Part shown: positions 1-64,000 of the stretch, in pieces
Numbering within the stretch: position 1 is the first letter of the stretch
How the letters are laid out: every line of letters begins with the position of its first letter
NCBI GenBank assembly: GCA_038204335.1
Contig: JBBRDA010000001.1
Location: 12,468 to 76,467 of the forward strand
Source: Burkholderiales bacterium
Lineage (GTDB): Bacteria > Pseudomonadota > Gammaproteobacteria > Burkholderiales > Burkholderiaceae_C
Direction: 5' to 3'
DNA length: 64,000 nucleotides
Notes under the pieces: model-generated
Told to the model about the DNA's origin: nothing
The model's database searches: none
Seen by the model: the letters and a program-made list of their open reading frames with translations, nothing else
Made by a program: the position numbers and the translations under genes

Positions 1-570
<570 letters not shown>

Positions 571-580
571 AGGCAATACG

Positions 581-1282
581 GTGGAAACTGCAACCTATAC
601 CAGCCGACGCAGCCAAATCGAAGACTACTTCGATCGCACGGCTGTGCAGGCCTGGGAGCAGCTCACGTCCGACGCTCCCGTTGGCCGAATTCGTACGACC
701 GTTCGCGCAGGGCGAACCAAGATGCGCGGAACTTTATTGTCTTGGCTGCCCGAGGATATGCGTGGACGAAGAGTTCTTGATGCAGGCTGTGGGACTGGCG
801 CCTTAGCAGTTGAGGCCGCACGCCGGGGTGCCGATGTGGTGGCGATTGATCTTTCGCCCAAATTGGTAGACCTTGCACGCCAACGTATGCCCGAATCTTT
901 TGCGCATGGCTCACTCGAATTTCGCAGCGGCGACATGCTCGACGACAAACTCGGCAACTTCGATCATGTGGTTGCGATGGACTCGATCATTCACTACGAA
1001 ACCAAGGATGCGGTAAACGCCCTCTCGCGGCTTGCTGAACGTACGTCAACATCTATCGCTTTTACCTTTGCACCACGTACACCCTTGTTGGCCGTCATGA
1101 TCTCTGTTGGCCGTTTGCTGCCACGTACCAATCGAGCGCCTTGGTTGGAGCCCATGGCCAAAGAAAAATTGCTGGATCTGATGGCATCAAGTCCCGCACT
1201 CGCAAACTGGAAGCACGCCAGGGATGAGCGGGTCTCTAGCGGTTTTTACAAATCTCAAGCCATGGAGTGGACGCGGCTGTGA
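581..1282 (+). CDS. bchM: Mg-protoporphyrin IX methyltransferase BchM
   Basis: SAM-MTase motif VLDAGCGTGALAVEAARRGADVVAIDLS and BchM-type N-terminus YFDRTAVQAWEQLTSDAPV. Start placed at GTG 581 (AAAGG 8 nt upstream). The ORF-track start at 548 would overlap bchL. Confidence 0.85.
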   Translation: METATYTSRRSQIEDYFDRTAVQAWEQLTSDAPVGRIRTTVRAGRTKMRGTLLSWLPEDMRGRRVLDAGCGTGALAVEAARRGADVVAIDLSPKLVDLARQRMPESFAHGSLEFRSGDMLDDKLGNFDHVVAMDSIIHYETKDAVNALSRLAERTSTSIAFTFAPRTPLLAVMISVGRLLPRTNRAPWLEPMAKEKLLDLMASSPALANWKHARDERVSSGFYKSQAMEWTRL

Positions 1283-2727
1283 AAATACCCAGCTTTAAGA
1301 ACGGCATTCGCCGCCTGCCCCTCGAATATTTGCCGTTCGCTGACGCTGCAAGCGCCGGCCTGCCGCTGGGGCGCTTGCTTAGGCTGTCGCTGTTCCAAGT
1401 CACTGTGGGTATGTCAGTAGCACTTATGCTGGGCACGCTCAACAGGGTGATGATCGTGGAGCTGGGCGTAGCCGCGTGGCTGGTGGCATTGATGGTAGCC
1501 ATTCCGTTGCTGGTGGCGCCATTTCGCGCTGTTACAGGGTTCCGTTCAGACACACACCGGTCAGCTTTTGGATGGCGTAGGGTACCGTTCATATGGACCG
1601 GCACCATGCTTCAATTCGTAGGCCTGACCTTCATGCCTTTTGCGTTGCTTGTGCTAACGGGGCAAGGCCAGATACCCACACCGGACTGGTTCAATCAAGG
1701 TATCGCGGGGTTGTCTTTTTTACTGGTGGGTCTTGGCTTGCAGACTTCCCAAACCGCTGGCTTGGCTTTAGCAACTGACTTGGCCGATGAACCCACCCGG
1801 CCACGAGTTGTAGCGTTGATGTACGTCATGTTGCTGGTGGGTATGGTCGGAAGTAGCTTCGTTTTTAGCTTCATGCTTCGGGACTTTACGCCCTTAAAAC
1901 TGATTCAGGTCATACAAGGTCACGCAGTGTTAACCTTAGTCTTGAATGCCATTTCATTGTGGAAGCAGGAAGCGCGTGACCCGGTGCGGGCGGCTGCCCT
2001 GAAACTGGAACCCGTTCCTGTGTTTAAAGAAACCTGGCAACGCTTCATCAGCAATGGCAAAGCCCGCCGGTTTCTGGTTATGGTGGCAATGGGTACCGCT
2101 GCATTCAACATGCAGGATATTGTTTTAGAACCATATGGCGGCGAGATTCTAAAGCTTGCAGTCAGCGCCACTACTTTGCTGACTGGGCTGCTCGCGGCAG
2201 GTTCTTTGGTTGCATTTGCTGTGGCTTCACGCAAACTATCTGCCGGCATTGATCCTTGTCGACTAGCTGCATATGGTGTCGTCTGCGGCCTGCCTGGCTT
2301 TTCTGCGGTCATTTTTGCAGCGCCACTTGAAGCAACCCCGTTGTTTTATATCGGGGTTTTTTGTATCGGCTTCGGTGCGGGACTTTTTTCAGTGAGTACG
2401 CTTGCAGCCGCTATGAGCATGGAGCGTAAAGAATTTGTGGGCCTTGCGCTTGGAGCCTGGGGCGCCGTACAGGCCACCGCAGCAGGTTTGTCGATTGCCT
2501 TCGGCGGCGTCGCGCGCGACTTCGTATCCAGTCTTGCACTTCAGGGCGCGCTCGGACCCGTGTTAGCTGTGCCTGTAACGGGCTATAGCTTTGTTTACTA
2601 CACAGAAATTTGTTTACTGTTCGTTACTCTAGTAGTCATTGGGCCGCTGGTCAAACGGGCGAGCCTGCCTCTTGAGAGTCAGGCAGCGAAAAATGAACGT
2701 TTTGGTTTGGCTGATTTGCCAGGCTAA
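1267..2727 (+). CDS. lhaA: LhaA / PucC-family (BCD MFS) LH1 assembly protein
   Basis: 486 aa polytopic membrane protein in the canonical position between bchM and puhA. An alternative GTG at 1279 would give a GTGA overlap with the bchM stop. Confidence 0.8.
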   Translation: MDAAVKIPSFKNGIRRLPLEYLPFADAASAGLPLGRLLRLSLFQVTVGMSVALMLGTLNRVMIVELGVAAWLVALMVAIPLLVAPFRAVTGFRSDTHRSAFGWRRVPFIWTGTMLQFVGLTFMPFALLVLTGQGQIPTPDWFNQGIAGLSFLLVGLGLQTSQTAGLALATDLADEPTRPRVVALMYVMLLVGMVGSSFVFSFMLRDFTPLKLIQVIQGHAVLTLVLNAISLWKQEARDPVRAAALKLEPVPVFKETWQRFISNGKARRFLVMVAMGTAAFNMQDIVLEPYGGEILKLAVSATTLLTGLLAAGSLVAFAVASRKLSAGIDPCRLAAYGVVCGLPGFSAVIFAAPLEATPLFYIGVFCIGFGAGLFSVSTLAAAMSMERKEFVGLALGAWGAVQATAAGLSIAFGGVARDFVSSLALQGALGPVLAVPVTGYSFVYYTEICLLFVTLVVIGPLVKRASLPLESQAAKNERFGLADLPG

Positions 2728-2813
2728 TCTACTCTTAGCAAGCCGTTCATTTTTGTTTCTATTGTCTTATCTGTTTTCTCGCAACTGTAACCGCCACCCT
2801 TAGGAGCCCCACC

Positions 2814-3578
2814 ATGCAAATAGGCGCCATTACCGGATATCTTGACTTGGCCCAGATCGTTTTATATGCGTTCTGGCTGTTTTTTGCTGGCATCATATTT
2901 TATTTGGTGCTTGAGGGCCATCGCGAAGGCTACCCTATGGAGTCAGAAGAGCGCCCGGGCGCAGCGCCAATTCTGGGCTGGCCTATTCCTTCGCCCAAAA
3001 CCTTCAAACTCGCCAACGGGAAAGAAGTCACTGTGCCAGAACTCAACCGCCCAGAGCCGCCAGTCACCACTCGGCGCGATGGCGCATCGTTTGGTAACCC
3101 ATACATCCCTACGGGCGATTTGATGACGTCTGGTGTGGGCGCTGGCGCTTACGCCATGCGCGCCGACGTGCCTGACATGGACCTGCATGGCCAACCCATC
3201 ATTCGCCCTCTGCGCGTCCTAAACGGCTTTGACGTTTCTAAGAACGATACCGACCCGCGCGGCTTACCGGTTCTGGGAACTGACAATAAAGTCGCCGGCA
3301 AAGTGGTTGATATGTGGGTTGACACATGCGAGATGATGTTCCGCTTTGTTGAAGTTGAGCTCGCAGATAGTGCCAAGCGCGTGTTGCTGCCAGTACCCTT
3401 TGCACGCATCAAAAGCGACAGCGTGAAGGCGCACAGCATTTACGCAGCGCAATTTGCCAATGTGCCAGCCACCAAAAGCGCTGACCAGGTCACGCTGTTG
3501 GAAGAAGAAAAAATAAGTGCTTATTACGGGGCAGGCACACTTTATGCTGATCCAAGTCGCGCGGAGCCGCTGTTGTGA
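2814..3578 (+). CDS. puhA: Photosynthetic reaction centre H subunit
   Basis: N-terminal TM helix LAQIVLYAFWLFFAGIIFYL followed by REGYP, then a PRC-barrel-like C-terminal part. AGGAG SD upstream. Confidence 0.9.
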   Translation: MQIGAITGYLDLAQIVLYAFWLFFAGIIFYLVLEGHREGYPMESEERPGAAPILGWPIPSPKTFKLANGKEVTVPELNRPEPPVTTRRDGASFGNPYIPTGDLMTSGVGAGAYAMRADVPDMDLHGQPIIRPLRVLNGFDVSKNDTDPRGLPVLGTDNKVAGKVVDMWVDTCEMMFRFVEVELADSAKRVLLPVPFARIKSDSVKAHSIYAAQFANVPATKSADQVTLLEEEKISAYYGAGTLYADPSRAEPLL

Positions 3579-4261
3579 ACATTCAAGACAATGGGCACGA
3601 ACACGAATTTGAAGCTTCTTACGGCCTGCCCGAGACCTTGCCGAAAGGTGAAAAAATTTTATGGCAAGGTGCGCCGGATTTCGCCGATGTGGCGGTGCGC
3701 GTTTTTCACCTTAAAAAAGCGGTCGTCTATTTTGCGATCCTGATGGCTGTCCGGGGAAGCTACCTGTATTCACTCGACGCACCGCCGGTGACAATCCTTG
3801 CAGGTACTCTGCTCGTTGCTGGGTTAGGGTTAACGGCTATGGCCGCGCTTGCGATGCTGGCATGGCTAACCGCACGAACCACTGCCTACACACTGACTGA
3901 CAAACGAGTAGTGATGCGCATTGGTATTGTGCTGACGTTGACCTTTAACTTGCCATTAAAACGCATCAAGACCGCTGGCTTGCATCTAACCAAGAAGGGA
4001 TTTGGCGATATGCCCTTGGTCTTGAGCGGTGGTGACCGGATTGGCTGGCTCAACTTGTGGCCGCATGTCAGGGCCTGGGAGATTGCCCAACCTCAACCAA
4101 TGCTGCGTTGCGTGCCTAATGCACAAGTGATCGCTACTACCTTGCAAAAGGCTTGGTCAGAAGCCACGGGCAATCTGCCCGGACCGAATGCGGCTGCCCC
4201 TCAAGGCACGCCAAATGCAGATTGGAATAACCGGCAGCCGTTTTCGAGCGACCCGGTTTAA
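3575..4261 (+). CDS. puhB: Photosynthetic complex assembly protein PuhB
   Basis: 228 aa, GTGA overlap with the puhA stop, two or three TM helices, conserved position after puhA. Confidence 0.75.
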   Translation: MNIQDNGHEHEFEASYGLPETLPKGEKILWQGAPDFADVAVRVFHLKKAVVYFAILMAVRGSYLYSLDAPPVTILAGTLLVAGLGLTAMAALAMLAWLTARTTAYTLTDKRVVMRIGIVLTLTFNLPLKRIKTAGLHLTKKGFGDMPLVLSGGDRIGWLNLWPHVRAWEIAQPQPMLRCVPNAQVIATTLQKAWSEATGNLPGPNAAAPQGTPNADWNNRQPFSSDPV

Positions 4262-4327
4262 GTCAATGGCTATTCAACTGTGGCAGGCAAAAACCCACCA
4301 ACGGCTAGCTCAAAATATTGATACGAT

Positions 4328-4798
4328 ATGAGCGAAATGACATCCCCTGTACAACGGCCCGACAGCTTCCCGCGGTGGGTGCTTTGGACAACCGGTCTTT
4401 TACTCATTTGCATCATGGGTGCCGTAGCACTTGTTCGCATCACAGGCAACGGGCCAGACCAACTTGCCGCAGCCACCATCACAGAGCGTTTACTGCGTTT
4501 CGAAGACAGGCCTGACGGGGGCGTAGCGGTCATCGATGGCGAGACCGGCAAACTCCTAACAGTCATAACTGGACAGCAAGGGTTTTTCCGGGGTGCCTTA
4601 CGTGCACTCACCAGAGATCGAGCGGCACGGAAAATTGGCTCTGAGCAGCCTTTCAAATTGATCTCCCGCACGGATGGAAGGTTAACCCTTTTTGACCCTA
4701 TGTCGGGGCAGCGCATCGACTTAGAATCGTTTGGCCCTACCAACGCAGCTGTATTCGTACCCTTGTTAACCATGCAGCCAGCACCTGATAAAAAGTAA
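4328..4798 (+). CDS. puhC: Photosynthetic complex assembly protein PuhC
   Basis: 156 aa, single N-terminal TM helix, position puhA-puhB-puhC. Confidence 0.7.
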
Positions 4799-4839
4799 GT
4801 TCTACGGCTCCTCCGCTTAACTCAAACTTAGAGCATTCC

Positions 4840-5922
4840 ATGCAAGCCAACACCATAGCATCACCAGTTACCCCCGAATCAGCCGCACTCAAAGCCAAGC
4901 AAGACACGCTGCTCAGCCCACGGTTTTACACGACTGATTTTGCAGCCATGGACCGCATTGACGTGTCGTCCCTGCGCACTGAATGGGACACCATGCTGGC
5001 TGAGTATGAAGGCGACAACAACCATGACCACTTTCAGCGCACTCCCGAGTTTGCTGTCGAAGTGGACCAGGTTTTTTCAAAAGTCAGCCCTGAGTTGCGC
5101 CAGGAGTTCATCGAGTTTTTAATCAGCTCTTTAACGTCTGAATTCTCGGGTTGCATTTTGTACAACGAGATCCAGAAGAATGTGACCAATCCCGACGTCA
5201 AGGCACTGATGCGCTATATGGCGCGAGACGAATCGCGCCATGCAGGCTTTATCAACCAGTCACTTAAAGACTTTGGTTTGGGACTTGATTTGGGTGACCT
5301 AAAACGCACCAAGGCTTACACCTACTTCAAACCCAAGTACATTTTTTACGCGACGTACTTGAGCGAGAAAATTGGCTACGCCCGTTACATCACCATCTTC
5401 AGGCAACTGGAACGACACCCCGACAAACGCTTTCACCCGATCTTTCGTTGGTTTGAGCGCTGGTGCAATGACGAGTTTCGCCATGGCGAATCATTTGCCC
5501 TCATCATGCGTGCCCAGCCGGGCTTGCTCAAGGGCTTGAATGTGTTGTGGATTCGCTTTTTCTTGCTGGCGGTTTACGGCACGATGTATGTGCGTGACCA
5601 TACCCGGCCGCAACTGAAAGCGGCGATGGGCCTGGACCCCACGACCTATGACTACGAAGTGTTTCGCATCACCAACGACATCACCAAGCAAGTCTTCCCG
5701 ATCTCGCTGGACATTGACAACCCTGCTTTTCGCGCTGGGATGACGCGCCTGTTTGCGGCACAAACCGGCATCTCCGCTGCCAAGGCTCAGGGCGGTCCGA
5801 TGGGTTGGCTCAAGCAGGGTTATTGGGCTGCAGTGGGCGCAGTTACCTTTATGCGTTTGTACGTGCTACCCATGAAGCAGCACGAGTTGCCTGCGCAAAT
5901 TCGCATGCAGCCGGTCTGGTAA
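4840..5922 (+). CDS. acsF: Aerobic Mg-protoporphyrin IX monomethyl ester oxidative cyclase AcsF
   Basis: Di-iron ExxH motifs ([15 protein letters not shown]) and N-terminal [11 protein letters not shown] typical of AcsF. Confidence 0.9.
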
Positions 5923-5962
5923 CGCTGCAATTGTCAGCACGGCACGCCCCATCACATCCGCT

Positions 5963-6760
5963 ATGTTTGATCTGATTGTTCCAGTGCTGTTTGCTGTTTT
6001 TATTTGGTGGTTTTCCACCGGTGTGGTGCTGTTGCTCAACGGCATGCCGCGGACCACCTTCCGATGGAGCGTATTGATCTCGTCCATGTTGGCGCTGACG
6101 GCCCTGTACGGCTTAGCCCACACGGCAAAGACCATGAACGTTGTAAATGCCTACTGCGCCTTTACCAGTGCGCTGCTGGTGTGGGGCTGGCATGAGCTGA
6201 CTTTTTTAACCGGTTGGCTGACTGGCCCGCGCCAACAGGCCTGCACCGCTGCCAGAGGCTGGCCACGCTTTAATCAGGCAGTGGCGGCCATTTTGTGGCA
6301 CGAGCTGGGCATACTGGCAGGCGGCCTGGCAATTGCTGCCATCACCTGGAATGCCCCCAACCAAGTGGGCTTGTGGACGTTTGCGGTTTTGTGGGCTATG
6401 CGTATCAGCGCCAAGCTCAATCTATTTTTCGGAGTGCGCAATTTGTCTGAAGAATTTTTGCCGACCCACTTGGTCTACATGGGCAGCTACTTCAGGCGGA
6501 GGCGGATGAATGCGCTTTTGCCTATTTCTATAGTGTTGTCGGCGACGGTTCTCGTTTTCATTGCGCTTCGCGCTATGAATATCGACACATCTGGCGCTGA
6601 CAAAGTAGGTTTGATCTTGGTTGGAAGCATGCTAGCCATGGCGATTTTGGAGCATTTTCTCCTGGTACTGCCCATGCCTTCAACGGCATTGTGGCGCTGG
6701 GCCATGCGACACCGCACGCCACTCGTCACGCCTGCGGCAGCAGATTCGATGGGACGTTGA
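5963..6760 (+). CDS. puhE: Putative photosynthetic complex assembly protein PuhE
   Basis: 265 aa polytopic Trp-rich membrane protein directly after acsF, as in other purple-bacterial PGCs. Confidence 0.7.
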   Translation: MFDLIVPVLFAVFIWWFSTGVVLLLNGMPRTTFRWSVLISSMLALTALYGLAHTAKTMNVVNAYCAFTSALLVWGWHELTFLTGWLTGPRQQACTAARGWPRFNQAVAAILWHELGILAGGLAIAAITWNAPNQVGLWTFAVLWAMRISAKLNLFFGVRNLSEEFLPTHLVYMGSYFRRRRMNALLPISIVLSATVLVFIALRAMNIDTSGADKVGLILVGSMLAMAILEHFLLVLPMPSTALWRWAMRHRTPLVTPAAADSMGR

Positions 6761-6764
6761 CGTT

Positions 6765-8345
6765 ATGACAGGTTCGCCTCTTTCGCCGCTTAATTTAGTT
6801 ACCGCCACGCCAGCTCCCGGCTTTGTAGCGCAAGGTTCGGGCTCGGGTCCTGCTGGCGAGCAAACTGCCATTGTGGTGGGCTCAGGCTTCGGCGGGCTGG
6901 CCGCTGCCATCAGGCTCAGCGCCATGGGCTACAAAGTCACGGTGCTTGAAAAGCTCGACGGCCCGGGGGGCCGCGGCTATGTACGCAAGCAGAACGGCTT
7001 TACTTTTGACGGTGGTCCCACCATCGTGACAGTGCCGTTTTTGTTTGAAGAGCTATGGGCGCTTTGTGGCAAGAAGTTTTCCGACGACGTAGAGCTGCGC
7101 TTAATGGACCCGTTTTACCGAGTGCGTTTTGACGATGGCACGCACTTTGATTACAGTGGCGATGCGGAAAAAATGCGCGCTGAAGTCGCCCGAGTCAATC
7201 CTGCCGACGTAGCAGGCTTCGACCGCTTTGTGTTGGAAGCTGACAAGTGCTATCAACTGGGGTTTGAAACCCTGGGCTGCAAGGCGTTTGACAGCATTGG
7301 CGACTTGGTAGCTGCGCTGCCAGCGATGATGAAAATGAAAGCCTGGCGAACCATGTTCAGCTTGGTGTCAGGTTACCTTAAGCACCCAAAGCTGCGTATG
7401 GCTATGAGCCTGCAAACGCTGTTGATTGGTGGCAACCCCTTTTCAGTCACGGGTGTTTACAGCCTGATCAACGCGCTTGAGCGCCGCTTTGGCGTGTATT
7501 CAGCCATGGGCGGTACAGGCTCCATCATTAACGGCATGGTCAAGCTGCTGACTGAATGCGGCGCGCCGGTGCGCTACAACGCCGAAGTCAGACAGATTGT
7601 GATCGAAGGCGGCCGCGCCACAGGGGTTGAGTTAGCAGGTGGTGAGCGTTTAGCCGCTGACATTGTGGTTTGCAACTCAGACACCTCATGGACCTACATG
7701 AACCTGATTGCGCCAGAGCACCGCAAGCATTGGACCAACAAACGCATTGAAAACGGCAAGCATTCAATGAGCCTGTTTGTTTGGTACTTCGGCACCAATA
7801 AACAGTACCCCGACGTGCCGCACCACACCATGGTGTTAGGCCCGCGCTACGAAGACTTGTTGACAGACATTTTTAAAAACCACAAGTTGACCGAAGACTT
7901 CAGCCTGTACCTGCACCGCCCCACAGCCACTGACCCGTCCGTAGCGCCCGCTGGATGTGACAATTTTTACGTACTCGCACCCGTGCCGCACCTTGACAGC
8001 GGCACCGACTGGGCCGTGCAAGCTGAGCCGTATCGGCAAGCCGTGTGCAAGCGGCTTGAGGAAACTCTGTTACCCGGCTTGGGTCAACACATCGTCACGT
8101 CCCATGTGATGACGCCGCAGCATTTTCATGATGATTTGCTGTCGTACAAAGGCGCCGCGTTTGGTCTGGAGCCTGTCTTGCTGCAAAGCGCTTGGTTTCG
8201 ACCGCACAACCGCAGTGAGGATATTGAAAACCTTTTCATGGTCGGCGCCAGCACGCACCCGGGGGCGGGCATGCCCGGCGTACTGATGTCGGCCAAGGCG
8301 TTGCAAACGGTAGTCCCTGAAATTCAACGCAAGGCCAAGGCCTGA
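6765..8345 (+). CDS. crtI: Phytoene desaturase CrtI
   Basis: FAD fold VVGSGFGGLAAAIRL, CrtI-family C-terminal motif MVGASTHPGAGMPGV, followed by crtB. Confidence 0.9.
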   Translation: MTGSPLSPLNLVTATPAPGFVAQGSGSGPAGEQTAIVVGSGFGGLAAAIRLSAMGYKVTVLEKLDGPGGRGYVRKQNGFTFDGGPTIVTVPFLFEELWALCGKKFSDDVELRLMDPFYRVRFDDGTHFDYSGDAEKMRAEVARVNPADVAGFDRFVLEADKCYQLGFETLGCKAFDSIGDLVAALPAMMKMKAWRTMFSLVSGYLKHPKLRMAMSLQTLLIGGNPFSVTGVYSLINALERRFGVYSAMGGTGSIINGMVKLLTECGAPVRYNAEVRQIVIEGGRATGVELAGGERLAADIVVCNSDTSWTYMNLIAPEHRKHWTNKRIENGKHSMSLFVWYFGTNKQYPDVPHHTMVLGPRYEDLLTDIFKNHKLTEDFSLYLHRPTATDPSVAPAGCDNFYVLAPVPHLDSGTDWAVQAEPYRQAVCKRLEETLLPGLGQHIVTSHVMTPQHFHDDLLSYKGAAFGLEPVLLQSAWFRPHNRSEDIENLFMVGASTHPGAGMPGVLMSAKALQTVVPEIQRKAKA

Positions 8346-8362
8346 AGCTTAAATTTTTGCCT

Positions 8363-9547
8363 ATGCACGAAGCCCAGCCATCAGTCGTCACGCCCTCCAG
8401 CCCCAGCACAACGGCTCAAAGCAACGCCAAGCACGGCTTCGACTACGAGGCCTGCCAGGAGCTGATGCGCGGCGGCTCCAAAACCTTTTTTGCAGCATCG
8501 CGCTTGCTGCCAAGCCGGGTGCGCGGTCCAGCGATTGCACTGTATGCCTTTTGCCGCGTGGCCGACGACGCGATTGACTTCAGTGATGACCGCGTCACGG
8601 CTTTGGCTGAGCTGAACGAACGCCTGCGCCGCGTGTATGCCGATGACCCTATGGCCTATGAGCCAGACCGCGCCCTGGCCGCCGTGGTGCGTGAATTCGA
8701 CTTGCCGCTAGAGCTGGTTGCCGCCCTACTTGAAGGCTTTGAGTGGGATGCTGAAGGCCGCCGCTACGAAACCATTGAAGACTTGCACGCTTACGGCGCA
8801 CGCGTGGCAGGCAGCGTGGGCGCGATGATGGCCGTAGTGATGCGTACCCGGGGGGAGCAAGCGCTGGCCCGAGCCTGCGACCTGGGCGTAGCGATGCAAC
8901 TCACCAACATTGCCCGCGACGTAGGCGAAGACGCCCGGTTTGGCCGACTGTATATGCCGATGGCCTGGATGCGTGAGGCGGGACTAGACCCGGATGCCTG
9001 GCTGGCCAACCCTGTTTTTGACTCCAAAATCGCGTCGGTTATTGACCGCCTGATCAAAGCTGCTGATGTGCTGTACCAGCGCTCAGAGCACGGCATTGGG
9101 CAGCTACCGCGCGACTGCCGCCCCGCCATTCGCGCCGCGCGGCTGGTGTATGCCGAAATTGGCCGAGAGCTTGAAAAGGCTGGCCTTGACAGCATCAATC
9201 ATCGCGCTGTGGTCTCTCGAAATCGCAAACTGGCCTTGCTGGCACGCGCCAGCGGCGCTGCCCTGCTGTCACCTGCGGACCCAAAACTGCAGTTTGCAGC
9301 GCTGCCCGCCAACCAGTTTTTAGTCGCTGCCGCAAAGCTCCCTCCAGGTGACACGCCAGCACTGCCGACTGAGAACCCGCGCCGCAGCTTTGAGGAGCGC
9401 GCCCGCTGGACGGCCGAGCTGTTTGAGCGCCTAGAGCGCAACGATGCGTCCCGCGCACCGTCCAGCCAAGCCCATGCAGCAGCTTACGCGGCAGCGCATG
9501 GTTATCGTATATCTGCCCAGCCAGCATCCCAAGAAGTCAGCGCCTAA
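8363..9547 (+). CDS. crtB: Phytoene synthase CrtB (with ~50 aa C-terminal extension)
   Basis: Squalene/phytoene synthase motifs YAFCRVADDAID and NIARDVGED. Start set at ATG 8363 (the track TTG at 8357 is also possible). Confidence 0.9.
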   Translation: MHEAQPSVVTPSSPSTTAQSNAKHGFDYEACQELMRGGSKTFFAASRLLPSRVRGPAIALYAFCRVADDAIDFSDDRVTALAELNERLRRVYADDPMAYEPDRALAAVVREFDLPLELVAALLEGFEWDAEGRRYETIEDLHAYGARVAGSVGAMMAVVMRTRGEQALARACDLGVAMQLTNIARDVGEDARFGRLYMPMAWMREAGLDPDAWLANPVFDSKIASVIDRLIKAADVLYQRSEHGIGQLPRDCRPAIRAARLVYAEIGRELEKAGLDSINHRAVVSRNRKLALLARASGAALLSPADPKLQFAALPANQFLVAAAKLPPGDTPALPTENPRRSFEERARWTAELFERLERNDASRAPSSQAHAAAYAAAHGYRISAQPASQEVSA

Positions 9548-9551
9548 AGCC

Positions 9552-9692
9552 ATGACAACCCTGATGGCCGTCAAGGTGCTGGGGCTGATCGGCTTGGGGG
9601 CCGCCTTTGTCTGGTGGCAACTGCGCGACTTGGCGAACGAGAAAAAACGCGCTGCCGACAGCGCATCTGAACGCGACAAAGATACCACTTGA
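9552..9692 (+). CDS. Candidate 46-aa single-TM peptide downstream of crtB
   Basis: ATG 4 nt after the crtB stop. MTTLMAVKVLGLIGLGAAFVWWQL hydrophobic helix, then a charged tail. No clear SD and no family recognised. Confidence 0.3.
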   Translation: MTTLMAVKVLGLIGLGAAFVWWQLRDLANEKKRAADSASERDKDTT

Positions 9693-9706
9693 TGGGATCA
9701 CAATTA

Positions 9707-9770
9707 CTATTAATTTAAGAGCTGCTTGCGCCCGTATTTATTGGTCTACAGCCCGATTTAATACCTAAAA
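9707..9770 (+). repeat. Dispersed ~68 bp repeat, full copy
   Basis: Core AGCTGCTTGCGCCCGTATTTATTGG shared with at least 11 other loci in the window. Confidence 0.8.
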
Positions 9771-9803
9771 TTCAGCATTTGTTGCCCCAAGGAGCACCGC
9801 ATC

Positions 9804-10214
9804 ATGTTAAGCCGGATGATCTATGTCAGTACCGCCGTGGGCCCCGTCACCACATCAGTTACTGGCACTATTCTGCGCAGCGCGCAAGCACACAACGCAG
9901 CTTCCGGGATCACCGGCGCACTGTGCCAAGGCCAGGGCGTTTACTTGCAAGTTCTTGAGGGCGAGCCCCAGCAGATCGAGGCTTTATATGCGCGTATCCT
10001 GCTCGACAAACGGCATCAAAAAATTGTGTTGCGCCAAAAAAAAGATATTTCCCACCGCCGCTACGGCAACTGGTCCATGGCGCATATTGACATGGGGCAA
10101 CCAAGTACGGACCGATCTGTTTTTGACCCCTACACTGCAAGCGAAGACCATCTGATAGCAAAGATGGATGAACTAATCGCATCAGGCAAGGTGATCAACG
10201 CACCTGTGGTGTGA
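9804..10214 (+). CDS. Short BLUF-domain blue-light FAD photoreceptor
   Basis: BLUF signature residues present: IYVS (Tyr), YLQVLEG (Gln), NWSMA (Trp/Met). 136 aa with no output domain. AAGGAG SD upstream. Confidence 0.85.
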   Translation: MLSRMIYVSTAVGPVTTSVTGTILRSAQAHNAASGITGALCQGQGVYLQVLEGEPQQIEALYARILLDKRHQKIVLRQKKDISHRRYGNWSMAHIDMGQPSTDRSVFDPYTASEDHLIAKMDELIASGKVINAPVV

Positions 10215-10426
10215 GGCGCCCAGACCCAGCAGGATAGCCGCGGCCGAACACGCCGCCACTTGCTATTGATTCGGGACCTTTTTGCATCGGTATTCATAAG
10301 GCTGCGCCCTTATTTTTAGTTTGCAACTGCTATTTTTAGGCCGTTTATCTTCGTGGAGCAGCAGCCCTTAGGCAAAGCTCTGCTTGAGTGCTGTTTTTGT
10401 GGCCGCTTTTATCCAAAATTTATACC

Positions 10427-10471
10427 TCCAAGCCAATATATACTAGTGTTAACAGCTATATATTAAATAGC
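10427..10471 (-). repeat. Degenerate copy of the dispersed repeat
   Basis: CCAAGCCAATATATAC...AACAGCTATATATTAAATAGC matches the repeat flanks, but the GC-rich core is replaced. Confidence 0.35.
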
Positions 10472-10486
10472 AAATGTAAATCTAGA

Positions 10487-11365
10487 TTAGCTGGATTTCT
10501 CACGCGCCAACTCACGAGGGGCGACGGATGAGGCTTTGACACCACTGCTCGCAATCGTTTGCTCGAACATTTTTTCCATCTCTGGGGCGGCTTGCAGCAG
10601 TCGGTGCTCCGCCAGCGGCATGTGCAGTGCGGCCCGCAGGAAGTAGAGCAGTCGCACCCAGCCGGGTACCCAGATTCGTCGGGCGCGGCGCTCTATACCC
10701 TTGATGATCATGTCTGCGGCAAGCTCTACCGGCATGGCGCGGCGCATCGCCGGCGGCATGGTGTTTTTCAGGCGCACAAACGCAGGGTGCAGATCGCCTT
10801 CGGTGACCAGCGGAGTTTGAACCCACGACGCGTACACGGTGCCCACGCCAACACCGTGCGCTGCCAGCTCAATACGCCAACTGTTGCACATCGCTTCAAT
10901 GGCTGCTTTGGATGCGGCATAGCTTGAAACCGAGGGCGGGTGTGCAAAGCTCGACACCGAGGCTGTGGCCAACACATAACCACGCTGAGCCATCACCGCC
11001 GGTAGGGCTGCACGCACAATGTTGAGCGTGCCAAACACATTGACTTCAACGCAGCGCTTCCAAGCGGGTAGGTCCGTCAACCGCAACGGGCCGAAGGAGG
11101 CGATGCCGGCATTGGCCCAGACCACGTCGATACGGCCATGCAGCGCGAGCGTTTGCGCCACGGCAGCATCACAAGCGGCATAGTCGGTCACGTCAACACA
11201 AAAAGAAGCAACACCGAGATCGGCTGCCGTAGCTTTTAATTGACGGGCATCGCAGTCAAGCAGCACAGGCAGTGCGCCTTTGGCTTTGAGCGCCATGGCA
11301 GTCGCCGCACCCATGCCAGACGCACCGCCACTGATGACGATAACCAGCCCACTCACACTGGTCAA
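10487..11365 (-). CDS. Classical short-chain dehydrogenase/reductase (SDR), last gene of the crtADC transcription unit
   Basis: SGGASGMG (TGxxxGxG-type), NAGI and YAASK catalytic motif. The start codon directly abuts the stop of the upstream membrane ORF. Confidence 0.8.
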   Translation of the reverse strand: MTSVSGLVIVISGGASGMGAATAMALKAKGALPVLLDCDARQLKATAADLGVASFCVDVTDYAACDAAVAQTLALHGRIDVVWANAGIASFGPLRLTDLPAWKRCVEVNVFGTLNIVRAALPAVMAQRGYVLATASVSSFAHPPSVSSYAASKAAIEAMCNSWRIELAAHGVGVGTVYASWVQTPLVTEGDLHPAFVRLKNTMPPAMRRAMPVELAADMIIKGIERRARRIWVPGWVRLLYFLRAALHMPLAEHRLLQAAPEMEKMFEQTIASSGVKASSVAPRELAREKSS

Positions 11366-11845
11366 TCAGAGCCCCTTGATGATCATCAAGTAAACAATCG
11401 GCAGCGGCACCAAGGTAGCAATCGCCCCGCTGATTTGCCAAATGCGGGAAAGCTTCAAATACTGAGGTGTGATGGCTTGGTGACGCTTGAGAAGTACGCG
11501 CTGGCGCAGCTGAATCGGCACCAGCACCAGCGCCCAGATCAACCCCGACAAACCAAACAGCATGTACGACCAGGTGATCCAAGCTTGCGATGCAGCGGGC
11601 GCACCAATGTAGCGGTGCGCCATGAGAGACCCGGTGTAGACCACGAGCAACGCCCCGGTGAGCGTGAACATCAAATCAGTGATCAACACCAAGCGGTTGC
11701 TAAACGAGATGACTTCAAAGTTGCGCGTGCGCTCTGCCATAAAGGCCCAAGTACCACTGACCACCACGTTACCTAAAAACAGGCACGCAGATAGAACATG
11801 CAAGACTTTGACGGTGTCGTTGGCGACCATGGTCACACTCCCCAC
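11366..11845 (-). CDS. Small integral membrane protein (4 predicted TM helices, possibly DUF2269-like)
   Basis: 159 aa hydrophobic ORF. GTG 11845 overlaps the crtC stop, or ATG 11830 lies 2 nt after it. Confidence 0.6.
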   Translation of the reverse strand: MGSVTMVANDTVKVLHVLSACLFLGNVVVSGTWAFMAERTRNFEVISFSNRLVLITDLMFTLTGALLVVYTGSLMAHRYIGAPAASQAWITWSYMLFGLSGLIWALVLVPIQLRQRVLLKRHQAITPQYLKLSRIWQISGAIATLVPLPIVYLMIIKGL

Positions 11846-13071
11846 GCCCGGCGGGGCATGCGCCAGGGCAACATCAGTTGCACCGCGCGGCTTCTCAAGC
11901 GCTGGGGCTCTAGCGTCTCGTGCATAGCAGTCACTGGCTCACCCAGCAAATGGGTTTGTAGCAAGCTACGGGCGTAAAACGGGGTGTCTTCCAGCGTGTC
12001 TACCACTTGGCTTGGGCTGGCAGAGTCCGCGCGAATACCCCGGTTAACCCGCCACAGAGTGCTGGGCAGCGCTTGGCGTTGAGGTGCGGCTTGAAACGAC
12101 TCCGATGAGCCGTCGGGTTTGAAACGCTCGGCCAGCAGCGTGCTTGAACCGTTGGTTTGCGTCACGTCGTAAATCACGGCGGTGCTCCCGTCTGCCATGC
12201 GCGCGCGTGACCAGTCCCAGGTTTTAAAGGGCACGGTGACCGGCTCGTCACCCTCGTTGCTGTCAAGGTACGCGTTGCCTTGCCAGCGCAGGCCGGGTTT
12301 GGCCAAATCGACCTCTACCCGGGCGCACGGGGCAATCGGCCCCCAACGATGTTTGCCTGCATCGTCAAGTGCGTTTGAGTAGTTGCACAACGCCTCGGCG
12401 TAGACGCGCACCGTACCGCGAACGCGTTGCGGGATGGGTACGCTGATTTCATTCAGTTCAATCTGCAAATGGTCGCCCCGCCACTGCAATTGGCTGGGGC
12501 CTATACGCAGATGCTCAGCATCGCGCTGCACGCTGCTTTGCCCGCGTTCGGTCATGGTCCAGCGGCGGCTGCCCGGCCCGTACAGTGCGACGTTGATGGC
12601 GCAGTGGTTTTCAGCTTTTACTGAAGCACCCTGCTTCGTAAAGGCGCTAGCGTAGTACGGTGAAAAAACGCTGCCAACAAAGGCGATGATGCTCAGGGCG
12701 TACTGGCCGTCGTCACTGATGGCGTCAACATACCACCAGAGATACGCACCCGGCCCAACGGCTTGGTTGAAGCCAGGTGTGCCATCACGGTGGCGGCCGC
12801 CAGTTGGCCCGACAGCGCCGCCATCGGAACGCCCGGCCCCGGGTGAACGCTGCCCCCCGCCAGGTAGAGCCCCGGCAGTTTGCTGGCTGAGCTCGGCCTT
12901 TGAAACGGCGTCATCCAACCGTGCGATGCCGGGCCGTACAACGCTCCGCCCGTCCCCGGAAACAGCTGGTTGAAGTCCGCCGGCGTGGTGACCACTGACT
13001 GGGCGGTAGCCGTTGTCAAATCCAGCGCCAGGCCACATTGGCCCAGCAGCTTGAGGCTTTGTTCCTGACAT
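11833..13071 (-). CDS. crtC: Carotenoid 1,2-hydratase (hydroxyneurosporene synthase) CrtC; start uncertain (ATG 13071, ATG 13038 or TTG 12918)
   Basis: CrtC hallmark YLWWYVDAISDDGQYALSIIAFVGSVFSPYY. GGAG SD 8 nt before ATG 13071. The 5' part overlaps crtD out of frame. Confidence 0.8.
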   Translation of the reverse strand: MSGTKPQAAGPMWPGAGFDNGYRPVSGHHAGGLQPAVSGDGRSVVRPGIARLDDAVSKAELSQQTAGALPGGGQRSPGAGRSDGGAVGPTGGRHRDGTPGFNQAVGPGAYLWWYVDAISDDGQYALSIIAFVGSVFSPYYASAFTKQGASVKAENHCAINVALYGPGSRRWTMTERGQSSVQRDAEHLRIGPSQLQWRGDHLQIELNEISVPIPQRVRGTVRVYAEALCNYSNALDDAGKHRWGPIAPCARVEVDLAKPGLRWQGNAYLDSNEGDEPVTVPFKTWDWSRARMADGSTAVIYDVTQTNGSSTLLAERFKPDGSSESFQAAPQRQALPSTLWRVNRGIRADSASPSQVVDTLEDTPFYARSLLQTHLLGEPVTAMHETLEPQRLRSRAVQLMLPWRMPRRAWGV

Positions 13072-14294
13072 GATTGGATCTCCGAAACAGTTAAATATTG
13101 ATCTGCGCCTTGGTCTCCCACCGCAGGTGCGTTAACCAGGCACAACAAGCGTTCATTGCCACCCAGGTCTTGCGCGTTATCGGTACGGTCTTGCGCACAA
13201 ACGTAGACCGTACCCCGAGTGGGTAACTTGTGCCGCTTAAAAATCTCATCAAACTCAAGCTTGTAGTCGTCGTCAAAAAACACGTTATGTCGGACGAGCG
13301 GAAAACCTGATGTTTTGGTGTTGACTGACCAGGTGATAGCTGACAGTGAGCGCTTGGACAAAGGCGTATTTTTTGCTGCGTGTTGAGCGTCATCACCTAA
13401 CAAGCCTTGCGCTAGCGCACTGGCATCGCCATTGAAAATAACCGCATCGGCTTGAAGTTGCTCGCCACCTTCCAGCTCGACACCGCAGGCGCGGCCACCC
13501 TTTACCAAAATGCGTTTGCATGGGGATGCGTAGCGCAGCGTTGCGCCCTGACGCTCCGCCTGCGACGCAATCGCCTTGGCCAGCGCGTGCATGCCACCAT
13601 CCACGGACCACACCCCGTCAAGCTCAACATGCGCCACCAGCATCAGCGTGGCAGGTGCATCCCAGGGCGATGCGCCGCAATAGGTCGCGTATCGGCCAAA
13701 CAACTGGAGCAGACGTGGATCATGAAAGTAGTGGCCCAGGGACTGCCAGAGCGACGCAAACGGCCCCAAGCTGGCCAGTGCAGCCAAACCGCTAGCGCCC
13801 AAGTCGGAGCCCATGCCGGCAAGGCTAGGCCGCGACGAGCGAATGTACGGACCTTCAAGGTGGTTGTAAATATCTCTGGCTTTTTGACAAAAAGCTCGAA
13901 ACCTCTTGGCTTCATCCGGCGAGCTGAACTGGGCAATCGCATCTGCTGAGCGGGACACGTCAGTGAACAAGTCCAAACGCTGGTCAGTGCTGCGCCACGC
14001 ATGGCGGCACAAAATGTCCAGGGGTTCAAGCTTGACCACATCGGCCAAGTTACAACCTACTTGGGCAAAAATCTGTTCAAAGACCCAGCGCATGGTGAAA
14101 ACCGTGGGGCCTGAATCGACCAACGCGCCACCCACATTGATCTGCCGCATTTTGCCGCCGGGTGTGGCCGCTTTTTCAACCAGGGTCACGCGCACACCGC
14201 TGTGCGCGAGCAGTAGCGCACTGACCAGGCCGCCCACTCCTGCACCCACGACGACGACGTGTTTGGTTTTGAGCATAGCCGCGTTAGTCATCAA
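12693..14294 (-). CDS. crtD: Hydroxyneurosporene/methoxyneurosporene 3,4-desaturase CrtD
   Basis: CrtI-family FAD fold VVVGAGVGGLVSALLLA, C-terminal GGSVHPGPGVPMAALSG and a conserved-looking tail. ATGA overlap with the crtA stop. Confidence 0.85.
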   Translation of the reverse strand: MMTNAAMLKTKHVVVVGAGVGGLVSALLLAHSGVRVTLVEKAATPGGKMRQINVGGALVDSGPTVFTMRWVFEQIFAQVGCNLADVVKLEPLDILCRHAWRSTDQRLDLFTDVSRSADAIAQFSSPDEAKRFRAFCQKARDIYNHLEGPYIRSSRPSLAGMGSDLGASGLAALASLGPFASLWQSLGHYFHDPRLLQLFGRYATYCGASPWDAPATLMLVAHVELDGVWSVDGGMHALAKAIASQAERQGATLRYASPCKRILVKGGRACGVELEGGEQLQADAVIFNGDASALAQGLLGDDAQHAAKNTPLSKRSLSAITWSVNTKTSGFPLVRHNVFFDDDYKLEFDEIFKRHKLPTRGTVYVCAQDRTDNAQDLGGNERLLCLVNAPAVGDQGADQYLTVSEIQSCQEQSLKLLGQCGLALDLTTATAQSVVTTPADFNQLFPGTGGALYGPASHGWMTPFQRPSSASKLPGLYLAGGSVHPGPGVPMAALSGQLAAATVMAHLASTKPLGRVRISGGMLTPSVTTASTP

Positions 14295-15028
14295 CCGTAG
14301 TGCTGGCCACGCCAGCTGCCGCTTAAGCTCAGAGGCACAAAACGGGCAAACATAGACTCAGAAAAAAACCCGCCGGCATGGGCTGCCTGTATAGCCGCCA
14401 AATGTGCACCGGTGCGAGCGTAGGCGTTCATCGCGTCAACGCCCGACCACAAACTGAAAGTCGCTTGACGGAAAAACGGCGCCTCGCCAACGCCCGTGGC
14501 CAGCAGGCAACCGCTGGCTTGGTTGAGCGACACCTCGCTGGCCGGCTGCATATGCCAAAAACGCTTGGCCGATAGCGGCTTGATTGAAGCGCGGGTGAGG
14601 GTAGCAATCGGTCCGCTAACAGGAGTAGCTGCGGTCACGTCGATCGAGCGCCCGTCCCACGACCCTTTGCACGAATAGGCGCGAAGCTTGGCGGTACAGA
14701 ATTCGCGCGACCGGCTTGAATATGAGCGGGCGATGGGAGATCCCAAAAACATGTCTGCTGCCGCTTCATCAACAAACAGACAAAACAGCGCTTGGCGCGA
14801 GCCGCTAGGCCGCAAGCCAAAACCACCATCAAAACCGCTGCCCATGACTTTAGAAAATACCAAGCCACTCACGCTACCCATAAAAAAGCGCTGAATCACA
14901 AAGCGCGCATAGCCCCACAGGCGGTACGCAGGGTCAATATCAGCCAGCAAAAAAACAGCCACCTGACCGGTTGCGCTTTGCGGCGCAACGGGCGAGGTGG
15001 CTGATTGAAAAGATGGAGTGTGCGGCAT
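14291..15028 (-). CDS. crtA: Spheroidene monooxygenase CrtA
   Basis: 245 aa. Pattern LTRASIKP...FW...GVGEAPFFRQATFSLW...FSESMFARF resembles CrtA of Rhodobacter and Rubrivivax. Located beside crtD. Confidence 0.75.
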   Translation of the reverse strand: MPHTPSFQSATSPVAPQSATGQVAVFLLADIDPAYRLWGYARFVIQRFFMGSVSGLVFSKVMGSGFDGGFGLRPSGSRQALFCLFVDEAAADMFLGSPIARSYSSRSREFCTAKLRAYSCKGSWDGRSIDVTAATPVSGPIATLTRASIKPLSAKRFWHMQPASEVSLNQASGCLLATGVGEAPFFRQATFSLWSGVDAMNAYARTGAHLAAIQAAHAGGFFSESMFARFVPLSLSGSWRGQHYG

Positions 15029-15104
15029 ACAAAAAGTGACCGCGCACCACCGAATAAATTGTTGACTACAACATCCTCAGTGGGGGCTCAGTGCTGGGTT
15101 CTGA

Positions 15105-16304
15105 CTACTTGCGCAGCACCTCGACTTTGTTGGCAGATACCAGCGCTACCGCTTTACCGTCAGACTTACTTTCTGCTTTGACTTCAGGCTTGGCGGGTAT
15201 TGCGGGTACGTCTGCTGTTGGCACAGCTGGCGCAGCAGCAGGTGCGGCTGGATCAGCTGGTTTTGCAGACGGATACATCGCAGGGTAATGTTTGGCCATA
15301 GCCGCACCATACAGTGGCTTGTAAGCGCCTTGGTGACAAGTTGCGCAGTTGGCCTTGGCGACGTCACCGGTTGGGCCAAGTCGATTGGCTGGGAAAACAT
15401 TTGTAATCGGCACCATGTACTCGTTGTTCAACTCACGCGCCATGCGAATGCCATACCATGCAACCGCGCGTTGTGGTGTGGCGTTGGCGCCCCACTCGGC
15501 AAACGCCTGCGTGTTGTGGCAATACGTACAGTTCACGCCAAGCGCCGTCGACCAATGCATCATGGTGGCATAGGTGTGCTCAGTTTGCTTGATGGAATTG
15601 CGATTGGCAGCTGTACCCGTCATCGCCAGCGCTTCTTTGCCATTGACCCGAATGGGTTTATTGTCAAGGAAATACGGTGTGAACGGATCGTAAGGCAGAG
15701 AGCTCAGTCCCGTACTTTTCGCCGCCCGATTTTGACCTGCATCGTTGCCCAAATTACCGCCTGCCGACTTCTGGGCAGCAGGTGCAAACCATACTTCTTT
15801 GGGAATGTTGTTTCCCCGGTGGCAGGTGTAGCAGGTGACGCCGGTTTCAGCCACGTGTTGCTTCCAACCCGAGTTGACCTTTTGGGTCATTTGCAGCATT
15901 TTGCGCGCAACGATTTTGGTGTACACGCTGTCGTCTGCAAAGTTACCCGCGACGTGGCAGTAGTTGCAACCCTGCTGCGGTGCTACCCACTCGGTGATAG
16001 CGCTCATGGTGCGTGCGAACTCGCCCACACTCAGGTCACCCAACACTTTGACGTTTTGGTAAATAGCTCCGGCTCGGGGCGTCCCAGGTACATCGACGAT
16101 GGCGTCTGCCGGTGTCGGCGCTTTGTTAACCGCCGCTTGGGTGGCCAAAATACGCGGGTTATAAACCTGCTCCATGGCCGTGCCGCGAAAGCCTGTCTGT
16201 GACACTGCTATCGGTGGACGTTCACAGCCCGCTATCAGCAGTGCCGCAGTACTTGCCAGCAGTAGTTTAAGTGTGCTGCTTTTAAATGTTGTACTCGTCA
16301 TCAT
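15105..16304 (-). CDS. pufC: Reaction-centre tetrahaem cytochrome c subunit PufC (lipoprotein)
   Basis: Four CxxCH motifs (CNYCH, CYTCH, CTYCH, CATCH). Lipobox LLIAGC. ATGA overlap with the pufM stop. Confidence 0.9.
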
Positions 16305-17275
16305 GGTTTTACTCCCAGCAAAGCAGGATCAATAGTCGGCACCCAGACCGCCGGGTAGCTTGGTACCACATGGTGTTTAACTGACCACAGATACCAGTTG
16401 TCAACCACCGTGCCGGTCAGCAAGATACCGATACCGCCCACCAACGGGCAAAGTACCGCAAACCACCACGCCCAGCGGTGAATGGACTCCATCGACGCAT
16501 TGAAACCCATGGTCCAGCGCCAGAAAAGACCAGCTCTCTCAGATGCAGTACCGCGGTCAATGATCTGCTCAATCTCACGCTCGCCACCATATCGACCCAC
16601 TGCCAAAATTGTTGCACCGTGCATCGCAAAGAGCAACACAGAGCCATAAAGGAAAACAATCGACAGTGCATGGAACGGGTTGTAGAACAAGTTGCCATAT
16701 CGAAGGGACAAGGCGGCCGTCCAGTCGAGGTGCGGAAAGATGCCAAAGGGTACAGACTCTGCCCAGCTACCCATCAGTACCGGGCGGAAAAAACCAACCA
16801 CCAAGTACAACCAAATCGCCGCTGCAAAGGCCCATGCCACATGTGTACCCAATCCAAGCTGTCTTGCTCGACGGTACATTCGCGCCCACCACAAAATCAA
16901 TGAAATGGTCAGCATGAATCCAGCAATTTGCCACCAGCCACCGTCATTAAGTGGCGCAATACTCAAGCCATATTTGGGTGCTGGCGGCTCCAGCGCAAGC
17001 CAAAACAATTGACGAACCATCTGCATCGGATTCCAATCCACTTGGGCAAGCATATTAAAGCCCATGATGTTGAAAGCAAGCGTGCCAAACAGTAGCGATG
17101 CAAAGCCTAACCAACCCAGGTATATAGGACCAATCTGTGCATTGCCCAGCCGCCCGGCTAAGTGGACGAAAAAGGGCGTTCCGATACGCCCGGAATCCTC
17201 GGCGGGCAAGGGGACACCAGCCGATGCGGGTCCTGTGGGTTGTACGGTCGTGAAAAGATTTTGATATTCAGCCAT
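16301..17275 (-). CDS. pufM: Reaction centre M subunit
   Basis: 324 aa with typical PufM N-terminus [11 protein letters not shown] and five TM helices. Confidence 0.95.
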
Positions 17276-17297
17276 GTTGTTTCTCCGCAGTATTTAT

Positions 17298-18125
17298 TTA
17301 ATGGCCCCAAATCGGCATGTTGAGCCACCAGCCCCACCATTCGGGCCAACCACGTGTCCAGAAAGGTCCACTAATGACGATGCAAAGCGCAGAAAACCAA
17401 ACCGCAGCCAATGCGAGGAATAGGCCCAAACGGTGGATGCCCAATGTACCCACTGAGTAGCCAATCACATCTCGGAAGAAAGTGTCTTCATGCTCAGGCG
17501 ATTTAACAGCCTGTCCCTTGCCTGGATTCGTGGCTGATAAAACCAGCGCGCCGTGCAGTGACAACGAGAGGGTTGTTGCGAAAAACAGAGTGACAGCAAT
17601 CATGTGCGCTGGGTTGTAGTGAAAATGCAAGTATTGGTAGCCAGTGTTGCTAACCCAGTCTAGGTGGCTATAAATGCCGTAGGGGAACGCATGTCCCCAA
17701 GAACCCATCAACACCGGACGAATTACTTGCAGGGTGAAGTAGGCAAAGATAGCAAATCCAAATGCAACTGGGACATGCAAGCCCATTCCCAATTTGCGAC
17801 AAATTTCAACCTCTCGGAGGGCCCACGAGACAAACGCTCCTAGTGCGCAAACCGTGATGACTTGCCACAAGCCGCCGGACATCATCGGCGCCATGCCCAA
17901 GCCGTTCGAAATGTCGGGTGGTGCGATATTGATTTGCCAAGGATTCCACGTTGGACCCATAGCTGCGCCCCACATGATCATGGCGGTGCCCACCAGAGCA
18001 AAAAACACTGTTGTTATTCCAAAGAAACCAACGTAAAACGGGCCGACCCAAAAGTCGAACAAGTCACCCCCAATCAGGGTGCCGCCGCGAATACGGTACT
18101 TTCTTTCAAAACTCAGCATGGCCAT
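17298..18125 (-). CDS. pufL: Reaction centre L subunit
   Basis: 275 aa with typical PufL N-terminus [35 protein letters not shown]. Confidence 0.95.
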
Positions 18126-18193
18126 AATGGCTCCTCGAATCCGGTACGCGTGGCTAGACGCTCTCGGAAATAATTTGTTGTTCTAAGAGGTGT

Positions 18194-18223
18194 GCGAAAC
18201 AGGCTGCATCAGCCTGATTTCGC
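18194..18223 (-). promoter_or_regulatory. Intercistronic stem-loop in the pufA-pufL spacer
   Basis: GCGAAACAGGCTG / CAGCCTGATTTCGC inverted repeat (13 bp stem, one bulge). Confidence 0.5.
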
Positions 18224-18245
18224 TCACCGCATCGACGGCAAAAGA

Positions 18246-18268
18246 GCCGCCTTTATTTTGAAGGCGGC
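18246..18268 (-). promoter_or_regulatory. Stem-loop spanning the pufA stop codon
   Basis: GCCGCCTT / AAGGCGGC 8-bp inverted repeat with a 7-nt loop. Confidence 0.45.
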
Positions 18269-18444
18269 ATGGCTGCATTCTGAGCAGCCTTGGCAGCCTT
18301 CACCGTGTCTGGATGCCACGTGTTGAGGTTGTAACGATCGGTACTAAGTTGAACCAGATGGATTGAAGTGCTCGTAAAAGCAATGATCAAACCTGTGAAG
18401 ATGATCGCCTTGCGGGGATCAACAATACGCCACATACGCCACAT
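18253..18444 (-). CDS. pufA: LH1 alpha polypeptide
   Basis: MWRMWRIVDPRKA...SIHLVQLSTDRYN matches the alpha-antenna pattern (WxxFDPR..., IHxxxLST). AGGA SD upstream. Confidence 0.9.
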   Translation of the reverse strand: MWRMWRIVDPRKAIIFTGLIIAFTSTSIHLVQLSTDRYNLNTWHPDTVKAAKAAQNAAMPPSK

Positions 18445-18458
18445 AATATTTCCTTTGG

Positions 18459-18683
18459 TTAGTTGAGTTGAGAGATCACGGTGTAGACAGCAGACTTCAC
18501 GCTCTCATACATCGGTCGCGTCCCTTCTGCCCCTGGCAGCCAAGTACGCCAATCCATGAACATCATCTGGCCCATCATCGCAAGCGACAAAAAGACACAG
18601 AAGAGAACAACGTACAGGTATCGAAACTCCTTGATGGGAGCATCTAAAACACTGTCGGACTGTTGAGCATGTGAATAAGTCAT
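18459..18683 (-). CDS. LH1-beta-like 74-aa single-TM polypeptide lacking both conserved histidines
   Basis: Aligns without gaps to PufB (KEFR vs QEFH; GQMMFMDWRTW vs [11 protein letters not shown]). GGAG SD 6 nt before ATG 18683. The ORF-track 101-aa version overlaps pufB and was trimmed. Confidence 0.65.
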   Translation of the reverse strand: MTYSHAQQSDSVLDAPIKEFRYLYVVLFCVFLSLAMMGQMMFMDWRTWLPGAEGTRPMYESVKSAVYTVISQLN

Positions 18684-18705
18684 ATTTATCTCCGTGAGTT
18701 GGTTC

Positions 18706-18855
18706 TTAGAACCAGGGACGCCAGACCCACACCAAGCTGTGCGCAAGCAATGCACCAGCAGCAAACATCAGGTAGCCCTGGATGTAGTACTTGTGGAATT
18801 CTTGGCACTCTTGATCAGACAATCCCGAAGGAGTTGCGCTTTGATTCATAGTCAT
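18706..18855 (-). CDS. pufB: LH1 beta polypeptide (49 aa, below the ORF-track cutoff)
   Basis: Manual translation gives [57 protein letters not shown] directly upstream. Confidence 0.9.
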
Positions 18856-18994
18856 TTCCTCACTTAAAAGGCCTTACGGCCACTACCTTGCCCGAAAGCA
18901 AGGAACGAATTGCCACACCGCGAGCGTTTTGGCAAATTTGCGACCAGAAAAATCTGGGCGCTTGTACTGGCAATCAAAATCACAGCGGTGCAGG
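18856..18994 (-). promoter_or_regulatory. bchZ-pufB spacer / puf leader rich in hairpins
   Basis: On the - strand: CCAGATTTTTCTGG, TTGCCA-N14-TGGCAA, CCTTGC-TTTCGG-GCAAGG and GGCC-GTAA-GGCC. Confidence 0.4.
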
Positions 18995-20473
18995 TCATGC
19001 GGCCGCTCCTACTTTTGAATACCCGAACAATTCTGTGAGGCTGTGGAGCTCAACCACCGTGCGACCGGCCTGGCGAGCCTCGCGTTCGGCACGGTCACGC
19101 ATTTGTTTGGCTGCTGAAATGCGAACCAACACAGGTTCCGCCTCAATCAGCTCTTCAAGCAACGCGTGCGCTTCAGGCGTCCACGAAATCGGCTTGTCGG
19201 CGTTGATGCGGCCAGGTGTTGAGTCAATCTTGTCGAGCTCGGTACCCAGCGGCAAAATATGAAATAGGGCGTCAAACAACGCGTTACAAAACTCTTGAAT
19301 AAGGTATGTGGCTCCGGCATAACCCATGAATGGCGTGCCGGTGTGACGACGAATAATGGGTAGCGGAAATGACGCGGGGATAAACGTCGTCTTCATCATT
19401 CCGCCGCCGCCGCACTCGGCCAGATACATTCGTTCGTTGTAACTGCCGTACATCACCAGTGGCGTTTTAGTGGCGGTCAAGCGACGCACCTCTGCGTTAT
19501 CGGTTTTGGCACCGGGGCAACGCGCAATAGCAAAGTTGCAGGGTAGGCCCATTTCAACTTCAAGAAAATGTCGAATACCTCGCGTGTAGGTTTCGTTAGC
19601 AACCACTGCAAAACTGGCGGTGCCGAAAAAGTCTTGGGTGACCGAACGCCACAAGTCCCAAATCGGCTTGATGGTGGTGTGCTTTTCTCGTTCAATAAAA
19701 GGCTCAGGGTCAAGACCCAGCAAGTCACCTAACTTCCGCAGGAATTTGGTTGTGCTGTGCAGCCCAATCGGCGCTTGAAGATATGGACGCTCAAGCGCTT
19801 CACACAGCATGCGGCCGAACTCGCGGTACATGCAAATATTCACATCAGCTTCAACGAGGCGCGATACGTCGGCCAAGTGGCTGCCGAGCGGGAACACCAT
19901 GTTGATTTCCGCGCCAATACCTTGTACCAAGCGGCGGATTTCAGCCAGATCGCTGGGGCTATTGAACGTACCGTAGCTGGGGCCAATGATGTTCACTCTG
20001 GGCTTTTCACCAGGCGCACGTTCGGCTGCTGGTTTGCGGGCCGGCACGTGCTTAAGACCATACTCAGACCACAGCCAGAACATCGCGCGGTTCGCGCACT
20101 GCCACTGGTCTTCGTCAATCGTGCGGGGCAAAAAGCGCTGAATGTTGGTACCTGCGGGTGTCACGCCGCCACCAATCATTTCTGCAATAGAACCTGTGAC
20201 CACCACCGAAGGCAAATCTGGATCCAATGCGGCATGCGCACGGCGCATTGAACCCTCGGTGCCTTCCCGGCCCAATTGCTCTTCCGCCAAGCCCGTCACC
20301 ACAATCGGTAATTCATGGGGCGGCAGCGCATCGGTGTAATGCAACACGGACGTGACAGGCAAATTCTCACAACCCACCGGGCCGTCAATTACCACCTGTA
20401 AGCCTTTGATGGCGGTGAAAACATACACCGCTCCCCAATAGCCGCCTGCACGATCGTGATCTAGAACTAGCAT
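18995..20473 (-). CDS. bchZ: Chlorophyllide a reductase subunit Z
   Basis: 492 aa with N-terminus [39 protein letters not shown] typical of BchZ. Confidence 0.9.
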
Positions 20474-20474
20474 G

Positions 20475-22034
20475 TCAGATCATTTCCTCGGCTTTACGCT
20501 TTTTGGCCATCTTCACGGCCAATCTGCGTTGCTCGGCCTTGAATTCAGGACGGTCTTGTGGAATGCCTTGTGCGGCTTCCCAAACGCCAGTCGAATGACC
20601 TGTGCCGACCGAGCCAAAGAATTCTTTCATCTCATCAAAGCGGGCTTTGTTGGCAATTGCCGCGTTGACAACGGTTGCCAAAGAGCCAGCTCCGGCTGGG
20701 CCCATCAAAGGACGCGCTGAAATGAGGTTTGTGAAATACAGCGACGGGATCGTCAACTCTTTAGCGGCTTGCACGACCGGCGTGGTGCCAATAGCCAGAT
20801 CGGGCTTGAACTCATGCACAGCCGCGAGGTCTTGCTCCAGCGACGCGCGGAACTGCACCATCACGCCCTTACTTTCAAGCCACTGGACATCCGCCTCGTT
20901 CCACGCTGTACGGGGGCAAGCGCTTCCCACATAGCGAAGGTCAGCGCCGCTTTCAACCAGCAGGCGGCCGACGAGCAATTCAGAGCCTTCATAGCCACTC
21001 AGTGTGATGCGGCCTTTGATCGGCGTTTTGCCAAGCACCGCTTTAATGGCGGGAAGAAACTTGTTTTTAGCAGCATCAATATCGCTCTGCGCAATATTGG
21101 TCGCTTGGCCAATGGCTTGCAACCATGCTTCAGTGCCGTCATAGCCCACAGGTGCAGAACCCACGACGGCACGGCCAGCGGCGTCGAACTCGCGAACGCT
21201 GGCTGTATAAAACGGATGAATCGCAGCCACCGCAGCGCAATCAAGCGCGGCATACAACTCACGCCACTCTCTCGTAGGTACGCTCGGCCCTGCAGCCAGG
21301 CCCATAGGCTCCAGCATCATGCCGATGATGACGGGGTCAGCCGGGAACATCTCTCCGAGCAAGGTGATAGTGGGCTTGTCAGATTTCCCGTTGCGCGGCG
21401 CTTGCACGGGACCTGCCAACGCTTCGGTACGTGCGTATTTCAGCATCGCTCCAGCCAAAACGTCTTTCGCCTCAGCATGGGTGGGCACACCAAAACCAGG
21501 CACATCGATACCAATGATGCGTACGCCGTTGATTTCTTTCGGCAAAATTTGCAGCGGCACGCCACTGGCCGTAGGCACACACAAATTAATGATGACGATA
21601 GCGTCATACAGGGCCGGGTCAGCTTGTTGAAAGACGGCTTCGCGAATGTCCTCAAAGAGCTTGCCCGTCACCAAGGACTCTGAGTTAAACGGAACATAGC
21701 CGACGCTGCGTTTGGCACCGTAAAAGTGCGAGGTAAACGTCAGACCGTAAACGCAGCAGGCTGAGCCCGACAAAATTGTGGCGGTGCGGCGCATGCGCAG
21801 GCCGACGCGTAGCGAACCGAATGCAGGGCACATGCTTTGCGGCTGATCGTGCGGTCCGGCTTTGGGGTTCTTGGGGTAGTCCTTGGCGTACTGGTCAAGA
21901 ATCTCTGACTTGCCAGCAGACTTAGCCGCAGCCAACATGGCATCACCGCCGCTATGGCAGCCCATACCGTCACCTTCGAGCGCCGTCGAAATCGGCGCTT
22001 TTGGCATCGGGATGATTGGGATAACAGCGTTCAT
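20475..22034 (-). CDS. bchY: Chlorophyllide a reductase subunit Y
   Basis: 519 aa NifD/BchN-like protein. Position between bchX and bchZ. Confidence 0.9.
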
Positions 22035-22049
22035 GTTGTTTGTGCTTGG

Positions 22050-23054
22050 TCAGACTTCGTCGTAAACGACTTCAAGCGTTTCTTTGACAGTTTCTTTTTT
22101 GCCGCACATGTCAAATTGGGTCGCTGGCTCCAGCACCACGTTGCGGCCCACCACGTCAGCAGAGAACAAACCCAGCAGCTGGTCTTGCGTCATAGGCTTC
22201 GGGCGAATCGGCTGGGACGTGCCCACGTTTTCTGCGAGCTGCGCAAACATGGGTCCCCATACTGAGTCGGGGCGACCAATAATTTCGTAGCTGGCGCTTT
22301 TGCGGCGAATGTCGTCGTTGGCCGGAATAATTGACAACACAGGAATGCCGACTTTTTCAGCAAAGGCCGATGCCTCGCCGGTACCGTCATCGCGGTTAAT
22401 GACCATGCCCGCTACGCCGACGTTGCCGCCCAGCTTGCGGAAGTACTCAACTGCCGAACAAACGTTGTTAGCGACGTAGAGTGACTGCAAATCATTGCTG
22501 GCCACCACAATGACTTTTTGGCACATATCGCGGGCGATCGGCAAGCCGAAACCGCCGCACACCACGTCGCCCAAAAAGTCGAGCAGCACGTAGTCAAAAC
22601 CCCAATCATGAAAGCCAAGCTTTTCAAGCAGTTCAAAACCGTGAATGATGCCGCGCCCTCCGCAGCCCCGGCCAACTTCTGGGCCGCCGAGTTCCATGGC
22701 GTACACACCGTCGCGCTTGAAGCAGACATCACCAATGGCAACCGCCTCGCCAGCGAGCTTTTTCTTAGATGACGTTTCAATAATGGTTGGGCAAGCGCGC
22801 CCACCAAACAACAAGCTGGTGGTATCGCTTTTCGGATCGCATCCGATCAGCAAGACCTTCTTGCCCTGCTGCGCCATCATGTAGCTCAGGTTGGCCAATG
22901 TGAAGCTTTTGCCAATGCCGCCTTTGCCGTAGATGGCAATAATTTGTGTTTCCTTGTTGGCCTCACCGGTCTTCATGGGTGTTGGCTCAATGGCAGCTTC
23001 GGCCCGAAGGTCTCTGACCATGATGGTTGTCGGGTTCATGCGGTGTGTTTCCAA
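22050..23054 (-). CDS. bchX: Chlorophyllide a reductase Fe protein subunit X
   Basis: NifH-like P-loop IYGKGGIGKSFT and cluster ligands DVVCGGFG. Confidence 0.9.
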   Translation of the reverse strand: METHRMNPTTIMVRDLRAEAAIEPTPMKTGEANKETQIIAIYGKGGIGKSFTLANLSYMMAQQGKKVLLIGCDPKSDTTSLLFGGRACPTIIETSSKKKLAGEAVAIGDVCFKRDGVYAMELGGPEVGRGCGGRGIIHGFELLEKLGFHDWGFDYVLLDFLGDVVCGGFGLPIARDMCQKVIVVASNDLQSLYVANNVCSAVEYFRKLGGNVGVAGMVINRDDGTGEASAFAEKVGIPVLSIIPANDDIRRKSASYEIIGRPDSVWGPMFAQLAENVGTSQPIRPKPMTQDQLLGLFSADVVGRNVVLEPATQFDMCGKKETVKETLEVVYDEV

Positions 23055-23971
23055 TCCAAAATCATCTTTAAGCAGTCAGCATCGCCAAATGCCACTTCGT
23101 AGGCATTAGCAGCGTTGGCGGTCTGCTCGGTATGGGTAATCAAACCGTCCAAGGACAATTTGCCGCTATGCGCCAGTGCGGAGACGGCTAACAGGTCGTC
23201 ACGCTGCCACTGCGCGGCAACACGAATTCGCGTCTCACGCATAAAAGCGGGGGCAAAGGCAAAACTCAGCGATTGTTTGTAAAAGCCTGCCAACACAACT
23301 TCGCCTCCTGGCGCTTGGCGGGCAATCGATTTGTCAAGAATCTCTGAATCACCGCTGACGTCGTAAATCGCGCGGTAGTCGCGGCGAGTGTCTTGATCAG
23401 GGTTCACGACGATATAACCTACCGCACCTGACTGGCGAGCGGGATTGATCTCCCAGACGGTCGGTGCAGGGTGGCCAGCGGCAAGCGTCAGGCGGGCAAG
23501 TAGCCGGCCCATGACACCGTGCCCAATGATCAGGTCGGGCGGGGTTTGATTGGCCAGCGTGTGCTGCGATGTAGCGGCAAGTGCCAGCAAGACAGCTTTG
23601 GCACCCAAATGGTCATCAACCGCGACTGTGCGCTCTTGCGGCACCACTAGGCGTGAGGCCGAGCCGCCAAACAGGTTTTTGACGCCCTCAAATGACTGCG
23701 CACCCGGCACAAATACGCGACTACCAACTGGGAGTGTGGTGCCGGGACCTGCCTTGGCAATACGGCCAACTGATTCGTAGCCTGGCACCAGCGGGTAACC
23801 CATTCCGGGGAAGGCGGGCATGGTGCCGTCCCACAGCAAACGCTCAGTGCCGGTACTGATACCGCTGAATTCGATGTTCACCTCTAGCTCACCAGCGGCA
23901 GGAGCCCGTAACTCCAAGCCGCGCAACTCTAGTTGCTTGGGACTTTTAAATACAACGGCTTGTGCTTGCAT
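23036..23971 (-). CDS. bchC: Bacteriochlorophyllide a dehydrogenase BchC
   Basis: 311 aa MDR-type dehydrogenase with N-terminus MQAQAVVFKSPKQLELRGLEL. First gene of bchCXYZ. Confidence 0.9.
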   Translation of the reverse strand: MQAQAVVFKSPKQLELRGLELRAPAAGELEVNIEFSGISTGTERLLWDGTMPAFPGMGYPLVPGYESVGRIAKAGPGTTLPVGSRVFVPGAQSFEGVKNLFGGSASRLVVPQERTVAVDDHLGAKAVLLALAATSQHTLANQTPPDLIIGHGVMGRLLARLTLAAGHPAPTVWEINPARQSGAVGYIVVNPDQDTRRDYRAIYDVSGDSEILDKSIARQAPGGEVVLAGFYKQSLSFAFAPAFMRETRIRVAAQWQRDDLLAVSALAHSGKLSLDGLITHTEQTANAANAYEVAFGDADCLKMILDWKHTA

Positions 23972-23973
23972 GA

Positions 23974-24017
23974 TGTCAGTTTACGTTTACGCTTCAAAGT
24001 GTCAACTGTTATTTACA
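23974..24017 (-). promoter_or_regulatory. Tandem PpsR/CrtJ-type palindromes over a sigma70-like bchC promoter
   Basis: TGT-N12-ACA at 24000-24017 (contains TTGACA on the - strand). An 8 nt gap, then TGT-N12-ACG at 23974-23991 covering TAAACT (16 nt spacer). Confidence 0.7.
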
Positions 24018-24051
24018 GTATTCGCGAGGGTTTTTTGTCTTTTACGGGTAA

Positions 24052-25239
24052 CTACTTAGCTTTTTTGGCGACCAAGATACGCGTTTGCATCGGCATCGGG
24101 TTGCGAAGCAACGCAACGCTGGAAAACCCCGCCTCGGTCATCATGGCGCTGAGCTCGCCCGTTGTCCGCAAACGACCCGCCCCCATTGCCAGCAGATAAA
24201 AATGAAAGTAGGCGTCACCTAAGGGTGGCTGGTCTGGGTTTTGCGCCATCGGTTCAGCCAGCAGCAACGTGCCGCCTGGGGGCAGCGCTGCAAAGATGGC
24301 CCGCAGGATCGTATGGACATGCTCATCGGGGTGGTCATGCGCAACACGAACCAGCGTCACCAGATCGGCGCCCTGCGGCAGTGCATCACGCAGAAAATCG
24401 CCGCCGAAAGCAGTCGCACGATCAGCAAAGCCGCGGCTCGTAAAACTGGCCTGGGCGAGTTCGGCAACCTGTGGCAAATCGAAAAGCTTGAGCTTTAGCT
24501 GCGGATATGTGGCCGCAAGCCGGCCCACAAAAGTACCCTGCCCGCCGCCAACATCGAGCGAGCACTGATGCTGGCCAAAATCATAGGTCGCCAGCACCTC
24601 GTCCACCACGAACGGCTGCGACGCTGACATGAGTTGCGAGTACCGCGCTACTTTGTCGCCTTCCCAAGTGCGGGCGGGAGCGGCTTTCAAGTCTGTACCG
24701 GCGTCAATGGCAGAGTATGGCCAATACGCTGCCATTTGCGCGTCACTCACCTGATCGCGCAGCAGCGCCACCGGGTCCTGCATGTCGTGATACAGCACAG
24801 CGTGGTGCTCAATCATGGCGCGAATTCCGGGGTGACCTGCAACCGGCGCACCTAACGGGCCTAAACCGTAGCGGCCCTGCCCGCGCAGCGCCAGCAGTTT
24901 GAGCGCAACAGCGGAATTGATCAAACGCTGCAGCGCCGAGGCTGGAACCTGGCACTTTTGCGCCAACTCGTCGAGCGTGCGCGGCGCTTCGTTGACCAGC
25001 TCAAAAATACGCAAACGAACGCATGCCAGCAGCACTTGGGAATACACAAAGCCAGCCATCATGTCAAAGACCTGCTTGGCGCGGCGCTGGGTGATCCAGC
25101 GGGTGAAAACATTGGCGGCAGCCCAGCGCGAAAACCCCGGGTCGGTCAGCTTGCTGTCCATCCACGCATCAAAGCGGTCTCTCCATGCGGGCCGGTTGGC
25201 CAGATCAACAGGGAGCTTTGCTAAATCAAGACTCTTCAT
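24052..25239 (-). CDS. crtF: Hydroxyneurosporene / demethylspheroidene O-methyltransferase CrtF
   Basis: 395 aa with a CrtF-type N-terminal dimerisation region (FDMMAGFVYSQVLLACVRL) and a class I SAM-MTase domain (LDVGGGQGTF). Confidence 0.85.
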   Translation of the reverse strand: MKSLDLAKLPVDLANRPAWRDRFDAWMDSKLTDPGFSRWAAANVFTRWITQRRAKQVFDMMAGFVYSQVLLACVRLRIFELVNEAPRTLDELAQKCQVPASALQRLINSAVALKLLALRGQGRYGLGPLGAPVAGHPGIRAMIEHHAVLYHDMQDPVALLRDQVSDAQMAAYWPYSAIDAGTDLKAAPARTWEGDKVARYSQLMSASQPFVVDEVLATYDFGQHQCSLDVGGGQGTFVGRLAATYPQLKLKLFDLPQVAELAQASFTSRGFADRATAFGGDFLRDALPQGADLVTLVRVAHDHPDEHVHTILRAIFAALPPGGTLLLAEPMAQNPDQPPLGDAYFHFYLLAMGAGRLRTTGELSAMMTEAGFSSVALLRNPMPMQTRILVAKKAK

Positions 25240-25290
25240 TCGCTTGCCCTATCTGGCTGTCAAATGGCCGGGCTTCATGACAGATTGCAT

Positions 25291-26190
25291 TCAGGCTTCA
25301 ATCGGCTGGTTTGCTGGCGCGTTTCTGAACTGATCACATGCCGAGCGCGGCACCAAGCGCTCTGACTCTAGGCGCACAAGTTGGCGCATAGCTTCTCTGC
25401 TGGCACATTCAGGTACCGAGTCAATCGCGGACTGCACCAGCTTCTCGAAATGCGCAATGGCGCCCGCCAGCCCCAAGTCAATCGCCGCGCTCGGGCGGCC
25501 TAGCGCCACGTCTTGCCCAACGGGTTTGCCCAGCAGTGCCGGGTCGGCCAGTACATCGCGAATATCGTCGGCCACCTGATAGGCTTCACCTAGCCATTCA
25601 CCCAGCGCGCGCCATGGCTCAGGGTCAGCGCCCGCAGCCTGTGCGCCACCCGCCGTGGCGGCAACGAACAACGCACCTGTTTTGGCGCGCTGATAGGCCG
25701 TCAGCGACACGCGCGACTCAGACTCCCAGGCCTGACCCGCCACGATTCCGAACGGCATACCCACCCCGCTCGCCACTGTGCCAAGCACGGCAGCCATGCG
25801 GGCCGGCGATTTGCCACCTGCCAGCGCAAGGGTTTGAAACGCCAGCACGATCAAGGCGTCGCCAGCGAGCACGGCCAGCGGTTCGCCATAAGCCCAATGC
25901 ACCGAGGCGCGGCCTCTGCGGGTCGGTGCGTCGTCAAAACACGGCAAATCGTCATGTACCAGAGATGCACAGTGCAGCAGCTCTATGGCCACTGCTGCTG
26001 CATCAGCCAGCAGGGGGTCATCGTTACCGCAAGCTTGCGCTACCGCCAGGCACAACTGCGGTCTGATGCGCGCACCACCTGGGAACACAGCATGTCGAAC
26101 AGCACCAGCCAGCTTGGGAGGGCAACCGGGCGACTCGCTCAAGGCCAGCGCTGCCGCCAGGGATTGTTCAATATGTGTGATGGCTTTCAT
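25291..26190 (-). CDS. crtE: Geranylgeranyl diphosphate synthase CrtE
   Basis: Polyprenyl synthase DDxxD-type motifs (LVHDDLPCFDD, QVADDIRD). Start set at ATG 26190, preceded by GAGGAG. Confidence 0.85.
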   Translation of the reverse strand: MKAITHIEQSLAAALALSESPGCPPKLAGAVRHAVFPGGARIRPQLCLAVAQACGNDDPLLADAAAVAIELLHCASLVHDDLPCFDDAPTRRGRASVHWAYGEPLAVLAGDALIVLAFQTLALAGGKSPARMAAVLGTVASGVGMPFGIVAGQAWESESRVSLTAYQRAKTGALFVAATAGGAQAAGADPEPWRALGEWLGEAYQVADDIRDVLADPALLGKPVGQDVALGRPSAAIDLGLAGAIAHFEKLVQSAIDSVPECASREAMRQLVRLESERLVPRSACDQFRNAPANQPIEA

Positions 26191-26259
26191 GCGATGCTCC
26201 TCTAGGGGTACAGGTAACAAACAAAAAATGCTGCGTCAGGCCGACAGGTCAAACCTTAG

Positions 26260-26303
26260 TGTAAATATTACTTGTCATTATTTACTGTCAACTAATATAG
26301 ACA
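26260..26303 (-). promoter_or_regulatory. Tandem PpsR/CrtJ-type palindromes over a sigma70-like crtE promoter
   Basis: TGT-N12-ACA at 26286-26303 (TTGACA on the - strand). An 8 nt gap, then TGT-N12-TCA at 26260-26277 over an AT-rich -10 region (TAATATTT). Confidence 0.65.
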
Positions 26304-26445
26304 CATAAAGCCAAACCGTCAACCCGCTTTAACACGGAGGTTTTTGGTGCCACATCAGGCGTCGGTGATGGGGCGAAGGCGATGTGGGTTGGGCTGGCCC
26401 CGGCAATAGGTTTGCCTGAACGGCTTTTGAGTCGCTTTTGACTCG

Positions 26446-26512
26446 TTTTTGGGTATCAAATAAGCTTCTAGCCCAATAAATACGGGCGCAAGCAGCTACT
26501 TATTTTATAGCG
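26446..26512 (-). repeat. Dispersed ~68 bp repeat, full copy
   Basis: TTTTTGGGTATCAAATAAGCTTCTAGCCCAATAAATACGGGCGCAAGCAGCTACTTATTTTATAGCG. Confidence 0.85.
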
Positions 26513-26524
26513 CTACAGGTGCTT

Positions 26525-27445
26525 TTAACCTAGGCGAAACTGTTCTAAAACCAGATTTGCCACCAGATCCGGTCTTTCCTCATGGGCCAGATGGCCCAGG
26601 CCTGGCAAAGTGCTCAAGCTTGGAGCCTCTAGGCTGGACGACGCGGGCCAAAGCGCCGCAAGACGCGCGGCCTGACGCGGCGTAACCGTCTGGTCGTTGC
26701 TGCCAACGATCAGCGCGAGCCTTGTTTTGAGCAAAGGCAGGTCATGCGCCAGCTGCGGCAGATCCCAGTTGGCCATCATCCCCAGCGCACCGGCGGCATG
26801 GCCGGGGTTGCTGACGAGTTGGCCATAAAGCGCCATGCCTTCGGCGTCGAGCGTCGAGCCGGTGCTGTCAATTAACCGCTGTAGCACCACCGGTTGTCTG
26901 GCCTGCCATGAAAACAGAGTCGGCACAAACGGCAGTGCCGACATCAGTTTGGCTGCTGGCGAAAACACCTGCCCCGCCAGCCCACCCAATGGCAACAAAG
27001 CGCCATTGATGCTGACCAGCAGTTGTGGCGCGATCAAGCCATCCAGACACATTCGCGCGCCGACTGCTGCGCCCGCCGAATGCCCAATGACTATGGCGGG
27101 CTCTATATTCAAAGTTTGAAGTAACGCACCCAGGGCTGCGGCCATGCCGGGCAGTGACATTTGCTGTGACCCAGCCCCGCCAGACGGCATATCTGTAAAC
27201 GCGTGACCAGGCAGGTCCATCGCCAGCACCCTGAAATGCGGTGCTAAAAGCGGAATGAGTCCGCGCCATGAATGGGTTGCCGCGCCCGTGCCGTGAATCA
27301 GCACCGCGGCAGGCGCCTGCGGGTCGGCTGACTCGAACTGTTGAACATGCCATTTAAGCCCGGCAGCCTGCACAAAACGACTGGCCTGCCGGTGTGGCCA
27401 ATTCAGGCCATCGGTTTCCCATGTCAGTCGTTGTGCCATACCCAA
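26525..27445 (-). CDS. bchO: Alpha/beta hydrolase BchO (Mg-chelatase accessory protein)
   Basis: GHSAG nucleophile elbow. Position directly after bchI-bchD. Confidence 0.75.
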   Translation of the reverse strand: MGMAQRLTWETDGLNWPHRQASRFVQAAGLKWHVQQFESADPQAPAAVLIHGTGAATHSWRGLIPLLAPHFRVLAMDLPGHAFTDMPSGGAGSQQMSLPGMAAALGALLQTLNIEPAIVIGHSAGAAVGARMCLDGLIAPQLLVSINGALLPLGGLAGQVFSPAAKLMSALPFVPTLFSWQARQPVVLQRLIDSTGSTLDAEGMALYGQLVSNPGHAAGALGMMANWDLPQLAHDLPLLKTRLALIVGSNDQTVTPRQAARLAALWPASSSLEAPSLSTLPGLGHLAHEERPDLVANLVLEQFRLG

Positions 27446-27457
27446 TACTTCGCCGTA

Positions 27458-29338
27458 TCAACGCTGGCTTGAACCAGCGGCCGCGCGCACCACCCGCGAC
27501 AGCATGTGCGCACCCGCATACGGCAGCGGTACGTAAGCGGCACCCATTTCACGCGCCAGTTGCTCGGCCGCCGGCTGGGGCTGTGGTGAGGTGTCCATCA
27601 GCAGGCAGGTCAGGCCGGCCATCCGTATCTGGCGGGCGGCAGCCAAAGCGTCTTGACTGGCGCGTGCGCGGCCTGGTGCGCCGTCGCGCGCGATGTTGCC
27701 GCGCCCGTCGGTCAGCAGCACGATGATCGGTGTCTCGCCTCGGCGACTGATTTGGTCCGCCAGCTCGCGTGCGGCATCAATGGCGGTCGCCAGCGGCGTG
27801 CCACCACCGCCCGGTAACCCGGCCAAGCTGCGCTTGGCACGCGCCAGCGAACGGGTAGGCGGCAGCAGCAGCTCGGCAGTTTTACCCCTGAAACCCAGCA
27901 CGCTTACCCGGTCACGCCGCACATAACAATCAGCCAGCAAAAGCTCTACCGCGCCCTTGGCCTCGGCCAGCCGGTTCAGCGCTGACGAGCCCGACGCATC
28001 GACCACAAACACCGTCGTGGTCTGGCCGACCTGCTTGAATCGGGTGATGTGAAAGTCTTCACGCCGGACATACACACGCTGGCGTGTCGGCACCTGACCG
28101 GGGCTGACTTGCTGGGCCTGCAGCGCGCGCAAGGCGGCCTCGCGCTGGCGCAACTTTTGCCAAGGCGCTGCGGCGCGCAGGGTTTCAATCACATTCAGAC
28201 GCGCGCCTGCCCGCGGCTCGCCGCGCCGCGCACCCAAGGGCCGACCACGCGTTTGGCTTTTTTGCACTGCACCCGAGCGCCCGGCGGCTTGCGCCCTTGA
28301 CCTGGCGGCCTGCCCCAGTTTGAGCGCAGCCAGCAAGCCGGGAGGTATCGCGGCCTGCGCGGCCTCAAGTACCGTATCAGCCAGTGAGCTGCCAGCATCG
28401 GTATCGGTCAGGTCGGTATCGGGCGGCGTATCGTCTGTTGACTCAGAATCGTTTGACGCAAGACTTTCAGGCTGCGTGTCTTTAGGCTGGGGCGGGGTTT
28501 GCTCGGCTGGCTCTTCAGCCGGGTTATCGTCTTCACCGTCAGTTTCTTCAGCCTGATCCTCGGGCTGAGGCGCAGGCAAGCGAGTCGCGCGAGGGGCCAG
28601 CACCAGTCTGGCAGCCACCGCCACATGCTCTTGATGCACCTGGGTCTGCCCCGACAAGGCAGCCGCCGCGCGTGCAACCCGCAGGGCCAGCAAGGGCGCA
28701 CGCAAAGAGTCAATACCCAGAGCCAGCGCGGCCGCACACAGCGCCTGCAGCGTTTCGTCGCTCGCCGTTACGCGTGGCAGCAAAGTCCTGGCTCGGCTGA
28801 CTTCGTCCGTCTGCCAAGTCACATCGTCGTGCGCATCATCCGCGCCGACCCGCCCATCCAGCACCACATGAAAAGCCAGTCGGTCAAGCAATGCGGCAGG
28901 CAGCTTTTCATCGTCGCCAGCACCTTCGTCCAACGCCACTACACCCAAGCGGGCAGGCCGCCTTACCGTCAGCCCGTCGCGCTCAATCACGACTTCATGG
29001 GTGTCGATCACGGCTGCCAACCGTGCCGCAGTACCCGCAGACAAACGCTCGGCCATGGCCAACAGCACCACGCCGCCATCTGATTGGGCCAGTACGCCCT
29101 GCTGGGCAATCGCCCTGCCTGCGTGCAAGGTAGCACCCAAGTCCAGCCCGCCCAGCAAAGCGGTGTCATTGATGTTCAAAGGTATGCGCCTGAACGGCGT
29201 GCTGGCGGGCAAAAGCTGCTTGAGCAGACTCAGCCATTCGTCGCGCTCACCTCCCGCAGAGGCACGCAAGGCCACACCGCCCAAGCCTGACGGATCAACC
29301 GCCAGCAACGCTGCAACCGTTGCAGCATCGCCGACCAT
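27458..29338 (-). CDS. bchD: Mg-chelatase subunit D
   Basis: 626 aa with an AAA-like N-domain, an acidic/Pro-rich linker (EETDGEDDNPAEEPAEQTPPQP) and a C-terminal VWA domain (DASGS MIDAS motif). Confidence 0.9.
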   Translation of the reverse strand: MVGDAATVAALLAVDPSGLGGVALRASAGGERDEWLSLLKQLLPASTPFRRIPLNINDTALLGGLDLGATLHAGRAIAQQGVLAQSDGGVVLLAMAERLSAGTAARLAAVIDTHEVVIERDGLTVRRPARLGVVALDEGAGDDEKLPAALLDRLAFHVVLDGRVGADDAHDDVTWQTDEVSRARTLLPRVTASDETLQALCAAALALGIDSLRAPLLALRVARAAAALSGQTQVHQEHVAVAARLVLAPRATRLPAPQPEDQAEETDGEDDNPAEEPAEQTPPQPKDTQPESLASNDSESTDDTPPDTDLTDTDAGSSLADTVLEAAQAAIPPGLLAALKLGQAARSRAQAAGRSGAVQKSQTRGRPLGARRGEPRAGARLNVIETLRAAAPWQKLRQREAALRALQAQQVSPGQVPTRQRVYVRREDFHITRFKQVGQTTTVFVVDASGSSALNRLAEAKGAVELLLADCYVRRDRVSVLGFRGKTAELLLPPTRSLARAKRSLAGLPGGGGTPLATAIDAARELADQISRRGETPIIVLLTDGRGNIARDGAPGRARASQDALAAARQIRMAGLTCLLMDTSPQPQPAAEQLAREMGAAYVPLPYAGAHMLSRVVRAAAGSSQR

Positions 29339-30369
29339 CAGGCGCCCATCAACTCAGTGACTGCGCGGTCCACCCGCACGCTAGAGCCCGAATCGTCCAG
29401 CGGGTTTCGGCGCAAGCGGTGGCGCAGTGCCGGTGCAGCAACGCGGCGCAAATGTAAATCGGTCACTTCACCATCGCCATCCAAGGCTGCCAGCGCGCGC
29501 GCTGCGCGAATCAAGGTCAAGTCGCCACGCAAACCATCCGTGCCGAGCGCCGTACACAACTGCGCGGCACACTGGCGCGCTGCGTCCGGAATCTTTACCT
29601 CGGTCAACCGCTTACGGCCAGCGACGATGCGGCGGCGTATGCGCTCGTCTTCTTTTTTCCACTGTTCAGTAAAGCCAACCGGGTCTTGCTCAAACGCATC
29701 CCGGCGGCGAACCACCTCAACCCGCGACGCCAGGTCAGACGGGGTTTTGACTTCAACCGACAGGCCAAAGCGGTCCAGCAGCTGCGGCCGCAGCTCGCCT
29801 TCTTCAGGGTTGCCGCTGCCGACCAGCACAAAACGGGCTGGGTGCCTCACGCTCAGGCCTTCACGCTCTACAACGTTCTCGCCGGATGCAGCCACGTCAA
29901 TCAGCAAGTCCACCAGATGGTCTTCCAGCAGGTTGACTTCATCGATGTACAAAAACCCCCGGTTGGCTCTGGCCAGCAAGCCTGGCTCGAAAGCCTTGAC
30001 GCCCTGGGACAAAGCGCGCTCAAGATCCAGCGCACCCACGACGCGGTCTTCAGTGGCACCAAGCGGCAGGTCAACCACGGGCACGGGTATCAAATGACTT
30101 TTTAGGGGGGCGTTGGCAGTGCCGCGCAGCGTTGCGCAATCTTCACAGCTTGCGCTGCTGTTGGCAGGGTCGCAGCCATAGCGGCAACCGATGACAGCGC
30201 GCATTTTTGGCAGCAGCGCGGCCAGCGCACGCACCGCAGTTGATTTGCCAGTGCCGCGGTCGCCAAATACCAAAACGCCACCAATGCTCGGGTCAATGGC
30301 GGCAATCAGTATCGCCAGCTTCATCTCATCCTGGCCAACGATTGCGGAGAAAGAAAATGACACTGCCAT
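29338..30369 (-). CDS. bchI: Mg-chelatase ATPase subunit I
   Basis: Walker A GDRGTGKST. FSAIVGQDEMKLA N-terminus typical of BchI. ATGA overlap with bchD. Confidence 0.95.
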   Translation of the reverse strand: MAVSFSFSAIVGQDEMKLAILIAAIDPSIGGVLVFGDRGTGKSTAVRALAALLPKMRAVIGCRYGCDPANSSASCEDCATLRGTANAPLKSHLIPVPVVDLPLGATEDRVVGALDLERALSQGVKAFEPGLLARANRGFLYIDEVNLLEDHLVDLLIDVAASGENVVEREGLSVRHPARFVLVGSGNPEEGELRPQLLDRFGLSVEVKTPSDLASRVEVVRRRDAFEQDPVGFTEQWKKEDERIRRRIVAGRKRLTEVKIPDAARQCAAQLCTALGTDGLRGDLTLIRAARALAALDGDGEVTDLHLRRVAAPALRHRLRRNPLDDSGSSVRVDRAVTELMGA

Positions 30370-30511
30370 AAATTTAATAGTATGACATATGGCTACGCTC
30401 TCCCCGCTGGTGCGTGCGCGGCGACAACTCAGTGCGATACTGATTCAATCGCGGCAAAATGCCGCTCGAACTGCCGCCATTACCGCGGCCCAGAACACAA
30501 AAGAGCTCTCA

Positions 30512-31003
30512 ATGCTGATCATTAAATGGATTGTTGTCGTGGTGTTGGTGCTCGTCGTGGGTGCGATCGTTGCCGGGCAGGCAGGTCTGCTAAAAGGCAC
30601 GGCACCTGCAGACTTGGGGGTCAAGCAAGGCAAGCTCAAAGGCCTTTCATCTACGCCCAATTGTGTGAGCAGCCAAGCCGACCTCACCCCAGACCACCCC
30701 CAACGCACCTATTCAAGCATTGCGCCGCTCGCCTTGCGTGGCGACGGCCCAGCCACCATCGCCAAACTGAAAACCATCGTCGAAAGCATGGATGGCGCAA
30801 AACTCATCACCAGCGCACCAGACTATCTGTATGCGCAATACACCACGCCGCTGATGAAATACGTCGATGACGTGGAGTTTTGGTTTGACCCAAGCGTCAA
30901 CGCCATTCAGGTGCGCTCGGCCTCTCGGTTAGGCAACAAAGACTTTGACGCCAATCGCAAACGCATAGAAGCCGTGCGTACAGCGCTGGCTGCAGCGCCA
31001 TGA
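30512..31003 (+). CDS. DUF1499-like protein with N-terminal TM anchor
   Basis: C-terminal YVDDVEFWFD...IQVRSASRLGNKDFDANRKR pattern. Start set at ATG 30512 (the track start at 30389 gives an unlikely Arg/Ala-rich leader). Confidence 0.5.
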   Translation: MLIIKWIVVVVLVLVVGAIVAGQAGLLKGTAPADLGVKQGKLKGLSSTPNCVSSQADLTPDHPQRTYSSIAPLALRGDGPATIAKLKTIVESMDGAKLITSAPDYLYAQYTTPLMKYVDDVEFWFDPSVNAIQVRSASRLGNKDFDANRKRIEAVRTALAAAP

Positions 31004-31650
31004 ATCAAGACTTTAGCCAACGGGTTGTTCTCAACCACCACGATCTTGATTGGGTCGCAAGCCCGCAAGCAGGCGTAGATCGCCGCATGTTTGAGCGTAT
31101 CGGTGATGAGGTGGCCAGGGCAACGTCTGTTGTGCGCTATCAACCCGGCTCTGCTTTCAAGTCCCACAAACATGACTTGGGTGAGGAAATACTGGTGCTC
31201 GAAGGCGTCTTCAGTGACGAACACGGCGACTACCCGGCAGGCACTTACCTGATGAATCCACCGGGCTCATCCCACACGCCGCGCAGTGACGCAGGTTGCG
31301 TTCTTTTCGTCAAGCTCAGGCACCTCGGATCTGATCAACAAGAGCGCGAAGTCGTTGACACCCGAAACGCCCAGTGGCATCAAGGCATGGTGCCGGGTCT
31401 TACCGTCATGCCATTGATGCAGCAAGGCATGGGCTCTACGCTGGTGCGTTGGGCGCCACAAACTTACTTCAACCCGCACAGGCATTTTGGCGGCGAGGAG
31501 ATCTTTGTTGTGGCGGGCGTTTTTGAAGATGAGCACGGACGCTATCCAAGCGGCTCATGGATCAGAAGCCCACACCTGAGTGTGCACAAGCCATTCAGCC
31601 AGGAAGGCTGCACCATCTTTGTAAAAACCGGGCATTTGTTGAGCAATTAG
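31000..31650 (+). CDS. Bicupin protein resembling the ChrR C-terminal cupin domain (no ZAS anti-sigma domain)
   Basis: Two cupin cores (HKHDLGEEILVLEGVF...GSSHTP and HRHFGGEEIFVVAGVF). ATGA overlap with the upstream gene. Confidence 0.55.
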   Translation: MNQDFSQRVVLNHHDLDWVASPQAGVDRRMFERIGDEVARATSVVRYQPGSAFKSHKHDLGEEILVLEGVFSDEHGDYPAGTYLMNPPGSSHTPRSDAGCVLFVKLRHLGSDQQEREVVDTRNAQWHQGMVPGLTVMPLMQQGMGSTLVRWAPQTYFNPHRHFGGEEIFVVAGVFEDEHGRYPSGSWIRSPHLSVHKPFSQEGCTIFVKTGHLLSN

Positions 31651-31678
31651 CCCGTATAAAAAAGTCGCGCAATTTCGG

Positions 31679-32335
31679 GTGTGGACAATAGGCTCAATCA
31701 CTACGGAGCCGCTTTTGACAGACACGATTCACTTTTACGAACCCCGGGACGGCCACCGCCTGCCGCACGACCCTTTCAATGCCATCGTCGGGCCGCGGCC
31801 TATCGGCTGGATATCGTCGCAAAGCAAAGATGGCGTTTTGAATCTGGCGCCTTACAGCTTTTTCAACGCCTTCAACTACATACCGCCCATCGTCGGCTTT
31901 AGCAGCGTTGGCTACAAGGACTCGGTACGCAACATCGAAGAAACCGGTGAGTTCGCCTGGAACCTGACCACGCGTGCGCTGGCAGAAGCCATGAACCAGA
32001 CCTGCGCCTCTGTGCCGCCCGAGGTCAATGAGTTTGATCTGGCCGGTTTGACACCGGTTGCGTCACGCGTGATCAAGGTGCCGCGTGTTCTTGAAAGCCC
32101 CGTGTCATTTGAATGCCGCCGTACGCAGGTAGTGCAACTGGCAGGCGCGGATGGAGCCAAGGTAGACAGCTGGCTGGTGCTAGGGGAAGTCGTGGCTGTG
32201 CACATTGCCCAAGCGCTGCTCAAAGACGGTGTGTACGACACAGCAAACGCTGGCCATGTGCTGCGCGGCGGCGGGCCGGGCGACTATTTCACCATCGGGC
32301 CAGAGCAACTGTTTCGCATGTTCCGCCCGCGCTAA
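31679..32335 (+). CDS. Flavin reductase-like (FMN-binding split barrel) protein
   Basis: PRPIGWISSQSKDGVLNLAPYSFFNAF motif of the Flavin_Reduct family. Start codon uncertain. Confidence 0.65.
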   Translation: MWTIGSITTEPLLTDTIHFYEPRDGHRLPHDPFNAIVGPRPIGWISSQSKDGVLNLAPYSFFNAFNYIPPIVGFSSVGYKDSVRNIEETGEFAWNLTTRALAEAMNQTCASVPPEVNEFDLAGLTPVASRVIKVPRVLESPVSFECRRTQVVQLAGADGAKVDSWLVLGEVVAVHIAQALLKDGVYDTANAGHVLRGGGPGDYFTIGPEQLFRMFRPR

Positions 32336-32368
32336 CCGCCCGGTTTTAATTGCCTGGTTAAAAGCCCA

Positions 32369-33082
32369 TCAACAACCCAACTGATCAGCCAAGTCCAGCA
32401 GGTCTTTGGCGTGCAGGGTATTGGCAGGGTCTGATGAGATGTCTTTGGGACGCAACGCGCCAAATTCGGCGGGCCGCTCGATGTAAGCCGTTTGCAGGCC
32501 GCAGGCGCGTGCCGCGGCCAGGTCGTCCTGGTGGGCGGCCACCAACATGACGTGTGCGGGCGGCAGGTCAAATACGCTGGCCACGCCAAGGTAGGTGGCA
32601 GGGTCAGGCTTGTAGGCCCGAAAAACTTCAGCCGACAAAATACAGTCCCACGGCAGGCCGGCATGTTTGGCCATATTGCTCAGCAAGCCTATGTTGCCGT
32701 TCGACAGCGTGCAAATCGTGTGGCGCGTTTTAAGCCGGCTCAAACCTGCAACTACATCGGGCCAAGGGTCTAGCCGGTGCCAAGCGGTGTTCAAATGTTT
32801 TTTCTGGGTCTCGCTTAAGTCGGCCAAACCGAATGGCGCCAGAATGCCGTCCAAAATCAGCCGGTGCAAATCGTCGATGCGGGTCCAGCCCAGCTCGCCC
32901 GACATCACCCGCCGCATCGCAGGCTGGTAGCCAGCACGCCAAGCCAGCGCAAAGTCGCTGCCGTTGACGCCCGGATGCAGCGCCTGCACCTCTCGGGCAA
33001 TGCTGCTGTGCCAGTCCACCACGGTGCCAAAAACGTCAAATGCCAACACTTTGGCGCGAGGGGATGGGGAGTGTGCGTTCAT
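32369..33082 (-). CDS. Haloacid dehalogenase type II-like HAD hydrolase
   Basis: DVFGTVVDW (DxxGT nucleophile motif). Start set at ATG 33082, because the longer track ORF runs to within 4 nt of the tRNA gene. Confidence 0.7.
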   Translation of the reverse strand: MNAHSPSPRAKVLAFDVFGTVVDWHSSIAREVQALHPGVNGSDFALAWRAGYQPAMRRVMSGELGWTRIDDLHRLILDGILAPFGLADLSETQKKHLNTAWHRLDPWPDVVAGLSRLKTRHTICTLSNGNIGLLSNMAKHAGLPWDCILSAEVFRAYKPDPATYLGVASVFDLPPAHVMLVAAHQDDLAAARACGLQTAYIERPAEFGALRPKDISSDPANTLHAKDLLDLADQLGC

Positions 33083-33175
33083 AGACGCATTATCTTGAAT
33101 CTGACCGTTGCCGAAAGCTGGCAAGTGCCGTTTTCTTGCAGTTTTGGGGCATTTGCTTGCGCTGAAAACCAAAAC

Positions 33176-33251
33176 TGGTGCGGCTGGCGGGGATCGAACC
33201 CACGACCCTTGGCTTCGGAGGCCAATACTCTATCCACTGAGCTACAGCCGC
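33176..33251 (-). tRNA. tRNA-Arg (anticodon CCG)
   Basis: 76 nt cloverleaf GCGGCTG/CAGCCGC acceptor stem, anticodon loop CTCCGAA, GGTTCGATCC T-arm, encoded CCA. Confidence 0.9.
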
Positions 33252-33426
33252 ATTGCTGTGAGGTGCTTGAAAGCGATGTGATTCTATCAGTCGGCCTTGC
33301 CTGGCCTGAAGTGCCGCAAAGGATTTACAGGCTCACCGTTATAATCTGCTGTTGCTTGCCGAACCCGTTTCAGCAAGCCAAAACACCCCCACGGTTCGCC
33401 CGATTTCAAGTTTTTTTGAGGACGCC

Positions 33427-34299
33427 ATGAGCGCAAACGATCACACTACCTCGCACGAAGAAGACCATTCCGGTCCGATCAGAACGCCCAAGCAGTTGCT
33501 GGCAGCGGTGTTTTTCTCTTTCGTCATTCCGATTTTTGCCATCATCGGCTTGGTGTATTACGTCACATCAGCCCCCAAAACAGCACCCGGAGCTATCGAT
33601 ACTGAAAAAGCGATTGCAACGCGGATTCAAAAAATCGGCTCTGTCGAGATTCGTGATGCCAACCGCGTGCTCAAGACCGGCGAAGAGGTTTACAAAGCGC
33701 AGTGCACGGCTTGCCACGCTGCGGGCTTGGCTGGCTCACCAAAAACCGGCGACGCGGCGGCCTGGGCGCCTCGCATCAAAACCGGTTATGACGCGCTTCT
33801 GACATCAGCCCTCAAAGGCAAAGGCGCCATGGGTGCACAGGGCGGTGGTGACTACGACGACCTCGAAATCGCCCGTGCCGTGGTTTACCTGACCAACGCC
33901 GCCGGCGGCAAGTTTGCTGTGCCAGCAGGCCCAGCCGCTCCTGCTGCTGGTAGTGCTGCCCCCGCGGCAGCCGCAGCAGCACCGGCTGCTGTAGTGGCCG
34001 CGGCTCCCATGGCAGCGGCTGCACCCGCAGCAACGGCGGCTGTAGCTACCAAAGTCGCCGCCAACAACGGCGAAGCGCTGTACAAACAAGTTTGCACCGC
34101 CTGCCACGCAGCCGGCTTAGCGGGTGCACCCAAGTCTGGCGACAAAGCCGCTTGGGCACCACGTATCAAGACCGGCATTGACGCCATGACCGCCAACGTC
34201 ATCAAAGGCAAAGGCGCCATGCCTCCAAAAGGTGGCTCGGCTGCATCTGATGCTGAAATCCGCGCCACGGTTGAATACATGGCGAACGCAGCGAAATAA
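33427..34299 (+). CDS. Membrane-anchored dihaem c-type cytochrome (two c5-like domains)
   Basis: N-terminal TM helix. Two near-identical modules CTACHAAGLAG.PK.GD.AAWAPRIKTG joined by an Ala/Pro-rich linker. Start at ATG 33427. Confidence 0.8.
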   Translation: MSANDHTTSHEEDHSGPIRTPKQLLAAVFFSFVIPIFAIIGLVYYVTSAPKTAPGAIDTEKAIATRIQKIGSVEIRDANRVLKTGEEVYKAQCTACHAAGLAGSPKTGDAAAWAPRIKTGYDALLTSALKGKGAMGAQGGGDYDDLEIARAVVYLTNAAGGKFAVPAGPAAPAAGSAAPAAAAAAPAAVVAAAPMAAAAPAATAAVATKVAANNGEALYKQVCTACHAAGLAGAPKSGDKAAWAPRIKTGIDAMTANVIKGKGAMPPKGGSAASDAEIRATVEYMANAAK

Positions 34300-34337
34300 C
34301 GCGACAAGCCCCAGCCTGAATCGTCAGGCGGCTTCGT

Positions 34338-34381
34338 AAAACCGGTTCAAGACTTGATTTTGAGCCGGTTTTTGCGTTTTT
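34338..34381 (+). terminator. Rho-independent terminator after the cytochrome c gene
   Basis: 13-bp stem AAAACCGGTTCAA / TTGAGCCGGTTTT followed by a T-rich run. Confidence 0.55.
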
Positions 34382-34444
34382 AGGGTGCCAAATCGGCCTT
34401 TAGCCGAATGAATATGGGCGCAAACAGCTACTTTTTTAATAGCG
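34377..34444 (-). repeat. Dispersed ~68 bp repeat, full copy
   Basis: TTTTTAGGGTGCCAAATCGGCCTTTAGCCGAATGAATATGGGCGCAAACAGCTACTTTTTTAATAGCG. Confidence 0.85.
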
Positions 34445-34643
34445 TTTTCCAGATAGCTCAAATCGCTATTGAGTGGCTGTTTGCGCCCGAATTCATGGGT
34501 ACAGATGCGCATTTGCTGCCGTAAATGGGTGGGATTGCAGGGCCCGACCTCAATCGCGGAGAAGGCTCTTGCAAATTTAACTGTACGCACATACAGTCTT
34601 TGAGTGCTTTCTGGCACGATAAACCAACTTCAGGATCTCCCAC

Positions 34644-35057
34644 ATGCTTGACCACATGACATTCCGCGTGACTGATATTTCTCGGGCCAAGGCGTTTTAC
34701 AGCGCAGCCCTGGCACCGCTGGGCTACAGCGTATGCTTTGAAGGCAATTACGGCTCAAACATCCTGGGGCTTGCCTACCCAGACGCAACTAAGCCTGACG
34801 GGAAAAAGGCGGATGTGTGGTTCATCGACGGACCTTCACCGTTTGGCGGCCCAGCTTCAACATCCGGTTGCCACCTTGCTTGGCGTGCAGCAAATCGTAC
34901 GCAAGTAGATGCCTTCTACCAAGCAGCCATTGCCGCCGGCGGTAAAGACAACGGCGGCCCCGGACTGCGACCGGACTATCACGCAAACTACTACGGCGCA
35001 TTTGTCATTGACCCTGAGGGCAACAACATTGAAGCGGTCTGCCACCTGCCCGAATAA
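34644..35057 (+). CDS. VOC / glyoxalase-family protein
   Basis: 137 aa. MLDHMTFRVTDISRAKAFY start and C-terminal GAFVIDPEGNNIEAV, typical of the glyoxalase fold. Confidence 0.7.
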   Translation: MLDHMTFRVTDISRAKAFYSAALAPLGYSVCFEGNYGSNILGLAYPDATKPDGKKADVWFIDGPSPFGGPASTSGCHLAWRAANRTQVDAFYQAAIAAGGKDNGGPGLRPDYHANYYGAFVIDPEGNNIEAVCHLPE

Positions 35058-35267
35058 TTCAAAGACAGAGCACACCCCTTCAAGTTTTTTGGAACTTACC
35101 GTGCGCAACAGCTCGCCTCGGCGCCCCTGCCTGACTGGCGGTTCGACGCGGACGCAAACAGTGGGCGAGATTGCGTCTCCGGCGGCGGTTAGCCCGGACC
35201 TTCGACGCGACCACTTCATGTTTCGCTTGAAGTTTGTGCCGTTTAATTTATGTAGCTACAATTAAAC

Positions 35268-35537
35268 GTGCTCATTGACTTCGATCCAGCCAAAGATGCA
35301 GCCAACCAAGACAAGCACGGCCTGTCGCTTGGGATGGCATTGGCGCTTGATTGGGATCAAGCTTTGGTTTGGGTGGATGGTCGGCACGAGTATGGTGAGT
35401 TGCGAATGATCGCGCTCGCCCCTAGTACCGGAATTCTGTATTACGTGGCTTTTGTGGACCGAGCCGATGCCCGCCGGGTCATCAGTTTGCGCAAAGCCAA
35501 TCGACGCGAGGTGAAGCACTATGTCCAAAGTTACTAA
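35268..35537 (+). CDS. brnT: BrnT-family (DUF497) toxin
   Basis: FDPAKDAANQDKHGLSL...DGRHEYGELRMIALAP...VISLRKANRRE pattern. Overlaps the downstream antitoxin gene. Confidence 0.75.
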   Translation: MLIDFDPAKDAANQDKHGLSLGMALALDWDQALVWVDGRHEYGELRMIALAPSTGILYYVAFVDRADARRVISLRKANRREVKHYVQSY

Positions 35538-35820
35538 GAGGCCAGCGGTTGTTATGCCGACTGTGGCAGAAGACAAAGCAATCACGGCCGCAGCCAAGGC
35601 TGATCCTGATGCACAGCCGCTAACGTCAAAGCAGTTGCAGGCGATGGTTCCGCTCAAGTCAATGCGCGGCCGCCCTAAGTCTGAAAACAGAAAGTTGCTG
35701 GTGTCCGTTCGGTACAGCCCCGAGGTTGTGGCGTATTTCAAGTCAACAGGCGACGGCTGGCAGTCGCGCATGGACGGTGTGCTGCAGCAGTACGTGACAC
35801 GTCATTCGCGCACGGCATGA
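35521..35820 (+). CDS. brnA: BrnA-family antitoxin
   Basis: GRPKSENRKLLVSVRYSPEVVAYFKSTGDGWQSRMDGVL, typical BrnA C-terminus. 17-nt overlap with brnT. Confidence 0.75.
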   Translation: MSKVTKRPAVVMPTVAEDKAITAAAKADPDAQPLTSKQLQAMVPLKSMRGRPKSENRKLLVSVRYSPEVVAYFKSTGDGWQSRMDGVLQQYVTRHSRTA

Positions 35821-35908
35821 GGCCGAACCGGTCGCCCAAGTTGGACGTCTTCACTCTCGCTTGGCTTCAACGCTCAACCCATCACCGCCAAAGCCTTTGC
35901 GCGGGATC

Positions 35909-36003
35909 ATATAGCTGCTTGGGCAGCTTAAATATGCTATATATTTAGTAGCTGCTTACGCCCGGATTGATTGGGTTAAAGGCTGATTCGGCACCCTAAA
36001 AAA
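35909..36003 (+). repeat. Dispersed repeat: partial copy (35909-35927) plus full copy (35936-36003)
   Basis: ATATAGCTGCTTGGGCAGC, then GCTATATATTTAGTAGCTGCTTACGCCCGGATTGATTGGGTTAAAGGCTGATTCGGCACCCTAAAAA. Confidence 0.8.
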
Positions 36004-36163
36004 GGGTCTTTTTAGCATTCTTTGGTCAGCTTTGTCGATTGAACGTCGATTCGCGCATCAACAGCGTAGGTCAGGCAATTTTGACGCGGCAGTACACACT
36101 GTTGATACAAAATCATTGACCCGTTTCGTAAATCTACTCACACTTTGTTAACCGGAGAAAACC

Positions 36164-36526
36164 ATGCAATTCATGTTGATATTCAAAGAAACCGCCAGCG
36201 ACGTGGCCCAGAAGACCGACCCCCAGGCATCTCCCGCGTACTGGGGCGCCTGGAACGCCTACGTCGGCGCGCTTTACCAATCCGGCGCGGTGGTCAGCGG
36301 CAACGGCTTGCAAGGGCCACACACCGCCACACAGGTGCAAATGCGCGGCGGCAAGCGCGTGATTCACGACGGCCCCTTTGCCGACACCAAAGAGCACTTG
36401 GGCGGCTACTTCATCATTGAAGTCCCCGGGCTGGACGAGGCGCTGGAATGGGCGGCACGTAGCCCGAATGCGACCACAGGCACGACCGAAGTGCGGCCCG
36501 TGATGCCGCCACCAGCCGCGACCTGA
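36164..36526 (+). CDS. YciI/DGPF-family protein
   Basis: 120 aa. MQFMLIFKE start and DGPFADTKEHLGGYFIIEV motif. Confidence 0.75.
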   Translation: MQFMLIFKETASDVAQKTDPQASPAYWGAWNAYVGALYQSGAVVSGNGLQGPHTATQVQMRGGKRVIHDGPFADTKEHLGGYFIIEVPGLDEALEWAARSPNATTGTTEVRPVMPPPAAT

Positions 36527-36540
36527 TCAAGCCGCCCGGC

Positions 36541-37776
36541 ATGCTTGCCACGCCAGCCGATCGAGCTGTTGAGCTGGCCGCCCGCGAATCTTTCGGTCGG
36601 CTGGTCTCTTACTTGGCCTGGCAGTGGCGGGACATTGCCGCCGCCGAAGACGCGCTGGGCGACGCGTTGGCCAAAGCGCTGGAGGTTTGGCCGCGTGACG
36701 GCGTGCCAGACTCGCCCGACGCCTGGCTACTGACCGTGGCCAAGCGGCAATTGCTTCAAATGGCCAGACATGACAAGGTGCGCTTTGACCCGGCTGTCAC
36801 GGCGCTTTTAACCCAAGACGAAGCGCATGAACACAGCTTTGCCATCCCTGATGCGCGGCTCAAGCTGTTGTTTGTTTGCGCGCACCCGGCGATTGATGAA
36901 CAAGTGCGCATCCCGCTGATGCTGCAAACTGTGTTGGGCTTAGAGGTAGCCGACATGGCGCCCGCGCTGCTGCTGTCGCCTACTGCGCTGGCCCAGCGGC
37001 TGGTGCGCGCCAAGCAGAAAATCCGCAGCACCGGCCTGCGCTTTGAAGAACCCGAAGCGCGCGAACTGCCCGAGCGGCTGCACCATGTGCTTGAAAGCAT
37101 TTACGGCGCCTTTGGCCTGAGCATCGACGCCATGGACGGGGCCGAAGCGCGCGTGCTGGACCTGAAAGACGAGGCCATTTACCTGTGCAGCGTGGTCTGC
37201 CAGTTGCTGCCCGACGCCGCTGAAGCCAAAGGCTTGCTGGCACTGATGACCTTCAGCCAGGCACGGCGGGCCGCGCAAGTGGACGCGCAAGGCCACTTTG
37301 TACCGCTGGCCCAGCAAGACACAACGCTGTGGGACAGTGATGCCATCAAGCACGCAGACCTGTGGCTCTGGACGGCGGCACAACTGCGCCAAAGCGGCCC
37401 GTTTCAGCTTGAGGCCGCCGTGCAGTCGGCCCACTGCCACCGGCTGTTTACTGGCCACACGCCGTGGCAAGGCATAGCCGCTCTGTACCAGCAGATCAAT
37501 ACCTTCTACCCGACCCAAGGCGCCTGCGTGGCAGGGGCGGTAGCCATGGCTGAGGCAGGCGACGCGGCGGGCGGCTTGGCCCAACTCGACGCCATGGCTA
37601 CCGCCAACGTCAAAAACTTTCAGCCGTGGTGGGTAGCGCGCGCCTACCTGCTTGCGAAGGGCGGCCCGCCAACACGCGAGCTGGCAGACGCCGCCTACCG
37701 CACCGCCATCGGCCTGAGCACGCAGCAAAAGGTGAAAGACTACCTCGAGCGGGTCAGGGCTGGGATGTGGGTTTGA
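36541..37776 (+). CDS. ECF-type RNA polymerase sigma factor with long C-terminal extension (YciI-associated type)
   Basis: 411 aa with sigma-2/sigma-4-like N-terminal part and a TPR-like C-terminal domain. Conserved pairing with an upstream YciI gene. Confidence 0.65.
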   Translation: MLATPADRAVELAARESFGRLVSYLAWQWRDIAAAEDALGDALAKALEVWPRDGVPDSPDAWLLTVAKRQLLQMARHDKVRFDPAVTALLTQDEAHEHSFAIPDARLKLLFVCAHPAIDEQVRIPLMLQTVLGLEVADMAPALLLSPTALAQRLVRAKQKIRSTGLRFEEPEARELPERLHHVLESIYGAFGLSIDAMDGAEARVLDLKDEAIYLCSVVCQLLPDAAEAKGLLALMTFSQARRAAQVDAQGHFVPLAQQDTTLWDSDAIKHADLWLWTAAQLRQSGPFQLEAAVQSAHCHRLFTGHTPWQGIAALYQQINTFYPTQGACVAGAVAMAEAGDAAGGLAQLDAMATANVKNFQPWWVARAYLLAKGGPPTRELADAAYRTAIGLSTQQKVKDYLERVRAGMWV

Positions 37777-37890
37777 GGGCTGCGTGGCGCCGTCACTAGC
37801 CACGCTCGAAAAGTATGCTGCTGCGGTTCGTTGTGATTTGCAGGTTGGGGTTGGGCCGCATTCGGCAGCGTACTTTGCCACTTTTGCCTG

Positions 37891-37956
37891 TTTTTAGGAA
37901 TTTTTTAGGGTTCTAAGCCAATGAATTCGGGCGCAAGCAGCTTCTTAATTAATAGC
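37891..37956 (-). repeat. Dispersed repeat, copy lacking the central arm
   Basis: TTTTTAGGAATTTTTTAGGGTTCTAAGCCAATGAATTCGGGCGCAAGCAGCTTCTTAATTAATAGC. Confidence 0.8.
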
Positions 37957-38057
37957 ATTTATCGCCTTCACGTAGCTGCCGGGAGTCAACATTTCATTTG
38001 GGAGGCGCAAAGCGTAATAGGGGTAAATCTGCGATCCACTAGCTTTGGTTTGTTACA

Positions 38058-38540
38058 TTGCTGAATAAAGTGTTAGTTATCACCACGTCGCACAACTCAA
38101 CGTTAAATCTCGAATTGACACACCTACTCGACACAAACATTTTCAACCGCTTAGCGGACGGCTTGATAAATTTGGAGAACCTACCGAGTGAGGCATCTCT
38201 AATTGCAACGCATATCCAGATCGACGAAATTAATAACACCCCAAACCCAGAAAGGCGCGCTCGTCTCTTCTTAGCGTTCGCAAAAGTTGGGCCAGCGATA
38301 GTACCGACCGAGTCGTTTGTTTGGGATGTGTCGCGATGGGATGAGGGGAAATGGAGCGATGGCGATCTTTACGAGAGGTTGAAGCGCGATTTAGACCAAC
38401 TCAATGGAAGCAAGAAAAACAACCCGCAAGATGCACTTATCGCTGAGGTGGCGATCAAGAACAAATACACGCTCATCACGGCCGATCGAGACTTGGCAAA
38501 GGTAGCAGAGCGACACGGCAGCAAAGTTAAACTTATCTAG
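38058..38540 (+). CDS. PIN-like domain protein in an AT-rich islet
   Basis: LLDTNIF near the N-terminus, DALIAEVAI...LITADRDL near the C-terminus. Visibly lower GC than the flanks. Start codon uncertain. Confidence 0.5.
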   Translation: MLNKVLVITTSHNSTLNLELTHLLDTNIFNRLADGLINLENLPSEASLIATHIQIDEINNTPNPERRARLFLAFAKVGPAIVPTESFVWDVSRWDEGKWSDGDLYERLKRDLDQLNGSKKNNPQDALIAEVAIKNKYTLITADRDLAKVAERHGSKVKLI

Positions 38541-38639
38541 GCTTAGCGTTGCAGCCTTTTGAAAAGTAGATTTTCAGTTGATTTCAAGTCTCGAGCTTAT
38601 TAAATAAGCCTTTCGCTACATAAGTTGCAGCATCGATAG

Positions 38640-39215
38640 CTACGTTCTAAATAGCGCCGCATTCACCCCCTGCGGACTCCGCACATACCCAAACCGCCCC
38701 TGCAAATCCTTAGCCAGCACCTCCTGCGGCACCCACAACCCGCGCTCAATCGCGTCTGCCGCTTGCAGCATGTCTTGCGTGTGCACCAAGCCAAAGCCTA
38801 GGGCCGGTTCAAAAAACACGCGGCCGTGTTCGTCGATGAAGCAGCGCTGGGTGATGGCGACTTGGCCGTCGTGGGCGGTTACGTCAAAGTCTGGCTCGCC
38901 AGCTACGCGCCAGATGTAGGGCGTGGCCTCTAGCTCGACATACACGCGCTGCGGGCCGTTTTGAAAAAACCAATGGCCTTGCGCGTTGCAGGCGTAATTG
39001 CGCTGAATAAACTCGATCAGCTTGTCGTGCTTGAGCATGGAGCCTTTGCTGGCCATCTGCCTGCCGGGCTCGGTAGATGGCGCGCAAAAAGGCCCCGCTG
39101 CCTGGGCTTGGTCGTCGCGCATGTACCAGTTGCCGCGTGCATCTAACCCGAGCCAGCCGTAGCAGTCAGGCACATTCGGCCATTTCAACAGGGCCGCTTT
39201 AACAATGTCATCCAT
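38640..39215 (-). CDS. Conserved hypothetical protein
   Basis: 191 aa ORF with typical codon usage (WPNVPDCYGWLGLDARGNWYMR motif). Family not confidently recognised. Confidence 0.5.
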   Translation of the reverse strand: MDDIVKAALLKWPNVPDCYGWLGLDARGNWYMRDDQAQAAGPFCAPSTEPGRQMASKGSMLKHDKLIEFIQRNYACNAQGHWFFQNGPQRVYVELEATPYIWRVAGEPDFDVTAHDGQVAITQRCFIDEHGRVFFEPALGFGLVHTQDMLQAADAIERGLWVPQEVLAKDLQGRFGYVRSPQGVNAALFRT

Positions 39216-39362
39216 ATGTGCACTTCAATAAATTCATTTTTCAGGCGAATTGCCGCGTTGCCTGGTGCTCGCAATCCTCACGTACCTGAAGTACGTTGCG
39301 GTTGCTGTGCGCCATGCGCCTTGCACTTCATCCTGAAAATCTGAATTTCTAGAAGTGCACAT
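39216..39362. repeat. 147-bp element with ~30 bp imperfect terminal inverted repeats (MITE-like)
   Basis: ATGTGCACTTCAATAAATTCATTTTTCAGG ... CCTGAAAATCTGAATTTCTAGAAGTGCACAT. Internal ACGTAC-CTGAA-GTACGT hairpin. Fills most of the intergenic gap (39216-39371). Confidence 0.55.
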
Positions 39363-39371
39363 GCGTTAATT

Positions 39372-40340
39372 TTAAAGTTGCGCCGCTAAAAACCCGGTCA
39401 CGGCCTCTGGCATGGCCCGCACATCTGCGGGGAATGGTCCTGACGGAAAACCGACGTGGCCGCCCTGCTCGGGTTGCCACAGCGTCACGCTGCTGCTGGC
39501 GTCCGCTGCGGTGGGCAGGCTCCAAGCGGGGATGAAAGGGTCATTGATGGCGTTCAGAGCCAGCGCAGGCACCCGAATGCGGTGCAGGTGCGGCTTGGCG
39601 GAGGCGCGTTTCCAGTAGTCGTCGGTGTCTTTAAAGCCGTGCAGGGGCGCGGTGACGATGTTGTCAAACGCGTACAGGTCGCGCGCAGCCAGCAGGGCGT
39701 TGCGGTCAAACAGGCCGGGGTGCTGGTCGAGCTTTTGCAGCGCCTTGGGCACCATGCTGCGCAAAAACATGCGGGTGTAAACCAGCCGATTAAAGCCGCG
39801 GCCAATCGCCCAGCCGCTGGCCGCTAAATCCAGCGGCGAACAAACCGACGCCACGCCAGATACCACCGACGCAGCACTGCTGCCCATTTCACCTGCCCAG
39901 CGCATCAACGCGTTGCCGCCCAGCGATATGCCAACGGCCAGCACTGGCCCCGTATGCTGCGCCTTGAAGCGTCGCAAAATCCAGTCGATCTCTTCAAAAT
40001 CGCCTGAATGGTAGGCGCGCGGGCCGTGGTTCAACTCGCCCGAGCAGCCCCTGAAATGCGGCACCGCACAGGCCCAGCCGCGGTTTTTTGCTGCGTCGGT
40101 CAAGGCCTCCGCATAGTGACTACCAGACGAGCCTTCAAGACCGTGAAATATAACTAAAAGAGGATCTGATGGTTGACTTGGGTGTTCAGCAAAATCAACA
40201 TCCACAAAATCATTGTCTGGCGTTACCCAGCGCTCACGCCTAAAGCTTGGCGCGCCGCCCACATAGCGCTCGGCACGCAGCGCGGCCCAAATGGTTTGCA
40301 AATTGCCGCCGGGTAGCCACCAGGGCGCTTCGTATTTCAT
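39372..40340 (-). CDS. Alpha/beta hydrolase (YheT-like)
   Basis: HGLEGSS..., GISLGGN nucleophile elbow, 322 aa. Confidence 0.7.
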   Translation of the reverse strand: MKYEAPWWLPGGNLQTIWAALRAERYVGGAPSFRRERWVTPDNDFVDVDFAEHPSQPSDPLLVIFHGLEGSSGSHYAEALTDAAKNRGWACAVPHFRGCSGELNHGPRAYHSGDFEEIDWILRRFKAQHTGPVLAVGISLGGNALMRWAGEMGSSAASVVSGVASVCSPLDLAASGWAIGRGFNRLVYTRMFLRSMVPKALQKLDQHPGLFDRNALLAARDLYAFDNIVTAPLHGFKDTDDYWKRASAKPHLHRIRVPALALNAINDPFIPAWSLPTAADASSSVTLWQPEQGGHVGFPSGPFPADVRAMPEAVTGFLAAQL

Positions 40341-40370
40341 AGCTGCTTGCGCCCGTAATGATTGGGTTAA
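40340..40370 (+). repeat. Dispersed repeat, core-only copy filling an intergenic gap
   Basis: TAGCTGCTTGCGCCCGTAATGATTGGGTTAA, lying between the start of the hydrolase gene and the stop of the SnoaL gene. Confidence 0.7.
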
Positions 40371-40813
40371 TGCAGCACTTGCGGGCTGTCATTGACCTCC
40401 AGCATCTCGCGCGGGGTACCGGGGCTGGCGTGGTGCGCCACCATGCGCCAGCCTAACGGCGTTTTTTGGTACACGTTGGTGGCAATCACATAGGCATGGC
40501 GCGGGCCTTCTTCGGTCAGCACCTCAATGCGCTCCAACACGCTGTGCACGCTGGCGCCTAGTGAATCGACCCTATGCACCTTTTCAGCGCGGACCTGAAT
40601 GCTGCCATTGGTAAACATGGTGTCAAACGCCGCGCGGATCGCGCCCGCACCCAGCAGCCGTGCGCCGCCGGGGTGGACGCACACGATATCGTCTTCATCG
40701 GCCCAGCAGGCCATCAGTTTGTCAATGTCCCCGTGCTGCATGGCTTCATAAAAAAGCGCCTCGGTGTCGTCGGGGCTGCTGCTGTCTGCGGGTGGGGTTT
40801 TGGGTTTGCGCAT
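40367..40813 (-). CDS. SnoaL/NTF2-like (DUF4440-type) protein
   Basis: 148 aa. FYEAMQHGDIDKLMACWADEDDIVCVHPGG pattern of NTF2-fold proteins. Confidence 0.6.
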   Translation of the reverse strand: MRKPKTPPADSSSPDDTEALFYEAMQHGDIDKLMACWADEDDIVCVHPGGARLLGAGAIRAAFDTMFTNGSIQVRAEKVHRVDSLGASVHSVLERIEVLTEEGPRHAYVIATNVYQKTPLGWRMVAHHASPGTPREMLEVNDSPQVLH

Positions 40814-40819
40814 GGTGGG

Positions 40820-41614
40820 CTAAACGGTGTTTTGTTGCGGGGCAATGCTGTGAGGGCCATTAAGCCACGCTTGTACGACTTGCAGGGTGTTCAGGCCTTC
40901 GGCAGCGCGCCACAGCAGCTCGGGCGACGCCACATGCGTGCCGACCGGCAACTGGTGAATGGCGATGTCAATGAATTCTGCCAGCTTGCTAGGCCGCACC
41001 GGTTGCTCGGTGGCGGGGATCATGTAGCTCAGGGTGGACAGCATCCAGGCGGCCGTTTTGTTCAACATGCCTTTTGCAGCGGCGGGCGCTGCTTTTTGGG
41101 CAGATCGCACCAGCAGCAAGCGGTCAAAACCCAAGGCGGCCAGGGCTTGTTCGTCCAAGTTGGCCAGGCCGCGCTTGACGGCATAAGGCAGGCGGCCCTG
41201 CGCGTGCGGCACCACCACGACCAGCGTGTGCACGCCGCAGCGCCTGAGCCACTGCGCCAGCGCCAGCAGTTGCGCGGGTGCGGGCGTCCAAAGCGCGCGC
41301 TCACGCTCGTAGTACAGGCGCGGCGGCTCAAACATCACCACCCCAACATCTGCGTCGTGTCCGTCTGGCATGGGCTGCCAAGCCGCAAGGTCGCTAACTA
41401 CTTCATGAATGCTGACTTGCGCCAAGCCGGTGGCCATCGGCTCTTTGGCCAGCACCCGGGTTTGGGCAAAGCGGCTACTGCCTGCCAGGCGGCGCAGTAC
41501 CTCATTGCCCAGCACGCCGGTGGCACCCGCCACGATGAGGCGGGGTTTGGCTGCAGCTACGCGCGGCCCCGGTTGCCATGCGGCGCGCAGTGCGGTGGTG
41601 GGTTCTATGCTCAT
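40820..41614 (-). CDS. NAD(P)H-binding Rossmann-fold protein
   Basis: GATGVLG dinucleotide-binding motif near the N-terminus. 264 aa. Confidence 0.5.
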   Translation of the reverse strand: MSIEPTTALRAAWQPGPRVAAAKPRLIVAGATGVLGNEVLRRLAGSSRFAQTRVLAKEPMATGLAQVSIHEVVSDLAAWQPMPDGHDADVGVVMFEPPRLYYERERALWTPAPAQLLALAQWLRRCGVHTLVVVVPHAQGRLPYAVKRGLANLDEQALAALGFDRLLLVRSAQKAAPAAAKGMLNKTAAWMLSTLSYMIPATEQPVRPSKLAEFIDIAIHQLPVGTHVASPELLWRAAEGLNTLQVVQAWLNGPHSIAPQQNTV

Positions 41615-41698
41615 TAATTTATAGCTGCTTGCGCCCGTATTTATTGGCTAAAAGGCATATTTGATACCTGAAAAGGGATGATTTTAGGCATTTTTAGA
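41615..41698 (+). repeat. Dispersed ~68 bp repeat, full copy with reiterated TTTTAGG end
   Basis: TAATTTATAGCTGCTTGCGCCCGTATTTATTGGCTAAAAGGCATATTTGATACCTGAAAAGGG, then ATTTTAGGCATTTTTAGAG. Confidence 0.8.
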
Positions 41699-41718
41699 GA
41701 GTTTTTGGGTCAACCAGC

Positions 41719-42396
41719 CTAAGCAGGCAGCCGCCAAACGCTGTTACCACCCGCCGCATACAGCTGCACACCGGGCTGGGCCACGACGGCATGGCCGCCG
41801 GTAAATTCGCCAAACGCGGGCAGTATCGCGCTGCGCGCGCCGAACACAAAGCACGGCAAGCGCAGCCGGTCGCGCGCCGGGCCTTGCAATTGCACCACCG
41901 GGTGGGTATGCCCAGCCAGCACGGCATGGGTGGGATGCGTTTGCGGATGGTGGCAGGCTGCAAATTGACAGTCGGGCGGCCCTACCAAATACGGCTCATC
42001 GACCACGCTGATGTTCAAGTTGGCGGGTGGGTCGCCCGCCCGGCTGTCGTGGTTACCGCGTACCAAGGTGCAATCGAGGTCGGCATGACCTTGCCGCCAA
42101 CGCTCAAGCTCACTGAAGACGGATGCAGTTCGGGCTTGCGCAGCATGCAAAAAGTCCCCCAGAAAAACCAGTTGCGCAGGCTGGTAATGGTCGATCAGCT
42201 GGCTCAGGCGGCGCAAGTTTTCAAGCGTGGTGCCGCTGGGCACCGGCTGGCCGAGGGCTCGGTAGGTGGCGGCTTTACCCAAGTGCAGGTCAGCCACAAA
42301 CAAGATGCGGCAGTCAGGCCACCACAGTGCGTGTTCGGGCAGCAGCCATATGGTTTGGCCGGCGTAGCTAATGGGAAGCGGTTTACCAAGGCTCAT
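41719..42396 (-). CDS. pdeM: Ligase-associated DNA damage response metallophosphoesterase PdeM
   Basis: ADLHLGK, GDFLH and GNHD metallophosphoesterase motifs. ATGA overlap with the upstream Lhr-type helicase. Confidence 0.75.
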   Translation of the reverse strand: MSLGKPLPISYAGQTIWLLPEHALWWPDCRILFVADLHLGKAATYRALGQPVPSGTTLENLRRLSQLIDHYQPAQLVFLGDFLHAAQARTASVFSELERWRQGHADLDCTLVRGNHDSRAGDPPANLNISVVDEPYLVGPPDCQFAACHHPQTHPTHAVLAGHTHPVVQLQGPARDRLRLPCFVFGARSAILPAFGEFTGGHAVVAQPGVQLYAAGGNSVWRLPA

Positions 42397-45032
42397 CAGA
42401 CACGCCGCCTTGCCGTGCGCACGCGTTTGGCCGACGGCGGTAGCGTGTCTTTACCTAGTGCAAGCGCCTGACCAATTTCTAGCACGTCGGAAACAGACGC
42501 GTCACCCCCCGCATCCTTTTCAAGCTGCTGCACCATGCGGGCAATGCGGTCGGCCATGCTTTCGTTGCTGAGCTTTTCGCGCAGGCGCTCGACCATCAAC
42601 GGGAACGAAAACGGTGTGGGCCGCACCACTGTTTTGATGACCAGTTGCTGGGCCGCCATGCGCGCCAAGCTGCCCTGCAGGCGGGCAATGTCCAGCTCTT
42701 CAGCCAGCAGCTCGGCTTTGGCTTGTACCAGCAGCTGGTTGCCGGGGTCGTACTTGCGAAACACTTCATAAAACAAACTCGACGAGGCCTGCAATTGCTT
42801 GTTGCTGCGCTTCTCACCGGGGTAGCCCTGAAACACCAGCCCAGAAACCCGGGCGATTTCACGAAATCGCCTTTGCGCCAGCTCGCCAGCATTCAGGCTG
42901 GCCAGCACTTCATCTAAAAGCATAGCTGCTTGCGCCGGATTTATAAGGGCTGCGAGCAGATTTGACCAGTCAACAGGCTCTGCGCAAAGCAGCTCAAAGC
43001 CGTAGTCGTTGACCGCGATGGAGAACGTGCGCGGTGCGACTTGCGCCGCCCGCCAGGCCAGCAAACTGGCCAGCCCCAGATGCACATTGCGCCCGGCAAA
43101 CGGGTACAAAAACAGGTGCGTTCCGTCACGCGAGGTGTGCACCTCCGCCAGCAGCGTCGTAGGTGTCGGCAGCGCAGACCATTGCTGCTGCAATTGAAGC
43201 AGCGGTTTGACGCGCTTGAGTTCTGGGCAGTTGTATTGGCCATCGGCGGCCAAAGCCAGTTGCTGCACCATGCTGGCCGCCAACGTGGTGGACAGCGGCA
43301 TGCGCCCGCCGCTCCAGCGCGGCACGGCCGCCCGCTTGCCGCTGGCCTTGCGCACCCAGGCCGTCATCTCATGAATACGCACCAGCTCCAGCAGCCTGCC
43401 GCCAAAGTTAAAACAGTCACCGGGTTTTAGCCGCGCGGCAAAGCTTTCTTCAACACTGCCCACTTTTGCGCCATTGACATATTGCACAGCCATGCTGGCG
43501 TCGCTGACGATGGTGCCAATGTTCATGCGGTGGCGGCGTGCCAGTTGGGCATTGGGTACGCGCCAAACGCCTTGCGCGTCGGGCACAGCGCGCTGGTAGT
43601 CCGGGTAGGCAGCAAGTGACGCGCCGCCTTGGCTGACGAAAGCCAGGCACCAAGCCCAAGCGTCATCGCTTAAGTCGGCATAGGCAGCGGTTCCCCGTAC
43701 TTCTTTTAAAAGCGCATCAGGCTTGAAGCCACCGCCCAGCGCCACAGTCACCAAATGCTGCACCAGCACATCGAGCGGTTGCTGCGGTGACGAACGCGCT
43801 TCGATCTGGCCACTCAGCACTGCGGCGCGCGCTGCAGCGGCTTCAATGATCTCTAAACTGTGAGTCGGCACCAGGGTGATGCGCGACGGCCTGCCGGGTG
43901 CGTGACCCGAGCGCCCTGCCCGTTGCAGCAAACGCGCCACGCCTTTGGGCGAGCCGATTTGCAGCACCCGTTCGACCGGTAAAAAGTCGACGCCCAAGTC
44001 AAGGCTGGACGTACACACCACAGCCCGCAGTTCGCCGCCTTTTAAACCCGCCTCCACCCATTCGCGCACGCCCTTGTCGAGCGAACCATGGTGCAGGGCA
44101 ATCAGCCCAGCCCAGTCAGGCCGCGCCTGCAAAATGGCTTGGTACCAGAGCTCAGACTGCGAACGGGTGTTGGTGAACACGAGGCAAGTGCTGCTCGCAG
44201 CAACCTCGGCAATCACTTGCGGCAGCATCGTCAGCCCCAAATGCCCCGCCCACGGAAAGCGCTGGCAGGCGTCGGGCAACAGCGTGTCGATGACGAGCTT
44301 TTTAGGCGCCTGCCCTTGCACCAGCGTTCCGTCGCCGCGGCCCAGCAGCGTGTGCATGGCCTCGTCTAAATTGCCCAGCGTGGCCGACATGCCCCAAATC
44401 AGGAGAGCCGGGCTGAAAGTCTTTAACCGCACCAATGCCAGTTGGGTTTGCACGCCGCGCTTGTTGCCCATCAGCTCATGCCATTCATCCACCACCACGG
44501 CTTGCACGCTGCCCAGCGCACTTGCTGCATCGGCGCGGGACAGCAGCACCGACAGGCTTTCAGGCGTGGTGACCAGCACCGTGGGCAAGCGGGTGTTTTG
44601 GGCGCTGCGCTCGGCGGCAGACGTGTCGCCGGATCTAGCGCCTAACGTCCAATGCTGAAAAGCACCGTCAGCCAGCAGAGCGTCCAGCGGCACTTGCAAG
44701 GCTCGCTGCGTGTCGGCGGCCAGCGCCCGCATCGGCGTGATCCAGAGCACTGTCAACGGCGCACCCGCAGGCTTTCTTTTTACGCCTGATTGAGGAGCTG
44801 CTTGCGCCCGATTTGATTGGTTGACAGCCAAGAACTGCAACAAAATACCTAACCACACAGCATAGGTTTTGCCAGACCCCGTGGTTGCGTGCAGCAGGCC
44901 CGACTGGCCTTGCGCGATGGCGGCCCACACGTCGCGCTGGAACTTGCTGGGCTTCCAGCCGCGTGCGCTGAACCAATCGGCAACGGCCGCCTTGACGGTG
45001 ATGCGGCGCTGCTGGACTACGGGCAAAGACAT
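42396..45032 (-). CDS. lhr: Ligase-associated DNA damage response DEXH-box helicase (Lhr-core type)
   Basis: Walker A TGSGKT, DEWH box, helicase C motifs QRAGRSGH, long C-terminal DEAD-associated region. Start set at ATG 45032 (the track ORF extends to 45083). Confidence 0.8.
42922..42949 (+). repeat. Dispersed-repeat core inside lhr coding sequence
   Basis: ATAGCTGCTTGCGCCGGATTTATAAGGG, translated in frame as LINPAQAAM. Confidence 0.6.
44795..44822 (+). repeat. Dispersed-repeat core inside lhr coding sequence
   Basis: GAGCTGCTTGCGCCCGATTTGATTGGTT, translated in frame as [10 protein letters not shown] just after the Walker A region. Confidence 0.7.
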
Positions 45033-45076
45033 GCGACTATGGTAATGTGATGGCTTGTTTTTTGAGGAGACTGCCC

Positions 45077-45682
45077 ATGACATCCCGTTTTTTAAATCTG
45101 TTGTTGATCGGCCTGGTGGCCAGTGTGCTTTCGGGCTGCGGCTACAACCAGTTTCAGTCGCTTGACGAGCAAACCAAGTCGGCCTGGGCGGAGGTGCTGA
45201 ACCAGTACCAGCGCCGCGCTGACCTGGTGCCGAACATTGTGGCCACCGTCAAAGGCGAAGCAGCTTTTGAACAAGACACGCTGACCAAAGTGGTGGAGGC
45301 GCGCGCCAAGGCCACGTCGATTCAGGTCACGCCTGAGACCCTGAACAACCCAGAGGCTTTCAAGAAGTTCCAGGCGGCCCAGGGCGAACTCAGCGGGGCT
45401 TTGTCGCGCCTGCTGGTGGTGACCGAGAACTACCCCAACCTGAAGGCCAACCAGGGCTTTCAGGACCTCCGGGTGCAGCTAGAAGGCTCCGAGAACCGTA
45501 TCACCGTGGCACGTAACCGTTACATCAAGACTGTGCAGGACTACAACATCCTGGCGCGCAGCTTCCCCAACAACCTGACGGCCATGATTTTTGGCTACAG
45601 CGTCAAGCCCAACTTCACGGTAGAAAACGAAGCGCAAATCAGCAAGCCGCCAGCCGTGAACTTTGAGAAAAAGCAGCCCTGA
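45077..45682 (+). CDS. lemA: LemA-family lipoprotein
   Basis: Lipobox VLSGCGY and the typical LemA body ([30 protein letters not shown]). GAGGAG SD before ATG 45077. Confidence 0.85.
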
Positions 45683-45720
45683 ACCTGCTGAAATGGCTAA
45701 AAGAAGGTCAAAAATGACCG

Positions 45721-45787
45721 TTTTTAGGTGTCAAATATGCCTTTAGCCCAATGGATACGGGCGCAAGCAGCTACTTTTTTGATAGCG
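45721..45787 (-). repeat. Dispersed ~68 bp repeat, full copy overlapping the 5' end of the TPM gene
   Basis: TTTTTAGGTGTCAAATATGCCTTTAGCCCAATGGATACGGGCGCAAGCAGCTACTTTTTTGATAGCG. Confidence 0.85.
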
Positions 45788-46645
45788 TTGATAGCCTGCA
45801 CAACTGGCCTCGCTTGGGCGCAAGACCTGCAAGCCATACCGCCATTGAGTGCCAGGGTCATCGACACCAGCGGCACGCTGGACGCTGGGCAAAAGCAGGC
45901 ACTCGAGGCCAAGCTGGCAGCGTTTGAGGAAGCCCGGGGCGCGCAGATCGTCATTTTGATGGTACCCACCACCCTGCCCGAAGACATCACCGACTACGCC
46001 CAGAGGGTCGGCGACGACTGGAAGATTGGCCGAAAGGACATTGGGGACGGCCTGCTACTGGTGGTCGCTAAAAACGACCGCAAAGTACGCATCGCCACGA
46101 CCAAAACGCTGGAAGGCGCGATACCCGACCTGGCGGCGAATCAAATCATCACCAACGCCATCACGCCGCGCTTTAGGCAGGGCGACTTTGCGGGCGGGCT
46201 AGACGCGGCAGCAGACCAGATCATGGCGCGCATCAGCGGCGAAAACCTGCCAGAGCCCGCGACTGATAAGGCCAAGGGCGGCCAATCGGGCTTTCAATGG
46301 ATGGACATGGCTTTGTTTTTGTTTTTTGCCGTGCCGATTGGCGCGCGGGTACTGGGGGCCATCATCGGGCGTAAGGCGGGCTCTGTAGCCACCGGCGGCG
46401 TAGTGGGCGGGTTGGCCTGGCTGCTTACCGGCAGCCTTTTGTTGGCCGCGGGCGCAGCTCTGGTCGGGATTGTTTTTGCGCTGATATCGAGCGTGGTCTC
46501 AGTCGCCAGCGGCTCACGCGGCCGCGGCGGCTGGAGCAGTGGTGGCTTTGGCGGCGGTGGGGGGTTCGGCGGCGGGGGCGGTGGTGGCTTTAGCAGTGGC
46601 GGCGGTGGTAACTTTGGCGGCGGCGGCTCGTCGGGGAGTTGGTGA
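45737..46645 (+). CDS. TPM-domain protein (YgcG-like) with signal peptide, TM segments and Gly-rich tail
   Basis: VIDTSGTLDAGQKQALEAKLAAFE...QIVILMVPT TPM motif and a C-terminal GGGGF repeats tail. Confidence 0.8.
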   Translation: MPLAQWIRAQAATFLIALIACTTGLAWAQDLQAIPPLSARVIDTSGTLDAGQKQALEAKLAAFEEARGAQIVILMVPTTLPEDITDYAQRVGDDWKIGRKDIGDGLLLVVAKNDRKVRIATTKTLEGAIPDLAANQIITNAITPRFRQGDFAGGLDAAADQIMARISGENLPEPATDKAKGGQSGFQWMDMALFLFFAVPIGARVLGAIIGRKAGSVATGGVVGGLAWLLTGSLLLAAGAALVGIVFALISSVVSVASGSRGRGGWSSGGFGGGGGFGGGGGGGFSSGGGGNFGGGGSSGSW

Positions 46646-46649
46646 ACAC

Positions 46650-47180
46650 ATGCTGAGCAAGCTAAAAACCATCATCAAACACCTGTGGCTGGACGCCTCG
46701 GACGCCGAACGCGCCATACCCCCGGACTTGCTGGAGCGGCTGGCTCAGCGTGTGGCTGCCAGTGAGGGCAGACATACCGGGCAGATTCGGATCTATGTAG
46801 AAGCGGCGCTGCCGATGAGCTATGTGTGGCGACTTGGTCAGCAAAGCAGCATGAAGGAGCTAATCCGCCAGCGCGCCGTGATGCTGTTTGGCAAGCTGCG
46901 GGTGTGGGACACCGAGCACAACAATGGCGTGCTGATTTACCTGCAATTGGCAGAGCACGCGATTGAAATCGTGGCCGACAGAGGGGTGAATCGCCGAGTG
47001 TCTGCCAAGCAATGGCAGGCGATAACTGAGCACATGGCCAGCGCATTCAATCAGCGGCAGTTTGAAGATGGCCTGACGCAGGCAATTGGTGAAGTGACCA
47101 GCGTGCTGGTGGCGCATTTCCCGTCAGCACCTGACGGCAAGGCCGCCAACGAGTTGCCTGACGAGCCAGTATTGGGCTGA
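46650..47180 (+). CDS. TPM-domain protein (second member of the LemA-TPM-TPM operon)
   Basis: Start set at ATG 46650, 2 nt after the upstream stop. HTGQIRIYVEAALP motif. Confidence 0.7.
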   Translation: MLSKLKTIIKHLWLDASDAERAIPPDLLERLAQRVAASEGRHTGQIRIYVEAALPMSYVWRLGQQSSMKELIRQRAVMLFGKLRVWDTEHNNGVLIYLQLAEHAIEIVADRGVNRRVSAKQWQAITEHMASAFNQRQFEDGLTQAIGEVTSVLVAHFPSAPDGKAANELPDEPVLG

Positions 47181-47185
47181 TGCGA

Positions 47186-47743
47186 CTACTTGCTCTGCAT
47201 CTTGTGGGCGACGTCTAGCTCTTGCTGGAGCGCACGGCTTAAACCGCCCAAGGTTTTAATTTTGCGATTGGCTTCACGCAGCCTGTCAGACAGCCGCTTT
47301 GAAATGGCCAGCATCAGCCGAGCGGCAACCGGCGCGTCGTCGGTGATGATTTTCAACAATGCGTCGCGCGACAAGATGGCCGCTTTCAAGTCAGTGGTGG
47401 CGGTGCAGGTCGCGGAGCGAGGCGCACCATCAAGAATACCCATCTCACCGAGCATGCTGCCGGGGCCCAAAATGGACATCACCATGCTGTCGTTAGCCGA
47501 GGCGACCTCGTTTTGCACCAGCACCTCCCCGTCGAGGATCAGCATCATGAAGTCGGTATGGCTGGTTGCGCCTTCCTTGATGAAGACAGTGCCCACCGCA
47601 AAGCTCTTGGGCTGCATAAAACCGACCACTACACGTGCGTCAGACTCGCTTAAATCAGCCAGCGCTGTTGGCGTGACCAACAGCTGAGCGGCCTTTTCAC
47701 GGCTGACGTCTTTGTAGGGCTTGGATGTTTTGGAAAACAGCAT
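47186..47743 (-). CDS. Stand-alone cyclic-nucleotide-binding domain protein
   Basis: 185 aa. cNMP-binding beta-barrel motif GSMLGEMGILDGAPRSATCTA. Confidence 0.75.
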   Translation of the reverse strand: MLFSKTSKPYKDVSREKAAQLLVTPTALADLSESDARVVVGFMQPKSFAVGTVFIKEGATSHTDFMMLILDGEVLVQNEVASANDSMVMSILGPGSMLGEMGILDGAPRSATCTATTDLKAAILSRDALLKIITDDAPVAARLMLAISKRLSDRLREANRKIKTLGGLSRALQQELDVAHKMQSK

Positions 47744-47768
47744 GCGGCAATTGTAGGGGGCAACAATC

Positions 47769-48734
47769 CTAAGCAGTCGAACGCAATGAACTTATGCCAC
47801 TGCCACCCAGATTGGTGTCGCGAAAGCTGCGCTCTACCTGCTCGTCATACTTGGACAGGACTTTGAGCAACTCGACCTCGTTCAGGGGTTTGGTTAGATA
47901 GGCATCACAGCCCGCCAGACCTCCCCGAATTTTGTCTGCGCTGCCGCCGCGGCTGGTCAGCATGACAACCACAGGCGGCTTGGCAGATCCGTTTTTTTCC
48001 TGCTTGATGGCGCGGCAGATCTGGTAGCCATCGAGGCCTGCCATCGTCACCTCGAGAAAGACAAATTTATAGCGCCCGGTGGCAACCCGCACCAGGGCTT
48101 CCTCGCCGCTTTTGGCCAGGTCAGCGCGAAAACCATAGCGCGCCAGCCGGTTTTGCATGAACGTCAGCGCAGTGTCGCTGTCATCAACCACCAGAATGTC
48201 GTCATATTGCTGTGCAGAAGATATCGGCATGGGTGCATTGCCCAAACCGAGAAAATTGGATGCACCAAAGTCGCTATTGCCTTTGCCTCCCGAGCCCTGG
48301 CGGACTGAGCTTTTGCGTAACGACCCTTTGCTGCTAACTGCCGGTGAGGGGATGACCGGGTCAGGTGCTGTCATGACAGACGCTTCGGCTCTTGACAACG
48401 TAGACTGATCTGAAACCCGCCTGTCGGCCATTGTCAACAGGTCGAGCAGACCCAATACGGTGGTCAATTTAACTGGTTTGGGGGCTGCGGGCCATTTGCC
48501 GAGGGGGTCCGCAGCGCCAATGAACATGGCTTTTTGCGGCGGTGACACAGACTGATTGGCCCACTGCACGGCCGTGGGGTTGTCACTATTGACCACCAAC
48601 ACATGGGCTTGGGCGGCATCCGCGACGATTTTGTAAAGCGTATCCCTGCGCCCCATCAGCTTGAAAAAAGACTCAAATGTTGTCTTTTCAAAAGGCAGAA
48701 AGCCGAGCAGAAGTACTTTAACTTCAGATTTCAT
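47769..48734 (-). CDS. Atypical response regulator (C-terminal receiver with Glu at the phospho-acceptor position; degenerate N-terminal domain)
   Basis: ILVVDDSD, FVFLEVTMAGLDG (Glu where Asp is expected), VVMLTS, YLTKPL. Confidence 0.7.
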   Translation of the reverse strand: MKSEVKVLLLGFLPFEKTTFESFFKLMGRRDTLYKIVADAAQAHVLVVNSDNPTAVQWANQSVSPPQKAMFIGAADPLGKWPAAPKPVKLTTVLGLLDLLTMADRRVSDQSTLSRAEASVMTAPDPVIPSPAVSSKGSLRKSSVRQGSGGKGNSDFGASNFLGLGNAPMPISSAQQYDDILVVDDSDTALTFMQNRLARYGFRADLAKSGEEALVRVATGRYKFVFLEVTMAGLDGYQICRAIKQEKNGSAKPPVVVMLTSRGGSADKIRGGLAGCDAYLTKPLNEVELLKVLSKYDEQVERSFRDTNLGGSGISSLRSTA

Positions 48735-48942
48735 GATGGATATTCCGCGTCCAAACCAAATTTTGCGAATCAGTCAGGCAGCGTCGTTTTGCGACTGACT
48801 GCCGTCGGCCGATAGCCTGAGACAGTGGCATGAAGCCACAGCGTCGCGGCCTCGGGTAACTGTCGAGGTTACAACACGCACAAACCTCGTGCAATAGTCA
48901 TCACGGATTCGGTCAAGCGAAACGGAATAAATCGACCAAAGT

Positions 48943-48960
48943 GTGTGCGGCAAAGCACAC
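48943..48960 (-). terminator. Possible terminator hairpin downstream of atpC
   Basis: GTGTGC-N6-GCACAC stem-loop 10 nt after the atpC stop. Weak T-tract. Confidence 0.35.
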
Positions 48961-48969
48961 GTCAGTGAC

Positions 48970-49386
48970 TTATTTTTTCTGGCGGAATTTACGCAGTGCG
49001 GCGATTTGTGCAGCCATCACGGCAAGCTCTGACTGCGCCATGGCGATATCGATATCGCCTTTGGCATTTTTGAGCGCTTCTTCAGCGGCAGCTTTGGCCG
49101 AACTGGCTTTGGCTTCGTCGAGGTCTTTGCCGCGAATCGCGGTGTCGCTGAGGACCGTGACCGAGTTGGGCTGAACTTCAAGCAAACCGCCCGCGACGAA
49201 AACAAATTCTTCGGTATCGTCAGCTTTGACGATACGCACTGCACCCGGCTTGATACGGGTGATCAGCGGCGTATGGCGGGGGTAAATGCCCAATTCACCC
49301 GCCTCACCAGGCAAAGCCACAAACTTGGCTTCGCCGGAGAAGATGGACTCTTCTGCGGAAACAACGTCAATGTGAATGGTGCTCAT
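48970..49386 (-). CDS. atpC: F1 ATP synthase epsilon subunit
   Basis: 138 aa with [25 protein letters not shown]-terminus. Last gene of the atp operon. Confidence 0.95.
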
Positions 49387-49398
49387 ATCAGCCGCCGA

Positions 49399-50811
<1,413 letters not shown>

Positions 50812-50861
50812 CTATTAGGTTCTTTAATCTTTAAATCTGTAGTCGGGTGAGGTCTATGCTT

Positions 50862-51728
50862 TTAGACCGCAGCAGCACCGCTGACGATTTCCGAAAGTTC
50901 TTTCGTGATCGCCGCTTGACGCGTTTTGTTGTACACCAGCTTGAGCTCGCCGATCACGCTGCCAGCGTTGTCGGTGGCCGCCTTCATGGCGACCATGCGG
51001 GCTGACTGCTCAGAAGCCATGTTTTCAGCCACGGCTTGGAACACCAGCGCTTCAACATAGCGCACCATCAAGTCGTCAATCACCGTTTGAGCATCAGGCT
51101 CATAAATGTAGTCCCAGCCGTGCTGGTCGTTGTCGGCCTGCAGGCGGTCAGCAGTCAATGGCAGCAATTGCTCAACCACGGATTCCTGGCGCATCGTGTT
51201 GATGAACTTGGTGTAGCAGAGATAAACGGTCTTGATCTTGCCTTCGGCATAAGCGTCGAGCAGCACTTTGACCGGGCCAATCAGCTTGTCGAGATGGGGT
51301 TTGTCACCCAACTGTGTTGCGTGCGAGACCACCTTGACACCGACACGGTTCAAAAAGCCCAAACCCTTGTTGCCGATAGCGACAGCCTGCGTGTCATGGC
51401 CCGCTGCCTGCAAGTCCTTGAGCTTAGAGGTGACAGCGCGCAACACGTTGGTGTTCAAGCCGCCGCACAGGCCCTTGTCGGTCGTGACCACGATAAAGCC
51501 GGTGGCTTTTGCGTCATTGTTCTGCATGAACGCATGCGTGTATTCCGGGTTGGCCTTGGACAGGTTTGCCGTGATGTTGCGGATTTTGTCGCTGTAAGGA
51601 CGGGCGGCGCGCATCCGTTCCTGAGCCTTGCGCATCTTGGAGGCGGCCACCATCTCCATGGCCTTGGTGATCTTTTTGGTGTTTTCCACCGACTTGATCT
51701 TGCCTCGAATTTCCTTGCCTGCAGCCAT
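50862..51728 (-). CDS. atpG: F1 ATP synthase gamma subunit
   Basis: 288 aa. [37 protein letters not shown]-terminus. Confidence 0.95.
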
Positions 51729-51756
51729 CGCTAGTCTCCGTTGATTTCAGGCGCGA

Positions 51757-53310
<1,554 letters not shown>

Positions 53311-53376
53311 GACTCTTTCCTTCTTTCTTTGGATTAATTCTTAAAACAGGACTGTGTTCTTTATCGCGAATACGAT

Positions 53377-53907
53377 TTAAGAAACCAGCGCTATCTTCAT
53401 TTGCTCTAAACGGGCTTTGACAGAGGTGTCCAGCACCTCGTCACCCACCACGACACGTACGCCGCCTATCAAGTCACTCTGAAGTTCAACGGTCAGGTTG
53501 AGCTTCTTGCCAAAACGCTTTTCGAGCGTGGCCGACAAATCAGCCAACGCAGCAGCATCCAGCGCAAAGGCGCTGTAAACCGTTGCGTCAGACGAACCGC
53601 TTTGTGCATTTTTCAATGCCCGAAACTGGTCTGCGATCTCTGGCAAAACACTCAAGCGGCCATTGTCAATCACGGCTCTGAGGAAGTTTTCAGCGGAAGC
53701 TGGCAACTTACTTTTGCAAACGCCGGAAATAACATCAAACGTCTGCTTGGATGTGACGCTGGGGTTGCCAGCGTACTGTTGCAACTGCGCATTCGACGCA
53801 ATCGCAGCCAGCTCGTCAAGCCAGGCAGCAGCACCAACCAGGTCGGCAGTGGATGCCTTGAACAGAGCTTCTGCGTAAGGGCGTGCAATGGTGGCTAATT
53901 CGGCCAT
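53377..53907 (-). CDS. atpH: F1 ATP synthase delta (OSCP) subunit
   Basis: 176 aa. [13 protein letters not shown]-terminus. Operon position. Confidence 0.9.
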
Positions 53908-53941
53908 GTGTTTACTCTTGCTTTTGAAGTCAAAGTACGAA

Positions 53942-54412
53942 TCAAAGCTCGGTCTTCAAGCGGCCAAGCAAGTCAGCATGCACAGAAGCATTGACTTCCT
54001 TGCGCAAGATCTGCTCAGCACCCTTGACAGCCAGTGCGGCGACCTGCTCACGCAGCGTCTCACGGGCTTTGACGGTTTGCTGCTCAGCCTCAACTCTGGC
54101 AGCAGCAATGATCTTGCCGCCCTCCTCGGTTGCTTTGGCTTTGGCTTCTTCAATCATTGCGTGGGCACGGCGCTCGGCTTCAGCCAGACGCACCGCAGAC
54201 TCGCCTTTTGACTTGGCCAGCTCTTCTTCAACACGCTTGTTGGCGTTGGAGAGTTCAGCTTTGGCTTTGTCAGCAGCGGCCAGGCCTGCGGCGATTTTGC
54301 TTGCGCGTTCGTCCAGCGCGGCTGCGATGGGCGGCCACACGAACTTCATCGTGAACAGCACCAAGATCGCAAACACGATGAGCTGCGCAAAAAATGTGGA
54401 GTTGATACTCAC
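53942..54412 (-). CDS. atpF: Fo ATP synthase b subunit
   Basis: 156 aa. N-terminal TM helix, then a long Ala/Glu/Lys-rich coiled helix. Confidence 0.9.
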
Positions 54413-54470
54413 GGCAGCACCCTATCTATGTAGATGTGTAGTTGAAGTTCTAAAACTAAGAGCTTCAGCT

Positions 54471-54719
<249 letters not shown>

Positions 54720-54793
54720 TTAAAGCTCCTACAAATTAACAAAAAAACTAACCAAGAAAAAACCCAAAACTACCAATCGTCGAAATCAATCCA

Positions 54794-55645
54794 TCAATGG
54801 TGGTCGTGGGCTTGGCCCACATACACCAGAGTCAACATCATGAAAATAAAGGCCTGCAACGCCACAATCAATATGTGAAAAATCGCCCAGCCCGTACCTG
54901 CAAGAATGTGTCCAATAAAGAGGAAGACGCCAGTCGCTGAACCGAAACCAACCGCACCCATCAGCGCGATCAGCATGAACAGCAGCTCGCCCGCATACAT
55001 ATTGCCAAAGAGTCGCAGGCCGTGGGACACCGTCTTTGCCGCGAACTCAATCATTTGCATGGCAAAGTTGACGGGATAGAGAAACCACTTATCGCCAAAT
55101 GGGGCAGAAAACAACTCGTGAACCCAGCCGCCGAAGCCCTTGATCTTGATGTTGTAGAACAGGCAAACCAGAAGCACGCCGCAAGACATTCCCAGAGTGG
55201 CTGACAAGTCAGCCGTTGGAACCGGGCGGAAATATTCAATTTTGCTGTCAAGGCCAGTCACGGCCAATATGCTGTGGGCCAAGTCCACGGGCAAAAAGTC
55301 CATCGAGTTCATCAAGAAAATCCAGACGAACACGGTCAGGGCCAAAGGACCTACAAATTTACGTGACTCTGCGTTTTTGACGATGCCTTTTGCCTGGCTG
55401 TCTACCATTTCAAGCAGCATCTCAACTGCTGCTTGCATCCGTCCGGGCACGCCGGAATGAACAGTTTTGGCAACCCGCCACATGACAAACAAACCCAAAA
55501 TGCCCAGCGTGATCGACAAGAAAATCGTGTCGATGTTGATAACTGAAAAATCGATCAGCGATGTCTGCTTTTTATTTTGCAGATGCACCAAGTGGTGACC
55601 AATATAGTCACCGGCAGTCAAGGCTTTGTCAGAAGATGCACTCAT
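54794..55645 (-). CDS. atpB: Fo ATP synthase a subunit
   Basis: 283 aa. Conserved LRLFGNMYAGE motif. Confidence 0.95.
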   Translation of the reverse strand: MSASSDKALTAGDYIGHHLVHLQNKKQTSLIDFSVINIDTIFLSITLGILGLFVMWRVAKTVHSGVPGRMQAAVEMLLEMVDSQAKGIVKNAESRKFVGPLALTVFVWIFLMNSMDFLPVDLAHSILAVTGLDSKIEYFRPVPTADLSATLGMSCGVLLVCLFYNIKIKGFGGWVHELFSAPFGDKWFLYPVNFAMQMIEFAAKTVSHGLRLFGNMYAGELLFMLIALMGAVGFGSATGVFLFIGHILAGTGWAIFHILIVALQAFIFMMLTLVYVGQAHDHH

Positions 55646-55683
55646 CTCAAATCTCTTTATTCAGCTTGCGCTTAACTTTTCGA

Positions 55684-56190
55684 CTATTGCTTCGATTTGC
55701 GCTGCGCTTTGACCTTGAAACGAACATCAAGCCAAAGTACCAGCCAAACCACCTTCATTGTCACAATCAGCCCTACCAGCATGGCGGGCCAACTTAAACT
55801 TGGCACCAGCCTGGGAGCGGCAAATAACATGGCCAGTACCAAACCGATCTTGACCATTTCCCACAAAAAAAATCCAGTCACCGCAGCGGCCGGATTGATC
55901 GACGACACCTTACTCATCAAACCCCGCGCAAACAACGCGCCGGGTATGACGACAGCTGCGGCACCATAAAGCGCCGACCAGCCTACGTTAGCCAACCCTG
56001 TGACCAACCAAGCAATGACCGCTACCACCAGTCCGGCACCTGCCTGCCCTGCAAGCACCACCCAAGGCGAAAGCGTTGGATGTTGCTCACGAAGCGCTTG
56101 TGCCTCACTGCGGCTCAAGGGCTTGACGAGCTTGTCATCTTGCACCTGATCCAGATCATCGTAACCAGCAGAAGGGTTGATTTTGCGCAT
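55684..56190 (-). CDS. atpI: ATP synthase protein I
   Basis: 168 aa hydrophobic protein. First gene of the atp operon. Confidence 0.7.
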   Translation of the reverse strand: MRKINPSAGYDDLDQVQDDKLVKPLSRSEAQALREQHPTLSPWVVLAGQAGAGLVVAVIAWLVTGLANVGWSALYGAAAVVIPGALFARGLMSKVSSINPAAAVTGFFLWEMVKIGLVLAMLFAAPRLVPSLSWPAMLVGLIVTMKVVWLVLWLDVRFKVKAQRKSKQ

Positions 56191-56373
56191 CCCAAATTAC
56201 AAACTGGTTACAACAACTGCTAACCACTAATTTTCGTACAGCCTCTGATTATACGTAGAAACCCGGCCACGCCAAACAACGGAAATGTCCGACAAGTTTT
56301 AGGTGCATTCCCAGGTTTGGTGACAACAGCAAAGCGCGGCCACAATCATGCTTTTTAACTTCAGGCGCACCCC

Positions 56374-56844
56374 ATGTATGACTATGCAAAACTTCTTCAT
56401 CTGATAGCCGGCATTGTCTGGATGGGTGGCATGACTTTCATGCTGTTTGCCCTGAGGCCAGCAGCCATCGCCAGCCTGGAGGCGCAGCCTAGGGCCCTGT
56501 TGATGGGCCAGGTCTGGAAGCGGTTTTATATTTGGGTGCTCGTCGCCATCGTGGCGCTGTTTACGACCGGTACGCACCTTTACACCGCCACTTTTCGTGC
56601 AGCGAAAATGGCGACGGGCCAGGGCAGCGTTCCGTTGGGCTGGAACATCATGCTGGTGCTGGGCATCACCATGATGCTCATTTTTGGCCACATTTATTTT
56701 GCTGGCTTTAAAAAGTACAAGCGCGCCGTAGCCGCGGGCGAGTGGCCCCTCGCCGCCAAGGCTGCCGGGCTGATGCACACCATGACACTGATCAACTTCT
56801 CGCTGGGTTGGCTCGCCATTTTGGCAGTTCGGCTCGTTCGTTGA
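56374..56844 (+). CDS. CopD-like integral membrane protein (4 TM)
   Basis: 156 aa. LLHLIAGIVWMGGMTFMLFALRPA N-terminal motif. Confidence 0.5.
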   Translation: MYDYAKLLHLIAGIVWMGGMTFMLFALRPAAIASLEAQPRALLMGQVWKRFYIWVLVAIVALFTTGTHLYTATFRAAKMATGQGSVPLGWNIMLVLGITMMLIFGHIYFAGFKKYKRAVAAGEWPLAAKAAGLMHTMTLINFSLGWLAILAVRLVR

Positions 56845-56852
56845 AGTTAGAC

Positions 56853-58001
56853 ATGGCGTGTAGGTCAGTAAATTCGGGCGCAAGCAGCTATTTTTTATAT
56901 AGCAATTTATTCACTGCGACTGTCGTTGCGATGCTAGCGCTGCTTTCGGGTTGCGCCAGTGTCAACGCGCAGTACAGCCCCGCCAAACCGCATCACACGC
57001 CAGAGGGTTTCAAGAACAACTACACCGGCAACGTGAACAAATCACGGAGCGATTTTTTCCGCTGGCAGTACCAACGGCTTCTTGACGACTTGCCCAAACC
57101 GCCACAAACGCCCACGCCCACAGTGGTGCCGGATGTGGCGTTCGTTCAGGCAAACGCCAAAGCGCCCGCCATGCAGCCAGCCATCACTTGGGTCGGGCAC
57201 GCCACCATGCTGGTGCAAGCTGACGGGCTGAATGTGCTGACCGACCCGATATTTTCAGAACGCGCGTCACCCATACAGTCTGTAGGCCCCAAACGCGCCC
57301 ATCCACCGGGTTTGAGCATCGACCAATTGCCGCCCATTGACGTGGTGGTGATTTCCCACAACCACTACGATCATCTTGATAAAAATTCAGTTCTTGCGAT
57401 CGCCAACAAAGGGCCATCAGCAACGCTTTTCCTCGTGCCGTTAGGCGTCAAAGCGCTGTTTTTGGAGCTTGGCATCACCAACGTCAAAGAGCTGGACTGG
57501 TGGGACAGCGTCATTGTCAAAGGCGTTGAATTTAACTTCACACCGGTTCAGCACTGGTCTGCGCGTGGGCTGGGCGACCGCAGCCAAACCCTTTGGGGCG
57601 GCTGGGCTGTGTTGGGCTCCGCCATGCACTGGTACTTCAGCGGCGACACCGGTTACAGCCAGGATTTTTCTGACACTCAAAGGCGTTTTGCCGATCGCCA
57701 GTCCGCAGCCAAAGGCGGTGGTTTTGACTTGGCTCTGATTGCTGTGGGCGCGTATGAGCCGCGCTGGTTCATGAAGGATCAGCACGTCAACCCGGCAGAA
57801 TCCGTGCAGATTCATCAGGACTTGAAGGCCAAGCGCAGCGTCGGCGTGCATTGGGGCACCTTTGCGTTGACCGACGAGTCGTTGGACCAACCGCCCAAAG
57901 ATTTAGCGATTGCCTTGCGAGAGAAGGGGGTGACCCCAGATACGTTTACAGTCATGGCGATTGGTGAAACGCGTGTTTTGCCCAAGAGACCCGCGCCCTA
58001 A
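56853..58001 (+). CDS. MBL-fold metallo-hydrolase lipoprotein (NAPE-PLD-like)
   Basis: Lipobox LLSGCAS and the VISHNHYDHLD metallo-beta-lactamase motif. Start set at ATG 56853 (the longer track ORF overlaps the previous gene). Confidence 0.75.
   Translation: MACRSVNSGASSYFLYSNLFTATVVAMLALLSGCASVNAQYSPAKPHHTPEGFKNNYTGNVNKSRSDFFRWQYQRLLDDLPKPPQTPTPTVVPDVAFVQANAKAPAMQPAITWVGHATMLVQADGLNVLTDPIFSERASPIQSVGPKRAHPPGLSIDQLPPIDVVVISHNHYDHLDKNSVLAIANKGPSATLFLVPLGVKALFLELGITNVKELDWWDSVIVKGVEFNFTPVQHWSARGLGDRSQTLWGGWAVLGSAMHWYFSGDTGYSQDFSDTQRRFADRQSAAKGGGFDLALIAVGAYEPRWFMKDQHVNPAESVQIHQDLKAKRSVGVHWGTFALTDESLDQPPKDLAIALREKGVTPDTFTVMAIGETRVLPKRPAP
56866..56903 (-). repeat. Dispersed-repeat core inside the 5' end of the MBL-fold gene
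   Basis: CAGTAAATTCGGGCGCAAGCAGCTATTTTTTATATAGC, translated as VNSGASSYFLYS. Confidence 0.7.
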
Positions 58002-58009
58002 AGACCCCT

Positions 58010-58618
58010 ATGCCTCAAGACAAACCAAAAACCAGTTCCCAGCCGCCACCGCACTGGACCGACCGCTTGCGCACGTCAGTGCCTACGCGCAGCGCGTTGG
58101 CAGAGCACCCCTGGCTCAAGCCGATTGCCCACCATGTGCTGGACGCAAAGCTCTGGCGAATGCACCATGAGTCCGTGGCGCGGGGCGCAGCCATCGGCAT
58201 GTTTTGGGCTTTCGTCCTGCCGGCCGGGCAAATTTTGGCGGCTGCCGCCCACTGTGTCTGGTGGCGTGGCAACATCCCGGTAGCCGCCGGCATCACATTG
58301 ATTACCAACCCGTTCACCATCGGGTTTTGGCTCTGGCTGGCTTACAAGCTGGGCAGTTTGGTGCTAGACGCACCGCCGCCGTTACCGCTGAAACAACTTG
58401 GCGACGGCGGCGGCATTCTGGACTACCTCGGCGCCATTGGCGCACCTGCAATTCTTGGCATGGGCATTTTTGCCGTTGGCGGTGCGCTGGCATCGTATGC
58501 TTTGGTCAAAATCGTCTGGAGATTACAGTTTTGGCTGAAGCATAAAAACCGTTCCAACCGACATATCAAAGCTGGCCTAAAAACTGCCCGCTCCAAAACA
58601 CCTAAAAAACATGTCTGA
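58010..58618 (+). CDS. DUF2062-family membrane protein
   Basis: 202 aa. LWRMHHESVARGAAIGMFWAFVLPAGQILAAAA and TNPFTIGFWLWLAYKLG motifs. Confidence 0.65.
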   Translation: MPQDKPKTSSQPPPHWTDRLRTSVPTRSALAEHPWLKPIAHHVLDAKLWRMHHESVARGAAIGMFWAFVLPAGQILAAAAHCVWWRGNIPVAAGITLITNPFTIGFWLWLAYKLGSLVLDAPPPLPLKQLGDGGGILDYLGAIGAPAILGMGIFAVGGALASYALVKIVWRLQFWLKHKNRSNRHIKAGLKTARSKTPKKHV

Positions 58619-59552
58619 AACACTTCCCAACACTATCTGCTACTTAAATGGCGACTACACGCCATTAAAAGACGCCAAAATCAGCGTTCTTGACCGGGGC
58701 TTTATTTTCGGTGATGGTGTCTATGAGGTTTTGCCCGCCTACGCTGGCCAGCTTTTCAGGTTTGAGCAGCACATGGCCCGACTCGACCGAAGCTTGGCCG
58801 AATTGCGCATACCCAACCCGATGACGCATGAAGAATGGCTGCAGATCGCTACTGATTTGATAGCTCCTCACACCCGTGAAATGGGCGCTACAACCCAAAT
58901 TGATACCCAAAACAAGCTGCAAACTGCCTTGCCAAAAGCTTTTGACCAGATTATTTACATCCAGGTCAGCCGCGGCGTGGCCCCGCGCGACCACGTCATG
59001 CCGCCCGGGCTAAAACCGACGGTGTTTGTCATGATCAACCCGATGAAATTGCCTAGCCCACAGGCCAGAGCCCAAGGCGTGGCGTGCGTCACGGCTGACG
59101 ACTTCAGATGGGAGAAAGCGCATATTAAGAGCACTAGCTTGCTAGGCGCTGTGTTTTCACGACAGATAAGCGCAGATGAAGGCGCCCTAGAAACCGTTAT
59201 GTTCAGGGGCGACTATTTGAGCGAGGCTGCTTCGAGCAACGTTTGGGTGGTTCAGGCGGGCAAAGTGCTCGGGCCTTTGAAAGACAACCTGGTGCTGGAA
59301 GGTATTCGCTACGGGCTCTTTGAAGAGCTGTGCAGCGCCCAGGGTATCCCGTTTGAGCTGCGCCGCATCACCAAAGCCGAGGTACTTGGCGCAGACGAGC
59401 TGCTGTTGTCATCTGCCACCAAGGAGGTCTTGCCTATCACCCTGCTGGACGGCTTGAAGGTAGGCACGGGCGTCCCCGGCCCCGTCTACGCCAAACTGTA
59501 CGCCGCCTACCAGGCAGCCAAGCCGAAAGCACCCCAAGAGGCCGTTGCATGA
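58611..59552 (+). CDS. dat: Class IV aminotransferase (D-amino-acid aminotransferase-like)
   Basis: DRGFIFGDGVYEV and catalytic Lys context AHIKSTSLLG. 313 aa. Confidence 0.75.
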   Translation: MSETLPNTICYLNGDYTPLKDAKISVLDRGFIFGDGVYEVLPAYAGQLFRFEQHMARLDRSLAELRIPNPMTHEEWLQIATDLIAPHTREMGATTQIDTQNKLQTALPKAFDQIIYIQVSRGVAPRDHVMPPGLKPTVFVMINPMKLPSPQARAQGVACVTADDFRWEKAHIKSTSLLGAVFSRQISADEGALETVMFRGDYLSEAASSNVWVVQAGKVLGPLKDNLVLEGIRYGLFEELCSAQGIPFELRRITKAEVLGADELLLSSATKEVLPITLLDGLKVGTGVPGPVYAKLYAAYQAAKPKAPQEAVA

Positions 59553-59842
59553 CGCCTGCTCCAAAAATGCCGGAAATCCCCAAACAAGAATCTCTGATCG
59601 AGTACCCGTCCCAGTTTCCGATCAAGATCATGGGCCTGAAGGTTGACGGCCTGGTAGCCGCCATCACCCACGTCGCCCACCAGTTTGACCCGGCCTTTGA
59701 CGCCAGCACCATCGAGCTGCGCGAAAGCAGCGGCGGCAAGTACTTGGGCGTCACCGTGACGGTAACCGCCACCAGCCGTGAGCAGTTGGACGAGCTGTAC
59801 CGCACTCTGAGCACGCATCCGATGGTGAAAGTGGTTTTATAA
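59549..59842 (+). CDS. ybeD: YbeD/DUF493-family protein
   Basis: 97 aa. [13 protein letters not shown] motif. Conserved position before lipB. Confidence 0.8.
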
Positions 59843-59900
59843 AAATGAGGCCCCCACGCTCCGCCGTTACACGGGTCGCTGCCCCCCGAGAGGGCTGGCC

Positions 59901-60689
59901 TTGCTTGGGGCGGCCCGGCGCGGCGGCCGTCTTATCGTGTTAGTCCGCCACCTCGGCCAAGTCGAGTACTTGCCGACGTTTGAGGCGATGAAGCAGTTTA
60001 CGGCCGCCAGAACGCCAACAACAGCTCAAAATACCCCTCAAATCGGCCTTCAGCCCAATGAATACGGGCGTAACCAGCTATGGATATGTGAGCACCCAGC
60101 GGTGTATACCCAGGGACTGGCGGGCAAAGTTGAACACGTTTTAAACCCCGGCAGCATCCCGGTCGTGCAAACCGACCGAGGCGGGCAGGTCACTTACCAC
60201 GGGCCTGGGCAGGTGGTGGCTTATCCGCTGCTGGACTTGAAGGCAGCCGGTTACTACGTCAAAGAATATGTGTACCGGGTGGAAGAAGCCGTGATTCGCA
60301 CGTTGGCGCATTTTGGCGTCACGGGGCACCGGGTGCGCGGTGCGCCGGGCATCTATGTGTGGCTGGAGGACCCGTTCAGTCACGCAAGACTTGCGCAACG
60401 GGAGCCGGTAAAAATGGGGTCAGAGCCACTTCGCTTGGCTACGGGATCCGACCCCGTTTTTGCCGGCATGGGCAAAATCGCGGCCTTGGGCATCAAAGTC
60501 AGCCGTCACTGCACCTACCACGGCGTAGCGCTCAACGTCGCGATGGACTTGGAGCCCTTTTCGCGCATCAACCCTTGCGGCTATGCGGGTTTGCAAACCG
60601 TTGACCTTCGTACAATCGGTGTCTCAGTGGGCTGGCAAGAGGCCGCTGATGTTTTCAGTCAAAAGCTTGTCAGCTACCTTGCACCGTAA
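59901..60689 (+). CDS. lipB: Octanoyltransferase LipB (carrying two repeat-like insertions)
   Basis: [21 protein letters not shown] and [10 protein letters not shown] motifs. Start codon uncertain. Confidence 0.85.
60039..60080 (-). repeat. Dispersed-repeat copy inside lipB coding sequence
   Basis: CAAATCGGCCTTCAGCCCAATGAATACGGGCGTAACCAGCTA, translated in frame as [14 protein letters not shown]. Confidence 0.7.
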
Positions 60690-60715
60690 AGTCCACGTAC
60701 CATGAGCAGATCACT

Positions 60716-61723
60716 ATGAGCACGATTGAAGTCGTCCGGGAAGTTCAAAGCCAGCAAGACTACAACCCGCTGGCCAAGCAAAAGGCGGCGGCCAAGCTGT
60801 CGCGCATTCCCGTCAAGGTCGAGTCCGCGCCGCTGCTCAAAAAGCCCGACTGGATTCGCGTCAAGGCCGGTAGCCCGACCACCCGCTTTTACGAAATCAA
60901 GCAAATCCTGCGTGAGAACAAGCTCAACACGGTGTGCGAAGAAGCCAGCTGCCCCAACATCGGCGAGTGTTTTGGCAAAGGCACCGCGACTTTCATGATC
61001 ATGGGCGACAAGTGCACGCGGCGCTGCCCGTTTTGCGATGTCGGCCATGGCCGCCCTGACCCGCTGGATACTGACGAGCCCTTGAACTTGGCCAAGACGA
61101 TAGCGGCGCTCAAGCTCAAATACGTGGTGATCACCAGCGTCGACCGTGACGACTTGCGCGACGGCGGCAGCGGGCATTTTGTGGCGTGCATCCAAAAGAT
61201 CCGTGAACTGTCTCCCGCCACCACGATTGAAATTTTGGTGCCTGACTTTCGTGGCCGCGATGACCGCGCACTAGAGATTTTGAAGGCCGCGCCGCCGGAT
61301 GTGATGAACCACAATCTGGAAACCACGGCCCGCCTGTACAAAGAAGCTCGCCCCGGTAGCGACTATCAATTCAGTTTGAATTTGCTGAAAAAATTCAAGG
61401 CTCTGCACCCCAACGTGCCAACCAAGAGCGGCATCATGGTCGGTTTGGGCGAGACCGACGAAGAGATTTTGCAAGTCATGCGTGACATGCGCGAGCACAA
61501 CATCGACATGCTGACGATTGGCCAATACCTGGCACCGTCGATGTCGCATTTGCCGGTGCGCCGCTACGTGCACCCTGACACCTTCAAAATGTTTGAGGCC
61601 GAGGCCTACAAAATGGGCTTTACCCACGCGGCTGTAGGCGCGATGGTGCGCAGCAGCTACCACGCCGATGAACAGGCCCACGCCGCAGGCGTTGGGGTGA
61701 CGTCGACAGGCGACGCGCTCTGA
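60716..61723 (+). CDS. lipA: Lipoyl synthase LipA
   Basis: Radical-SAM CxxxCxxC (CTRRCPFC) plus N-terminal [12 protein letters not shown] cluster motif. Confidence 0.95.
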
Positions 61724-62442
61724 TGTTTGCAAGCCTGACAAAGTGCAGGCGAAGGGTCGGGGTTATGGCGCTGGCGACAGTCGCGGCGCTTTACGGCTGC
61801 GGCATCACAGAGGCGAATGCCGCTACGTTGCAGGCCGTCAGGGGTAACGTCACCGTGGTACGGGCAGGCGTCGTGCTGCCCGCAGTCAACGGGATGCGCC
61901 TAGAGGCCGGAGACGAGTTAAGAAGCGCCGTTGACAGCAGCGAGGCGGGTGAGGCGCTGGTCCGGTTTGACGACGGCGGCTTTCTGGCCATTCGTACCGG
62001 CTCTGCGATGCAGATCAAGCGGCTGCCGCCGCAAGACGCTATCTCAGATGCTGCTAATGCTGTCCTCAATGCGGCGGTCTATCTGATACGCGGCGGCATG
62101 CGCTTTGTGACCAGCAAAGCAACGCGCAAGTACGCCACCGTGTTTGAAACACCCACGGCCACGATCGGTATTCGGGGCACCGACCTTGAAATCCTGATCA
62201 GCGATCTGGCGCTGCTGGACAACAATCCCGGCACCTATTTAAAGGTCAACACTGGGGCGGCCATCATCACCGCTCCCAACGGCGCTGTGGTGGAGGTGCT
62301 GCCAGGGGAGGTCGCTTACGGTGGAGAGCCAGAGCTTGTCGCGAGAGGCGCTGGCGGGGTTAGGCGCAGCGCTGCGAGGAAGGTGGAGGTAACGGCTGAG
62401 GGGCTGTTCAAGCCATCCACTTTGGATCAGTTCATGCGGTGA
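61723..62442 (+). CDS. FecR-domain lipoprotein
   Basis: Lipobox LYGCG. FecR-like beta-rich body (GNVTVVRAG...LRSAVDSSEAGEALVRFDDGGFLAIRTGSAMQI). Confidence 0.6.
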   Translation: MFASLTKCRRRVGVMALATVAALYGCGITEANAATLQAVRGNVTVVRAGVVLPAVNGMRLEAGDELRSAVDSSEAGEALVRFDDGGFLAIRTGSAMQIKRLPPQDAISDAANAVLNAAVYLIRGGMRFVTSKATRKYATVFETPTATIGIRGTDLEILISDLALLDNNPGTYLKVNTGAAIITAPNGAVVEVLPGEVAYGGEPELVARGAGGVRRSAARKVEVTAEGLFKPSTLDQFMR

Positions 62443-62483
62443 TGGTCAGTCATCGTCGCGCGGGCTTGGCGCGAGGGCCCGCG

Positions 62484-64000
62484 CTATTTGCTGGCGACTC
62501 GGGTGAAGTCGCCTGAAATAAGGTCCGAACCACCCCAAGTGGACCTTACAGCAAACTTGTATTGCACTGGAATTGCGAAACTGTCTGAATACTCTGCTTG
62601 CCAAGTCCCGTAGCGACCCAGGTTAGTGGGCGAACCTGGTGGGCGATATGAAATTTCAACCTCCAACACCGCCCGCTGACCTGTTACGCTTTTGACTTTC
62701 CATGCCAAACTGACCGGTACATCAGGCACCCCCGAAAACTCAACAACCGCTGATCCATTCCTACCCGCCTGAAGCGGGAATTTCCAAAAATTTCCTCCCT
62801 TTAGCTCTGCAACAAAAGTACCCATTCGAGCCGAGAGCACTTGACCATCACCATTTATTTTGTCGCCAGTGCTATACGAAATCAGTTGATCTGTTTTCTC
62901 TAAAACCACCACATCAATTGTTTGCTTTTTGTTGGTAATCTGGTCCGTAACGACCACCTGACCAAGCACACCGGATGAGATGCTGGGCTGCACTGCCTGC
63001 ACAGACGCCACAGCTACCGCAGTACCGGCTGGCTTGGCTGCTTGAGCTGCAACCTGAACCGCCTGAGCCGCCTGCGCATTGGCCACAGCCACTGCAACCA
63101 CCTTGCTATCAGCAAGCCTTATTTTGGCCAGCCCTACAAACAAACCATTGGGAAACTGGGCAATATAAGTCTCTAGCTCAGACGGCCTGTTGCTGACCTT
63201 GATGTTGTCCCAGAACGCCATGTCCTGGGCCTGCCTTTCGGCTTGCGCTTGTTGCGATTGTTGAGCAGCGCGGTCTGCTGCTGCGGCTGCATCGGCTGCG
63301 GCTCTGTCAGACGCCGATGGGCCACTGGCTGCGGCTTTCAACGCGGCCATCCTTGCTTTGGCAACATCGGTAAAAAATCCGCTCGGGTACTTGTTGACGT
63401 AGGCCTGAAGTTCTCCCGGTACCGTGCTGGCTTTGACGCTGTCCCATAGCGCCATTTCTATTTGTACCGGATCAGGCCCGCTTGGCCTTGGGGCGGCAAT
63501 GGGCTGAGGTGGTGGCGCAGGCGCGGCCACGACGACCGGGGTTTTGAAGAAGAACTGGCCTTCTAGGGCTGTGTTTTCCCACGGGGTTTGCTGGTTGTTG
63601 CTGGCGCGCCTGACTGCAGCACGTACTTGCTTGAACACTTCTTCAACCGGCAGACCGGGTTGCTGCATGACGCGGGCAAACTGCTCTGTGTAAAGCCCGT
63701 TTCTGCCGCTGCCGTCACTGGCCACCGAACCGGGCGCCGTCGAGTAGGCTACCAGTGAGCCGCTGGGTGCGCTCATGGTGGCTAGGCCGACTGATGCTGA
63801 ACGGGTGTTTTTTGCGAACGGGTTGTCGCGGCAGGCGTCCAGCACGATCAGATTCATTCGGTTCTTGGCGGACTCCATTTTCTCAAGTACCGACTGGGCG
63901 TCGATGGAGTCGAAAGCGACTTCGTCTTCGCTCTTGATATCTGCGTCAACTGGAATCAAATAATTGTTGCCGCGTACCTGCACGCCGTGGCCGGCAAAGT
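62484..64000 (-). CDS. Caspase-family (peptidase C14) protein, 5' end outside window
   Basis: Frame open to base 64000. FAGHGVQ and LDACRDNPF catalytic His/Cys contexts. Two ~40-aa internal repeats (WD..K.S....EL..Y...P.G.F...AK.R), then a beta-rich C-terminal domain. Confidence 0.75.
   Translation of the reverse strand, partial: FAGHGVQVRGNNYLIPVDADIKSEDEVAFDSIDAQSVLEKMESAKNRMNLIVLDACRDNPFAKNTRSASVGLATMSAPSGSLVAYSTAPGSVASDGSGRNGLYTEQFARVMQQPGLPVEEVFKQVRAAVRRASNNQQTPWENTALEGQFFFKTPVVVAAPAPPPQPIAAPRPSGPDPVQIEMALWDSVKASTVPGELQAYVNKYPSGFFTDVAKARMAALKAAASGPSASDRAAADAAAAADRAAQQSQQAQAERQAQDMAFWDNIKVSNRPSELETYIAQFPNGLFVGLAKIRLADSKVVAVAVANAQAAQAVQVAAQAAKPAGTAVAVASVQAVQPSISSGVLGQVVVTDQITNKKQTIDVVVLEKTDQLISYSTGDKINGDGQVLSARMGTFVAELKGGNFWKFPLQAGRNGSAVVEFSGVPDVPVSLAWKVKSVTGQRAVLEVEISYRPPGSPTNLGRYGTWQAEYSDSFAIPVQYKFAVRSTWGGSDLISGDFTRVASK

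Follow-up and report, generated by a model that had tools for sequence, protein, structure and literature searches.

A family of histidine-less LH1 beta-like proteins encoded between pufB and pufA in phototrophic Burkholderiales

Between pufB and pufA, the photosynthesis operon of a Burkholderiales bacterium contains a gene for a 74-aa protein, here denoted X, that resembles the beta chain of the LH1 antenna but lacks both histidines of that chain. We find that X is a real, selected gene of a large Burkholderiales family and, at the level of sequence profiles, we show that its product derives from a long-tailed LH1 beta polypeptide. The analysis covered a stretch of 64,000 nucleotides (the window), and the features that bear on X, all on the minus strand, are the following:

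18459-18683, minus strand: X, 74-aa histidine-less LH1 beta-like protein (from the minus-strand sequence and the ORF list)
18690-18693, minus strand: GGAG Shine-Dalgarno (SD) sequence of X, 6 nt 5' of the ATG
18706-18855, minus strand: pufB, canonical short LH1 beta of 49 aa with both histidines (Pfam LHC, 7.8e-10; NCBIfam pufB, 3.6e-18)
18253-18444, minus strand: pufA, LH1 alpha of 63 aa (Pfam LHC and NCBIfam pufA)
18189-18228, minus strand: RNA hairpin in the pufA-pufL spacer (from folding of the strand)
17298-18125, minus strand: pufL (ORF list)
16301-17275, minus strand: pufM (ORF list)
15105-16304, minus strand: pufC (ORF list)
18864-18998, minus strand: ORF1, 44 codons, in the pufQ slot, its ATG overlapping the bchZ stop (ATGA)
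18995-20473, minus strand: bchZ (ORF list), directly upstream of the puf genes
20475-22034, minus strand: bchY (ORF list), upstream of bchZ

The ATG start codon of X occupies positions 18683-18681 and the TAA stop codon positions 18461-18459; the gene starts 22 nt after the pufB stop and ends 14 nt before the ATG of pufA. The original prediction of a small gene tightly packed between pufB and pufA, with its own GGAG SD sequence, was correct in all coordinates and spacings, and the translation given there matches the minus-strand sequence exactly. The mechanical ORF list contains a TTG-started form of 101 aa; it is the ATG-started 74-aa form that is conserved among the homologs. As had also been predicted, X aligns with the neighboring PufB without gaps: BLASTP yields an alignment of 49 residues with 22% identity and E = 7e-6 (for a single comparison), in which H21 is replaced by R21 (EFH to EFR) and the ligand histidine H39 by Q39, with the 18-residue spacing unchanged and R46 retained. 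Beyond the end of PufB, X extends for 25 residues (about 24 in the prediction). Searches of X against the Pfam and NCBIfam models produced zero matches at E<=10, although the PufB and PufA neighbors are readily recognized; the family has neither a name nor a Pfam or NCBIfam model. Automatic pipelines label X as "hypothetical" or, wrongly, as "LH1 beta chain". GC3 and codon composition revealed no useful difference between X and pufB or pufA.

Downstream of pufA, the same operon contains the reaction-center genes pufL-pufM-pufC, and this order recurs in related loci, where the products carry Pfam Photo_RC and CytoC_RC domains; the bchY-bchZ context upstream is found in related loci as well. The PufA of the window is 100% identical to that of a Polaromonas MAG locus (L022). 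The pufA-pufL spacer is predicted to fold with an energy of -48 kcal/mol (z = -3.6; none of 200 shuffled sequences was equally stable), and stem-loops downstream of pufBA have been described as stabilizing (PMC5725709). Because the hairpin follows pufA, X belongs to the pufB-X-pufA segment that precedes the classic stabilizing stem-loop. Terminator and promoter signals were looked for between pufB, X and pufA and none was found, and the operon context suggests that X is co-transcribed with pufB and pufA. Apart from pufB, X and pufA, the 64-kb window contains no antenna-like genes, pucBA included, and the possibility that X is one half of an LH2 or second antenna pair was rejected on this ground. 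ORF1, which precedes pufB, keeps its 44-codon frame in no more than a subset of the loci, with dN/dS values of 0.35-0.86; it is probably not a conserved protein, and we rejected it as a clear equivalent of PufQ, given the weak constraint and the inconsistent presence.

The original prediction proposed a search for orthologs and purifying selection in related loci. All 86 loci examined (80 genome loci and 6 further ones) have the pufB-X-pufA order; these come from Comamonadaceae and other Burkholderiales, including Limnohabitans MAGs, with Polaromonas MAGs being the closest to the window. The close relatives of X comprise 144 protein clusters, nearly all of exactly 74 aa, and a wider profile retrieves 939 clusters; the family amounts to approximately 1,000 protein clusters. 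The dN/dS value is 0.22 for X, compared to 0.14 for pufB and 0.10 for pufA, and within X, it drops to 0.15 in the helix and 0.13 in the C-terminal tail, the best conserved part of the protein, but rises to 0.31 in the N-terminus. The N-terminal domain is effectively unconstrained in X, in contrast to the true beta chains of the same loci, where it is conserved. Across the loci, the identity ranges from 43 to 91% for X, from 63 to 92% for PufB and from 67 to 100% for PufA, that is, X evolves faster than its neighbors. Of the 80 loci, 58 have GGAG upstream of X, and a further 10 have a different SD-like motif there.

The arrangement had been thought to be undescribed; this turned out not to be the case. 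In Rubrivivax gelatinosus, an ORF2 located between pufB and pufA and devoid of the BChl-binding histidine was described by Nagashima in 1994, as recounted in a passage of PMC12817894, and in Roseateles depolymerans, the corresponding passage of PMC10037100 (citing Suyama 2002) places ORF74 between the same two genes and presents the 1-kb pufB-ORF74-pufA mRNA as the major transcript. In R. depolymerans, ORF74 is one of the three loci with the strongest induction and the strongest dependence on the sigma factor, and it is annotated as a hypothetical protein (PMC10037100). The passages that treat ORF2 and ORF74 in these two papers (PMC12817894, PMC10037100) assign to them neither a function nor descent from a beta chain, and ORF2 was compared only with the alpha-type PufA2 in the 2025 paper. 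A full-text literature search returned nothing on Limnohabitans pufB or on genes between pufB and pufA.

The origin of X can be traced by comparison with structurally characterized antenna chains. When the PDB was searched with phmmer, the top matches of X were LH1 beta chains (E = 7e-8), and the X profile matched LH1 beta with E = 5.6e-18, the best matches being long chains, with alignments that extend into the tail. Profile comparison with hhalign gives 99% and E-values from 4e-19 to 2.5e-21 for the long-tailed LH1 beta chains, as against a far weaker E = 1e-6 for the adjacent short PufB. The ends of the tails are also similar, TVISQL in X and ATISQL in the Rhodopila globiformis chain 7XXF_B. 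The description of X as a PufB paralog is therefore only partly apt: X is a beta-derived single-helix protein without both histidines, but it is closer to the long beta chains than to PufB, and a recent tandem duplication of the neighboring pufB was rejected for this reason. The C-terminal extension, although absent from PufB, is not new but matches the ancestral tail of the long beta chains.

In the position of the ligand, seven residues before the arginine of the WRPW motif, X of the window contains Gln39 and no histidine. Glutamine occupies this position in 79 of the 80 loci and in 117/119 plus 117/118 clusters (234/237); among the representatives selected at 50% identity, serine, alanine, threonine, glycine and leucine also occur. 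The position of the histidine in the E-F-H motif of beta, Arg21 in the window, is variable in the X family (R, Q, F, Y or L). Around the ligand position, A35 (-4), W45 (+6), R46 (+7) and W48 (+9) are invariant, and G38 (-1) and Q39 are conserved in at least 90% of the sequences. In the beta chain, the tryptophan at +9 is the donor of the hydrogen bond to the C3-acetyl group. The AF2 model of X, which is of low overall confidence and confident for the transmembrane (TM) helix only, consists of this helix (residues 17-47) and a C-terminal helix (61-73), and the last 13 residues of the tail read as an amphipathic helix; a Foldseek search of the PDB with this model gave no match. Homology with beta would put the tail in the periplasm; positive-inside counts provided no discrimination of the topology, even for true beta chains.

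The original prediction offered three roles for X, a ring-gap subunit, a Gln-ligated pigment site or an assembly factor. The near-invariant glutamine together with the pocket residues favors a tetrapyrrole-binding role. We consider it plausible, if somewhat short of probable, that X is an accessory or gap-type core-antenna polypeptide that carries BChl (or bacteriochlorophyllide) on Gln39. Under this model, alpha, beta and X, the third core-antenna polypeptide, would all be translated from one stable pufB-X-pufA message; Gln39 would take over from the Mg-ligating histidine, so that X would no longer be a normal beta chain but would still hold a tetrapyrrole; the residues of the beta BChl pocket (Ala35, Gly38, Trp45, Arg46 and Trp48) would have been retained, and the cytoplasmic N-terminal domain released to vary. 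It is these retained residues and Gln39 that underlie the proposal that one BChl (or bacteriochlorophyllide) is bound. X might then dock on LH1 alpha/beta units via the helix and the conserved tail rather than act as a repeating beta subunit of the ring, and the association could be permanent, that is, structural, or transient, with pigment handed over during assembly. The fast evolution of X and its unconstrained N-terminal domain are unlike those of a tightly packed ring subunit and argue against the subunit interpretation, as do the other residues seen at the ligand position among the 50%-identity representatives and the lack of a histidine-less relative in the solved RC-LH1 and LH structures. 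A stronger version, which we consider doubtful, assigns X to the RC-LH1 of phototrophic Burkholderiales from freshwater and cold habitats (Polaromonas, Limnohabitans, Rhodoferax, Rubrivivax and Roseateles) as a third polypeptide, either stoichiometric or site-specific, that would hold BChl by its glutamine or replace a beta chain and thereby open the ring. In this version, X, the family described next and, possibly, PufQ would reveal the histidine-less descendants of beta as a class of photosystem proteins that is widespread but has been overlooked.

An unnamed family of histidine-less beta-like proteins from Alpha- and Gammaproteobacteria, encoded in the pufQ slot (bchZ-ORF-pufB), is homologous to X (hhalign, 98.7-99.3%, E-values down to 6e-21). 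Its members include Ca. Thiodictyon syntrophicum WP_100923003.1, an unannotated ORF on a Methylobacterium aquaticum plasmid and a hypothetical protein of Algihabitans albus. Like X, these are beta-derived puf-operon products of approximately 73-79 aa with a tail of a similar kind, which, however, ends in EAKAAANT..PFAFM as opposed to SVKSAVYTVISQL in X; unlike X, they are encoded upstream of pufB, and the ligand position is mostly occupied by arginine. They accompany both long and short PufB. Aligned with the PufQ proteins of Rhodobacteraceae, the pufQ-slot family is in register (hhalign, 68-88%, E-values from 3e-6 to 5e-5), a suggestive resemblance. PufQ itself is a protein of approximately 74 aa with one helix, a conserved helix and C-terminus, and a variable N-terminus; it has been proposed to bind tetrapyrroles, and for the Rba. 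sphaeroides protein alone, an interaction with ferrochelatase and control of the BChl level are known (PMC5725709).

Kinship with the pufQ-slot proteins keeps a role of X in assembly or regulation viable. A serious though tentative possibility is that X is a PufQ-like biogenesis factor, the Burkholderiales counterpart of PufQ, that was relocated to pufBA from the slot between bchZ and pufB and is absent from the finished complex; it would tie the synthesis of apoproteins to the availability of BChl, whether through retention of late BChl intermediates or through an effect on an enzyme of the tetrapyrrole branch, comparable to that of PufQ on ferrochelatase (PMC5725709). The clear homology of X to the family of Methylobacterium, Thiodictyon, Algihabitans and others, the in-register alignment of that family with PufQ and the shared size, single helix and pattern of conserved and variable regions in the Rhodobacter and Roseobacter PufQ, likewise a small puf-operon product (PMC5725709), all speak for this role. 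So do the lack of a strongly conserved protein in the pufQ slot of the window, the lack of any PufQ-like sequence in its 64 kb, and the composition of the solved RC-LH1 and LH structures, among which the X and sister-family profiles match only ordinary beta chains, with no histidine-less relative. The arginine that mostly fills the ligand position of the pufQ-slot family could not coordinate Mg; it counts against the pigment-binding model and suggests that the superfamily as a whole has a regulatory role or one that does not involve pigment. On the opposite side, X has no match to the Pfam PufQ model (PF05398) at E<=10, with the control, Rba. capsulatus PufQ, scoring 2.7e-34; the similarity of X to PufQ itself is marginal, with non-significant hhalign probabilities of 9-58%; and 0 of the 120 clusters listed for the pufQ-slot family has a precomputed Pfam domain, PufQ or other. 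The true pufQ genes lie between bchZ and pufB, with a 4-nt overlap with bchZ, and in Rhodobacter, at the 5' end of the operon and outside pufBA, whereas X is located between pufB and pufA, in what should be the most abundant, stabilized segment of the mRNA, and has a good SD sequence. The C-terminus of PufQ is predicted to be cytoplasmic, in contrast to the periplasmic tail expected for X. Finally, judging from the LH1 structures, the tryptophan at +9 and the near-invariant glutamine would be more in keeping with a BChl site than with a regulatory protein.

It seems improbable that X is an alternative antenna partner of PufA, with which puf genes by themselves would suffice for a second, blue-shifted ring or a complex of the LH1' type. 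The N-terminal domain that true beta chains conserve is free to vary in X, and the spectrum of R. depolymerans, that of plain RC-LH1, counts against such a partner as well. This bacterium has the same-slot gene but lacks puc genes (PMC10037100). In favor of such pairing, PufA2 of Gemmatimonas pairs with a shared PufB to produce an extra ring from one added puf gene (PMC8849296), and Limnohabitans planktonicus, a member of a genus with MAGs among the X-bearing loci, has been reported to display unusual bands at 799/813 nm; the review, however, draws puc genes in the Limnohabitans photosynthesis gene cluster, which could explain the extra bands (PMC12654162). The LH1' of Roseospirillum parvum was considered as a parallel and has no bearing on X. 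A decaying or functionless duplicate of beta carried inside an essential operon would account for the loss of both histidines, the lack of Pfam and NCBIfam matches, and the faster evolution compared to PufB and PufA, but is highly improbable and already contradicted by the selection data: the frame and the 74-aa length are held down to 43% identity, the dN/dS values are 0.13-0.15 in the helix and tail, many columns are invariant, the SD sequence is conserved, and the family includes hundreds of clusters.

The segment of the photosynthesis operon that contains X is expected to be the most highly expressed one, and the hosts of the gene are a major group among the aerobic anoxygenic phototrophs of lakes, rivers and glacier-fed streams. 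Three handles on the protein are now available, namely the descent from long beta chains, the pigment pocket with glutamine in place of histidine, and the kinship with the pufQ-slot proteins. With these, X is directly testable in R. depolymerans or Rvi. gelatinosus, bacteria amenable to cultivation and genetic manipulation. Should X be a subunit, as in the accessory core-antenna polypeptide model, the RC-LH1 of Burkholderiales is not fully described by the models now in use; should it be a biogenesis factor, it takes the place of the pufQ that seems to be missing from this order. Together with their pufQ-slot kin, the X proteins suggest that PufQ-type proteins may be antenna-derived.

Several known polypeptides can be compared with X. 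PufX, protein W, protein-U/PufY, and the gamma and gamma-like polypeptides are small TM proteins that bind the LH1 ring and stabilize it or gate the quinone traffic (PMC9640540). X could have a role of this kind, but none of these proteins derives from beta or has its gene in the pufB-pufA interval; in addition, the gamma-like peptide is 22 residues long and oppositely oriented. Neither X nor its profile matched PufX, protein W or gamma-type chains in the PDB, and no RC-LH1 structure from an X-bearing organism is apparent in the PDB copy searched. Separately, the PDB chain 8k5o_4 was observed to be a single-copy antenna-domain chain of 105 aa. With the long LH1 beta chains (7XXF chain B, 8Z81 chains B and D, 9M8M chain B and Rps. 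palustris 6Z5S), X shares the single TM helix, the W-R-x-W-(L/I)-P-G motif and the tail of approximately 25 residues with a similar end (ISQL); it differs from them in the replacement of the ligand histidine by glutamine and of the EFH histidine by arginine or a variable residue, in the non-conserved N-terminal domain, in falling below Pfam/NCBIfam detection, and in coexisting with a normal short PufB. The closest counterparts of X are ORF74 and ORF2, which are likewise found in Burkholderiales, in the pufB-pufA slot and on the same strand; X has the 74-aa length of ORF74 and, like ORF2, lacks the BChl-binding histidine. Position, length, taxonomy and the occupancy of this slot in every sampled Burkholderiales locus point to X as the positional and length equivalent, and a putative ortholog, of ORF74 and ORF2.

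Features of the puf region of the window (coordinates are window-relative):
20475-22034, minus strand, bchY (ORF list)
18995-20473, minus strand, bchZ (ORF list)
18864-18998, minus strand, ORF1, 44 codons, start codon overlapping the stop of bchZ (ATGA)
18706-18855, minus strand, pufB (Pfam LHC and NCBIfam pufB matches)
18459-18683, minus strand, X, 74 codons, ATG start
18253-18444, minus strand, pufA (Pfam LHC and NCBIfam pufA matches)
18189-18228, minus strand, strongly folding hairpin in the pufA-pufL spacer
17298-18125, minus strand, pufL (ORF list)
16301-17275, minus strand, pufM (ORF list)
15105-16304, minus strand, pufC (ORF list)
14291-15028, minus strand, 245-aa ORF downstream of pufC
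12693-14294, minus strand, 533-aa ORF downstream of pufC, with an FAD-binding N-terminal motif

The minus-strand gene order is bchY-bchZ-pufB-X-pufA-pufL-pufM-pufC, where X is the ORF between the two antenna genes; no other antenna-like ORF is present in the 64-kb window. The two ORFs downstream of pufC (12693-15028) look, by sequence, like carotenoid genes of the crtA and phytoene-desaturase types. In some related Burkholderiales loci, PufC (457-466 aa) contains a C-terminal OmpA-family domain (PF00691; L081 6358-7758, L083 6343-7716, L084 4827-6200); the 399-aa PufC of the window is too short for such an extension. The X gene starts 22 nt after the pufB stop, with GGAG 6 nt 5' of its ATG, and its end is separated from the pufA ATG by 14 nt. 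X has no match in Pfam or NCBIfam, even at E = 10. In a single BLASTP comparison, it aligns with PufB without gaps over 49 residues (22% identity, E = 7e-6), with His21 replaced by Arg21, His39 replaced by Gln39, and the Arg of WRPW in register.

A search of 5.8 billion proteins yielded 144 clusters that are 58-91% identical to X, nearly all with a length of exactly 74 aa; 133 of 1.84 billion 50%-identity representatives match the X profile, and a second, word-indexed search seeded with distant X members returned 939 clusters. When one genome per species was scanned, 80 loci were recovered, every one in a Burkholderiales MAG, with those of Polaromonas the nearest (X 91%, PufA up to 100% identity); the other X-bearing MAGs belong to Variovorax, Hylemonella, Rhodoferax, Limnohabitans and unclassified Comamonadaceae. 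By tblastn, pufB, X and pufA occur in the same order at all 80 loci, with gaps of 22-32 nt between pufB and X and 10-16 nt between X and pufA; at 68 of these loci, GGAG or a comparable motif stands before X. Three distant X members lie in six further loci, each with the order bchX/Y/Z-pufB-X-pufA-pufLMC. In pairwise Nei-Gojobori comparisons, X has a dN/dS of 0.22, pufB one of 0.14 and pufA one of 0.10. Residues 1-22 of X give 0.31, the helix gives 0.15, and the tail, the most constrained part of the protein, gives 0.13. X is a real gene. Sequence and BLASTP bear out every factual statement of the original prediction on its position, gaps, GGAG motif, translation and His losses, and the tests of conservation and purifying selection proposed there gave positive results, with the slot kept at 80 of 80 loci and a dN/dS of 0.22. 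One NCBI protein (P0256, 132 aa) fuses a PufB-type LHC domain to the sequence of X, probably because a start was mis-called or the stop separating pufB from X was lost.

The top PDB matches of X are long-type LH1 beta chains, that is, those with a C-terminal tail of about 25 residues: 8Z81 B and D, 7XXF B (from Rhodopila globiformis; PMC9640540), 9M8M B and 6Z5S. All the best matches possess the ligand His, and the alignments extend past W-R-P-W-(L/I)-P-G-A-E-G into the tail. In hhalign comparisons, X matches long beta with 99% probability (E 4e-19 to 2.5e-21) and the adjacent short PufB family with 91% (E 1e-6). Because these matches favor long beta, X descends, as an old offshoot, from a long beta chain; a recent copy of the neighboring pufB is ruled out, the X profile being far nearer to long beta than to short PufB. 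The C-terminal extension originally noted in X relative to PufB is indeed present but is the ancestral long-beta tail. The automatic JGI label "LH1 beta chain" mirrors the similarity and is wrong as a functional name.

Across the X family, little or no variation is seen at F28, A35, W45, R46, W48, G51 and E53 and in much of the tail (SVKSAVYTVISQL), and the N-terminal E-F-H region shows no conservation. The ligand position is Gln at 79 of the 80 loci and, among the clusters, in 117 of the 119 close and 117 of the 118 distant ones; also kept, relative to the ligand, are Ala -4, Gly -1, Trp +6, Arg +7 and Trp +9, residues that in LH1 give space to and hydrogen-bond the beta-BChl. Given that the near-invariant Gln can ligate Mg and that these five residues are retained, we infer that X probably keeps a tetrapyrrole pocket. 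The rare exceptions to Gln are Arg in one Limnohabitans MAG (L078 3001-3153) and Thr in one cluster (P0069); P0107 retains Gln and has Ala for the preceding Gly. An AlphaFold2 model from a 94-sequence alignment predicts a helix at residues 17-47 (pLDDT about 90 at residues 21-40), followed by a loop and then, with low confidence, by a second helix at 61-73, a segment that is amphipathic as read directly from the sequence.

The pufA-pufL spacer fold (-48 kcal/mol, z = -3.6, with 0 of 200 shuffles as stable) resembles the mRNA-stabilizing hairpins downstream of pufBA in Rhodobacter. Simple scans, with counts close to the shuffle expectation, detected one terminator-like stem straddling the pufA stop and no promoter-like site on the coding strand from pufB to pufA. 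In other purple bacteria, the pufBA segment forms a stable, abundant message (PMC5725709). Since the hairpin comes after pufA and the scan found no promoter-like site between pufB and pufA, X lies within the segment that forms this message elsewhere.

A tblastn search against plasmids gave two matches, an ordinary long PufB in Methylobacterium aquaticum and, in Ca. Thiodictyon syntrophicum, a "hypothetical protein" of 74 aa encoded between bchZ and pufB, in the slot of pufQ; a similar, unannotated ORF occupies this slot in M. aquaticum.

ORFs in the pufQ slot of other loci:
2953-3177 of L088, Ca. Thiodictyon syntrophicum pTs485
3405-3761 of L087, Methylobacterium aquaticum pMaq22A_1p
3001-3285 of L094, Algihabitans albus
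further ORFs in L095-L098

This second family comprises about 251 clusters of His-less, long-beta-derived proteins from Alpha- and Gammaproteobacteria, annotated as hypothetical or without annotation, and none of the 120 clusters listed has a precomputed Pfam domain. The order bchZ-ORF-pufB-pufA-pufL is found in A. albus and four other genomes. The ligand position is mostly Arg, and the tail motif is EAKAAANT..PFAFM. In hhalign, the family matches X at about 99% (E 3e-16 to 6e-21) and long beta at about 99% (E 2e-22). In one metagenome contig of this set (L095 4893-5722), pufM is called at a mere 184 aa, with an 82-aa opposite-strand ORF ahead of it, possibly reflecting a frameshift or an assembly problem. 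PDB 8k5o chain 4 (105 aa, an antenna domain, a single chain in its entry) weakly matches both the X and the pufQ-slot profiles (E 3e-5) and might provide a precedent for a beta-like subunit that does not repeat.

Six Rhodobacteraceae PufQ sequences match the enlarged pufQ-slot profile at 68-88% (E 3e-6 to 5e-5) and X at 58% at most, which is not significant. The alignment with the pufQ-slot profile is in register, suggesting a possible beta origin of PufQ. PufQ is a single-helix protein of roughly 74 aa, conserved in the helix and C-terminus and variable at the N-terminus, and is required for normal BChl levels, acting through ferrochelatase (PMC5725709). Nothing PufQ-like was detected within the 64-kb window. 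The overlap of ORF1 with bchZ has the geometry of pufQ/bchZ in Roseobacter plasmids. The constraint on ORF1 is weak (dN/dS 0.35-0.86), its 44-codon form is present in only some loci and is missing or different in many, and the conservation of the region may thus be at the RNA level; the C-terminal ...GRKAF of ORF1 coincides with a GGCCGUAAGGCC-UUUU hairpin just 5' of the pufB SD. ORF1 may be the counterpart of ORF1 of Rubrivivax gelatinosus.

Taken together, these data establish that X is a membrane protein that derives from beta and is under selection; its gene lies with those of the LH1 apoproteins and, by analogy, is transcribed with them. X would no longer need the N-terminal domain, which the true beta chains of the same loci conserve, and its tail would, by homology with beta, lie at the periplasmic surface. 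We tentatively favor the interpretation that X is an accessory pigment-holding polypeptide that would dock on LH1 units, as a site-specific or gap subunit or else as an extra pigment site. Only slightly less probable is that X is instead a PufQ-like biogenesis factor for BChl or late precursors that is absent from the finished complex. This role is favored by its relationship to the pufQ-slot family, by its faster evolution compared to PufB and PufA, by the lack of a His-less relative among the solved complexes, and by the fact that no clearly conserved protein occupies the pufQ slot of X-bearing genomes; its placement in a high-abundance mRNA segment and the BChl-specific appearance of its pocket argue against it. 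It is improbable that X builds a second antenna with PufA, and a functionless relic, which the selection data contradict, is the least credible explanation. As an accessory subunit or otherwise, X probably plays a part in the photosystems of freshwater phototrophs that are abundant, and it is readily testable.

The slot itself has been recorded before. According to a 2025 study of Gemmatimonadota antennae, which draws on 1994 work, the puf operon of R. gelatinosus contains two extra ORFs of unknown function, of which ORF2 lacks the BChl-binding His; the authors set ORF2 against the alpha-type PufA2 only (PMC12817894). In Roseateles depolymerans, ORF74 (RD2015_RS05155, "hypothetical protein") lies between pufB (RS05150) and pufA (RS05160), and in a 2023 transcriptome these three genes were the most highly induced by carbon starvation and the most dependent on an RpoH-like sigma factor (PMC10037100). 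As quoted there from Suyama et al. 2002, they share the major 1-kb puf transcript, with which the placement of X agrees. R. depolymerans also has a small ORF77 (RD2015_RS05175) between pufM and pufC; in the window, these genes overlap by 4 nt (16301-16304), leaving no place for a counterpart. On the basis of the same position, length (74 aa) and taxonomy, and of the occupancy of the slot by the X family in every sampled Burkholderiales locus, X is probably the counterpart of ORF2 and ORF74. The original interpretation is supported in part: the derivation from beta holds, given the hhalign and PDB matches; the pufB-X-pufA arrangement, then thought to be undescribed, was already on record. In the accessible literature, we found no function, structure or statement of beta descent for ORF2 or ORF74. 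X is, on this basis, a further member of this recorded, uncharacterized family and is therefore not new as an arrangement; new here are the long-beta derivation, the pocket with its conserved Gln, how large the family is and how widely it is spread taxonomically, and its kinship with the His-less family of the pufQ slot.
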